Below are positions 1 through 58,582 of a stretch of DNA of 58,582 nucleotides, one piece after another. A program made the position numbers and the translations under genes. Numbering within the stretch: position 1 is the stretch's first letter; every line of letters starts with the position of its first letter. The notes under the pieces were generated by a model, which saw only the letters and a list, made by a program, of their open reading frames with translations, ran no database searches and had not been told where the DNA came from. Origin of the DNA: Candidatus Aminicenantes bacterium (GTDB taxonomy: Bacteria; Acidobacteriota; Aminicenantia; Aminicenantales; UBA4085); the NCBI GenBank assembly GCA_022866045.1, contig JALHTW010000230.1, positions 1 to 58,582 of the forward strand, read 5' to 3'.

Positions 1-128
1 CCGGGGACAACGTGAACCTGGAGATCGACCTGATCACGGACGTGGCGATGGAGAAAGGGCTGCGGTTCGCGATCCGGGAAGGCGGACGGACCGTCGGCGC
101 CGGCACCGTCACGGATATCATCGAATAG
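1..128 (+). CDS. tuf: Elongation factor Tu, 3' end of a second copy (partial, truncated by window start)
   Basis: Reads ...[41 protein letters not shown]; nt 1-127 identical to 16241-16367; stop TAG versus TAA in the other copy. Confidence 0.95.
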
Positions 129-192
129 AAAGGATAGAGTTCCCCCTGCCGAATTTCTGAATTCGGCCGGCGGATCCTCAAAAGAGCAGGCT

Positions 193-342
193 ATGAGAGA
201 AATCATCACCCTGAGCTGTTCGGTATGCAAACAGCGGAATTATTCCAACACGAGGAACAAGAAAAAACAGACTGAACGGCTGGAGATTAAAAAGTTCTGC
301 CCGTTCTGCCGGAAGCACACGCTTCACAAGGAAGTCAAATAG
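193..342 (+). CDS. rpmG: 50S ribosomal protein L33, zinc-binding (C+) type
   Basis: Manual translation [49 protein letters not shown]; two CxxC; below ORF-track cutoff; canonical tuf-rpmG-trnW-secE order. Confidence 0.95.
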
Positions 343-371
343 GAGATGGGTCAGAAGGGACAGGACGAAAC

Positions 372-445
<74 letters not shown>

Positions 446-515
446 CCCAAAGATAACAACATTAAGGATCGCCCCGAGATAGATCGAGAAATTCATTCAG
501 AAGGACAGAGAAACC

Positions 516-725
516 ATGAGCGATAAAGTGAGATGGTACAAGCGTTTATGGACGTTCATCAAGGAAGCGCGTGCCGAGCTCAAAAAAGTGACTTGGCCTT
601 CGCGGAACGAGATTTATAACACCACGCTTGTCGTCATCATTGCCACCGTCTTTTTCGGCTTCTTCCTGTTCTTCATGGACATCATCTTTTCCTGGGTGAT
701 CACGAAGATTGAATCGTTTTTTTAG
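516..725 (+). CDS. secE: Preprotein translocase subunit SecE (single TM type)
   Basis: ELKKVTWPS motif plus one TM helix; lies before nusG. Confidence 0.95.
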   Translation: MSDKVRWYKRLWTFIKEARAELKKVTWPSRNEIYNTTLVVIIATVFFGFFLFFMDIIFSWVITKIESFF

Positions 726-737
726 GTAAGCACAATC

Positions 738-1268
738 ATGGCAAAAAATTGGTATGTCGTTCACACGTATTCAGGATTCGAGAAATTCGTGGCCGAGTCC
801 ATCCGACAGCGGGCCATCGAGATGGGGATCGAGGACCAGATAGGACAGATCATCATCCCGACCGAAGACGTCATCGAGATCAAGATGGGGAAGAAGGTCG
901 TTTCGACCAAGCGGTCCTATCCCGGCTACATCCTGGTCGAGATGGAGATGACGGATGAGAACTGGCTCATCATTCGCGAGACTCCGAAGGTCACGGGATT
1001 CGTCGGCTCGGGAAAGAAGCCCTCGCCGCTGAGCAAGGACGAGGTCAGCCAGATCGTCGAGCACATGGAGACCACCTCGGAGAAGCCCAAGCCGAGGCAC
1101 TCCTTCGAGAAGGGCGAGGCGGTCCGTATCATCGACGGCCCGTTCTTCAACTTCAGCGGCATCGTCGAAGACGTCAACCACGAACGCAGCACGCTCAAGG
1201 TGCTGGTGACGATCTTCGGCCGGTCGACGCCCGTGGAACTAGAATTCTTACAGGTCGAGAAAATCTAG
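738..1268 (+). CDS. nusG: Transcription termination/antitermination factor NusG
   Basis: [43 protein letters not shown]. Confidence 0.97.
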
Positions 1269-1277
1269 GAGGCATTC

Positions 1278-1709
1278 ATGTCCAAAGAGGTTGTGGCAAG
1301 GATCAAGTTGCAGATCGTGGCCGGACAGGCGAGCCCCGCTCCTCCGGTGGGGCCGGCCCTGGGGCAGCACGGCGTCAACATCATGCAGTTCGTCCGCGAG
1401 TTCAACGAGAAGACGGGCAAGATGGAAGAGGGCATGGTCATCCCCGTGATCATCACGATCTTCAAGGACAAATCGTTCAATTTCGTCCTGAAGACCCCTC
1501 CGGCGTCCTACCTTCTGAAGAAGGCGGCGGGTATCGCCAAAGGCTCCGGGACCCCGAACAAGGAAAAGGTCGGCAAGGTGACCCAGAAGCAGATCGAGGA
1601 CATCGCCAAGCTCAAGCTTCCGGACCTCAATGCCAACGACCTGGAGGCGGCCAAGAAGATCATCGAAGGGACCGCTAAAAACATGGGATTGGAGATTATC
1701 AGTGGCTAA
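1278..1709 (+). CDS. rplK: 50S ribosomal protein L11
   Basis: [19 protein letters not shown] motif. Confidence 0.97.
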
Positions 1710-2394
1710 TCGTGGGAAAAAGTATCTAAAGGCGAGAGACCTCCGGGTCAAGTCCGAGTATTCGCTCGAGGAGGCGGTCGACCTGCTCAAAAAAGGCCAT
1801 TATGCGAAGTTCGACGAGTCTGTCGACATCGCCCTGCGCCTGGGCGTCAATCCCAAGCAGTCCGACCAGATGGTCCGGGGGACGGTCATCCTCCCCCACG
1901 GCACGGGCAAGACCAAGAAGATCTGCGTCCTGGCCTCGGGCGAGAAATTGAAGGAAGCCGAGGCGGCCGGGGCCGATTACGCAGGCGGCGAGGAACTGAT
2001 CGAAAAGATCGCCGGCGGCTGGATCGATTTCGACATTGTCATCGCCGCGCCCGACATCATGCGCAGCGTGGGCAAACTGGGCCGGATTCTCGGGACGAAG
2101 GGCCTGACGCCCAACCCGAAGTCGGGCACGATGACGTTCGATATCAAGAAGGCCGTCGAGGAGACGAAGGCCGGCAAGGTGGAATTCCGGATCGATAAGA
2201 CGAGCATCATCCACTCGATCATCGGCAAGGTCTCGTTCTCCGAAGCGAAAATCGTGGATAACGCCAAGACCTTCATCGCGGCCGTCGTCCACGCCCGGCC
2301 GTCGACAGCCAAGGGCAAGTTCGTCCGGAGCATGTACCTCAGCACGACGATGGGGCCGTCCTTCAAGATCAGCGAGGATATTCTGGAGAAATAG
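1702..2394 (+). CDS. rplA: 50S ribosomal protein L1
   Basis: [35 protein letters not shown]; start moved to GTG 1702 overlapping rplK end. Confidence 0.95.
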
Positions 2395-2411
2395 GACAAG
2401 GAGAAGCGCGG

Positions 2412-2927
2412 ATGAAACGGGAACAAAAAGAAGCACGCATCAAGGAGCTCGCCGACATTTTCAAATCGGACGGCACTTTCTACCTCTTCGATTACAATAA
2501 AATGAGCGTCGCCCAATCGGTGGACCTGCGGAAGACCCTGCGGAAGCACGGCTCATCGCTCAAGGTTGTCAAGAACCGCCTGGCCCTCCGCGCGCTCAAG
2601 GCGGAATTCCCCGACGCCCTCAGGGGCTCTTTTCGCAAACCCACGGCGGTCGCCTTCACGGCGGCCGACCCGATCCTCCTGGCCAAGGCGCTCAAGGAGT
2701 TCGCCGTTCAGAACAAGGTCCTGGTCGTGAAGGGCGGCGTCGTCCAAGGCCAGTACTTTCCGGCCGAAAGGTTCGATGAAATCACGAAGCTCACCTCGCG
2801 CCAGGCGCTTTTGGGCAAGATCGGCTTCATGATGGCTTATCCTTTGACGAAGCTTTTAAGAACTTGGCAAGCCCCGCTCACCAGCGCGGGGATCTTGTTG
2901 AGCCAATTAAAGAATAAAAAACAGTAA
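2412..2927 (+). CDS. rplJ: 50S ribosomal protein L10
   Basis: LKVVKNRL motif, position, AAGGAG SD. Confidence 0.93.
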
Positions 2928-2963
2928 GTCGGTATGACCGCAACAGGAAAGGAGTCATTTCAC

Positions 2964-3353
2964 ATGGCAAAACTTACCAAGGAAGAATTTTTCAGTCACC
3001 TGGACAACCTGACGGTTCTGGAGCTTGCGGACTACATCAAAGAGTTCGAGACCCGCTACGGCATCAGCGCCCAGGCGGCCGTTCCCATGGGCGTAGCCGC
3101 CGGAGCGGCTCCTCAGGCCGAAGCGAAGGCCGAAGAAGTGAAGACCGAATTCACCCTCGTCCTGAAGAGCGCCGGCGACAAGAAGATCAACGTCATCAAG
3201 ATCGTCCGGGAGATCACGAATCTGGGATTGAAGGAAGCCAAGGACCTGGTCGATGGTGCGCCCAAGCCGGTCAAAGAAGGGCTGTCTAAACAGGATGCGG
3301 AAGCCCTCAAGGTGAAGTTCGAGGCCGTTGGGGCTCAAGTCGAGCTGCAGTAG
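2964..3353 (+). CDS. rplL: 50S ribosomal protein L7/L12
   Basis: [25 protein letters not shown]; start at ATG 2964 after AAGGAG. Confidence 0.96.
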
Positions 3354-3392
3354 GATCCTTTGGATAGAGGCGGGATTTCCCCTAACGACCAG

Positions 3393-3501
3393 CATAAAAA
3401 GATGGGCCCGTGCACCGAATGCCGATCTTCGGCATGCGGGCTTATTTTTATGAGTATCTGCCGGGGTCTGCTTGCTGAAAGTCATTCGGCATGTGGACCT
3501 C
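3393..3501 (+). promoter_or_regulatory. Two consecutive stem-loops in the rplL-rpoB spacer (candidate attenuator/leader)
   Basis: CATAAAAAGATGGGCCCG..ATGCCGA-TCT-TCGGCAT..CGGGCTTATTTTTATG (3393-3452) and GGGGTCTGC-TTGCTGAA..TTCGGCAT-GTGGACCTC (3463-3501). Confidence 0.55.
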
Positions 3502-3514
3502 AAAGAGAGCGTCC

Positions 3515-11946
<8,432 letters not shown>

Positions 11947-11973
11947 TTTTTTGGGCTAACTGCCTTTATTTTC

Positions 11974-12002
11974 TTGACATAGCCGGTGAAGTTTGCTATA
12001 TT
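11974..12002 (+). promoter_or_regulatory. sigma70-type promoter of the str operon
   Basis: TTGACA-17 nt-TATATT with extended -10 TGn. Confidence 0.75.
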
Positions 12003-12077
12003 CCGGACATTCGTTCCGAGAGAACTATCTGTTCGGAGTGAGTACAATTTTATATTTTTTTTGAAGGAGTAGCTTTT

Positions 12078-12467
12078 TTGCCAACCGTCAACCAATTAAT
12101 TAGGAAAGGCCGGACCTTCAAGAGATACAAGAGCAAGTCGCCGGCATTGGATGGATGTCCGCAGAAGCGCGGCGTGTGCACGCGCGTCTTCACGACGACG
12201 CCCAAAAAGCCGAATTCCGCCTTGAGAAAAGTGGCCCGAGTTCGCCTGACGAATAATATCGAAGTCACGGGTTACATTCCCGGCGTTGGGCATAACCTTC
12301 AGGAACACTCGATCGTGCTCGTCCGCGGGGGCCGCGTCAAAGACCTGCCGGGCGTCCGTTATCACATCATCCGCGGCACGCTGGACAGCGAGGGCGTGGT
12401 CAACCGCAACCAGAGCCGGTCGAAATACGGCGCCAAGAAGCCCAAGGAGAAAAGAGTCACCCCATAA
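12078..12467 (+). CDS. rpsL: 30S ribosomal protein S12
   Basis: [21 protein letters not shown]; TTG start after AAGGAG. Confidence 0.97.
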
Positions 12468-12485
12468 GGATGACAGGAGAGTTCG

Positions 12486-12956
12486 ATGCCAAGACGCGGG
12501 ATTATCAAAAAGAAGAAAGTGCCGGGTGACCAGAAGTACAACAGCACGCTGATCACGAAATTCATCAATATGTTTATGAAGAAAGGGAAGAAGAGTACCG
12601 CTGAACGGGCGATCTACGCTTCGATGGACGTGGTGAAAGAGAAAGCCAAAGAAGATCCTTTGAAGATCTTCGAGAAGGCCGTCGAGAACGTGCGGCCCAT
12701 GCTCGAGACGAAATCGAGGCGCGTCGGCGGGGCCACCTATCAGGTCCCCGTCGAGGTGGATATCAGCCGCTCGATCTCCGTGGGCGTGCGCTGGATCATC
12801 AAGTATGCCCAGGACCGGGGCGGCAAGAGCATGGTCGAAAAGCTCGCTGCGGAGATACTCGACGCTGTCGCCAACAAGGGCGGCGCGATCAAGAAACGTG
12901 AAGATACCCATAAAATGGCGGAGGCCAACAGGGCTTTCGCTCATTATAGGTGGTAA
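12486..12956 (+). CDS. rpsG: 30S ribosomal protein S7
   Basis: SRRVGGATYQVP, HKMAEANRAFAH. Confidence 0.97.
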   Translation: MPRRGIIKKKKVPGDQKYNSTLITKFINMFMKKGKKSTAERAIYASMDVVKEKAKEDPLKIFEKAVENVRPMLETKSRRVGGATYQVPVEVDISRSISVGVRWIIKYAQDRGGKSMVEKLAAEILDAVANKGGAIKKREDTHKMAEANRAFAHYRW

Positions 12957-13022
12957 TCTTATAAATGGTAGTCTCCTTGAATATCGGAGCAGGGACTATT
13001 CACGTTCCCATGGAGCGACGAT

Positions 13023-15122
13023 TTGACGCGAACGTACTCGATCGAACGAGTGAGGAACATCGGCATCATGGCCCATATCGATGCGGGGAAGACTACCACG
13101 ACGGAGCGTATCCTCTACTATACCGGCATCACCTACAAAATGGGAGAAGTCGACGAGGGTACAGCCGTCATGGATTGGATGGCTCAAGAGCAGGAACGTG
13201 GTATAACGATCACATCAGCCGCCACCACCTGTTACTGGAACAACCATCGAATCAACATCATCGACACGCCGGGACACGTCGATTTCACGGCCGAGGTTGA
13301 ACGGTCGCTGCGGGTCCTGGACGGGGCGGTGGTGCTGCTCTGCGGAGTCGGTGGAGTCGAGCCTCAATCCGAAACTGTCTGGCGGCAGGCGGATAAGTAC
13401 CGGGTTCCCAGGATCTGTTACATCAACAAGATGGACCGGATCGGGGTCGACCCGGAGCGGGCCCTCGAACAGATAAAGTCGAGGCTCGCGGCCAAGCCCC
13501 TCGCTATCCAGATTCCCCTAGGCAGGGAGGAGTATTTTCGAGGTATTGTTGACCTGGTGAACATGAAAGAATATGACTGGGGCACGGACTTGATCGGGAC
13601 GGATTTCGTCGTGAAAGAAGTCGCCGCTGAACGCCGGGCCGAAGTCCGTCAAAAACGGTCGGAAATGCTCGAGCAACTGAGCGACGCGGATGAGCATATC
13701 ATGGAGAAATACCTCGAAGGAAGCGAGATGACCGCCGAGGATATTAAGCGGGCGATCCGGAAGGCCACGATTGCCGGCAAGGTCGTCCCCGTACTCTACG
13801 GCGCGTCCTTCCGGAACAAGGGCGTTCATCCGCTCCTTGATGCGATCGTCGATTACCTGCCGGCGCCGGTGGACATCCCGCCGGTCGTCGGGCACCATCC
13901 CCGGACGCACCAGGTCGAGACGCGGAAGGCTTCGGACGATGAGCCTTTTTCGGCGCTCGTCTTCAAGCTCCAGAACGACCTGTTCATGGGCAGCTTGGCT
14001 TTTTTCCGCGTCTATTCGGGGAAAGCGCGCCTCGGCTCGGTCTTCTATAACTCCGTGAAGGATGAAGAGGAGCGCGTCTCGCGATTGCTCGAGATGCACG
14101 CGAACAAAAGGAAAGAAGTCAAAGAGATCTTCGCCGGCGATATCATGGCCATGGGGACGGTGAAGAACCTTTCGACCGGAGATACGCTGTGTGCCAAGAA
14201 CCGGCCGATCGTCCTGGAGTCCATCAAGTTCCCGGAACCCGTGGTGTCCATGACGATCGAGCCAAGATCCAAGGCGGGGCATGCGAAACTCCATAACGCG
14301 CTGGCGAAGCTGGCCAAGGAAGACCCGACGGTCAAGATCATGCAGGATCCCCAGACCGGCCAGAACCTGGTTTATGGCATGGGGGAACTCCACATCGAGA
14401 TCCTCATGGACCGGATGTCCCGCGAATTCGGCGTCCAAGCCAACCTGGGCAAACCGCAAGTCGCTTACAAGGAGACCATCCTGAAAGCAGCCGAAGGCGA
14501 AGGGAAATACATCCGCCAGATAGGCGTCAAAAGCCAGTACGGTCATTGCCGGCTGACGATTGAGCCCCTTCCGAGAGGCGAGGGATTCAAGTTCATCAAC
14601 AAAGTCAAATCCGGCCTCATTCCTGCGGAATTCATTCCAGCGATCGAGGACGGAGCGAAGGAATCGCTCGAATTCGGCATCCTGGCCGGATTTCCTATGA
14701 CGGACATCAAGGTCACGCTGAAGGACGGCTCGTCGAGCGAGACCGATTCGACGCCCGTCGCGTTCAAGATCGCGGCTACGATGGCGTTCAAGGAAGCGGC
14801 CCAAAAGGCCGGGCCCGTGCTCCTCGAGCCGATCATGAAGCTCGAGGTTGTTTCCCCGGACGAATATCTGGGGGACATCAGCGGCGACCTCAACGCCCGG
14901 CGCGGAAAGATCGAAGGCGTGGAAATGCGCGGAGGCTCCAGGGTTACCAAGGCCCTTGTGCCTCTCGCGGAAATGTTCGGCTATGCCACGATCCTCCGGA
15001 CGCTGACCCAGGGCCGCGGCGTTTTCTCGATGGAATTTTTCGAGTATGAGACGACTCCCCTTCAAGTCATGGAGGGCATTGTCGCCCGGATCGAAGGGCG
15101 CGTTTCTTACAGTGGTGTCTAG
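13023..15122 (+). CDS. fusA: Elongation factor G (divergent domain IV)
   Basis: [35 protein letters not shown]; str-operon position; TTG start. Confidence 0.95.
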
Positions 15123-15165
15123 CATGGATCATCTCTGGATGAAACCAAGGAATAGGAGGTAAGGG

Positions 15166-16368
15166 ATGGCAAAGGCGAAGTTTGAGCGGACGAAGCCGCA
15201 TGTGAATGTGGGGACGATCGGGCATATTGATCACGGGAAGACGACGTTGGTCTCGGCGCTGACGAAGGTGCTGGCCACGAAGGGGTTGGCTCAGGCGAAG
15301 AGCTATGATGAGGTGGCGAAGGCGGACGCGAAGATGTTTCGTCGGGACGCGACGAAGATCTTGACGGTGGCCTTGGCCCACGTGGAGTACGAGTCGGAGC
15401 TGCGGCATTATGCCCACATAGATTGTCCTGGGCATGCGGACTATATCAAGAACATGATTTCTGGGGCGGCCCAGATGGACGGGGCGGTTTTGGTGGTTTC
15501 GGCGGCGGACGGGCCGATGCCGCAGACGCGGGAGCATGTGCTATTGGCGCGCCAGGTGATGGTGCCGTCGATCGTGGTGTTCATGAACAAGTGCGACCTG
15601 GTGGACGATCCGGAGATCTTGGACTTGGTGGAGCTTGAGGTTCGGGAGCTTCTGTCGAAGTATGAATTTCCTGGGGACAAGGTTCCGGTGATTCGGGGGG
15701 CGGCGACGAAGGCGATGGCGGACCCGGCGGGAGAGGCGGCGAAGCCGGTATGGGAGCTGATCAAGGCGATGGACACGTTCATTCCGGAGCCGTTGCGGGA
15801 GGTGGACAAGCCCTTTTTGATGTCGATTGAGGACGTATTCTCGATCACGGGTCGGGGGACGGTCGTGACGGGCCGGGTGGACCGGGGGTTGGTCAAAGTT
15901 GGGGACGAGGTTGAGATTGTCGGCTTTGGAGAGACGCGGAAGGCGGTGGTGACGGGGGTTGAGATGTTCCGGAAGCTATTGGACCAAGCCCAAGCCGGGG
16001 ACAACATTGGTTGTCTTCTGCGGGGGATCGGGAAGACGGATGTTGAGCGGGGGATGGTTCTGGCGAAGCCGGGGTCGATCAAGCCGCACCGGAAGTTCAA
16101 GGGAGCGATCTACGTGTTGACGAAGGAAGAGGGCGGGCGGCACACGCCGTTTTTCACGGGGTACCGGCCGCAGTTCTACTTTCGGACGACGGACGTGACG
16201 GGGAACGCGAAGTTGCCGGAGGGCGTGGAGATGGTGATGCCCGGGGACAACGTGAACCTGGAGATCGACCTGATCACGGACGTGGCGATGGAGAAAGGGC
16301 TGCGGTTCGCGATCCGGGAAGGCGGACGGACCGTCGGCGCCGGCACCGTCACGGATATCATCGAATAA
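15166..16368 (+). CDS. tuf: Elongation factor Tu (divergent switch I)
   Basis: [32 protein letters not shown]. Confidence 0.97.
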
Positions 16369-16454
16369 GAGGTCTGATCGCCGCGTTGCTTTGCTCCTGG
16401 CGATGACACAAATAAGGCAAGAACATTCGATAACATAGAGAACCGAGGGACATC

Positions 16455-16772
16455 ATGGAAAAAATCAGAATCCGATTGAAATCATTCGATCACCGGCTCC
16501 TCGACCAGTCCGTGAAAGACATCGTCGTGAAAGCCAAGAGGACGGGAGCCAGCATCGCCGGCCCGATTCCCCTGCCGACGCGGATTCACCGTTTCTGCGT
16601 CCTTCGTTCTCCTCACGTGGACAAGAAGTCCCGGGAACATTTCGAGATGCGCGTTCACAAAAGAGTGATCGACATCAGCGAGTACAACAACGAGACGATC
16701 GAAGAGCTCCAGAAACTCGATCTGCCCGCCGGCATCGACGTCGAGATTCAGGCTTTCGGCGCGGGAGAGTAA
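16455..16772 (+). CDS. rpsJ: 30S ribosomal protein S10
   Basis: [21 protein letters not shown]. Confidence 0.97.
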
Positions 16773-16775
16773 ATC

Positions 16776-17399
16776 ATGCTTGAGGGTCTCATCGGCAAAA
16801 AAATCGGCATGACGCAGGGTTTCGACGAGAAGGGGAACTCCGTTCCTCTCACGGTCATCAAGGCCGGCCCCTGCACGGTCATCCAGAGGAAATCCAAAGA
16901 GAAAGACGGCTACGCAGCCCTTCAGCTCGGCTTCGTCGAAGAGAAGGGCGTCAAGCGCCAGAGAAAGGCCATGCTCGGCCATTTCAAGAAATCCGGTTCC
17001 CCTTTGACGAGAGTGCTGAGAGAGTTCCGTTTTGAAGGCCAGGCCGAGGTCAAGGAAGGCGACCAGTTCTTCGTCGACATCTTCAAGGTCGGTGAAAAGG
17101 TCCACGTCACCGGGACGAGCAAGGGAAAAGGTTTCGCCGGCGTCGTGAAACGCCACCACTTTCGGGGCGGTAAGGCCTCGCACGGATCGATGTTCCACCG
17201 GGCGCCCGGCTCGATCGGCGCGTCGTCTTACCCTTCGCGCGTCGTCCGCGGCCTGCGGATGGGCGGCCGCATGGGACATGAACGGGTGACGGTGCGGAAC
17301 GTCGAAGTGTTCCAGTCGGACAAAGATAATAACCTTCTGGTGATCAAGGGAGCCGTTCCCGGCCCCAACGGAGGTTATGTTTTGATTCATAGAGCATAA
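16776..17399 (+). CDS. rplC: 50S ribosomal protein L3
   Basis: [24 protein letters not shown]. Confidence 0.97.
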
Positions 17400-17411
17400 G
17401 AAGAGTTGACT

Positions 17412-18032
17412 ATGCAAAAAGCGCAAGTTTTAGACAAGAGCGGAAAAGTCACCTCGGAGATCGAGCTCCCGAAGGAGGTGTTCGCCTATCCGGTCAAGGC
17501 CCATCTTCTGTACGAGGCGGCTATCAGTTATTTGGCCAACCAGCGGCGCGGCACGGCCGCGACCAAGACCCGGGCCGAGGTGAGCGGCAGCAACCGCAAA
17601 CCATGGCGGCAGAAAGGCACGGGCCGGGCGCGCGCGGGCGCCACGCGATCCCCTCTTTGGCGGCACGGCGGCACGACCTTTGGGCCTCGTCCCAAGGATT
17701 ACACCTATGAGCTTCCCAAAGAGGCCAAGAAGAACGCCTTGAAATCCGCGATCGCGGCCAAGCACGCGGAGCAGCGGCTGCTCATCCTGGACGACCTGAA
17801 GCTCGCGGCGGCGAAGACCAAGGGAGCCGCCGACCTATTAAAAGGCCTGAACGTAGATTCCGGTCTCATCGTCGACGGCCTGGACAACGCCAACCTGTTC
17901 GTGTCCGTCCGGAACATACCCAAGGTCAAGGCCGTCGATTGGAAATTCGTCAACATCCATGATGTCTTGAATTATGCATGGCTTGTCATCAGCCGGCAAG
18001 CCTTCGAGTCTTTGATGGAGAAATTGAAGTGA
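17412..18032 (+). CDS. rplD: 50S ribosomal protein L4
   Basis: KPWRQKGTGRARAG, GGTTFGP. Confidence 0.96.
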   Translation: MQKAQVLDKSGKVTSEIELPKEVFAYPVKAHLLYEAAISYLANQRRGTAATKTRAEVSGSNRKPWRQKGTGRARAGATRSPLWRHGGTTFGPRPKDYTYELPKEAKKNALKSAIAAKHAEQRLLILDDLKLAAAKTKGAADLLKGLNVDSGLIVDGLDNANLFVSVRNIPKVKAVDWKFVNIHDVLNYAWLVISRQAFESLMEKLK

Positions 18033-18325
18033 ACAAGGATCCCTACCAGATCATCCTCCGGCCTGTGATCACCGAGAAAAGCACGGCGCTCAAAGAGAAG
18101 AACAGGGAAGTCTGTTTTGAAGTGGCCCTCCAGGCCAATAAATCTGAGATCAAAAAAGCGGTCGAACAGCTCTTCAAGGTCAAGGTCGAGAGCGTCCGGA
18201 CCCAGATCAAGGTCGGCAAGGAGCGGCGCGTGGGCCGCAGCGCGGGAATGACGAAAAATTGGAAAAAAGCCTTGGTCCGGCTCAAAGAAGGCGAAAAAAT
18301 GATTGAATATTTCGAGGCGGTTTAA
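18029..18325 (+). CDS. rplW: 50S ribosomal protein L23
   Basis: [22 protein letters not shown]; GTG start overlapping rplD stop. Confidence 0.95.
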
Positions 18326-18326
18326 C

Positions 18327-19154
18327 ATGGGCATTAAATCTTACAGACCACAAACAGCGGGCCTGCGGCACCGGACGGGCTTGACCTACGAGGAATTGAC
18401 GACGGACAAACCTTATAAGCCATTGCTGACGTTTCTTGCCAAGTCCGGCGGACGCAACAACAGAGGCCACCTGTCGATGCGTAACAGGGGCGGCGGACAT
18501 AAGAAGATGTACCGGGTCATCGATTTCCGGCGGGATAAGCTGGAAATCCCCGGCATCGTCGAAACGGTCGAGTACGATCCAAACCGTTCCTCCTTCATTT
18601 CCCTGGTCAAATACCAGGACGGAGAGCGGCGCTACATCCTTGCGCCGCAGGACCTCCGAGTCGGCCAGACGATCGTCTCTTCGGACAAAATCGTGGATAT
18701 CGTGCCCGGCAATGCCACTCTCCTCCGCAACATCCCGCTGGGCACCGTCATCCATAATATCGAGCTTCAGAAGGACAAAGGCGGCCAGATTGTGCGGACC
18801 GCCGGGGCTGGCGCCCAGATCCTGGCCAAAGAAGGCCATTTCGCCCAGGTCCGCTTGCCCTCGTCCGAAATCCGGAAGGTCCATCTGGACTGCCGGGCGA
18901 CGATCGGACAGGTCGGCAACCTCGACCATCAGAATATCACCATCGGGAAGGCCGGCCGATCACGCTGGATGGGTTGGAAGCCCCATGTCCGGGGCACGGC
19001 CATGAATCCGATCGACCATCCGCACGGAGGCGGAGAAGGCCGCTCCAAGGGCGGCCGCCATCCGGTGAGCCCCGAAGGCATCCCAACGAAGGGATACAAG
19101 ACCCGGAGGAATAAACGAACCCGAGTTTTTATCGTCAAAAGAAGGAGTAAGTAA
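18327..19154 (+). CDS. rplB: 50S ribosomal protein L2
   Basis: [25 protein letters not shown]. Confidence 0.97.
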
Positions 19155-19156
19155 AG

Positions 19157-19447
19157 ATGGGCAGGTCTTTGAGCAAAGGTCCATTCATCGATTCCCACCT
19201 TCTCGAGAAGATCAAGGCCCTTGAGTCTCAGGGCGAGAAGCGTAAAGTCATCAAGACCTGGTCCCGGCGTTCGACGATTCTCCCGGAAATGGTGGGCCTG
19301 ACCATCGGCGTGCACAATGGCCGGAAGTTCATCCCGGTGTTCATCACAGAAAACATGGTGGGCCATCGCCTGGGCGAGTTCTCTCCGACCCGGACCTTCA
19401 GGGGACATACGTCCAAAGCGGCCAAAGCGGTCAAGGTGGCAAAGTAA
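19157..19447 (+). CDS. rpsS: 30S ribosomal protein S19
   Basis: [22 protein letters not shown]. Confidence 0.97.
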
Positions 19448-19448
19448 C

Positions 19449-19811
19449 ATGGACCCTCAGAAATTCGTTTCCTGCGCAGCTACCCGGCACGTCCGGGTGT
19501 CCGCCCAGAAATGCCGCCTGGTCGCAGACCTCGTCAGGGACCGTTTCGTGGGAGAAGCGCTGACGATCCTCCATTTCTCCGAGAAGAAAAAACTCGCTCT
19601 GGTCATCGAAAAAACGCTCCGCTCGGCGATCGCCAACGCCCAGCAGAAGTCCCCGAACATCGATGTCGACAACCTCTACATCGGCAAGGTCCTCATCAAC
19701 CAGGGACCGGCCTGGAAACGAATCCGTCCGGCCCCGATGGGACGGGCGTTCAGGATTTTGAAACGGACGAGCCACGTCCATATTTATCTCGAAGAGAGAA
19801 AAGGGAGATAG
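19449..19811 (+). CDS. rplV: 50S ribosomal protein L22
   Basis: SAQKCRLVADLVR, SAIANA, KRTSH; start at ATG 19449. Confidence 0.94.
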   Translation: MDPQKFVSCAATRHVRVSAQKCRLVADLVRDRFVGEALTILHFSEKKKLALVIEKTLRSAIANAQQKSPNIDVDNLYIGKVLINQGPAWKRIRPAPMGRAFRILKRTSHVHIYLEERKGR

Positions 19812-19814
19812 ACA

Positions 19815-20483
19815 GTGGGACAGAAGACGCATCCGCACGGTTTTAGACTGGGGTTCAATAAGCAGTGGAGCTCGCGCTGGTTTTCCAAAGGTCCGGAGTA
19901 CGGACGCCTGATCCATGAGGACTTGGAGATGAAGAAGGCGATCAAGGAAAAATATTACCACGCTGGCATCTCTGAAGTAGCCATCGAGCGCATCGGCCCG
20001 AAGATCCGGGTCATCATCCACACGGCGCGGCCGGGCATCATCATCGGCCGCGGCGGCAAGGAGATCGAGAGCCTGAAGAGCCTCCTCGGACGGATCGCCA
20101 AGCGGGAGGTTTACGTCGACATCCGCGAGGTGGACAAGCCCGAGCTCGACGCCCTGCTGGTCGGCGAAGGCATCGGGGTACAGCTCGAGAAGCGCATCGC
20201 CTACCGGCGGGCCATGAGAAAGGCTGTGGAATTGGCCCTCAAGATGGGCGCGAAGGGCATCAAGGTCATGTGTTCCGGCCGGCTCGGCGGCGTCGAGATC
20301 GCCCGGTCGGAATGGTATCTTCGGGGACAGCTCCCGCTTCAGACTCTGCGGGCCGATATCGATTACGGATTCACCGAGGCCTTCACCACCTACGGCCAGA
20401 TCGGCATTAAAGTCTGGATCTACAAGGGCGATATCGAGAAGCCCAAGATGACGTCGCAGACGGCGGAGGTCGAGGAGATTTAG
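19815..20483 (+). CDS. rpsC: 30S ribosomal protein S3
   Basis: [23 protein letters not shown]. Confidence 0.97.
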
Positions 20484-20485
20484 CC

Positions 20486-20908
20486 ATGTTGATGCCAAAG
20501 AAAGTCAAGTTCCGCAAGAGCCAGCGCGGACGCATGCGGGGAAAGGCCCGGCGGGGCAACACCCTTTCGTCCGGTGAATTTGGGCTTCAAGCCCTGGAGC
20601 CCTGCTGGCTGACGGCCCGGCAGCTTGAAGCCGGCCGGATCACGATCACCCGCTTCATCAAGCGCCGCGGGAAGCTCTGGCTGCGCGCGTTTCCGTGGAA
20701 GCCCGTGACCAAGAAGCCCACCGAAGTCCGGATGGGCAAGGGCAAGGGCGACCCGGAATTCTGGGTGGACGTCGTCCGGCCGGGCCGGATCATCTACGAG
20801 CTGGAAGGCGTCACCGAAGAAGTCGCCCGGGAGGCCATGCGCCTGGCGTCGCACAAGCTCCCCATCAAGACCCGGTTCATATCCAGAGAATACAGGGAAC
20901 TCCGATGA
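20486..20908 (+). CDS. rplP: 50S ribosomal protein L16
   Basis: [13 protein letters not shown]. Confidence 0.97.
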
Positions 20909-21105
20909 AAACAGGCGAATTAAGAGAATTGGATGGGGATGAATTGATCCGGAAAAAAGCGGAGCTCAAGGATCAGCTGTTCAAGCTCCGCTTCCAGCAC
21001 GAGCTGGGGCAGCTTGAGAATGCGGCCAAGCTCCAGACGGTCCGGAGAGATATTGCCCGGATCGAGACGATTCTCAAGGAAATGCAGGCGAAGGCCAAGG
21101 CCTGA
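20905..21105 (+). CDS. rpmC: 50S ribosomal protein L29
   Basis: [21 protein letters not shown]; start at ATG 20905. Confidence 0.94.
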
Positions 21106-21122
21106 AAAGGACGGAATCGCAC

Positions 21123-21425
21123 ATGGAAGACAGCGCACGCCAACGAAAAACGACAAAGATCGGGACGGTCGTCGGCAAGAAGATGAAGAAGACGGTCACT
21201 GTCCAGGTGGAACGGCAGGTCCGGCATCCTTTGTATAAAAAGATCATCAAAAAACAACGAACATTTCTCGCTCATGACGAATACGAGAAGTGCAAGCTCG
21301 GCGACGTGGTGCGGATCATCGAGACCCGGCCCATCAGCAAGCGGAAGCGCTGGAGGGTCATCGAGATTGTGGGCCTGGCGGCCTCGCACGAGATTGAGAA
21401 CGAGATCGGGGAAGTAAAGCCATGA
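21123..21425 (+). CDS. rpsQ: 30S ribosomal protein S17
   Basis: [25 protein letters not shown]. Confidence 0.96.
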
Positions 21426-21790
21426 TTCAACAGTACACGATGCTCAGAGTTGCGGATAATTCCGGGGCCCGGCGGATCCGATGCATCACTCCCCTCGGCG
21501 GCGGGGTGGGGCTTGTCTGCTCCATCGGTGACGTTATTTCGGCCAACGTCAGGGAGGCGGACCCCGAAAGCAAGATTCCCAAGGGCAAAGTGGTGCGGGC
21601 CGTGGTCGTCCGGGCGAGGAAGGAGGTCCGGCGAAAAGACGGATCCTACATCCGCTTTGACGATAACGCGGCCGTCATTATCGACAAGGCGGGCGAGCCT
21701 GTCGGGACCCGCGTCTTCGGGCCCGTCGGGCGGGAGCTTCGGGAGAAGAAGTTCATGAAGATCGTGTCGCTCGCGCCGGAGGTGCTGTGA
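21422..21790 (+). CDS. rplN: 50S ribosomal protein L14
   Basis: [26 protein letters not shown]. Confidence 0.97.
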
Positions 21791-22122
21791 TGAGCGCGCT
21801 CTCGATCCGAAAGGACGACATCGTCATCGTCAAGCAGGGCAAGGACAAGGGCAAGACCGGCAAGGTCCTCGCGGTCTTTCCGGACAAGCGCCGGGCCATT
21901 GTCGAGAGGATCAATTTTGTTAAGCAATTCATCCGGCCGGACCGGAGTAAGAACGTCCAGGGCGGGATCATGGAGAGGGAAGCCCGTCTCCCGCTGTCCC
22001 GGCTCATGCTTTACTGCGAGGAATGCGGCCGGGGCGTTCGCGTCCGGACAAAGTGCCTCGAGGATGGGACGAAGATGCGGATGTGCCCGAAGTGCGAGAC
22101 CAGTCTGGAAAAGCAGAAGTGA
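21790..22122 (+). CDS. rplX: 50S ribosomal protein L24
   Basis: GKDKGKTGKV KOW motif; C-terminal CxxC..CxxC. Confidence 0.95.
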   Translation: MSALSIRKDDIVIVKQGKDKGKTGKVLAVFPDKRRAIVERINFVKQFIRPDRSKNVQGGIMEREARLPLSRLMLYCEECGRGVRVRTKCLEDGTKMRMCPKCETSLEKQK

Positions 22123-22132
22123 AGGATGACCG

Positions 22133-22678
22133 ATGAGCCGCTTAAACGATAAATACAAGAACGAAGTCGTGCCGTCCCTCCAGAAGGAGTTCGGCATCAA
22201 GAATATGATGGCCGTGCCGCGCCTGGAGAAGATCATCATCAATGTCGGCGTGGGCGAGGCCATCCAGAACGCGAAGGTCCTGGATACAGCGAGGGCCGAG
22301 CTGGGCCAGATCACGGGCCAGATGCCCGTCATCAGCCGGGCCAAGAAATCCATATCGGCTTTCAAGCTGAGAAAGGGCGTGGCCATCGCCTGTTACGTGA
22401 CGCTGCGGAGCAGGAGGATGTACGAATTCTTCGACCGCCTGGTCAACATCGTCCTCCCGCGCGTCCGCGACTTCCGCGGCGTGTCGCCCAAGGCCTTCGA
22501 CGGCCGGGGGAACTACACTCTGGGCGTCAAGGACCAGCTCGTGTTCCCGGAGATCGATTATACGAAAGTGGAAAAAAGCCGGGGGATGAACATCACCATC
22601 GTCACCTCGGCGCGCAATGACAAGGAAGCATTTGCCCTGCTAAGAGGATTGGGCATGCCGTTCCGAGAGTCACAGTAA
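22133..22678 (+). CDS. rplE: 50S ribosomal protein L5
   Basis: [25 protein letters not shown]. Confidence 0.97.
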
Positions 22679-22691
22679 AAGGAAGGAGACT

Positions 22692-22877
22692 ATGTCGACG
22701 ACATCGGCTTTCGCCAAATACCTCAGAAAACCCAAATATGCGATCCGCGTCCGGCGCCGCTGCCGGATCTGCGGGAGGTCCCGGGGTTATTACCGGAAAT
22801 TCGACATGTGCCGCTTGTGCTTCCGGGAGCTCGCCCACAAGGGAGAGATTCCGGGCATCGTCAAAGCGTCGTGGTGA
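22692..22877 (+). CDS. rpsZ: 30S ribosomal protein S14, zinc-binding type Z
   Basis: 61 aa, [15 protein letters not shown]. Confidence 0.95.
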
Positions 22878-22898
22878 ATATCCAGAAAGGATAACAAC

Positions 22899-23297
22899 AT
22901 GAGCATAACAGACCCCATTGCGGATATGCTAACCCGGATGCGGAACGCGTCCCTCATCAAGCGGAAGGACGTCAGCATGCCGTCCTCGAGGCTGAAAGTG
23001 GAGATCGCCAAGATCCTGAAGGACGAAGGGTATATCAAAAACTTCAAGGTCATCGACGACGATAAGCAGGGGATCTTGAACATCACCCTGAAATATACGG
23101 AGGCCAATCAGAGCGTCATCACCGGCTTGCGCCGCGTGAGCAAGCCCGGCTGCCGAATCTACTGCACCCAAGATTCCCTTCCCAAGGTCCTGGACGGGCT
23201 CGGGATCGCCGTCATTTCGACTTCGAAAGGCATGGCCACGGGAAGGACGTGCGAAGAGCACGGCGTCGGCGGAGAGGTCTTGTGCTACGTCTGGTGA
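22899..23297 (+). CDS. rpsH: 30S ribosomal protein S8
   Basis: DPIADMLTR, SKPGCRIY, GGEVLCYVW. Confidence 0.97.
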   Translation: MSITDPIADMLTRMRNASLIKRKDVSMPSSRLKVEIAKILKDEGYIKNFKVIDDDKQGILNITLKYTEANQSVITGLRRVSKPGCRIYCTQDSLPKVLDGLGIAVISTSKGMATGRTCEEHGVGGEVLCYVW

Positions 23298-23322
23298 GGT
23301 TTCACGGAGAAAGGGTCGAACC

Positions 23323-23868
23323 ATGTCAAGGGTAGGGAAAAAACCAATCGTGTTGCCCGAAGGCGTGAAGGTCAATATTCTGTCCGACAAGATCGAGTTT
23401 GAAGGCCAGAAAGGAAAGCTGGCCTCCCCGCTTTGCCAGGGGATCACTGCCCGGACCGAAGGGAAGAACCTCGTCCTGGCAAGGGTCGATGACTCCAAGG
23501 AGCAGAAGGCCCTCCACGGCCTGTGCCGGGCCCTGGCCGCGAACGCCGCGCTCGGCGTCTCGCAAGGATTCCAAAAGCAGCTCGAGATCGTCGGCGTCGG
23601 ATACAAAGCAAGGCTCGAGAAGGATAAGCTCGAGCTCTCCCTTGGATATTCGAAGCCCGTTGTTTACGAAGTCCCCAAGGACATCGAGATCGTCGTCGAA
23701 AAGCCGACGCTCCTCACGATCCGGGGCAGCGATAAGCAGCGGGTGGGCCAGGTGGCGGACGAGATCAAACGTTTCCGCAAACCCGATCCGTATAAGCTCA
23801 AGGGCATACGCTATGTCGGCGAAAAATTGATCAAGAAAGAACGCAAAGCGGGGGTCACCGGTGCTTAA
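23323..23868 (+). CDS. rplF: 50S ribosomal protein L6
   Basis: MSRVGKKPI, GVGYKA, PDPYKLKGIRY. Confidence 0.96.
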   Translation: MSRVGKKPIVLPEGVKVNILSDKIEFEGQKGKLASPLCQGITARTEGKNLVLARVDDSKEQKALHGLCRALAANAALGVSQGFQKQLEIVGVGYKARLEKDKLELSLGYSKPVVYEVPKDIEIVVEKPTLLTIRGSDKQRVGQVADEIKRFRKPDPYKLKGIRYVGEKLIKKERKAGVTGA

Positions 23869-24235
23869 AGATAAAGTCAAGACCAAAGAAGAAACCAAAG
23901 TTCGGATCCGGCGAAGAATCCGGAAGAAGGTCCGAGGGACCGCCGAGCGTCCGCGGGTGTTCGTGTTCAAGAGCAATCGATACGTCTACACCCAGGCCGT
24001 GAACGACGACAACGGCAAGGTGCTCGTATCGGCCTGCACGCTCGAAAAGTCGTTCAAAGAGAACAGCAAGAACTTCAAGAACATCCAGAGCTGCGAGAAG
24101 CTCGGGGAGATCCTGGCCCAACGGCTCAGGGAGAAGAACATCGACAAGGTCGTTTTCGACCGGGGTGTTTATCCTTATCACGGCAGGATCAAGGCGCTGG
24201 CGGAGGCCATGAGAAAAGGCGGGCTTGTTTTTTAG
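23861..24235 (+). CDS. rplR: 50S ribosomal protein L18
   Basis: VVFDRGVYPYHGRIKALAE. Confidence 0.96.
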   Translation: MLKDKVKTKEETKVRIRRRIRKKVRGTAERPRVFVFKSNRYVYTQAVNDDNGKVLVSACTLEKSFKENSKNFKNIQSCEKLGEILAQRLREKNIDKVVFDRGVYPYHGRIKALAEAMRKGGLVF

Positions 24236-24259
24236 TCCCGCGAAACGCAAGGAGGACAC

Positions 24260-24799
24260 GTGCACGAGGAAAACACCAAGGCTGGAGAAACGCAACAGGC
24301 ACAGGAGACGTTCGACGAGCTCGCGGAACTCAAGGATCAAGTGATTAACATCCGCCGGGTGTCGAAGGTCGTCAAAGGCGGCAAGAACTTGAGCTTTGCC
24401 GCGCTTGTTGCCGTCGGGAACGGGCGGGGCCTGGTCGGCGTCGGTAAGGGCAAAGCCCGTGAAGTGCCTGCCGCTATTGCCAAGGCCGTGGAGAATGCCA
24501 AAAAGCATCTCGTCCGGATCAACCTGGCCGAGACAACGATCGCTCACTACGTCCGCGGCGAAGCCGACGCTGGCGTCGTCGTCCTGCGCCCGGCTTCGAA
24601 AGGCACGGGTGTCATCGCCGGCGGCGCTGTCCGGGTCATCCTGGAGCTCGCGGGAGTCAAGGACATCCTGACGAAATCCCTGCGCAGCCACAATCCGATC
24701 AGCGTCGCCCACGCCACGTTGGACGCCCTGAAGAAATTGAAGGACCCTTCCCATGTCTCAAAGAACCGGGGGAAAACGAAGGAGGCGATATGGCAGTGA
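24260..24799 (+). CDS. rpsE: 30S ribosomal protein S5
   Basis: [17 protein letters not shown]. Confidence 0.96.
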
Positions 24800-24996
24800 A
24801 AGAGCAAAAAAGCGAACTGAGAATTAAGCTCGTCCGCAGCCTCATCGGCTACCCTCAGAATCAGCGTAAGGTCGCCTGGGGCCTGGGGTTAAGAAAGTTG
24901 AACTCTGAGGTCATTCGCAAGGACGGCCCGGAGATCTGGGGCATGATCAGGAAGATCCCGCACCTTGTCAAGGTGGAGGTCTTGGAGAAAAAATGA
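24790..24996 (+). CDS. rpmD: 50S ribosomal protein L30
   Basis: [26 protein letters not shown]. Confidence 0.93.
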
Positions 24997-25439
24997 ATCT
25001 CAGCAATCTGCATCCCGCAAAAGGTTCCCGGAAGGACAGACTCAGGGTCGGGCGGGGTCCCGGCTCCGGCCGCCAGAAGACCTCGGGACGAGGAAATAAA
25101 GGCCAAAAGGCGGGCGCTGGATTTTCCCGGAAGCGCGGCTTCGAAGGCGGTCAGATGCCCCTTCACCGGCGGCTGCCCAAGCGCGGCTTCCATAACATCT
25201 TTAGGACGGAATACGCCGAAGTGAACCTGGACCGGTTGGCGAAGGTCGCCAACAAGGCCGAAGTGACGTTGAAAGACATGATGGAAGCCGGCCTCATCAA
25301 GAAGGAGTCCGAGCGCGTCAAGATCTTGGGACGGGGAACGATTGACTCGTCCTTGACCATACATGCCCACAAGTTTTCCCGGTCCGCCGAGGAGAAGATC
25401 GAGAAAGCGGGTGGGAAAGCCGTCGTCATCGGGAAATAA
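24993..25439 (+). CDS. rplO: 50S ribosomal protein L15
   Basis: [18 protein letters not shown]. Confidence 0.97.
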
Positions 25440-25442
25440 AAA

Positions 25443-26822
25443 ATGCTGGACAGCATCAGAAACATCTTCAGCATCCCTGAGCTTAGAAAACGGGTGATCT
25501 TCACCCTGCTGCTGCTGGCCGTTTATCGCGCCGGCGGCCAGATCCCGAATCCGGGGATCAGCTCCTCGGCCCTAGCCGAGTTCTGGCAGGCTCAGAAAGG
25601 GACGATCCTCGGGTTCATTGACCTGTTCTCCGGAAGATACATGTCGAAGATGACGATCTTCGCCCTGGGCATAATGCCCTACATCAGCGCCTCGATCATC
25701 CTCCAGCTCCTCCAGGTCGTCTGGCCTTACTTGGAACGGCTGGCCAAAGAAGGCGAGCTCGGCCGAAAAAAGATCACCCAATACACCCGCTACGGCACGA
25801 TCGTCATCTGTGTCATCCAGGCCTGGGCCATTGCCTTCTTGCTCCAGAAGCTGACCAGCCCGGGCGGGGCGCGTATCGTTCCCAATCCCGGCCTTCCCTT
25901 CCAGTTGCTGACTGTCCTGACCCTGACGACGGGGACGATCTTCGTCATGTGGCTGGGCGAACAGATCTCAGAACGGGGCATCGGCAACGGCATCTCGCTC
26001 ATCATCTTTGCCGGAATTGTCGCCCGATTTCCGGCCGGGCTCAGCACCATCGTTTCCGGACTCAAAACGGGAAGCTGGGACCCCATTAAGGCTATCCTTG
26101 TCCTTGTGATGATTTTGGCTGTCATCGCCTTTATTGTCTTCATCGAACGGGGGCAGAGGCGGATCCCTGTATCTTACGCGAAGCGGGTCGTCGGCCGGAA
26201 AGTCTATGGCGGCCAGAGCACGCACCTTCCCTTGAGGGTCAACACAGGCGGCGTCATCCCCATCATCTTCGCTGCGTCGATCATTACCATCCCGAGCACG
26301 ATCGCGGCCATGATCAAGATACCCGTCTTTCAGAACATTTCCGCCGCGTTCAGCCCCGGTATGCCGCTCTATAATCTTCTCTACGTAGCATCCATCATCT
26401 TCTTTACCTATTTTTACGTTTCGATCATTTTCAACCCGACCGACGTCGCGGACAACCTCCAGAAATACGGCGGCTTCATTCCCGGTATACGCCCGGGTAA
26501 GAACTCTTCGGATTACATCGATACGATCCTGTCGAGGATCACGCTCGTCGGCGCCATCTATCTGGCGATTATCTCCATTCTCCCCGAATTCCTGATGACC
26601 GGGTTCAAGGTCCAGTCGATCCCGTTCATCGGGAACTTCCTCGACGCCAACCTTCCGAAATTCGTCACCCAAGGTCTCCAAGTTGATTTTTACTTCGGCG
26701 GGACGTCGATCCTAATCGTCGTCGGTGTGGCCATGGATACGCTGCAGCAGATCGAAGCGCAACTTGTTATGCGCCATTACGATGGCTTCATGCGTCGCGG
26801 CCGCATCAAAGGGAGAAGGTGA
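25443..26822 (+). CDS. secY: Preprotein translocase subunit SecY
   Basis: IFALGIMPYISASII, GIGNGISLII, IPGIRPG, GGTSILIVVGV. Confidence 0.98.
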   Translation: MLDSIRNIFSIPELRKRVIFTLLLLAVYRAGGQIPNPGISSSALAEFWQAQKGTILGFIDLFSGRYMSKMTIFALGIMPYISASIILQLLQVVWPYLERLAKEGELGRKKITQYTRYGTIVICVIQAWAIAFLLQKLTSPGGARIVPNPGLPFQLLTVLTLTTGTIFVMWLGEQISERGIGNGISLIIFAGIVARFPAGLSTIVSGLKTGSWDPIKAILVLVMILAVIAFIVFIERGQRRIPVSYAKRVVGRKVYGGQSTHLPLRVNTGGVIPIIFAASIITIPSTIAAMIKIPVFQNISAAFSPGMPLYNLLYVASIIFFTYFYVSIIFNPTDVADNLQKYGGFIPGIRPGKNSSDYIDTILSRITLVGAIYLAIISILPEFLMTGFKVQSIPFIGNFLDANLPKFVTQGLQVDFYFGGTSILIVVGVAMDTLQQIEAQLVMRHYDGFMRRGRIKGRR

Positions 26823-27493
26823 TGAGGATCATTCTCCTCGGCGCGCCCGGTAGCGGCAAAGGAACCCAGGGGGACCTGATGGCCAAGCGCTATGGCTTCC
26901 CCAGGATCTCCACGGGCGACCTGCTGCGCCAGGCCGTAAAGATGCGAACGCCTCTCGGCAGAAAGGCCGAGGCCATCATGAAAGAGGGTTTGTTGGTAAA
27001 CGACGAGATCGTCGAGGAGCTCGTCCGAGAGCGCATCGCGGACCCGGGCTGCCGTAAAGGATACATCCTTGACGGCTTCCCGAGAACGGTCGCCCAGGCC
27101 GAGGCCTTAAAGGAAATAGACGGCAAACGGCCTGAAATCGTGATCGGGGTTGAGGTTCCGTCCGAGGTCCTCATGGAACGCCTGAGCAGAAGGCGTGTCT
27201 GTCCTTCATGCCAGGCTATCTATAACCTCATAGTCCAGCCGCCGAAGGATCAAGGACAATGCGATGTTTGTCAGAGCAAGCTTGTCCAGCGCTCCGATGA
27301 CGAGCCAGACGTAATCCGGGAGCGGCTCAAAGTCTATTGCGAACAAACCGAGAAGCTGAAGGATTATTATCTTCGAAAGAGATCTTATCGGCCGGTTGAT
27401 GGCCGGGGGACGATCGAAGAGATCTTCCGGAGGATCGTCCATATCCTGGACGAGGCACTGGGCAAAGACGAAATGCGCCGGGTGGAGACATGA
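26822..27493 (+). CDS. adk: Adenylate kinase (Zn-LID type)
   Basis: GAPGSGKGTQ, LDGFPRT, CPSC..CDVC. Confidence 0.96.
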   Translation: MRIILLGAPGSGKGTQGDLMAKRYGFPRISTGDLLRQAVKMRTPLGRKAEAIMKEGLLVNDEIVEELVRERIADPGCRKGYILDGFPRTVAQAEALKEIDGKRPEIVIGVEVPSEVLMERLSRRRVCPSCQAIYNLIVQPPKDQGQCDVCQSKLVQRSDDEPDVIRERLKVYCEQTEKLKDYYLRKRSYRPVDGRGTIEEIFRRIVHILDEALGKDEMRRVET

Positions 27494-28284
27494 TCATCTA
27501 CAAGACGGACGAAGAGATTCGGGCGATGGGCGAGAGTTCCCGGATCGTCGCCAGGATCCTGAACGAACTCCAAGCCATGATCAAGCCCGGTGTCCTGACT
27601 TCCGATCTAGACGGGCACGCCGAGCGGCGCGCCAGGGAACTCGGGGCGAAACCCGCGTTCAAAGGCTACCGCGGTTATCCGGCTTCGCTGTGCATTTCGA
27701 TCAACGAAGAGATCATCCACGGCATCCCCTCGCCCCGGACGCTCCGCGAAGGCGACATCGTCAGCCTCGATTTCGGCGTCCTGTACAACGGATTTTATGG
27801 GGATGCGGCGCGAACCTTTCCCGTTGGCCATATTTCCCCGCAAGCCCGGAAGCTCATCCAGGCGGCCGAGGAGGCCCTCACTAAAGGTTTAGCGAAGATG
27901 GTCGAAGGGAACAGGATCTCGGACATCTCGGCCGCTATCCAGGAGCATGTGGAAGCGCAGGGCTTTTCCGTGATCCGCGCCTTCGTGGGACACGGCATCG
28001 GCCATGCCCTTCACGAGGAACCCCAGGTCCCGAATTTCGGGTTCCCGGGGAGAGGGTCAAAGATCAGACGGGGCCTCGTCCTGGCCATTGAACCCATGAT
28101 CGCGGCCGGGGACTGGGACGCGGAGATCCTTATGGACGGCTGGACGGCCATCACCAAGGATCGGAGCCTGGCCGCCCATTATGAGCAGACCGTAGCGCTC
28201 ACCGACCGCGGCGTGGAGATCTTGAGCGTCGCCGAGGAAGAGGCTTCCCGCGGCCATCTTTTGAAGGAGCAGCCTTATGCCTAA
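27490..28284 (+). CDS. map: Methionine aminopeptidase type I
   Basis: [30 protein letters not shown]. Confidence 0.96.
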
Positions 28285-28495
28285 AGAAGATGTTTTCGAG
28301 GCCGAGGGCACGGTTTTGGAGACTCTGCCGAACGCCATGTTCCGGGTGGAACTGGCCAACAAGCATCGCATCCTGGCCCATATCTCGGGCAAAATGAGAA
28401 AGCATTTCATCCGGATCCTTCCCGGGGACAAAGTCCTCGTCGAGATCTCGCCGTACGACCTGACCAAGGGAAGAATTACGTATCGATTTAAATAA
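28277..28495 (+). CDS. infA: Translation initiation factor IF-1
   Basis: [26 protein letters not shown]. Confidence 0.97.
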
Positions 28496-28507
28496 AGGAC
28501 GACGCGC

Positions 28508-28621
28508 ATGAAAGTGAGAGCATCGGTCAAGAAGATCTGCAGGAACTGCAAAATCATCAAACGGAAGGGGAGCGTCCGCGTGATCTGCTCCAATCCCAGG
28601 CATAAACAAAGACAAGGCTAA
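28508..28621 (+). CDS. rpmJ: 50S ribosomal protein L36 (C+ type)
   Basis: Manual translation [37 protein letters not shown]; below ORF-track cutoff. Confidence 0.96.
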
Positions 28622-28632
28622 ACGAGGTCACC

Positions 28633-29007
28633 ATGGCAAGAATCGCAGGTATCACTCTTCCCCCGGAAAAACGGATCGAGATCGGGCTGACCTATATCTT
28701 TGGCATCGGCCGGTCCAAGTCGGCCAAGATCCTGGAAGAGGCCAAGATCGACAAGAACAAGAAGGTCAAGGCCCTCACGGAGGATGAGGTCAACAAGATC
28801 CGGCAGATCATCGAGAAGCGGGAAAAGATCGAGGGTGATTTGCGCAAGGAAATCAGCATGAACATAAAGCGGCTGATCGACATCGGCTGCTACCGCGGCC
28901 AGCGCCACAAGCGGAAACTGCCGGTGCGGGGCCAGCGGACGAAGACCAACGCTCGGACGCGGAAAGGGCCGCGCGGGCACACGATCAAGAAGATAAAGGC
29001 GACATAA
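28633..29007 (+). CDS. rpsM: 30S ribosomal protein S13
   Basis: [23 protein letters not shown]. Confidence 0.97.
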
Positions 29008-29027
29008 TTCTCGCGAAGGGAGCATCC

Positions 29028-29429
29028 ATGGCCACAGCGAAACCAAAGACCAAGGTCAAATCGAAGAAAAAAGCCAGGAAGGAAATCGGGTATGGTGTTG
29101 CGCACATCCAGTCGACGTTCAACAACACCATCATCACCATAACAGATCACCAGGGCAACACGGTCTGCTGGACGAGCTCCGGCACGGCTGGGTTCAAGGG
29201 CGCCCGCAAGGGCACGCCGTTCGCCGCGCAGCTGGCCGGGAAGGAAGCGTCCAACCGGGCCCGGGATTACGGCGTTCGCTACGTTGACGTCCGGATCAAA
29301 GGACCGGGCGCGGGCCGGGAGTCCGCCATCCGCGCCCTCCAGTCGGCCGGGATCGAGATCAAGTCCATCAAGGATGTGACGCCGATCCCGCACAACGGGT
29401 GCCGGGTCCGGAGACGCCGGAGAGTCTAA
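29028..29429 (+). CDS. rpsK: 30S ribosomal protein S11
   Basis: [18 protein letters not shown]. Confidence 0.97.
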
Positions 29430-29439
29430 GGAGTGAATG

Positions 29440-30066
29440 ATGTCGAGATACAGAGAACCAATCTGCCGCCTGTGCCGGGTCGAGAAATCCAAGCTCTTTC
29501 TCAAGGGGAACAAGTGCCTGACCGATAAATGTCCGCTGGAGCGGCGGGCCTACCCTCCAGGCCAGCATGGGCGGAGCCGGAGACGGATCCTGGGCTACGG
29601 GATTCAGCTCCGGGAGAAGCAAAAGCTCAAACGGTATTACGGGATGTCGGAGAAGCAATTCCGCCTCTTCTTCGAGCGGGCGGAGCGCCAGAAGGGCATC
29701 ACGGGTGAGACGCTCCTGGCCATGCTCGAGCGGCGCCTGGACAACGTGGTCTTTCTGACTGGCTTCGCCCATTCGCGGGCCCATGCCCGGCAGCTGATCA
29801 ACCACGGGCACTTTCTCGTCAACGAGTCGCGGGTCACCATCCCGTCGTTCCAAGTCAAGGCTGGCGACGTGGTCACCTTCCGCGAGCGCTCGGCGAAGTC
29901 CGAGGATGTAAAGGCGATGCTCGAGGTCCACAAGAACAAGGCCGTTCCGGGCTGGCTTGAAGCCGACTGGGACGGAAAAACGGCCAGGATCGTTGCGCTG
30001 CCGACCCGGGCGGACATCACCATGCCCGTTGAGGAGCATATGGTCGTCGAGTTGTATTCCAAGTAA
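29440..30066 (+). CDS. rpsD: 30S ribosomal protein S4
   Basis: CRLCR..KC..KC Zn motif, LERRLDNVV, ARQLINHGH; alternative ATG at 29437. Confidence 0.96.
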   Translation: MSRYREPICRLCRVEKSKLFLKGNKCLTDKCPLERRAYPPGQHGRSRRRILGYGIQLREKQKLKRYYGMSEKQFRLFFERAERQKGITGETLLAMLERRLDNVVFLTGFAHSRAHARQLINHGHFLVNESRVTIPSFQVKAGDVVTFRERSAKSEDVKAMLEVHKNKAVPGWLEADWDGKTARIVALPTRADITMPVEEHMVVELYSK

Positions 30067-30104
30067 GGTTTTGATAAATTTTTGAATCCTCAAAAGGAGG
30101 AACA

Positions 30105-31133
30105 ATGACCGAAATAGGTTTTCAGAGGCCCAAATACCTCGAATGCGATTATGAGGCTTTGACCAGCACCTATGGACGTTTCACGGCCCAGCCTTTTGAG
30201 CGGGGCTTCGGCGTCACAGTTGGAAACGTTCTTCGCCGGATCCTGCTGTCCTCCATCAAGGGGGCAGCCATCACAGCCGTCCGGATCCAAGGCGTGCTTC
30301 ACGAGTTTTCGACCATTCCTGGCGTCGTCGAGGACGTGACCGACATCATCCTGAACCTGAAAAGCATCCCCCTGAAGCTCAATGGCCATGAGCCCAAGAC
30401 TATGACCCTGAAAAAAGAAGGGCCGGCTGCGACCAAGGCCTCTGATATCGTCTGCGACGCCGATATCGAGATCCTGGAGAAGGACATCCACGTCGCCTCG
30501 CTCGACAGGGACGGGAAGCTCGATATAGAAATGATCGTCCAGAACAGCCGCGGATACATCACGGCCGACATGAACTTCGACGAGAAGCTCGCCGTCGATT
30601 TCATCCCGCTCGACTCCTCGCATTCGCCCATCAAGAAGGTCAACTACCGTGTCGAGCCGGCCCGCGTCGGCAAGCGCATCGACTACGAGAGCCTGACGCT
30701 CGAGGTCTGGACGACGGGCGCCGTCCAGCCGATCGAAGCCATGGCCCAGGCGGCCAAGATCATACGGGACCATATGGTCATCTTCATGAACATCATCGAC
30801 GAGCCCATGGAGAAGGAACAGATCGTGGCGAAGCGGGAGATCCCCTACATGTCGCAGATGGACATTTTGTCCAAGCCGATCGAACACTTGGAACTCTCGG
30901 TCCGGTCGAACAATTGCCTCCGTTCCGCGGGTATCGAGAAGATCTTCGAGCTCGTCCAGAAGACTGAGGAGGAGTTGCTCAAGACCAAGAATTTCGGCCG
31001 CAAATCCCTGAGCGAGATCAAAGAGACGCTGGCGAACCTGAGCCTGGGTCTCAACCTTGACCTCCATCCCAAGCTGATCGAGAAGATCAGGGGCGAGTTG
31101 AAGAACGACAGGAGCAAGGAGTCAGATGAATGA
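30105..31133 (+). CDS. rpoA: DNA-directed RNA polymerase subunit alpha
   Basis: PFERGFGVTVGNVLRR, LSVRSNNCL, NFGRKSL. Confidence 0.97.
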   Translation: MTEIGFQRPKYLECDYEALTSTYGRFTAQPFERGFGVTVGNVLRRILLSSIKGAAITAVRIQGVLHEFSTIPGVVEDVTDIILNLKSIPLKLNGHEPKTMTLKKEGPAATKASDIVCDADIEILEKDIHVASLDRDGKLDIEMIVQNSRGYITADMNFDEKLAVDFIPLDSSHSPIKKVNYRVEPARVGKRIDYESLTLEVWTTGAVQPIEAMAQAAKIIRDHMVIFMNIIDEPMEKEQIVAKREIPYMSQMDILSKPIEHLELSVRSNNCLRSAGIEKIFELVQKTEEELLKTKNFGRKSLSEIKETLANLSLGLNLDLHPKLIEKIRGELKNDRSKESDE

Positions 31134-31543
31134 GGCATCTCGTTAAAGGCAGAAAACTCGGACGGACGACAGCGCACCGGAGAGCGCTGCTTCGCAACCT
31201 CGTCACGTCCTTCTTCGAAAAGGAGCGGATCCAGACGACCCTGGCCAAGGCCAAGGAGGCCCGGCCCTTTGCCGAGAAGATGATCACGCTGGCCAAGAAG
31301 AACACTTTGCCCACCCGGCGCCGGGCGCTGGCGTTTCTCACCAAGGAGTCCGCCGTCACCAGGCTGTTCAACGACATTGGTCCTCGCTTCTCCGAGCGGC
31401 CGGGCGGATACACCCGGATTGTGAAGACCGGGCTTCGCCTCGGCGACGGCGCGCAAATGGCCCTGCTCGAGCTCATCGGCTCGGAATACAAGAAGAAAGA
31501 AAAGAAGAAGAAGGACAAGGACAAGGGGCCGAAGAAGGCATAG
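31130..31543 (+). CDS. rplQ: 50S ribosomal protein L17
   Basis: MRH..RKLGRT, RPGGYTRI. Confidence 0.97.
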   Translation: MRHLVKGRKLGRTTAHRRALLRNLVTSFFEKERIQTTLAKAKEARPFAEKMITLAKKNTLPTRRRALAFLTKESAVTRLFNDIGPRFSERPGGYTRIVKTGLRLGDGAQMALLELIGSEYKKKEKKKKDKDKGPKKA

Positions 31544-31591
31544 AAGGCGAAGGGGTCATAGCCTCATTTTTTATGGTCGTTTAAATCTTAA

Positions 31592-31745
31592 GCAATTCTT
31601 TTCCCGGTATCAGGCCAGTTTCGGGTAGGGTCCTGTCGCGGCTCTTCCCCGGCCGTGCTCGCGGCCGGGCCGCTCCGCGCGGGCGGGGAGCCCCTTCGCC
31701 GCGCCACCCTGGCTCGACTTTCCGGCGCCCCGGAAAAAGAATTGC
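31592..31745 (+). repeat. 154-bp structured repeat with 16-bp terminal inverted repeats (MITE-like or ncRNA), copy 1
   Basis: GCAATTCTTTTCCCGG...CCGGAAAAAGAATTGC; reverse complement of 39615-39768 with about 9 mismatches. Confidence 0.85.
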
Positions 31746-31851
31746 CTGCGCTTAGATCCCATGTTTTGAGGTTTTAAAAAACCGCGCGTGGATCATTCCA
31801 TGATACAATCCATTCCTTCTCAACATCGTTTATGGGAAAATAAGAGAGTTG

Positions 31852-32313
31852 ATGAGAAAGCATGATTTTCCGTTCGCAGCTTTTGCCATATTTATCCTAA
31901 CCCTCGTCTTGATGTCCGGGTGCCTCCGGTTCAGACTGCTCTCCCTAGACGAACCAACAGTCGTTTTTGAGCGTGTCGTTTTCTGCGCCTCTCTCGACCA
32001 GAAGAAGGGCTGGGCTGAGCCCATCGGGGAAAAGGCTCTCTTTATAAAAGGGGTAGATTCAAACGTCTATTCCTTCCTCAATCTCAGAGACCTTCATGGG
32101 GTGCACTCCCTCTTTTGGAAATGGTATGCTCCCTCGCGCCGGCTATACCGCGTCACAGACAAGATCTCGGTGGGTGAAGAGGGGAAAATCTTTGAACGAT
32201 ATATCGCTTGGGATATGATCTATATCTCCGAAGACAAAGAAAGCGGCGCGTGGACTGTCGCCGTCTTCATGGACGATAAGGTGATCGCGGTCAAAGACTT
32301 CGAGATAAAATAA
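31852..32313 (+). CDS. Hypothetical lipoprotein, probably a beta-sandwich (DUF2914-like)
   Basis: Hydrophobic N-terminus with lipobox-like LMSG-C; WKWY..G.WTVAVF pattern; family uncertain. Confidence 0.6.
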   Translation: MRKHDFPFAAFAIFILTLVLMSGCLRFRLLSLDEPTVVFERVVFCASLDQKKGWAEPIGEKALFIKGVDSNVYSFLNLRDLHGVHSLFWKWYAPSRRLYRVTDKISVGEEGKIFERYIAWDMIYISEDKESGAWTVAVFMDDKVIAVKDFEIK

Positions 32314-32370
32314 ATTGAGGACGCAATTTCCTGTGCCCCAGGGACAGGGTAGTGTCGTCCCCTTATAATT
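32313..32370. repeat. REP/REPIN-like hairpin between convergent genes
   Basis: AATTGAGGACG..CCTGTGCCC-CA-GGGACAGG..CGTCCCCTTATAATT. Confidence 0.5.
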
Positions 32371-32376
32371 TTTCTT

Positions 32377-33822
32377 TCAGCCCCGGCCTGGGATCCTCAA
32401 CCGCTGTCCAATCCGGATCAAATAGGGATTCTTGATTCCGTTCAGCTTGACGATTGCCTGGACCGAAGTGCGGTATTTGGCCGCGATCTGGGACAAGGTT
32501 TCTCCTGCCCGGACCACGTGCACGGAAGGTTCGGCAGGGACGAATTTAGGGAGGCTGCTGATGATCTGGAGGGTCTTTTCACCATAACCGACCGGCACGC
32601 GGAGCGAATATTCGTGGTCGGGCGTAGAATCTTGCCGCAGTTCAGGGTTGAGATAGGACAGCTCCGAGCTTTCGAGCCCGAGCGCCACGGAGAGTGTCGC
32701 CAGCTTGGTCGGATGGTTGATAGTGATCGTCTCGAATTTGAGGGGCGGGTACGGCGTCGGCAGAGTGAAGCCGTATTTCTCGGGGTTCTTGATGATGAGC
32801 ACGGTCCCGATAAACCGGGGGACGAAACGCGCCGTTTCATAAGGAAGCCTTCTAAAGAGGTCCCAGAAGTTGTCCAGATAATTGACCTTCTGGGTGTTGA
32901 TGACGTTCTGGACGCGCATTTCGCCGCAGTTGTAGGCCGCCAGGGCGGTCGTCCAATCGCCGAAGAAGGAATGGAGCTCGTCGAGATATTTGATGGCTGC
33001 TTGCGTCGCCTTGTAGGGGTCCATGCGCTCGTCCACGAAACGGTCCTGGGTCAGGCCGTACCGGTAACCCGTGGAGCGCATGAATTGCCACATGCCCATT
33101 GCCCGGGCCCGGGACAGCGCCCGGGCCTGATACCAGCTTTCGATGACCGGCAGCCAGCACAATTCTTCGGGGAGGCCGGCTTTCCTGAGTTCCTCCTGGA
33201 TCCAGTCCTTGTAAAGTCCTGCTCTCTGGTAGGCGGCTTCGAAAGTCTTCCGCTCGCTGCCCTTGAACAGTTCGATCTCCCGGCGGACAAACTCGTTCTC
33301 GACCAGGGGGATGGATTTTCCATTGCCCTTGATCGGGTTGCGGCCTGAGGCGTTGATTTCCAGGATGCGCTGGGCGATCAGAAGCCGCAGGTCGTTCTTT
33401 TCCTGAAGGAGGGGAGAATCCGCTGGCAGATCGACTTTCAAAATGATCTTATAGGCATCATCCAGTGCCTTGAGAGCCGCATTCATGTCGCCGCGTTCCC
33501 AGGCGAGCTTCGCCTCCTGATAGACCATGAGGGCTTCCTCGAGCAGGGCAGAGGGTTCGTCTTTTTCCAAGTTGGCGGCTTTCTGCTGGAGGGCCGTTTC
33601 TTCTTCTACGGCTTTTTTCTCTTCAGGGGGGATGATAGTCTTGGCTTCAGCGGCTCTATTCTCCTGAGGCTGCGTCGTCTGGGGAGGGGTGGATTGCGGC
33701 GCCGGCTGTTCGAGGACGGTTTTTTGGGGAGTTTGCGTCGGCTTGGGGCCGGATGAACAGCCCCAAAGGAAGACGGCCAGGAGCGCACATATGAGGATCC
33801 GGCCTTTTGTAGTTGTCTGCAT
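32377..33822 (-). CDS. mltD: Membrane-bound lytic murein transglycosylase D-like lipoprotein with LysM domain
   Basis: Lipobox LWG-C; SLT motifs [24 protein letters not shown]; C-terminal Lys[14 protein letters not shown]. Confidence 0.85.
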
Positions 33823-33836
33823 GATTAAAAGAGATA

Positions 33837-33865
33837 CTTATACCATGCGGGAAAGGATGAGTCAA
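33837..33865 (-). promoter_or_regulatory. sigma70-type promoter for the mltD-like gene
   Basis: TTGACT-17 nt-TATAAG on minus strand with TGn. Confidence 0.55.
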
Positions 33866-33877
33866 CCATGTCAAAAA

Positions 33878-34185
33878 GGGTCGCGTCTACACTTTCCACT
33901 TTTTTGTCTCGACTGGGAATATCGGACTCCGTTCGCGTTGAGTCTTATAGAATCTTATTAAACTCAAAAGGCGAGTCGAGTGCCCAGAGGCTTTTTATCA
34001 TGTCACGTTGAGAGGAAACCAAAAACAACGGATTGTTCTCGCCGACCGCGATAGGTCCGTCCTTCGTCAGGAAGATTTTTCGACAGATGAAAGAAAATCT
34101 TGCCTAGAATTACATCCTGCAAGGCGCTGTCCAGGAGATCGAAAAATCCCTCTCTGAGAAAAAGTGGAAAGTGTAGACGCGACCC
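33878..34185 (+). mobile_element. Internally deleted Y1/RAYT-type transposase element with perfect 27-bp terminal inverted repeats
   Basis: GGGTCGCGTCTACACTTTCCACTTTTT (33878-33904) and its exact reverse complement (34159-34185) enclose a transposase fragment. Confidence 0.8.
33969..34157 (+). pseudogene. N-terminal fragment of an IS200-like/REP-associated tyrosine transposase
   Basis: Start-less frame RRVECPEAFYHVTLRGNQKQRIVLADRDR resembles the Y1 N-terminal pattern R.E.PGA.YHV..RGN..Q.IF.D..DR; HUH and catalytic Tyr regions absent. Confidence 0.75.
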
Positions 34186-34197
34186 CGTGTTTAGAGC

Positions 34198-35166
34198 TTA
34201 TTTCCGGTGCCAGCGCCAGGCGGTCTCGATGATGGTCTCGATTTCGGAGTTCCGGAGCTTCCAGCCGAGCAGGCGCTCGGCCTTGTCTTTGGAGGCGAGG
34301 AGCACCGGCACATCGCCTTCCCGCTTGGGCATTTCCCGAACCGGGACCTTCTTTCCGGTGATCTTTTCAGCCCGGGCGATGACCTCCTTGACGGAATATC
34401 CCCGGTTAGTTCCCAGATTGATGAATTCGCTCCGCGGGGAGGCCATGAGCTTCTGGAGGGCCAGGACATGGGCATTCGCCAGGTCCGTGACATGGATATA
34501 ATCCCGAATGGCTGTCCCGTCCGGCGTGGGGAAGTCCGTGCCGAATATGTCCAGGTTTTCCTTTCTCCCGAGAACAGAGAGAAGAATATTGGGTATGAGG
34601 TGGGTTTCCGGGTCGTGGCATTCGCCCATCTCGCCGTCCGGATCTGCGCCCGAGGCGTTGAAATACCGGAGGGAGATGAATTTGAGCTTGTAGGCCCGGT
34701 CATAGTCCTGGAGGATCCGTTCCACAAAGAATTTCGTCTGGCCGTAGGGATTGAAGGGGTCGAGCGGATGGTCCTCCGGGATCGGGATCTGCTTCGGGAT
34801 GCCGTACACGGCTGCGCTTGAGGAAAAAATGAAATTCCTGACCCCGGCTTCAAGCATTTCATCGAGAAGGTTCAGGCTCGATGTCAGGTTCTGGGTGTAA
34901 TATTTCCGGGGATGGATATAGGATTCGCTGACCTGGATGAGGGACGCGAAATGGAGAACGGCGGCGATATTTTGCGATTTGAACGCGCTCCGAATATCGT
35001 CTTTTACCTCGAGGTCGCCGACGATGAGCTCCGCGTCCCGGACGAATTCTCGCCTTCCGGTCGATAAATTATCAAAAACAACGACGTCAAAACCCTGTTT
35101 TCGAAGCTCTTTGACGGTGTGAGAGCCGATATACCCCGCCCCGCCAGCCACCAGGATCTTGCTCAT
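34198..35166 (-). CDS. galE: UDP-glucose 4-epimerase
   Basis: GGAGYIGSH, FSSSAAVYG, YGQTK, LRYFNA, RDYIHV. Confidence 0.93.
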   Translation of the reverse strand: MSKILVAGGAGYIGSHTVKELRKQGFDVVVFDNLSTGRREFVRDAELIVGDLEVKDDIRSAFKSQNIAAVLHFASLIQVSESYIHPRKYYTQNLTSSLNLLDEMLEAGVRNFIFSSSAAVYGIPKQIPIPEDHPLDPFNPYGQTKFFVERILQDYDRAYKLKFISLRYFNASGADPDGEMGECHDPETHLIPNILLSVLGRKENLDIFGTDFPTPDGTAIRDYIHVTDLANAHVLALQKLMASPRSEFINLGTNRGYSVKEVIARAEKITGKKVPVREMPKREGDVPVLLASKDKAERLLGWKLRNSEIETIIETAWRWHRK

Positions 35167-36605
35167 GATGCCTCGGCCATCAGCTTCCTCGCGAGTCTAA
35201 GCCCCTGGGCTTTGGTTTCAAACTCGTTGTCCAACTGACGTTTATAGATCTCGCTCAATATTTTCCCCATGTCCGGCCCCGGCTCAACTCCCAGCTTGAT
35301 CAGGTCCCTCCCCATAATGAGAGGTTTGATCGTCTCCTTGTTGACGCGGAGCTCCTCGAATTTCCTGAGCAGCCACTTTCCCTCCCGGTCCAGGCTTTTG
35401 ATAGGCCGTTCCCTCCGCCCGCCGCGGTCCGCGGCATCAAGATACGCGAGGAGCTCGATCTCGCCGTCCGTGTCCGCCGCCAGCTTGTTGAACGCCTTCC
35501 GGGTGACGGTGTCGCGGTTCAGCCACAGCTCCGCGGCCCGGTGATGGGTTTTGATCAGCATGAGCGCGGTCTTCCGGAGGGGATAGCCGTTCCAGGAGAA
35601 AATCTTGAACCGGCCGAAAATCTTCCTCGCGAGCCGCTCGCTGGCGCCGTCGTGGCCGGCGCTGGTGATCACCATCCGGCCCCGCTTGAACTCCCACTGG
35701 GTCGTCTCCGATTTCCCGACGTCGTGATACAGGGCCGCCAGGAGAAGAGCCAGTGTTTTGGCCGGCTCGAGCTTGAACAACACGGAGAGACGGCGCGCCT
35801 GGTCCACCGCCAGTTTGGTGTGGTGCCAGACCGTATGGTGGCCGAAATCATCTTTTTCGGGATGAAAAACCGAATCCTGGATGATGAGGGTCAGGGCATA
35901 GAGCTCGGGAAAGAGCTGGCGCAGCGCGCCTAATTTAAAGAGCTCCTCGAGCCCCAGGGACGGGCGCTCGGAAAAAAGAAGGATTTTGAAGACCTCTTCG
36001 TTGACGCGTTCGATGCTGAGGCGGGTAAGGTCGATGTTTTTCGCGAGCTCGTATGTCGAGGCGTCCACGGCAAAGCCGAGGACCGAGGCGAAGCGGGCCG
36101 CCCTGAGGACTCTGAGCGGGTCCTCGGGAAACGCTTTCGGGTTCGTCACGCGGATGAGCTTGGCCCGGATGTCTGCGGCGCCGTCGAACGGGTCGACGAG
36201 CTTCCCGTCCGCGAGGCGCAAGGCAATGCTGTTCAACCGGAAGTCCCGTCGTTCGAGATCTTCCTTGATGGGGAGGTAGGGGTTGGCGGATACCAGGATG
36301 TCCTTGTGGCCGCGCGCCCCTTCGCCCTTGGGCCGGTCCTTGCGGGGCAGGGCGACGTCGTAAGATTTCCCTTTGATCGTGAACTTCACGATCCCGAAGC
36401 TTTTCCCGACGAGGTCCACCTTGCCGAAAGGCTCGATCTTGGCCACGATATCCTGGAGCGGGCGCCGGGTGATGAGGATGTCCACGTCCTCGGAATGGAT
36501 GCCCCGGAGCCAGTCCCGGACGAAGCCGCCGACGGCATAGACGTCTTTGCCGAAAAGCTTGACAAAGAGCTTTTTGTCGCAGAAATCGGCCTCCAGATTT
36601 CTCAT
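35163..36605 (-). CDS. cca: CCA tRNA nucleotidyltransferase / poly(A) polymerase family protein with HD domain
   Basis: VGGFVRD, DVD, DLERRDFRLN, EDPLRVLRAARF, YHDVGK; start ATG 36605 or GTG 36614 because a promoter overlaps the longer track ORF; specificity (CCA, CC or A) not determinable by eye. Confidence 0.8.
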   Translation of the reverse strand: MRNLEADFCDKKLFVKLFGKDVYAVGGFVRDWLRGIHSEDVDILITRRPLQDIVAKIEPFGKVDLVGKSFGIVKFTIKGKSYDVALPRKDRPKGEGARGHKDILVSANPYLPIKEDLERRDFRLNSIALRLADGKLVDPFDGAADIRAKLIRVTNPKAFPEDPLRVLRAARFASVLGFAVDASTYELAKNIDLTRLSIERVNEEVFKILLFSERPSLGLEELFKLGALRQLFPELYALTLIIQDSVFHPEKDDFGHHTVWHHTKLAVDQARRLSVLFKLEPAKTLALLLAALYHDVGKSETTQWEFKRGRMVITSAGHDGASERLARKIFGRFKIFSWNGYPLRKTALMLIKTHHRAAELWLNRDTVTRKAFNKLAADTDGEIELLAYLDAADRGGRRERPIKSLDREGKWLLRKFEELRVNKETIKPLIMGRDLIKLGVEPGPDMGKILSEIYKRQLDNEFETKAQGLRLARKLMAEAS

Positions 36606-36621
36606 GGGTTCCACGGGCTTA

Positions 36622-36650
36622 ATTATAGGAACTGCAGGGGCCAAGTGCAA
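36622..36650 (-). promoter_or_regulatory. sigma70-type promoter for cca-galE
   Basis: TTGCAC-17 nt-TATAAT on minus strand. Confidence 0.6.
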
Positions 36651-36725
36651 TTTTTATTTTAAATGCGAGATCGGCCTGTACTCATGACCTCCCTTAGGCC
36701 TTTAATGACAAATGCTCATGTTCGT

Positions 36726-36754
36726 TTGACCCCGCTGCGGCCTTGGTGTAAACT
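36726..36754 (+). promoter_or_regulatory. sigma70-type promoter for the LEA_2 gene
   Basis: TTGACC-17 nt-TAAACT. Confidence 0.5.
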
Positions 36755-36783
36755 GTGAGATTCAAAATAAATAAAGGAACTTT

Positions 36784-37635
36784 GTGGTGAAGAAGGCAAT
36801 TCTTGTTGCGGCCCTGGTGAGTGCGTGGGCCGTTGTCGCGGGCTTTGCGGCATCCTCCCAAAAATATGATGTCGAGATCTCTCTCCGGGAGAAGAAGATC
36901 CTTGACCTCACGCCGGAGGGCCTCTCCCTCGTTTTTCACCTCGACATATACAACACGTTGTCCGCGCCTCTGTTTCTCACCAAATATGACTATCGGGTCG
37001 TGATCAATGAGACGGAATACCTGAACCTTAAGACGTCGCTGGATGAGCCCATCAGGGTCGAACCCAAAAGCGGACTTCTCATCGCCCTGCCGGTCAAGGT
37101 TACGTATGAATATCTTTTTCAGACGGTGCCTGATGTCCGGACAAAAGACCAGGCAGCCTGCTTTCTCATCGGCGGTATCGTTTTTCAGGACGAAAAGAAG
37201 AAAGAGAAGAGGGTTCCGGTCGCCTTTTCCGGCGATCTTCCCATCTACCGCGAGCTCGAGATGCGAATCCTGCCGGTTGAGGCCAAGGACCTGACCATCG
37301 GCGGGGCAAACCTCGTTTTCAAGGCCGCGCTGAAGAACCCGAACGGATTTTCCTTTAAAATCGATCGAGTAACCTACAGACTGGATTTCGTGGGCAAGAC
37401 CGTATCCGAAGGGGCTGTCGGACAGGGGATTGCCGTGGAGAGCCGGGGCGAAAGAGCCTTCGCCATTCCTCTGCTTTTGGACTTTTTCGAGGTCGGCAAA
37501 GCCGTCTACGACGGCCTGGAACAGCCGCCCGTGGCTGTGCACTTCTCGGGCGAAGTCGAGGTCAGCTCCCTATGGGGGAGTTTCACGATCCCCTTCAATA
37601 AAAGCGATAAAGTCGCCGTTCAGAAGATCTCTTGA
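36784..37635 (+). CDS. Exported protein with two LEA_2/WHy domains
   Basis: Signal peptide; two repeats including L.NPNGFSFKIDRVTY.L, typical of LEA_2. Confidence 0.7.
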   Translation: MVKKAILVAALVSAWAVVAGFAASSQKYDVEISLREKKILDLTPEGLSLVFHLDIYNTLSAPLFLTKYDYRVVINETEYLNLKTSLDEPIRVEPKSGLLIALPVKVTYEYLFQTVPDVRTKDQAACFLIGGIVFQDEKKKEKRVPVAFSGDLPIYRELEMRILPVEAKDLTIGGANLVFKAALKNPNGFSFKIDRVTYRLDFVGKTVSEGAVGQGIAVESRGERAFAIPLLLDFFEVGKAVYDGLEQPPVAVHFSGEVEVSSLWGSFTIPFNKSDKVAVQKIS

Positions 37636-37811
37636 TCAGCGTCATCATTTCCACCTGCTGGGGATATTCGACAAGGTCTTGTTTCTCTGTTTCCTGGGCC
37701 TCTCCGCAGCGGCTTTATGAAGCGAAAGAATCAGGCCGAAGTGGAAAAATATTCAGCGATCATCGAGAAATATAAAACGGCGTCTGACCCCGGCCTTTTT
37801 AAGGGAAGGCG

Positions 37812-38597
37812 TCAGAGCCAATAATTGATCCCCAGCGAGAATTGATAGCTGCCGATGTCGAAGGGGCCGAAGCCATGGAACGAACTGGTGAGCTTGCCTT
37901 TGGCGTTGCTATATTTAAATTCGAAGTCGATCGTCAGCCTGTTCGCCACAGGGATCATAAGCCCACCGAAGACGTGGTAGCCGAAGCTGATTTTCCCGAA
38001 GTTCTCGCCTTCCAGGACATCTACCTGGTAGATCGGATAGCCCGTTATATTGTTGCCGCTGAGGTCCGCAAAGTCTTCACCACCGCTAAAATCAATGATA
38101 TCGCCCTGCATGCGGATACTCCAGAGATAAAGCCCCGCGCCGGCGCCGACATAGGGAATCAATTTATTTCGCCGGCCGAATGGAGCGATCTTGATAGAGA
38201 GCTGGGCCGGCGTGATCGAAATGTTCAGGCGGTGCATAGGCGCGAAATCGCCTTGGTAAGCATTGGGAAACGCCCAGTTGCCGCTATCCAATTGAATGCC
38301 GACATAATTTTTATAGTATCCAGATTTGTTCTTACTGAAGGTGTCGAGGCCGAACACGAGGCTGAACTCCTGGGTCAGGAGATATTCGTAGGCGAAGCCG
38401 AACGAGGTGTCCTGGAAATTTGATTTCGTATAATTCATATTTTCGAATTCGCTCGTCCAGAGACTATCCGGCCAGCCGGGACCGCTTTGAGCGCGGGGAA
38501 TGAAGTAATTCACTTTGAATGAAACGATGTTCGAATAGCCCAGCGCGGCGACCGTCAAGAAGACGATCATCGCGGCGAGAATTTTCTTTTTCACCAT
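37812..38597 (-). CDS. Outer-membrane beta-barrel protein (paralog B)
   Basis: Signal peptide, amphipathic strands, IPYVGAGAGLY, C-terminal GINYWL. Confidence 0.75.
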   Translation of the reverse strand: MVKKKILAAMIVFLTVAALGYSNIVSFKVNYFIPRAQSGPGWPDSLWTSEFENMNYTKSNFQDTSFGFAYEYLLTQEFSLVFGLDTFSKNKSGYYKNYVGIQLDSGNWAFPNAYQGDFAPMHRLNISITPAQLSIKIAPFGRRNKLIPYVGAGAGLYLWSIRMQGDIIDFSGGEDFADLSGNNITGYPIYQVDVLEGENFGKISFGYHVFGGLMIPVANRLTIDFEFKYSNAKGKLTSSFHGFGPFDIGSYQFSLGINYWL

Positions 38598-38640
38598 CCG
38601 ACTCCTGCGTTTGCGATTTTTAAATTATGAGGCCAGGTTT

Positions 38641-39441
38641 TCAGAACCAATAATTGAGTCCCAGAGAGATATGATAACCGCCGAGGTCAAAGGGAGCGAA
38701 GCCTTCGAATCCCTCGGTGAACTTGCCCTTGGCCATGTTGTATTTGAACCCGATGTCGAGCGTCAACGCGTTGGTCAAGGAAAACATGAAGCCGCCGAGA
38801 ACATGATAGCCAAAGCTGACCTTCCCGAGGTTCTCCCCTTCCCGGGCATCCACCGCGTAGATTGGATAGACCGGCAGTTCGTCTCCTTGGGTGGTTTCAT
38901 AGACGTATTCGTCGTCGAAGTCGATCATATCGCCATACATCCGGACGCTCCAGAAATACACCCCCACGCCGGCGCCGACATAGGGAATGAGCTTGTTCCG
39001 CCGGCCGAACGGAGCGATTTTCAGCGAAAGCTGGACCGGCGTGATCGAAATGTCCAGGTTGTGACCGGTTGAAAATGTGTCCACATCCATATATTTATCA
39101 TATTGGGAGAGGACTGCCCACCATTCATTGTCCAACTCAAAACCGACATAATCCCTGTAGAGCCCAGAATTATTCTTGTGGTAAAACGCGTCGATGGAGA
39201 ACTCAAGGCTGAACGCCCGCGTGAGGAAATATTCATAGGAAAGTCCCAGCGACATTCCTTGGAAATGTGATTTGGCGAAGTCCATGTTGTCGAACTCGAT
39301 GGTCCATAAGCTGTCCTGCCAGCTCGGACCGCTTTGGGCGCGCGGGATGAAGTAATTCATTTTAAGAGAAAAGGTATTCGAATAGCCCAGGGCCGAAATC
39401 ACGAACAAGGCTGTCAGTGCCAATGCGATCTTCTTTTTCAT
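38641..39441 (-). CDS. Outer-membrane beta-barrel protein (paralog A)
   Basis: Signal peptide, IPYVGAGVGVY, C-terminal Bam-type signature GLNYWF; clearly homologous to 37812-38597. Confidence 0.78.
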   Translation of the reverse strand: MKKKIALALTALFVISALGYSNTFSLKMNYFIPRAQSGPSWQDSLWTIEFDNMDFAKSHFQGMSLGLSYEYFLTRAFSLEFSIDAFYHKNNSGLYRDYVGFELDNEWWAVLSQYDKYMDVDTFSTGHNLDISITPVQLSLKIAPFGRRNKLIPYVGAGVGVYFWSVRMYGDMIDFDDEYVYETTQGDELPVYPIYAVDAREGENLGKVSFGYHVLGGFMFSLTNALTLDIGFKYNMAKGKFTEGFEGFAPFDLGGYHISLGLNYWF

Positions 39442-39465
39442 CGTCTTTCTCCTTCACTTGTTTTT

Positions 39466-39483
39466 ATGCAAAAACTATGCCAA
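39466..39483 (-). promoter_or_regulatory. sigma54 (RpoN) -24/-12 promoter for the OMP pair
   Basis: TTGGCAT-AGTTT-TTGCAT on minus strand, exact GG-N10-GC spacing, about 25 nt above the start codon. Confidence 0.7.
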
Positions 39484-39614
39484 ATTGCGAGGCCGAATAT
39501 CCAGGCAGCCGGACCAGGGAGATGTGGCGAAAAGGGGTCAATTGTCCTCTTTCCAGGCAGTCCCAGTCCATTAGTTTAAACCGCCCTCCAGCGCTTGTAA
39601 AGCAGCGATGATTA

Positions 39615-39768
39615 GCAATTCTTTTTCCGGGGCGCCGGAGAGTCGAGCAGGGGTGGCGCGGCGAAGGGGCTCCCCGCCCGCGCGGAGCGGCCTGGCCGCG
39701 AGCACGGCCGGGGAAGAGCCGCGACAGGACCCCGCCCGAAATTGGCCTGACACCGGAAAAAGAATTGC
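39615..39768 (-). repeat. 154-bp structured repeat, copy 2 (inverted relative to copy 1)
   Basis: GCAATTCTTTTTCCGG...CCGGAAAAAGAATTGC perfect 16-bp TIR; about 94% identical to the reverse complement of 31592-31745. Confidence 0.85.
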
Positions 39769-39783
39769 TTACGCATGCCATGT

Positions 39784-39812
39784 TTGACTTTTTACGGGCC
39801 TCTTCTTACTAT
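39784..39812 (+). promoter_or_regulatory. sigma70-type promoter for tsaC
   Basis: TTGACT-17 nt-TACTAT. Confidence 0.6.
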
Positions 39813-39840
39813 GGACGTGCCGGAGGGTGCCTGATAGCCG

Positions 39841-40473
39841 ATGAAAACCCGCTTTTTAAAAATTGACCGAGAAAGCTTAGGGCTGGCCGAGCTCAGGCTG
39901 ATTTCCGGTGTCCTCCGAAACGATGGTGTCATGGTCTGTCCGACGGAGACATTTTACGGCCTGGGTGTCTTGGCTTTTTCGGAAAACGCCGTAAAAAAAG
40001 TCTACCGCCTGAAGGAACGCGAACTGGGAAAGCCTCTCTCGGTCGTCATCGCGGATATCGCCATGGCGGAGGAGATCGCGGCCGTGCTTCCGCCGCTCTT
40101 TTGGACACTCAGCCGCGAATTCTGGCCGGGGCCTTTGACCTTGGTCGTCAAGGCTAGACCGCTTTTCCCAAAGGAAATGCTGGGTCCGGGCGGCTCGCTT
40201 GCGATGCGCATTCCGGATGCGCCCTGGCTGAGAGACCTCATCCGGTATCTCAACGCGCCCATAACAGCGACGAGCGCCAATCTTTCGGGGACAGGCGAGA
40301 TCTCTAGACCTGAGGACATTATCGAGATATTCAAAGGGAAGGTTGACCTCATCATGGACGGAGGTCGGACGGCCGGCGGCTTGCCTTCGACGATCGTGGA
40401 TTTGGCTTCAGATCAACCCCGGCTTCTCCGGGCAGGAGCCGTTCCCGTCTCCCGCCTCCAAAAATATCTTTAG
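39841..40473 (+). CDS. tsaC: L-threonylcarbamoyladenylate synthase (short YrdC/TsaC type)
   Basis: PTETFYGL, K.R...KPL, WPGPLT, TSANLSG, STIVD. Confidence 0.9.
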   Translation: MKTRFLKIDRESLGLAELRLISGVLRNDGVMVCPTETFYGLGVLAFSENAVKKVYRLKERELGKPLSVVIADIAMAEEIAAVLPPLFWTLSREFWPGPLTLVVKARPLFPKEMLGPGGSLAMRIPDAPWLRDLIRYLNAPITATSANLSGTGEISRPEDIIEIFKGKVDLIMDGGRTAGGLPSTIVDLASDQPRLLRAGAVPVSRLQKYL

Positions 40474-40481
40474 CTGGAAAG

Positions 40482-42440
40482 CTATTTGACTTTGGTGCCG
40501 GGGGGCACGTCGCCTTCGAAGAAGGGGATGATGGCTTTATCGTCCAAGACCGCGGCCAGGAGCATGCCCTGGGATTCGATGCCGCGGATGACGGCCGGCT
40601 TGAGGTTGACGATGACAATAAGCCGTTTTCCGACCAATTCTTCCGGCTTGTAGGTCTCGGCGATTCCGGCGACGATCTGCCGCTGTTCCGTGCCGATGTC
40701 GATCTGGAGCTTGATCAGCTTCTGGGCCCCTTCGACCTTTTCGGCCTTCAGGACAAGGGCCACGCGCAGGTCCATTTTCTTAAATTCATCGAATGAAATA
40801 TAGTCCATGATTCCCTCCGTTTTTGGCGATGACGATGGGGCGGTTTGTTTCGCCTCTTCTCGCTTTGCCTCCTCGGCTAAAAATTCCTTGAGGTCAACCC
40901 TGGGAAACAAAGGCGTCGGCTCTTTCATCGTTTGCCCGACCGCAAGGCCGTCAAAGTCGAGCTCGGAATAGAGCCGGCTTTGAATCGGTTCTTTCTCACC
41001 CAAGAATTCCCAGACTTTCTGGGCCGATGCGGGCATGACCGGAAACACCAGATAGCTCACGCCCCGGATAGCGGCCGCGGCCTGATAGAGAACGCGGGCG
41101 AGGCGCGGTCTTTGCCCCGGGTCCTTGGCCAGTTTCCAGGGCTCATTGTCGGCAAGATATTTGTTCACGGCGTTGATATACGCCCAAATTTCTTCGAGCG
41201 CTCTGTTCACGGCGGTGCCGTCGTAATGAGCATAAACGATTTCTTTCAGGCCGGTGAAATCTTGGCGAATCTTCCGGTCGTTCTCTCGCTCCTCGCCCCG
41301 TTCCGCGAGCGTTCCATGGAAATAGCTGCGGACCATGGTCAGCGTCCGGTGGACGAGGTTCCCCAGATCGTTCGCTAAATCGGAGTTAACCCTGTGGACG
41401 AAGCCCTCATGAGAGAAATTCCCGTCATTTCCGATCGGAATTTCCCGGAGCAGGAAGTAGCGCAGCGGATCGGGCCCGAAGGCATTGATGATGACGTACG
41501 GATCCAGCACATTGCCCTTGGACTTGGACATCTTGGTGTCGTCCTTGAGCCACCAGCCGTGGCCAAAGACGCATCCGGGCAGAGAGAAACCTCCGGCCAT
41601 GAGAAATGCCGGCCAGAAGATGGCGTGGAAACGCAGGATGTCCTTGCCGATGAGATGGACCGTGGCCGGCCAATATTTTTCAAAGCGCTCGAGGTCCCAA
41701 TCGTATCCGATCCCCGTCAGATAATTATGGAGCGCGTCGAACCAGACGTAAATGGAATGGGCGGGATCGCCCGGCACCGGGATTCCCCACTTGACCGACG
41801 TCCGGGTGATGCTCAGGTCTTTGAGTCCGCCCCTCACGAAGCTCACGACCTCGTTCATCCGGACCTGGGGGCGGACGAAGTTCGGGTTCCGCTCGTAGAA
41901 ATCGAGAAGGGGCTGCTGGTAGGCCGACAGCTTGAAGAAATAGGTCGATTCTTTGACGATCGCCGCTTTAACGTTGCATTCGGGGCAGATCTTGTGTCCT
42001 TCTTTCTCTAAAGGAACATCTTCAGCCAGAAAATGCTCGTTCGAAACGCAATACCAGCCCTGGTACGTGCCCTTGTAGATGTCGCCCTTATCGAGCAGCT
42101 TCTTAAAGAGCTTCTGGACTCCCTGCTCGTGAAAGGCTTCTGTCGTGCGGATGAAAAAGTCGGGCTCGATACGGAGCGCCTGCCACAGGTCTTTGAACCG
42201 GACTACGACCCTGTCGGCCAGTTCGATGGGCGTCAGGCCTTTTTTGACTGCCGCCTTCTCCACTTTCTGGCCGTGCTCATCCGTTCCCGTGAGGAAAAAC
42301 ACATCGTATCCGGCCAGCTTTTTGAACCGGGCGAGCGTGTCGGCGATGATCGTCGTGTAGGCGTGTCCGATGTGGGGCACATCGTTGACGTAATAGATCG
42401 GCGTCGTGATGTAGAAAGTTGGCTTAGACTTCTTTGCCAC
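40482..42440 (-). CDS. metG: Methionine--tRNA ligase with C-terminal tRNA-binding (Trbp111-like) domain
   Basis: HIGH, GTDEHG, IGKDI, KMSKS, C-terminal ESQGMLL OB fold; GTG start overlapping folE. Confidence 0.96.
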
Positions 42441-43029
42441 CGGGCATTCCTCCTCTGATCAAAGAGATCGCCTCGGCGCGCGTAACGGCGCTCGTCCGAA
42501 ACGAGCCCCGGACGGCCGACGTCACGGTGATGGACTTCGGTTTCTTTGCGCCTCGCATGGACATGCACATGTGCTCCGCTTCGATCACGACCATCACGCC
42601 AAGGGGCCTGAGGTGCTCGTTGATCAGGTCGGCGATCTGCTTGGTCAGGCGCTCCTGGACCTGCAGCCGCCGCGACAGATTGTCCACGACCCGGGCGATT
42701 TTGCTCAGACCGACGATCCGGCCTCCCTTGGGAATATAGGCCACGTGGGCCACCCCGGCGAAGGGGAGCATATGGTGCTCGCACATCGAGTAGAGAGGAA
42801 TGTTTTTGATCAGGACCATTTCGTCGTGTTTTTCGTTCTGGATGACGCGGAGGTATTTTTCGGGTTTTTCCGTGATCCCGCCGAGGATCTCGGCGAACAT
42901 ATGGGCCACCCTCTGCGGGGTCGTCTTGATCCCGGGCCTTTCGGGGTCTTCGCCCACCCCTTCCAGAATGAGGCGGACTCCTTTTTCGATCTTTTCGAGG
43001 TCCAGCGTTTGGGTTTTCTTTTTCACCAT
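42424..43029 (-). CDS. folE: GTP cyclohydrolase I (type IA)
   Basis: [33 protein letters not shown]. Confidence 0.95.
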
Positions 43030-43035
43030 CGTCGT

Positions 43036-44205
43036 TCAGCCTTTTTTAGAAAATTCCTTGAGCGCCAGGCGCAGGACATCCTTCACGGGGAGGCCTTTTT
43101 TGCGGGCGAGGTTCAGGCAGTCCGAGAATTCAGGCTGGACGTTGACCTCTTCCCTGCCGAGAGTCGAGATTTTGATCCCGACGGGCTCTCCCAGCAGCCG
43201 GATCTTCTTGATTGTCCGTTCCAGCGTCCGGCGCTCGACCGGAAAATACCGGACGCCGATCGAGCTCGTCTCCTTAAAAACGGCCGTGATCAGGCTGTCT
43301 ATTTTATCAAGCCCGGCCATGAGGGTCAATTTAGTCGCCAGGCGGTTCTTTTTCATGACGACGGGCGTGAAATAGACATCGAGAGCTCCGAGCTCAAAAG
43401 CGCGGTCCATGAAGGCGGCCAGAATTTGCGGGCTGGAATCGTCGATCGTCGCTTCGATGATAAAGACCTGCTTGTCCGGACAAAAAAGGGCTTTCTCCCC
43501 GTAAAAGGCGCGAAGGATGTTGGGCAGGCCTTGGAGGTCGCGCCTGCCGGCGCCGCAGCCGATCTTTTCATAGGTGAGTTCGGGGAAGGGGATGAATTTT
43601 TTGACGAGCGTTTTGACGATGGCCGCGCCGGTCGGGGTCACGAGTTCTTCTCGGGCGTGGGCGGAATAGACCGGGATGCCTTTAAGAAGCTCGCCGACAG
43701 CGGGCGGGGGAACAGGGAGGACGCCGTGGGACGTTTTTACCCAGCCTTCGCCGACATTAAGAGGTGAGCAGAAAAATTCGCCGATGTTCAGTTCTTCGGC
43801 CAGCCACAAACAGCCGAGGACATCGACCAGGGCGTCGTCGGCGCCGGCTTCGTGGAGGTGGGTATCCTCAAAGCGGCAGCCGTGGACTTTGGACTCGGCG
43901 GCAAAGAGATTCTTGAAGATGGCCAGGCCGCGGTCCCTAGCGGCCGGGGAAAAGCCGGACTTATTTATGAAGGCGGCGACGTCTTTCCATTTGCGGGGGT
44001 GGGATTTGTGCTTTTTGATATGAATATCGACCTTGAGTCCGCGGCAATGCGACCGCTCGGTTTTTTTGATCTCAATGCGGACAGGGAGCCTGAGCTCAGC
44101 CATTTTTGCCTTGAAGCGGGCGGGGGAGATCCCGAGGTCGAGCAAAGCGCCCAGAATCATGTCTCCGCTCAACCCGGCCTTGGCCTCGAAGTAGATGTAT
44201 TTCAT
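43036..44205 (-). CDS. larC: Nickel pincer cofactor biosynthesis protein LarC (single ORF)
   Basis: GLSGDMILGAL, AESKVHG, HLHE, PVPPPA, ELVTPTGAA, MKKNR. Confidence 0.9.
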   Translation of the reverse strand: MKYIYFEAKAGLSGDMILGALLDLGISPARFKAKMAELRLPVRIEIKKTERSHCRGLKVDIHIKKHKSHPRKWKDVAAFINKSGFSPAARDRGLAIFKNLFAAESKVHGCRFEDTHLHEAGADDALVDVLGCLWLAEELNIGEFFCSPLNVGEGWVKTSHGVLPVPPPAVGELLKGIPVYSAHAREELVTPTGAAIVKTLVKKFIPFPELTYEKIGCGAGRRDLQGLPNILRAFYGEKALFCPDKQVFIIEATIDDSSPQILAAFMDRAFELGALDVYFTPVVMKKNRLATKLTLMAGLDKIDSLITAVFKETSSIGVRYFPVERRTLERTIKKIRLLGEPVGIKISTLGREEVNVQPEFSDCLNLARKKGLPVKDVLRLALKEFSKKG

Positions 44206-44211
44206 CGTCGT

Positions 44212-44955
44212 TTATTCCTTTTGTAGTAACCCATCAATGGCCGGCAGGACTTCGCCCGCCTTGCCCAGCAAAGAGATATCGGCATAAGAGGTCAGCGGCG
44301 TCGGGGCGGGATTGATCTCGATGATTTTGGCTCCGTTCTCCGCCGCCCGGAGCGGAAGCGAAGCCGCGGGCTGGACGAAGGCCGAAGTGCCGATGACGAG
44401 CATGACGTCACAGCTTGCGCTCAGGCCAAAGGCGCGTCCAAGAAGATCCGCATCGAGCGACTCCCCGAACCAGACGACGTGCGGCCGGAGCATGGCCCCG
44501 CAGACAGGACAGGCGGGCGGGATCTCATTCAAGGGGACGGCATAATTCTCCGTCACGGCCTCTTCTTTCGTGCACCGGACTTTCCAGATGTTGCCGTGAA
44601 GTTCGAGAATATTTTTTGAGCCAGCCTTGGCATGGAGCCCGTCCACATTCTGGGTGATAAGGGTGAATTCGGGAAAAATTTCTTCCCACTTGGCCAATGT
44701 CCAATGGCCTCGGCTGGGCTCGACTTTGGCGATGATTCCCCGCCGCCAGTCATACCATTCCCAGACGAGCTTTGGGTCTCGGGCAAAGGCTTCCGGAGTG
44801 GCGAGCTCTTCGGCCCGGAATTGCTTCCAGAGGCCGTGTTCGCCCCGAAAGGTCGGGACTCCGGATTCGGCCGAGATGCCGGCTCCCGTAAGGACGGCGA
44901 TATGTCCGGAATCCCTAAGGATCTCCGCCGCGGTTTTGATGGCGTTTTTGTCCAT
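44212..44955 (-). CDS. cobB: NAD-dependent protein deacylase (sirtuin, class III-like)
   Basis: GAGISAESGVPTFRG, ITQNVDGLH, ELHG, RPHVVWFGE; WY.WRR specificity motif. Confidence 0.92.
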   Translation of the reverse strand: MDKNAIKTAAEILRDSGHIAVLTGAGISAESGVPTFRGEHGLWKQFRAEELATPEAFARDPKLVWEWYDWRRGIIAKVEPSRGHWTLAKWEEIFPEFTLITQNVDGLHAKAGSKNILELHGNIWKVRCTKEEAVTENYAVPLNEIPPACPVCGAMLRPHVVWFGESLDADLLGRAFGLSASCDVMLVIGTSAFVQPAASLPLRAAENGAKIIEINPAPTPLTSYADISLLGKAGEVLPAIDGLLQKE

Positions 44956-45082
44956 GGCCTAACTCTTCTAAAAACAATAGAATACCGTTTTTCGGGGGAA
45001 AAATCAAAGGAGGCGGGACGGCTGCTTACCTTGACTTAAGCGGGGATAAATTATATATCAGTACTTTAATCGAGGAGGACGG

Positions 45083-45973
45083 ATGGCTGCGAAAAAACGG
45101 GTGAAATTGCCCCAAGTTGAAATCGGAATTCTGGGAGGCACCGGACTGTATGAAATCGAAGGAATCGAAGGCCTCCAAAAATATAAAATCAAGACACCTT
45201 GGGGCGATCCTTCCGATGCTTACATCATCGGAACGCTCGCAGGCAGGCGCGTAGCCTTTCTCAGCCGCCACGGCCGCGGGCACCGCCTCCTCCCCATGGA
45301 CATCAATTACCGGGCCAATATCTACGGCTTCAAAATGCTCGGCGTCGAACGGATCATCTCGGTCAATTCGTGCGGCTCGCTCAAGGAAGAGATCCGGCCC
45401 CGCGACATCGTCTTCTCCGACCAGTTCTATGACCGGACGAGGCGGGCGAACACGTTCTTCGGCGGCGGCATCGCGGCCCACATCGGCTTCGCCCACCCGG
45501 TCTGTCCCGCGCTTTTGAAATTCCTGTATGAAACCTCCGCCGGGCTCGGGATCCGGGCCCACCTCGGCGGGACGTACATCTCGATCGAAGGCCCGGCCTT
45601 CTCGAGCCAGGCTGAATCCAAGATCTACCGGTCCTGGGGCTGCGACGTCATCGGCATGACGGCTGCCACCGAAGCCAAGCTCTGTCGTGAAGCTGAGATC
45701 TGCTATTCGACCATGAACCTGGTCACGGATTACGACGTCTGGCACGCCGAGGAAGAATCGGTGTCCGTGGGGCTCATCCTCGAGAACCTGGGCCTGAACA
45801 TTCACAATGCCAAGGCCATCATCAAGAAGGCGGTGGCGACGCTCCCGCCCTACAAAGAAGGCGCCTGCGATTGCCGCGACGCGCTGAAAAATACGATCGT
45901 GACAAATCCCGGGCTGATTCCCCAGGCAGTGAAAAAGAATTTAAAGCTGATCATAGATAGATATATAAAGTAA
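45083..45973 (+). CDS. mtnP: S-methyl-5'-thioadenosine phosphorylase
   Basis: GILGGTG, RHGRGH, NYRANI, EGPAFSS.AES, GMT, VTDYDVW. Confidence 0.9.
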   Translation: MAAKKRVKLPQVEIGILGGTGLYEIEGIEGLQKYKIKTPWGDPSDAYIIGTLAGRRVAFLSRHGRGHRLLPMDINYRANIYGFKMLGVERIISVNSCGSLKEEIRPRDIVFSDQFYDRTRRANTFFGGGIAAHIGFAHPVCPALLKFLYETSAGLGIRAHLGGTYISIEGPAFSSQAESKIYRSWGCDVIGMTAATEAKLCREAEICYSTMNLVTDYDVWHAEEESVSVGLILENLGLNIHNAKAIIKKAVATLPPYKEGACDCRDALKNTIVTNPGLIPQAVKKNLKLIIDRYIK

Positions 45974-46096
45974 GGGATGTCGCAGCCTGCGAAAAAAGGG
46001 CGAATTGAAGCGGCAGGGGTGTCGCCGGCCGGGGCTGATCGGCGACAGGATCTGTTCCTTGCTTCATTCGCATCATCCAGATGAGCGAGGACCATC

Positions 46097-46999
46097 ATGA
46101 GCTTAGTCATCGTTGGCTCGGTCGCTTTTGACACGATCGAAACGCCCTGGGAACGGAAGGAAAAGATCGTCGGCGGCTCGTGCACGTACTGTTCGCTCGC
46201 GGCCAGCTATTTCACCCGGCCCAAGATCGTCGCCGTGGTTGGAGAGGACTTTCCGAAGGACACGATCAGCTTTTTGAAGAAGCGGAACATTGACCTTCGA
46301 GGATTGAAGATCGTTCCCGGAGGCAAAACCTTTCACTGGCAGGGACGCTACGGCTACGACCCCAACCAGCGCGAGACGGTCAGGACCGATCTCAACGTCT
46401 TCGAGAATTTTCGGCCCGAGATCCCGGCGTCCTACAAAAAAGCCGACATCATCTTCCTGGCCAATATCGATCCCGATATCCAGGAAAATATCTTTCTCCA
46501 GGTTGAAAAGCCTAAGCTTGTGGCCATGGATACGATCGGCCTCTGGATCTCTAGCAAGCCCACGACGCTCCTCCGCGTGCTCAAGAGCGTGGATATTTTT
46601 TTCGTCAACGACGAGGAGATCCGGATGCTGACCAACGAGCGGAATCTCATCAGGGCCGGCAAAAAGATCCTCGGCATGGGGCCTTCCCTCGTCATCCTCA
46701 AGAAAGGGGAGCATGGCGCTCTGGTCTTCGGCCCGGACCTGCTTTTCGGCATCCTGGCCCATCCCTGCGAGGACGTCATCGATCCCACGGGAGCGGGCGA
46801 CAGCTTCGCCGGCGGATTTTTGGGCTATCTCGACAAGGTCCGAAGCTTCAGCAAAAGAGAGATCCGGCGGGCGGCCGTGTTCGGCAGCGTCATGGCCTCG
46901 TTCACCATCGAGGATTTCGGCATCGACCGCTTCAAGACGCTCAAGCCGGGAGAGATTCAAAGCCGTTTCGAGCATTTCAAGAAGTTGATTTCGTTTTAA
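46097..46999 (+). CDS. PfkB-family sugar/nucleoside kinase
   Basis: GSVAFDTI, GGS, DPTGAGDSFAGG. Confidence 0.88.
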   Translation: MSLVIVGSVAFDTIETPWERKEKIVGGSCTYCSLAASYFTRPKIVAVVGEDFPKDTISFLKKRNIDLRGLKIVPGGKTFHWQGRYGYDPNQRETVRTDLNVFENFRPEIPASYKKADIIFLANIDPDIQENIFLQVEKPKLVAMDTIGLWISSKPTTLLRVLKSVDIFFVNDEEIRMLTNERNLIRAGKKILGMGPSLVILKKGEHGALVFGPDLLFGILAHPCEDVIDPTGAGDSFAGGFLGYLDKVRSFSKREIRRAAVFGSVMASFTIEDFGIDRFKTLKPGEIQSRFEHFKKLISF

Positions 47000-47091
47000 A
47001 AAACAAAAACTATGGCGAGCCTTTTGGCCCTTTAATCTGGCAAGCGGAATCATCCCCTCGCTTTGAAATACAAGCCGCGGCAGTGAATATT

Positions 47092-50000
47092 CTACTTCTT
47101 CGGATAGGCCGGCCGGGGCGAAAAGCTGAACGGATTCTTCTTGATCTTGTCCAGGATGACTTCAATGGCCTTCTCGAGCTGGACGTCCCTTCCGGCCATC
47201 ACCGATGCCGGATCGTTGTCGATCAGCACATCGGGGTCGGCTCCGTGGTTCTCGACCAACCACTTGCCGTCGCGCCCGTAGAACGCGTTGTTCGACTGCT
47301 CGACATAGCCGTTATCGATGGTCGTCTGGCGGTTGAGGATGCCGACCAGGCCGCCCCATGACGTGACGCCGACGACCGTCCCGAGCTTGCGGGCCTTGAA
47401 GTCCTCGACGAACGCTTCGCCGTCCGAGCCGTTGTTTTCGTTCGAGATGACGACGTATGCCCCATTGCCGGCCGTGCCAGGGTAGCGGAAGGGCACCATG
47501 TTGCGCAACACATTGAAGGCCGTCAGCTCTCGCTCGAGCTTATCGATGAGGAAATATTCCGTCCATCCGCCCGAGTTGCGGCGCATGTCGATGATGAGGC
47601 CATCTTTGTAACGGAAGGCGCGCCAGAACTTGTCGAATTCGCCGATGCCTCCCGAGTTCATGGCATTGATGTGCATATAGCCCAGTTTGCCGCTGCTCGC
47701 TTTTTCGACCTTCTTGATGTTGTCCGAGAGCCAGCGGAAGTAGCGCAGGCTCGAGTCGCTGCGGATGGGCTCGATGTCGTAAGTCTTGGCGCCTTCGGCC
47801 GAAGGCTTGCTGTTGACCGTGATCTTGATTTTCTTGCCGGACGTTGTCTGAAGAAGCTTGAAATAATCGTCGCCGGCCTTCACCTCCGCGCTATGGATAG
47901 CGATCAGGTAGTGGCCCTCTTTGACGTCGATATCGGGGCGGACGAGCGGTCCCTGGAGACTAAGGTTAATCTCGGTCGGCCCATAAATCTTTTCGAACTT
48001 GTAGTAGCCGGCATTCTTGTCGGGAACGAGGTCCGCGCCGAGAAGTCCGGTGAAAACGGGTGCGGGTGGAGTGGCCTGGAGCCCCAGGTCGCCGCCGCCG
48101 ATGTATGTGTGCGAGACGCAGAGTTCGCCGACCATCTGGGAGAGGACCCAGTTCAGCTCGTCGCGGGAAGAAATCTGAGGGATGTAGGCGCGGTACCTGT
48201 CGCCCATCGCTTTCCAGTCGCGGCCGTGGAAGTTCGCGTCATAGAAGAAGTCCCGGTACCAGCGCCAGGCATCGCTGAAGATTTGGTTCCATTCCTTCTG
48301 CAGATCGACATCATAAGTCATGCCCGAAAGGTTAAGCCTTTCTCCCAAGGCTTTGGAAGCGAAGGCCTTGTCCACCGCCGAGACATAGATATCTTCGTTC
48401 TTGCGGATGATCAAGTGTTCGCCGTTCGCGGCGACATCGAACTCCCGGATCTTGTCGCTGAGCACGGTCTCTTTTTTCTCGGCCATGTCGAAGATGTGGA
48501 GGTTCCATTTCGTGGCGCCCCGGGGCTTGAAGATCTCCTCGTATTCGTCCTCGGTGAACTTCTCCACGGAGCACCAGATCGCCTTGCCCTTGCCGGCCTT
48601 CAGGAAGAAATAGTTGCCGGGAGCGGCGGGAACCGGGAAGGCGCGCTTCTGGATGCCTTCGATGTCGATCCGGAACGGTTCGGGCTCGATTTTCTTATCG
48701 GCCTTTTCGACCGGCGCGCCGTCCGTGAACGGCGGCTTTTCGCCGTCCCGGAGCTGGACGACCATGACCTGCTGCGGCGTCGCGATCACGTGATTGTCCT
48801 CGTAGAAGTCCATCTGGACGTCGAAGTTCCGGCTGGAGAGGAAATAGAGGTATTTTCCATTGGCGTCGAAGCAGGGGTTGAGGTTGTCGTAGAAATCGTC
48901 CGTGACAGCGTATTTTTTTTCTTGGGCCAGATTGTAGAGGAAGATCTGGCTGTTGCGGTTGTACTGGACGAAACTGTAGCAGATCCAGTTTCCGTCGGGC
49001 GACCAGCTGTAATCGCTGATCTCCCAGTAGAACTCGTCGTTCTTCATCTGGTTCGATTCATCCACCTTGACCAGCTTCTTCGTGGCGATATCGACATAAA
49101 AGATGGCGAAATCCTTATTGCCGAACAGGATCTTCTTGCCGTCCGGCGACCAGAGAAGGCGATAGACCGTCCGGTCAAGACTCGTCGTCAGCGGTGTCCA
49201 TTCGCCGCCCTCGGTCTTCTGCATATAAAGCTGGTAGTCGCCGCTCTTGTCCGAGAAGAAGGCGACGTATTTTCCGTCAGGGGAGACCGCCGGATACATC
49301 TCGCGGGTTCCGGGCGTGCGGGAGAGGTTATTCTGCGGCTCCTTGCCTGTCGGGACGGTGAAGACGTCGCCGCGGGCCTCGAGCACGGCCAGTCTGCCGT
49401 CGTTTGAGATGTTGATGTTATGGATATAATCCCGGGGATTAATGGTCCGAGGCCGGAGGGCCCAGCGGTCGGAGGGGATAAGGAGCTTGATCTTATTGGC
49501 CTGGCCCGTTTTGACATCGAGCCCACGGATATAGCCGTCCTGGACGAAGACGATGTTCTGGCCGTCGGTCGAAGGCATCATGACGTCGAAATCGGCATAG
49601 GTCGTGACCGGCTTGATATCCTTGGTCCCGATCTTCTGGCTATAAATATTGGAGATGCCGTTGCCCCGATCAGAAACAAAATACATCGTTTCGCCGATCC
49701 ACATCGGGTAGCTGTTTTTGCCGACGTAATCCGAAACGGGCGTGAACTTTTTCGTTCCGAAGTCATACATCCAGATGTCCTGGTACTGGCCGCCCTTGTA
49801 GCGCTTCCAATAATATTCCTCGTTGCCTCGGCGGCAGTAGAGGATCTTCTTTCCGTCCGGCGAGAAGCTGACAAGGACGCCCCGGTCGAGGGGGAACCGT
49901 TCCGGGGCAGAGCCGTTCCTGCTCACAAAATAGAGATTGGGATCGCGGCCGACGACGTTTTCGAACATGGAGCGGAAAACGACGCGCTCACCGTCCGGAG

Positions 50001-50343
50001 TCCAGCCGACGACTTGGGCCGAGCCGGGGCTGTGGGAAAGCCGTTTGGGTTGCCCGCCCTCGGCCGGCATGAGATAGACGGCCGGAACACCGTCGTATGC
50101 AGCCGTGAAGGCAATCCAATTCCCGTCGGGGGAAAATTTGGCGTAGGACTCGACGCCGGGGAACGTCGTGAGGCGGGAGGCCGTCCCTCCCTGGGCGCCG
50201 ACAAGCCAGAGGTCGCCTTCGTAAGTGAAGACGATCTTGTCTTTATGGATGCTGGGGTAGCGGAAAAAGCGGCCTTCGTCGGAGGCCAGACCGATCGTCG
50301 CAATGAAGACGAATAGAAGAACGGCGGTCAACAATTTTTTCAT
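47092..50343 (-). CDS. Exported tricorn-like S41 protease (beta-propellers, PDZ, S41 domain)
   Basis: Signal peptide, many PD40 S/T-PDG repeats, DMRRNSGG, GSDGE, WGGLVG, ENHGADPD. Confidence 0.9.
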   Translation of the reverse strand: MKKLLTAVLLFVFIATIGLASDEGRFFRYPSIHKDKIVFTYEGDLWLVGAQGGTASRLTTFPGVESYAKFSPDGNWIAFTAAYDGVPAVYLMPAEGGQPKRLSHSPGSAQVVGWTPDGERVVFRSMFENVVGRDPNLYFVSRNGSAPERFPLDRGVLVSFSPDGKKILYCRRGNEEYYWKRYKGGQYQDIWMYDFGTKKFTPVSDYVGKNSYPMWIGETMYFVSDRGNGISNIYSQKIGTKDIKPVTTYADFDVMMPSTDGQNIVFVQDGYIRGLDVKTGQANKIKLLIPSDRWALRPRTINPRDYIHNINISNDGRLAVLEARGDVFTVPTGKEPQNNLSRTPGTREMYPAVSPDGKYVAFFSDKSGDYQLYMQKTEGGEWTPLTTSLDRTVYRLLWSPDGKKILFGNKDFAIFYVDIATKKLVKVDESNQMKNDEFYWEISDYSWSPDGNWICYSFVQYNRNSQIFLYNLAQEKKYAVTDDFYDNLNPCFDANGKYLYFLSSRNFDVQMDFYEDNHVIATPQQVMVVQLRDGEKPPFTDGAPVEKADKKIEPEPFRIDIEGIQKRAFPVPAAPGNYFFLKAGKGKAIWCSVEKFTEDEYEEIFKPRGATKWNLHIFDMAEKKETVLSDKIREFDVAANGEHLIIRKNEDIYVSAVDKAFASKALGERLNLSGMTYDVDLQKEWNQIFSDAWRWYRDFFYDANFHGRDWKAMGDRYRAYIPQISSRDELNWVLSQMVGELCVSHTYIGGGDLGLQATPPAPVFTGLLGADLVPDKNAGYYKFEKIYGPTEINLSLQGPLVRPDIDVKEGHYLIAIHSAEVKAGDDYFKLLQTTSGKKIKITVNSKPSAEGAKTYDIEPIRSDSSLRYFRWLSDNIKKVEKASSGKLGYMHINAMNSGGIGEFDKFWRAFRYKDGLIIDMRRNSGGWTEYFLIDKLERELTAFNVLRNMVPFRYPGTAGNGAYVVISNENNGSDGEAFVEDFKARKLGTVVGVTSWGGLVGILNRQTTIDNGYVEQSNNAFYGRDGKWLVENHGADPDVLIDNDPASVMAGRDVQLEKAIEVILDKIKKNPFSFSPRPAYPKK

Positions 50344-50366
50344 GAATGAACCTCCCTAAGATAAAT

Positions 50367-50604
50367 GGGGACGTACTCCGAATTCCTGAATTCGGCACGT
50401 GTCTCCTGAAGTTTTAGGACTATTATTTAACACAGAAATAGTCGAAGGTTCAATGAATTCGGGGTAAGCATATCTGTTCGTACGATTCCACTCGGCCTCC
50501 GGCGCCGAGTGAAGATCGAATATTTAGAAATGCTTCCGAATTCGGGGATTCGGCAAAAATGCGAAATTCATCCCCCAACGCATTTGCCGGGATTCGCCGA
50601 ATTC
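50367..50604. repeat. Array of three GAATTCGG-containing palindromes
   Basis: Hairpins at 50367-50406, 50455-50543 and 50538-50604; five GAATTC sites. Confidence 0.6.
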
Positions 50605-50945
50605 TATTTGATGCGATAGAACCACATCAGGGGGAGCCAGAGCTGGTGGCCGTAGGGGATTTTCTTGTGGTTGACGAGGATCTCTGTGCTTTCCCAGTCG
50701 TTGATGATGTTGAACAGGTCGAAGAGGTCATCGACTTCGGAGGGCGTGTAAACGGCAGAATGGCGGATCCACTCGCCGTCTCCCTCTTCTTTATAGGTGG
50801 GATTCTTTTTGGCGAGGGCCACGGCTTTGTTATAGTCGTCCGACATTTTGTAGCCGAAGACGACCGTGATCCGAAAGGATTTGGCCTTGCTGCTGGGGAA
50901 AAGGATGTCTTCTAGTTTCTCCTGCGTCGCCCGATCTCGCTTCAT
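50604..50945 (-). CDS. Hypothetical protein (113 aa)
   Basis: Genome-like codon usage, own promoter TTGAAG-17-TAAAGT, C-terminal LWLPLMWF; no family recognised. Confidence 0.65.
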   Translation of the reverse strand: MKRDRATQEKLEDILFPSSKAKSFRITVVFGYKMSDDYNKAVALAKKNPTYKEEGDGEWIRHSAVYTPSEVDDLFDLFNIINDWESTEILVNHKKIPYGHQLWLPLMWFYRIK

Positions 50946-51168
50946 GTCCTTACTTTACCAATTTTTAGGATATTCTTCAATATTTCCCAACTTTTCGGCG
51001 GCAACAAAAGCCTGAAGCAAGATTTCGCCTCGTTTTCAGGCGATGAGGATCATTCGCTCGTTCCATTCCGGTGTCGAAGTCGGCCAAGGGAGAATGAAAA
51101 ATTGATGAAAAAAATAGCGGATTGGGATTAGTATATATATATCCTTCATGTCAAAAAAGGGAGGCACA

Positions 51169-52749
51169 GTGAAAAATATCATAAGGAAGGCAAGCTTTTA
51201 TCTTCTGGCTCTTTTTGTCATCATGGCCCTTTTTCGAAAGGCCGGGGCTCAGGACCTGAGCGATATCGCCCAGGTCAAGCCCGGGCGAGCCCGCGCGGTC
51301 ACGTCGGCCGACCCGGACCCGAACAGCAATGCCGATCGGATCAAGATCGTCGCGCCCGGAGAGACCAGGGTCTTAGCCGACCTTAAAGGGCCGGCAGTCA
51401 TCCGCCACATCTGGCTGACATTCAACGAAGCGAGGCCGAACTGGCTTGAAGCAGGAGGATCGGCCCGGCCGGACGAGATCGTCCTTCGGATGTATTGGGA
51501 CGGGGACGCCGAGCCAGCCGTCGAAGCCCCTGTCGGCGATTTCTTCGGCGCAGGCTTCGGGCTGCGCAGGGAGCTCAAATCCGTCCCGGTCCAGGTCGAG
51601 ACCGGCGACGGCTATAATTGTTACTGGCCGATGCCGTTTTTCAAGCGCGGGGTCATCACCATCACCAACGAAAGCGAGAAGAACATCCGCAGCTTCTACT
51701 ATCACATCGATTACACGGAAGAAGAGAAGCTCTCCCAAAAAACCGCCTACTTTTGTGCCCAGTATAAGAACGAATTTCCAGAAAAGACCGGCTCCGATTA
51801 TCTCATTCTGGATGCGGAAGGCGAAGGGCATTACGTTGGGACGGTCATGTCCGCCCGTTCGCGAAGCCCGTTCTGGTTCGGAGAAGGAGACGCCAAATTC
51901 TATGTTGACGGCGACGAAAAGCCGACCATCCAAGGGACCGGGACCGAGGACTATTTCCTCATGGCCTGGGGGCTGAACGAGACAAACTTTCCCTATTTCG
52001 GCTGCACGTATATGAGCACGGATTTCGAGGACCTGGGAACGGAATACTGCCTCTACCGCTGGCATATCGCCGACCCCGTGCGCTTCACAAAGTCGCTCCG
52101 TTTCGAGATCGAGCACAAAGGATGGATCAGCGACGACGAGACCGAAAGCGGCAAAGTCGAAGGCCACGTCGAGCGCGAAGACGATATCGCCACGGTCGCC
52201 TTCTGGTACCAGGTCGGACAGCCGAAACGTTTCACCACGCTCCCTTCGCTCGGCCGGCGGCTTTTTCCCAACCTGGATATCGTGACCGAAGGCAAAACGC
52301 TTCTCCCCACGGCCAAACATTCGCCGGGCCTGATCGAGCTCCAGAAAGGTTACGACTGGACGGGTGACGGCCAAGTCTTCTTCATGCCCGCGAGTGACAG
52401 CCCTGTTCTCGAAGTCGATTTTCAGGTGGAGAGGGGGGAATATCGCGGGCTGATCCTGCGCTTCACGTACGCCGAGGACTACGGCATTTACCGGATCTTT
52501 CTCGATGGAAAGAACGTTCGCCAGCCGGCCGACTACTTGGCCGGACAGAAGATCGCGGACTATGATTTTTACTCGAAAGACCTTCAGGTCAAGGATAATT
52601 ATTTGGGAAGCTTCAAGCTTGGGCCGGGAAAACACTCGTTGCGGCTCGAATGCGTCGGCAAGAATCCGCTGTCCAAGGGAAAATACGTTGGGCTCGACTC
52701 CATCCGCCTGCGCGAGCGGTGGATCAAGAAGCGGAAACTGCTGTCGTGA
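51169..52749 (+). CDS. DUF2961 / GH172-like exported glycosidase with C-terminal beta-sandwich domain
   Basis: GPAVIRHIWLT, MYWDG, PVGDFFG, NCYWPMPF, GEGD, GTGTEDYF, YRWHIADP; GTG start after GGAGG. Confidence 0.8.
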   Translation: MKNIIRKASFYLLALFVIMALFRKAGAQDLSDIAQVKPGRARAVTSADPDPNSNADRIKIVAPGETRVLADLKGPAVIRHIWLTFNEARPNWLEAGGSARPDEIVLRMYWDGDAEPAVEAPVGDFFGAGFGLRRELKSVPVQVETGDGYNCYWPMPFFKRGVITITNESEKNIRSFYYHIDYTEEEKLSQKTAYFCAQYKNEFPEKTGSDYLILDAEGEGHYVGTVMSARSRSPFWFGEGDAKFYVDGDEKPTIQGTGTEDYFLMAWGLNETNFPYFGCTYMSTDFEDLGTEYCLYRWHIADPVRFTKSLRFEIEHKGWISDDETESGKVEGHVEREDDIATVAFWYQVGQPKRFTTLPSLGRRLFPNLDIVTEGKTLLPTAKHSPGLIELQKGYDWTGDGQVFFMPASDSPVLEVDFQVERGEYRGLILRFTYAEDYGIYRIFLDGKNVRQPADYLAGQKIADYDFYSKDLQVKDNYLGSFKLGPGKHSLRLECVGKNPLSKGKYVGLDSIRLRERWIKKRKLLS

Positions 52750-52801
52750 AATTCGGGGACACAAACTAAATTTTGGAATGACGTATTGTGTCCCAGAATT
52801 T
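52749..52801. repeat. GGGGAC-type REP-like palindrome between convergent genes
   Basis: AAATTCGGGGACACAA...TTGTGTCCCAGAATTT. Confidence 0.6.
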
Positions 52802-52824
52802 TTTAGGGAGGATCGGCTCGCTGC

Positions 52825-53241
52825 CTACCGGTATTCGTTAATGATTTTCTGGATAAAGTCGTTGATCTTCCTCTGCAATTCCCCCAAGCGCTGCGGGGTC
52901 AATTTGTCCTGGAAGTCCTTATATTCCATGAACGTCACCCCGAATTTCTCATAGACGGCCTCGACTTCTTTTTCGGCCTGCGTCAAATCGTCCTTGTATT
53001 TGTCGCGGATGAGCACAGAGCGGGCCGTGATCTCGACATAGACATCCTCGTTCATTTTGGGCGGCGGGGGAGGTTTCTGCTCAGCCGCCTTAGCGGCCTC
53101 TTCCGCGGCTTGTTCCGCCTCCAGGCGGGATTGTTCGAGCTCGTCCAGTGTCGGCTTGTCTGAACTCGTCTTGCATCCGGGGGCGTTGAGAAGAATCAGG
53201 ACGGCCCATGACACAAGGGCGATAACGAAGATTTTTTTCAT
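52825..53241 (-). CDS. Hypothetical lipoprotein
   Basis: True start MKKIFVIAL at 53241 after GAAGGA; signal peptide ending APG-C; Ala/Pro linker then helical domain. Confidence 0.65.
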   Translation of the reverse strand: MKKIFVIALVSWAVLILLNAPGCKTSSDKPTLDELEQSRLEAEQAAEEAAKAAEQKPPPPPKMNEDVYVEITARSVLIRDKYKDDLTQAEKEVEAVYEKFGVTFMEYKDFQDKLTPQRLGELQRKINDFIQKIINEYR

Positions 53242-53452
53242 GGTTATTTCCTTCTTCAATTCGATACTCCATTCAATAGCCGTCTTTAGCTTTTTTGTCA
53301 AGCCTCGATAAATTGTGTCCGCATCCCCAATTCCAAAGAGGACACGAAGAAGTGTTTCTATGAATTCGGTATGTGTCCCTGAAAAAAGATTTACTTCTTT
53401 GTTCGGATTAAGTATAAGTTTAAACGAGAAATTCATCACCACGGGAGGGACA

Positions 53453-54817
53453 ATGAGCGACGATCTCAAAAATCCAAGCCGAAGGGATTTTCTTAAGACC
53501 GGAGCCATTGCCGGGATCGGGACGGCCATGGCCGGGCTCGACCTGGCTACGCCTGCTCGAGCCCAGGGCAAGGGCGAAGGCCGCAGCCAGTTCAAGGACG
53601 CGCCTATCGACACCGTTCGCGTCGGGTTCGTCGGCGTCGGCGGCATGGGTTCGAGCCACGTCCAGAACTACTTGAACATCGAGGGCGTCCAGATCAAGGC
53701 CATCTGCGACATCGTCCCCGAAAAAGTCGAGCGCGCCCAGAAATGGGTTGTTGCCGCGGGACAGCCGGAACCGACCGGCTATTCGAATGGTCCCACAGAT
53801 TTCAAGCGCATGTGCGAGACCGAGGACCTGGACCTCGTCATGACGGCCACGCCCTGGGAATGGCATGTCCCGGTCTGTGTCGCGGCCATGAAGAACGGCA
53901 AGCACGCCGCGACCGAGGTGCCGGCGGCCATGAGCCTCGAGGACGGCTGGAAACTCGTCGAGACAGCCGAGAAATACGGCAAGCACTGTCAGATGATGGA
54001 GAACTGCTGCTACGACCGGATCGAGCTCATGACGCTGAACCTCGTCCGCAAGGGCGTCCTGGGTGAGGTTCTCCATGCTGAGGCCGGATACCTCCACGAC
54101 CTGCGCGAGGTGAAGTTCTCAAGCCAGGGCGAGGGGTTGTGGCGGAGGGCCTGGTCGCAGAAGCTCAACGGCAACCTCTACCCGACGCACGGCCTCGGCC
54201 CTGTGGCCCAGTGCCTGAACATCAACCGGGGCGATGCATTTGATTACCTGGTTTCCATGAGCAGCCCCACCCGCGGCCTCCACGAGCACGCCATGGAGAA
54301 GTTCGGCCCCGACTCGCCGCAGGCCAAGGAGCGCTACGTCCTGGGTGACGTCAACACGAGCCTGATCAAGACAAAGCTCGGCAAGACGATCATCCTCATT
54401 CACGATACGAACCTTCCGCGGCCGTACACCCGGATCAATTTGGTCCAGGGAACGAAAGGTATCGCCCATAAGTGGCCGGACCGGATCTACATCGAAGGAA
54501 AAGCTGAAAAGCCCCATCAATGGGACGATTTCGAGAAGTTTGCCGCCGAGTTCGAGCACCCGCTCTGGAAAGCAATCGCGGCGAAAGGCGAGGGCCGCGG
54601 CCACGGCGGTATGGACTACATCGAGGACTTCCGGCTGATATGGTCGCTCCGCAAGGGCGAGCCGCTCGACCAGGACGTCTATGACGCGGCGGCCTGGAGT
54701 GCGATCGTCGGCGCGAGCTGCCAGTCGGTGGCGAAGAAGGGCGCGCCGGTCAATATTCCGGATTTTACGCGGGGCAAGTGGAAGTCCAACCCGCCGCTGG
54801 GGATCGTCACAGTCTAG
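53453..54817 (+). CDS. Tat-exported Gfo/Idh/MocA oxidoreductase, GH109 (alpha-N-acetylgalactosaminidase)-like
   Basis: SRRDFLK Tat motif, GVGGMG, TPWEWH, EVPAA, ENCCY, YPTHGLGP, GHGGMD. Confidence 0.88.
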   Translation: MSDDLKNPSRRDFLKTGAIAGIGTAMAGLDLATPARAQGKGEGRSQFKDAPIDTVRVGFVGVGGMGSSHVQNYLNIEGVQIKAICDIVPEKVERAQKWVVAAGQPEPTGYSNGPTDFKRMCETEDLDLVMTATPWEWHVPVCVAAMKNGKHAATEVPAAMSLEDGWKLVETAEKYGKHCQMMENCCYDRIELMTLNLVRKGVLGEVLHAEAGYLHDLREVKFSSQGEGLWRRAWSQKLNGNLYPTHGLGPVAQCLNINRGDAFDYLVSMSSPTRGLHEHAMEKFGPDSPQAKERYVLGDVNTSLIKTKLGKTIILIHDTNLPRPYTRINLVQGTKGIAHKWPDRIYIEGKAEKPHQWDDFEKFAAEFEHPLWKAIAAKGEGRGHGGMDYIEDFRLIWSLRKGEPLDQDVYDAAAWSAIVGASCQSVAKKGAPVNIPDFTRGKWKSNPPLGIVTV

Positions 54818-54855
54818 ATAAAAAGGAGACAGCGTCTTTTGTCCCACTGATTTTG

Positions 54856-54901
54856 AAAATCCCTTTTTCCCCCTTCATAAAAGATAGAGGGGGATTTTTT
54901 T
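54856..54901. terminator. Possible bidirectional terminator between the GH109-like gene and queA
   Basis: AAAATCCCTTTT...AGAGGGGGATTTTTT inverted repeat with A/T tails. Confidence 0.4.
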
Positions 54902-54903
54902 AT

Positions 54904-55941
54904 CTATAGGATCAGCATGCAGTCGCCGTAGGAGAAGAAGCGATATTTCTCCCGGACTGCTTCACGGTAGGCTTCCATGATGAGGTCGCGGCCGGCGAAG
55001 GCGGCAACGAGCACGAGAAGCGTTGACTTGGGGAGATGAAAATTCGTTAAAAGTTTGTCCACAACTTTGAATTCATAGCCGGGATAAATAAATAGAGAAG
55101 TGCTTCTGCGGCTCGGTTGGATCCCGCCTTTATCAGAAGAATAAGCACTCTCTAAGGTCCGAACGACCGTCGTCCCGACAGCGACGACAGGACGGATTTC
55201 TTTTTTTGCCTGATTGATTTTCGAGGCCGCCGTTTCCGGGACCGTATAGGTCTCTTCGAGCATCTTGTGCTCTTCCAGGCGCTCGACGCGCATCGGCTGG
55301 AATGTCGCCAGCCCGACGTCGAGCGTGACATCCGTAACCAGGACTCCCTTCTGCCGGATATCCTTCAGGACCTTCGGCGTGAAATGCAGACCGGCCGTCG
55401 GCGCGGCAATGGCCCCTTCTTTTTCGGCGAAGATAGTCTGATAGCGTTCGAGGTCCTGCGGCCTTAAGGCGCCGTTCTCTTTTTTCCTTTTGATATAAGG
55501 AGGGAGCGGGGCGAAGCCGATTTTTTTGAGATGCCCCAGGACGTCCGGCGCGGAAAACTTCAGGGTCCGCCGGCCGTCATCCCCGGCATCGATGACCTCG
55601 GCTCTAAAACCGGGTCCGAATTCGATCCGCTCTCCGGTCTTAACTCTCTTGGCCGGCCGGCACAGGACGTCCCAGACGCCCTTCTCTTTTTCCTTGATCA
55701 AGAGGAATTCAACGTCCTTGCCGTCCTTTTTTCCCCAGACTTTGGCCGGAATGACCTTTGTGTTGTTGAGGACGAGGACGTCGCCTTTTTGCAAATGATC
55801 GGGGAAATCCTTGAACCGCGCGTGAAAGATTTTCCCTTCATTGCGCGTGACGACCATCATCCGCGATGAGTCGCGCTCAGCCAGAGGTTTTTGGGCGATG
55901 AGCTCAGGCGGGAGGTCGTAGTTGAAGTCGGAGACGCGCAC
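54904..55941 (-). CDS. queA: S-adenosylmethionine:tRNA ribosyltransferase-isomerase
   Basis: LPPELIAQ, PLPPYI, AAPTAGLHFT, TNFHLPKSTL, FFSYGD. Confidence 0.96.
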   Translation of the reverse strand: MRVSDFNYDLPPELIAQKPLAERDSSRMMVVTRNEGKIFHARFKDFPDHLQKGDVLVLNNTKVIPAKVWGKKDGKDVEFLLIKEKEKGVWDVLCRPAKRVKTGERIEFGPGFRAEVIDAGDDGRRTLKFSAPDVLGHLKKIGFAPLPPYIKRKKENGALRPQDLERYQTIFAEKEGAIAAPTAGLHFTPKVLKDIRQKGVLVTDVTLDVGLATFQPMRVERLEEHKMLEETYTVPETAASKINQAKKEIRPVVAVGTTVVRTLESAYSSDKGGIQPSRRSTSLFIYPGYEFKVVDKLLTNFHLPKSTLLVLVAAFAGRDLIMEAYREAVREKYRFFSYGDCMLIL

Positions 55942-56984
55942 TAATCTTTGAACAATTTCTTCTGGTGAGGATGGGGATGCTCTTGATGCGGATAGGCGAA
56001 TCCGAGATGCTCATAGGCTTTGGCCGTGAGCTTCCGGCCGCGGATTGTGCGGTCGAGAAAGCCGATGCGCATCAGGAACGGCTCGTAGATGGATTCGATC
56101 GTGTCCTTTTCCTCGTCGATGGCCGCGGCGATCGTCCCGACCCCGACCGGCCCGCCGCCGAAATTCTCGAGGATGGTCAGCAGGATCTTGCGGTCCACGT
56201 CGTCCAGGCCTAAGGAATCGACGTCCATCATATCCAGCGCGTAATGGGCTTCCTTGGCCGTGATCACGCCTTTGGCCTTGACGTCCACGTAATCGCGCAC
56301 GCGGCGGAGGAGGCGATTGGCGACGCGCGGCGTGCCGCGGGAGCGGAGCGCGATCTGCTCTGCGCCAGGCTCGTCGATCTTGACCTTAAGGAGCGCCGCC
56401 GACCGCAAAATGATCTTCTTCAAGTCTTCATCCTTGTAGTAATCCAGGCGGTGGATGATGCCGAACCGGCCGCGCAGCGGGGCCGTGATTCTTCCGGCGC
56501 GCGTGGTGGCGCCGATCAGCGTGAATTTTCGCAGCTTCAGCTTGTGGCTCCGGGCGCTCGGTCCCTGGCCGATGAGGATGTCGAGGCTGAAGTCCTCCAT
56601 GGCAGAGTAGAGAATTTCCTCGACCGAAGGATGGAGGCGGTGGATTTCGTCGATGAAAAGAACTTCCTTCGACTGGAGATTGGACAGGATCGCCGATAAA
56701 TCCCCGGTCCGCTCGATCACCGGGCCGGCCGTCGGTTTGATGCCTACGCCCATTTCTTTAGCGATGAGATAAGCCAGGCTCGTCTTGCCCAGGCCCGGCG
56801 GCCCATAGAGAAGGACATGGTCGAGGTGTTCGTCCCGTTTTCGCGCGGCCTCGATGAAGACCTTCAAGTTGGATTTGATGTGCTCCTGGCCGATGAATTC
56901 CTCGAAGTTCCGCGGCCGGAGGCTGTCCTCGAAGAGGAGGTCTTCTTTGGTCCGGACAGGCGTCAAAACGGCGGTCGTGCTCAT
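55941..56984 (-). CDS. ruvB: Holliday junction branch migration helicase RuvB
   Basis: [29 protein letters not shown]. Confidence 0.97.
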
Positions 56985-56993
56985 TTATTTCTT

Positions 56994-57581
56994 TTACACC
57001 TTCGCCATCTTTTTCAAGCACTCCCGGAGGAGCTTCTCGAACCCGGCTTCTTCGGAATGATGCCTGAGCGTATCATCCACGACCCTCTCGACTTCCTTGC
57101 GCCGGAAGCCGAGGTTTAAGAGGGCCGAGATCAGGTCTTCTTTTTCCTGGGAGCCTTTGACCGCGAGCAGCTTCTCTTTCTTTTCGATCTTGTCCTGGAG
57201 TTCCATCGTGATGCGGAGGGCCGTCTTCTTTCCGATCCCGGGGATCATCGAAATGCGGCCGACGTCGCTTTTCTTGATGGCGTCCTCGAGTTCGGCGGCT
57301 TCTATTCCCGAGAGAATGTTCATAGCCAGCTTAGGCCCGATCCCGGAAATTCCGATGAGCTTCAAAAACAGATCGCGCTCGTCCTCGGTCATGAACCCGA
57401 AGAGCGACAGGGCGTTATCCGTGAGGTGGGTGTGGATAAGAAGCTCCGCCGGCTGGCCGACATCGCCGAGCTTGAAGTACGTCGTCAGGGGGATTGCCGC
57501 GCAATAGCCCACGCCGTTGATGTCGATGATGACCTGGTGGGGTCGCTTCTGGAAGATTGTGCCTTTGAGATACGCGATCAT
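56994..57581 (-). CDS. ruvA: Holliday junction DNA-binding protein RuvA
   Basis: MIAYLKG, GVGY, ISGIGPKLA, IPGIGKKTA, ALLNLGF. Confidence 0.96.
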   Translation of the reverse strand: MIAYLKGTIFQKRPHQVIIDINGVGYCAAIPLTTYFKLGDVGQPAELLIHTHLTDNALSLFGFMTEDERDLFLKLIGISGIGPKLAMNILSGIEAAELEDAIKKSDVGRISMIPGIGKKTALRITMELQDKIEKKEKLLAVKGSQEKEDLISALLNLGFRRKEVERVVDDTLRHHSEEAGFEKLLRECLKKMAKV

Positions 57582-57590
57582 ATCGCCGTC

Positions 57591-57619
57591 ATTTTAAAAT
57601 AAAAACGGTCTAAAATCAA
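57591..57619 (-). promoter_or_regulatory. sigma70-type promoter directly upstream of ruvA
   Basis: TTGATT-17 nt-TAAAAT, 9 nt above the ATG. Confidence 0.5.
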
Positions 57620-58171
57620 AAAATGGGGTGAGGCCTCCTGGCGGTACACGAGCTTCAGTGGCTTTGGCAAAGTCAGGGCATAGATCGGACAAACACCGGG
57701 CGCGTCGCTAAGGAGCGGAGAAGCCTCCTCAATCTTCAAGACAAAACGGGAAGAAGCCTTACTGTGGCTCGAATCGGTTATCATATTCCGCGACGAATTG
57801 CTCGAAATGATGGAAGAGAACCTGGCCGAGAACCGACTTCTCCGGATGACGAGGACGATAGACTCCCGCCACGGCGGGAGAATGGCCTCAAGAAACGGGC
57901 CAAAGCCATGGATCGGACCGCGCCTCCCTGGAAAGACGTGATGAGGCCCGGCTCGAACGAGAAAATCAAGTGAGAAAACGTCAACAGGTGTTGACGCTAA
58001 GCGGAGGAAATGGGAAACGTAAGGGTTACGGACACAGCCCGGCTTCTCTTTGAAATCACCGACGAAATCGTCCGTCGCTACGACGCCTCCAAGGCGGCGG
58101 CCGCGCCCGTCAAGGAGTAGCGGCTCGGGCGCCTAAGCTCCCGCGCCGGGCCTCTCGACCGGCTCCTCGGT

Positions 58172-58332
58172 GAACTCGCGCGGGTCGTCTCCGAACGGAT
58201 CATCGCCCCTGTTGGAAGCGCATCTGCGCAGCCGCGATCGTTTACGGGCCGAGTGCAGGCAGCGCTTCCTGCCGCTGGCGCGCGGCCTGGGCGAGGAAAG
58301 CGAAGAGATCAACCTGCTGGCTATGCTGGATG
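58172..58332 (+). pseudogene. Frameshifted fragment resembling the C-terminal extension of a DEAD-box RNA helicase
   Basis: ELARVVSERIIA / LLEAHLRSRDRLRAECRQRFLPLARGLGEESEEINLLAML joined by a frameshift at the C run near 58206; recognition from memory only. Confidence 0.4.
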
Positions 58333-58364
58333 AGCCGAGCCCGCGGCCCAGGCGCGTTTAAGAC

Positions 58365-58582
58365 TCAAGCGGAAGTGATAGCGCCCGGGTCGGCAACGGG
58401 CGGGACGGGCCGCTTCCGGTCTCCCAGCACCAGCCGGACTTGGTGCGTGCCGCCGTCATCGGTGAGAGGGATGGAGCGGGGGTCGACCGGCGCGCCATCC
58501 AGTTCCGCCTCCGCGATCCCTCGGCAGCGGCGCTCCGGGTTCGAGACCGCGATCTCGTAGCGCGTCCGGCCGAAGCGCCAGA
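58365..58582 (-). CDS. 3' end of a GH94 / cyclic beta-1,2-glucan synthase (NdvB/ChvB)-like gene, partial
   Basis: Manual translation WRFGRTRYEIAVSNPERRCRGIAEAELDGAPVDPRSIPLTDDGGTHQVRLVLG...*, typical GH94 C-terminus. Confidence 0.7.
   Translation of the reverse strand, partial: WRFGRTRYEIAVSNPERRCRGIAEAELDGAPVDPRSIPLTDDGGTHQVRLVLGDRKRPVPPVADPGAITSA

Follow-up and report, generated by a model that had tools for sequence, protein, structure and literature searches.

A probable internally deleted TIRtron copy in the mltD-galE spacer of a Candidatus Aminicenantes genome

RAYT-like genes with long inverted repeats were named TIRtrons, and their enzymes TIRYTs, by Di Nocera, De Gregorio and Rocco (2013; PMC3733652). 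According to the passages of that paper on these elements, some of the terminal inverted repeats (TIRs) carry the motif GGGGWSAS, the end families are moderately abundant as singles, dimers and clusters, and the Acidobacteria group is the most sharply defined TIRtron group. In the classification of Quentin et al. (2018; PMC6006769), 20 of 26 TIRYTs fell into subclass 2.1 of TnpA-Y1, which Table 1 of that paper characterizes by the motifs NH[YF]H, FQ and Y[IV]HLNP and by a C-terminal Bac_DnaA_C or helix-turn-helix tail. The passages on this subclass report no REP-like sequences near its genes and leave the link with TIRYTs to be confirmed. The subclass corresponds to Group 1 of Bertels et al. 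(2017; PMC5581495), whose relevant passages name Groups 1 and 6 as the RAYT groups most like insertion sequences. The TIRtron is a known but little-studied kind of element, the name appearing in two distinct works of the literature searched, and the passages of the literature that treat it describe no mobility experiment. A search of the literature on Y1/HUH transposases with TIRs or MITEs, and on repeats and transposases of Aminicenantes, found nothing nearer than the TIRtron.

The window (the whole stretch of DNA analysed, 58.6 kb) carries an mltD-like gene (32377-33822, minus strand; murein transglycosylase D match, E 9e-47, below the model's cut-off) and galE (34198-35166, minus strand; GalE match, 429 bits, cut-off 262). 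The intergenic region between them, 33823-34197, holds a 308-bp unit bounded by a perfect 27-nt inverted repeat. A repeat search of the window placed the two arms at 33878-33904 and 34159-34185, 100% complementary and with 254 nt between them. With up to three mismatches allowed, the 27-mer occurred at these two sites only in the window, and no match arose in 100 shuffles. No direct repeats of 3 nt or more were found flanking the unit. The frame at 33951-34157 has no start codon ahead of the stretch RRVECPEAFYHVTLRGNQKQRIVLADRDR. An earlier reading made from the letters alone (the sequence-only reading) had reported the perfect 27-bp repeat, the 308-bp unit, the start-less frame and the lack of a target duplication, and all of these were found again.

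Across the 365 contigs of the same assembly (G000), the 27-mer gave eight ends, which formed four inward-facing pairs; the reversed-pattern control gave none. Besides the window unit, the pairs were C225:3534-3830 (297 bp), which over 308 columns has 92.5% identity with the window unit; C341:6791-7054 (264 bp), where these ends surround an interior of unrelated sequence; and C359:6627-7692 (1066 bp), with an intact transposase ORF between the ends. The sequence-only reading had expected the ends to recur around a full-length transposase and around further short copies, and the genome contained one pair of the first kind and, besides the window unit, two of the second. The ORF of C359 encodes 311 aa; its start lies 75 nt inward of one end and its stop 4 nt from the other. 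The 1066-bp element has no room for a second gene. It was the sole homologue in G000 at E<=1e-20 in a protein search.

The C359 protein matched Pfam Y1_Tnp (E 2.8e-12, 47.2 bits, cut-off 23) and scored 76.7 bits against the NCBIfam REP-associated tyrosine transposase (REP_Tyr_transpos), under the cut-off of 80. Residues 251-294 gave weak helix-turn-helix matches, the best of them to Bac_DnaA_C (17.8 bits, cut-off 31.5). In an alignment of 26 homologues from the same order, N59, H62, Q99, Y119, N123 and P124 were invariant and H60 nearly so; the conserved residues form the HUH motif NHYH, the FQ motif and the tyrosine motif YIHLNP. The profile of the 26 homologues, compared with solved structures, matched TnpA-REP at positions 51-143 (4er8, E 1.5e-3) and DnaA domain IV at positions 242-312 (8btg, E 3.5e-4; 3pvp, E 1.3e-3). 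An AlphaFold model of the protein (pLDDT 89.3, pTM 0.71) had 4er8_A as its best Foldseek match (E 7.6e-7, TM 0.76 by target, rmsd 2.3 over 150 columns), and the IS608 and ISDra2 transposases came next (2xqc, 2vju and others). The protein is therefore modelled as a Y1 HUH nuclease domain like TnpA-REP, followed by a C-terminal helix-turn-helix like DnaA domain IV.

On these features the element is best classified as a TIRtron with a TIRYT of TnpA-Y1 subclass 2.1 (Group 1 of Bertels et al.), and it is not new in kind. As in TIRtrons, there is a Y1 HUH gene, with the HUH motif (H60/H62) and Y119 in C359; the window unit holds only its debris. The C359 gene and the window unit are both framed by 27-nt perfect inverted ends in place of GTAG REP hairpins, and the ends are also dispersed as a repeat family (13 of 151 genomes, 42 pairs), all of which agrees with the TIRtron passages. 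The end here reads (G)GGGTCGC, which matches GGGGWSAS at 7 of 8 positions, the motif being stated for some TIRs only; the ends of relatives in the order read GGGGTCAA or GGGGTCAG. The passages of PMC3733652 on TIR families describe neither an internal-deletion copy with coding debris nor empty sites. With subclass 2.1, as its passages define it, the C359 protein shares its length, the NHYH, FQ and YIHLNP motifs, the tail like DnaA domain IV and the lack of a classical REP beside the gene; the difference is that the link of gene, ends and gene-less pairs is explicit here. The picture of the class is left unchanged.

Three better-known classes were considered and rejected, since the element lacks their defining characters. 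The REPIN-RAYT system, as treated in the relevant passages of Bertels and Rainey (2011; PMC3116915), is alike in its single-copy Y1 gene, in non-autonomous inverted doublets able to fold and in the lack of a target duplication. However, a canonical REP is a short imperfect palindrome with a GTAG foot, whereas the 27-mer is not palindromic; GTAG is present inside the end, on the other strand. REPINs number hundreds, whereas G000 has 8 ends and relatives no more than about 35; the gene locus here is non-syntenic, and the REP_Tyr_transpos score stays under its cut-off. Elements of the IS200/IS605 type (IS608, ISDra2) share the HUH/Y1 fold and the lack of a target duplication, but according to Table 1 of PMC6006769 they have subterminal hairpins in direct orientation, no TIRs and Y---Q, whereas inverted ends and YIHLNP are found here. 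The small size and inverted ends would fit a DDE-derived MITE, but the target-site duplication required of that class was present at 0 of 42 pairs. The sequence-only reading had described the unit as a miniaturised RAYT/Y1 element; more precisely, its class is TIRtron/TIRYT rather than canonical REP/RAYT.

The window unit could be aligned with the two extremities of the full element. In BLASTN against C359, positions 1-187 of the unit corresponded to 1-210 of the full element (72%) and positions 189-308 to 946-1066 (88%), and the 27-nt ends were identical at 27 of 27 positions. In an alignment with four full-length elements, a large deletion was seen to fuse codon ~36, out of frame, with the last ~30 codons. 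The fragment aligned at 24 of 31 positions with residues 6-36 of the C359 protein (BLASTP, E 4e-14), and it matched the profile of 26 homologues with an hhalign probability of 98% (E 6e-14). A Pfam search of the fragment by itself gave 0 families at E<=10; the profile and the full copy were used for comparison because the fragment is too short for Pfam. The proposal of the sequence-only reading that the frame is the N-terminus of a Y1 transposase was borne out by the Y1_Tnp protein of the same genome and by the profile, and the Pfam match that it had expected for the fragment did not appear. The window unit is thus probably a gene-less, internally deleted, non-autonomous copy of a TIRtron. Since the identity in the leader and N-terminal part is only 72%, the resident C359 copy is not the parent of this mini-element, which stems from another, diverged element that had these ends.

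From left to right, the unit comprises an outer left extension of 8 nt (33870..33877, plus strand), recognized by flank comparison of copies as a degenerate outer part of the inverted end; the left 27-nt terminal inverted repeat (33878..33904, plus), located by the repeat and 27-mer searches; and a leader remnant, reaching from the end to the start codon in the alignment with the full-length elements of G000, G008, G014 and G018 (33905..33971, plus). In the same alignment, a conserved leader motif TG(A/G)GAATAT lies at 33914-33922, and the ATG region has been lost through a 24-nt deletion at 33971/33972. The N-terminal coding remnant, transposase residues 6-36 by BLASTP and hhalign, follows at 33972..34064 (plus). 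At the junction of the internal deletion (34064..34066, plus), about 735 bp of the full element are gone by BLASTN. The C-terminal coding remnant, which aligns with the helix-turn-helix tail of the full-length elements (34066..34158, plus), is out of frame with the N-terminal one and reads TAG at 34105-34107 in place of the TGG of the full copy. The right 27-nt terminal inverted repeat (34159..34185, minus; same searches as the left) is followed by an outer right extension CGTGTTT (34186..34192, minus), recognized from flank comparison and the pair consensus, CGTCTT. The motif TG(A/G)GAATAT may be an extended -10 box, and the matching -35 box would then lie inside the end. A -35 box placed in an element end is typical of transposase autoregulation.

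Further loci with these ends were found elsewhere in the order. The 27-mer (up to three mismatches) was detected in 13 of 151 genomes and 0 times in the controls, with up to 35 ends per genome; the genomes were G000, 6 of the 26 others in the window's family and all six of family f9. The exact 22-mer occurred in 82 stretches of a species-representative collection, and viral contigs gave 0 exact matches to it. By record title, 57 of the 80 loci listed were from Candidatus Aminicenantes and 1 from Aminicenantales; 20 lay on one MAG titled uncultured Eubacteriales, and one each on short MAG contigs of Desulfuromonas sp. and Geopsychrobacter sp. On these last two (L095:58-104 and L158:189-235), the identical 22-mer is present as a 47-nt hairpin, which points to either cross-phylum transfer or a binning error.

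All loci together yielded 42 distinct inward-facing pairs of 47-1066 bp: 6 at 47-50 nt, which are tight hairpins, 13 at 78-94 nt, 19 at 103-441 nt and 4 at 887-1066 nt. The end-bearing genomes contain mostly gene-less pairs of 47-150 bp. The abundance of such REPIN-like pairs in related genomes, together with a window unit made of the two joined ends of a full element, agrees with the idea of the sequence-only reading that the unit is a deletion intermediate between the two. When the 42 interiors were compared, only a few proved related. That the ~88-bp pairs descend from the full element was considered and not established, since most of the spacers are unrelated.

Directly before the 27-mer stood G in 37 of 42 pairs (the window copy has A), and directly after it stood C in 38 of 42. 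Further out, the next five bases tend towards AAGAC on the left, with a left consensus AAGACG, and towards GTCTT on the right, and the ends of other subfamilies have the same AAGA(N)GGGGTC start. Because conserved bases run about 6 nt past the 27-mer across the family, the real end is about 33 nt long, with a degenerate outer part. The copies of the mini-element agree with this. The outer left 8 nt are common to the window copy, C225, L175 and L177, and nearly so to L176, and the flanks beyond differ; on contigs of other copies, the window sequence begins at 33870-33873. In all, the copies share about 7-8 nt beyond the 27-mer on the left and 3-7 nt on the right. Given these shared bases and the consensus, the mobile unit, with its imperfect outer bases, is placed at ~33870-34192 and is larger than the 308 bp bounded by the 27-mer. 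Direct repeats of 3 nt or more were absent from all 42 pairs at offsets 0-5, and at offsets 6-10 they were seen in 0-2 of 42 pairs, compared with 0.5-1.1 in shuffled pairings.

In the order, gene and ends were found together. Homologues of the C359 protein at E<=1e-20 were present in 93 of 151 genomes (protein search), and each of the 27 homologue loci examined was framed by an inverted repeat of 19-65 nt situated directly outside the gene. Most of these repeats begin with GGGGTCA(A/G), and some are palindromic dimers. The closest homologues were those of G014 (71% identity), G008 (70%) and G018 (66%). The gene ends of G008 and G018 are 0-2 of 27 bases off the 27-mer, with proteins 66-70% identical, and the ends of the resident gene in G014 share the outer ~15 nt and differ from the abundant 27-mer in the inner half. 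This closest homologue (71%; L048) is flanked, on the gene's strand, by 60-nt palindromic dimers at 1362-1421 and 2437-2496 and not by single ends, and in their inner half these dimers depart from the abundant 27-mer of that genome.

A full-length cognate (>=66% identity) was detected in 4 of the 13 end-bearing genomes (G000, G008, G014 and G018), each with one gene copy, and G001 gave a partial match of 146 residues. In the other eight (G003, G007, G032, G039, G045, G050, G054 and G058; assemblies 69-93% complete), the search found no cognate, and G050, G054 and G058, the richest in ends (22-35 each), had none even at E<=1e-3. Assembly gaps may explain the missing cognates.

The ends of the window unit were 27/27 identical to those of the full element, against 72% and 88% in the adjoining segments. 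Among five copies of the mini-element, 2 of the 54 end columns and 20 of the 254 interior columns were variable (Fisher p 0.39). The comparison with the full element and that across genera thus support selection on the ends, and the comparison within the young subfamily of minis does not; for the perfect ends of the window copy, youth is as good an explanation as selection. The sequence-only reading had offered recent activity in trans or selection on the ends: the spread of one deletion product speaks for the former, and selection did not show within the minis. As a whole, that reading is supported by the sequence comparisons as essentially right.

The deletion product occurred in several places. 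Three of the five copies (L175, L176 and L177) are on metagenome contigs that were found with a 28-base junction probe; the common junction is thus by construction, which does not hold for the 24-nt deletion and the differing flanks. All five copies (these, the window unit and C225) carry both deletions and are 95.6-98.0% identical in pairs. They lie in three flank contexts: that of the window, that of the C225 locus (also in L177 and on the right side of L175) and that of L176. Likeness between the window, C225 and L176 copies stops 7-8 nt to the left and 3-7 nt to the right of the 27-mer. Contigs of four metagenome runs provide further left flanks, as loose ends, that join at 33870-33873. 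The L175 mini has the right flank of the C225 locus and another left flank, which suggests recombination between copies.

Sites without the element were found for both the mini and the full form. In three related genera (G008, G014 and G007), the mltD and galE genes are adjacent with no unit in a spacer of 40-110 nt, the state that the sequence-only reading had proposed to look for in relatives. In metagenome run X2, a 535-nt contig joins 33869 to 34195 through 54 other letters, and its galE side differs from the window at 2 of 432 positions; a contig of run X5 departs from the window sequence at 33869. In run X6, the left flank and the left end are joined on one contig, and the right end and galE on a second; both borders of the unit are crossed, and therefore the site is occupied in a second data set. 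For the full element, both flanks of C359 are adjacent in G003, 146 nt apart, and the element is absent. Neither empty site is clean: 54 letters replace the window unit, and the G003 spacer was not kept in G000 at C359. A search for a clean within-genus empty site (L085 and L115 against G007) found none, as the spacers had differences beyond the element itself. Among the flanks of the four full-length loci (G000, G008, G014 and G018), no similarity was seen, with 0 tblastx pairs at E<=1e-5.

In the unit-free allele of X2 and X5, the 49 nt on the left depart from the window at 8 positions, even though galE is almost the same. Spacer may have been lost when the unit was inserted, or else the spacer may be a hot spot of recombination. 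At the C359 locus (L006:1499-1501; G000 C359:6625-6627), an ABC-2-type permease ORF upstream stops at a TAG that consists of two flank bases and the first G of the end; in the element-free G003, the same permease gene ends in TGA and is followed by a GC-rich hairpin.

On these comparisons, from which mobility is inferred, the deletion product was probably moved in trans by the intact enzyme or by one closely related to it. The enzyme would act on single-stranded DNA, in which the paired ends would form a stem (a panhandle or a hairpin). The HUH domain would cut at the base of the stem on both sides, and therefore no target duplication would arise. Shorter copies would fold more readily and hence outnumber the full element, and the endpoint would be the REPIN-like pairs of 47-150 bp. 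The single strand of 33866-34197 is predicted to fold to a panhandle of -67.4 kcal/mol (z -6.6 against shuffles), a fold that is expected from a 27-bp stem alone and is not independent evidence. The locus provides comparative evidence for movement of a TIRtron as one unit between its inverted ends, because one deletion product occurs in several contexts, empty sites exist for the mini and the full form, and target duplications are lacking. The 311-aa enzyme and its putative substrate of ~320 bp make a compact test pair.

It is also conceivable, but unlikely, that the ends are REP-like hairpins under selection that serve the host, for example as transcript-end structures, that the TIRYT is a domesticated nuclease maintaining them, and that the window unit is a dead relic of a gene duplicate that never transposed as a unit. 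The gene is single-copy in G000, G008, G014 and G018, as is described for RAYTs in the relevant passages of PMC5581495; all four units in G000 are intergenic, two of them within 12 nt of stop codons; some ends are tight hairpins of 47-50 nt; and the single strand folds better than shuffles, which is trivial given the stem. However, the same deletion product, with coding debris that a host hairpin would not need, occurs in at least three unrelated contexts. Full-length loci are non-syntenic in four genera, the C359 site is empty in G003, and the distribution of the ends is patchy (13 of 151 genomes of the order), all of which speaks against this account.

Recombination or segmental duplication between existing ends, in place of transposition, could also have produced the copies, and the mixed flanks of L175, which look like an exchange between copies, and the lack of a clean empty site would suit it. 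Yet the window, C225 and L176 copies lose their likeness within 3-8 nt of either end, and an ectopic duplication would not end three times at the same bases, which makes this account very improbable. That another transposase (e.g., DDE) moves the units with the Y1 gene as mere cargo is harder still to believe, since, for all the end-rich genomes without a Y1 cognate (G050, G054 and G058) and the unrelated ORFs inside the pairs L032 (887 bp) and L112 (1053 bp), no pair of 42 has a target duplication, the 1066-bp element is too small for another gene, diverged ends still lie just outside the gene in 27 of 27 homologue loci, and tblastn and ORF inspection found no other transposase between the ends in the loci examined.

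Beyond movement in trans by a TIRYT, a wider and more tentative possibility is that TIRtrons are live single-strand transposons, that a whole reduction series has been kept in these genomes, and that the ends are recognized in two parts. The series would run from the 1.07-kb autonomous element through ~300-bp units with debris and pairs of 80-150 bp to hairpins of 47-50 nt, and, if true, it would show the birth of REPIN-like hairpin repeats. The outer ~16 nt, which are kept even where the inner half differs, would be recognized by the HUH domain, and the inner half, as duplex, by the tail like DnaA domain IV. Of the 9 positions of the DnaA-box consensus given in a passage of PMC6006769, 7 agree with bases 15-23 of the 27-mer (CTTTCCACT). 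This likeness counts as no more than a lead: a random 27-mer scores 7 of 9 in about one try in four, and the match has no fixed place in other subfamilies.

The unit lies 12 nt past the galE stop and upstream of the likely mltD promoter; the insertion is probably neutral, with an effect on mltD or galE that is probably nil. A promoter scan of 33700-34300 gave 0 sites by the rule of the scan, and an Rfam search of the four G000 loci gave 0 matches at E<=0.1. By eye, TTGACT, 17 nt and TATAAG can be seen upstream of the mltD-like gene on the minus strand (33837-33865), an arrangement that fails the scan rule at the last base. It is 12 nt from the left end, and the insertion seems to leave the mltD core promoter intact.

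The 264-bp pair of C341 (6791-7054; L005:1264-1527) has 2 mismatches in its left end, and its interior gave short matches of 79-92% in G009, G017, G006 and G014, three of these four being without the 27-mer. This interior seems to be borrowed from another repeat family. Inside the pairs L032:641-1527 (887 bp) and L112:470-1522 (1053 bp) are unrelated ORFs: one has a signal-peptide-like start, and the other, of 123 aa, resembles a HicB-type antitoxin by eye. These interiors may be cargo, or each pair may consist of two independent solo ends. A 219-bp unit (L086) matches both ends of the L112 unit. At L038:1501-1650, a 56-nt tandem duplication, made up of 9 flank bases, the left end and part of the spacer, has produced two left ends and one right end.
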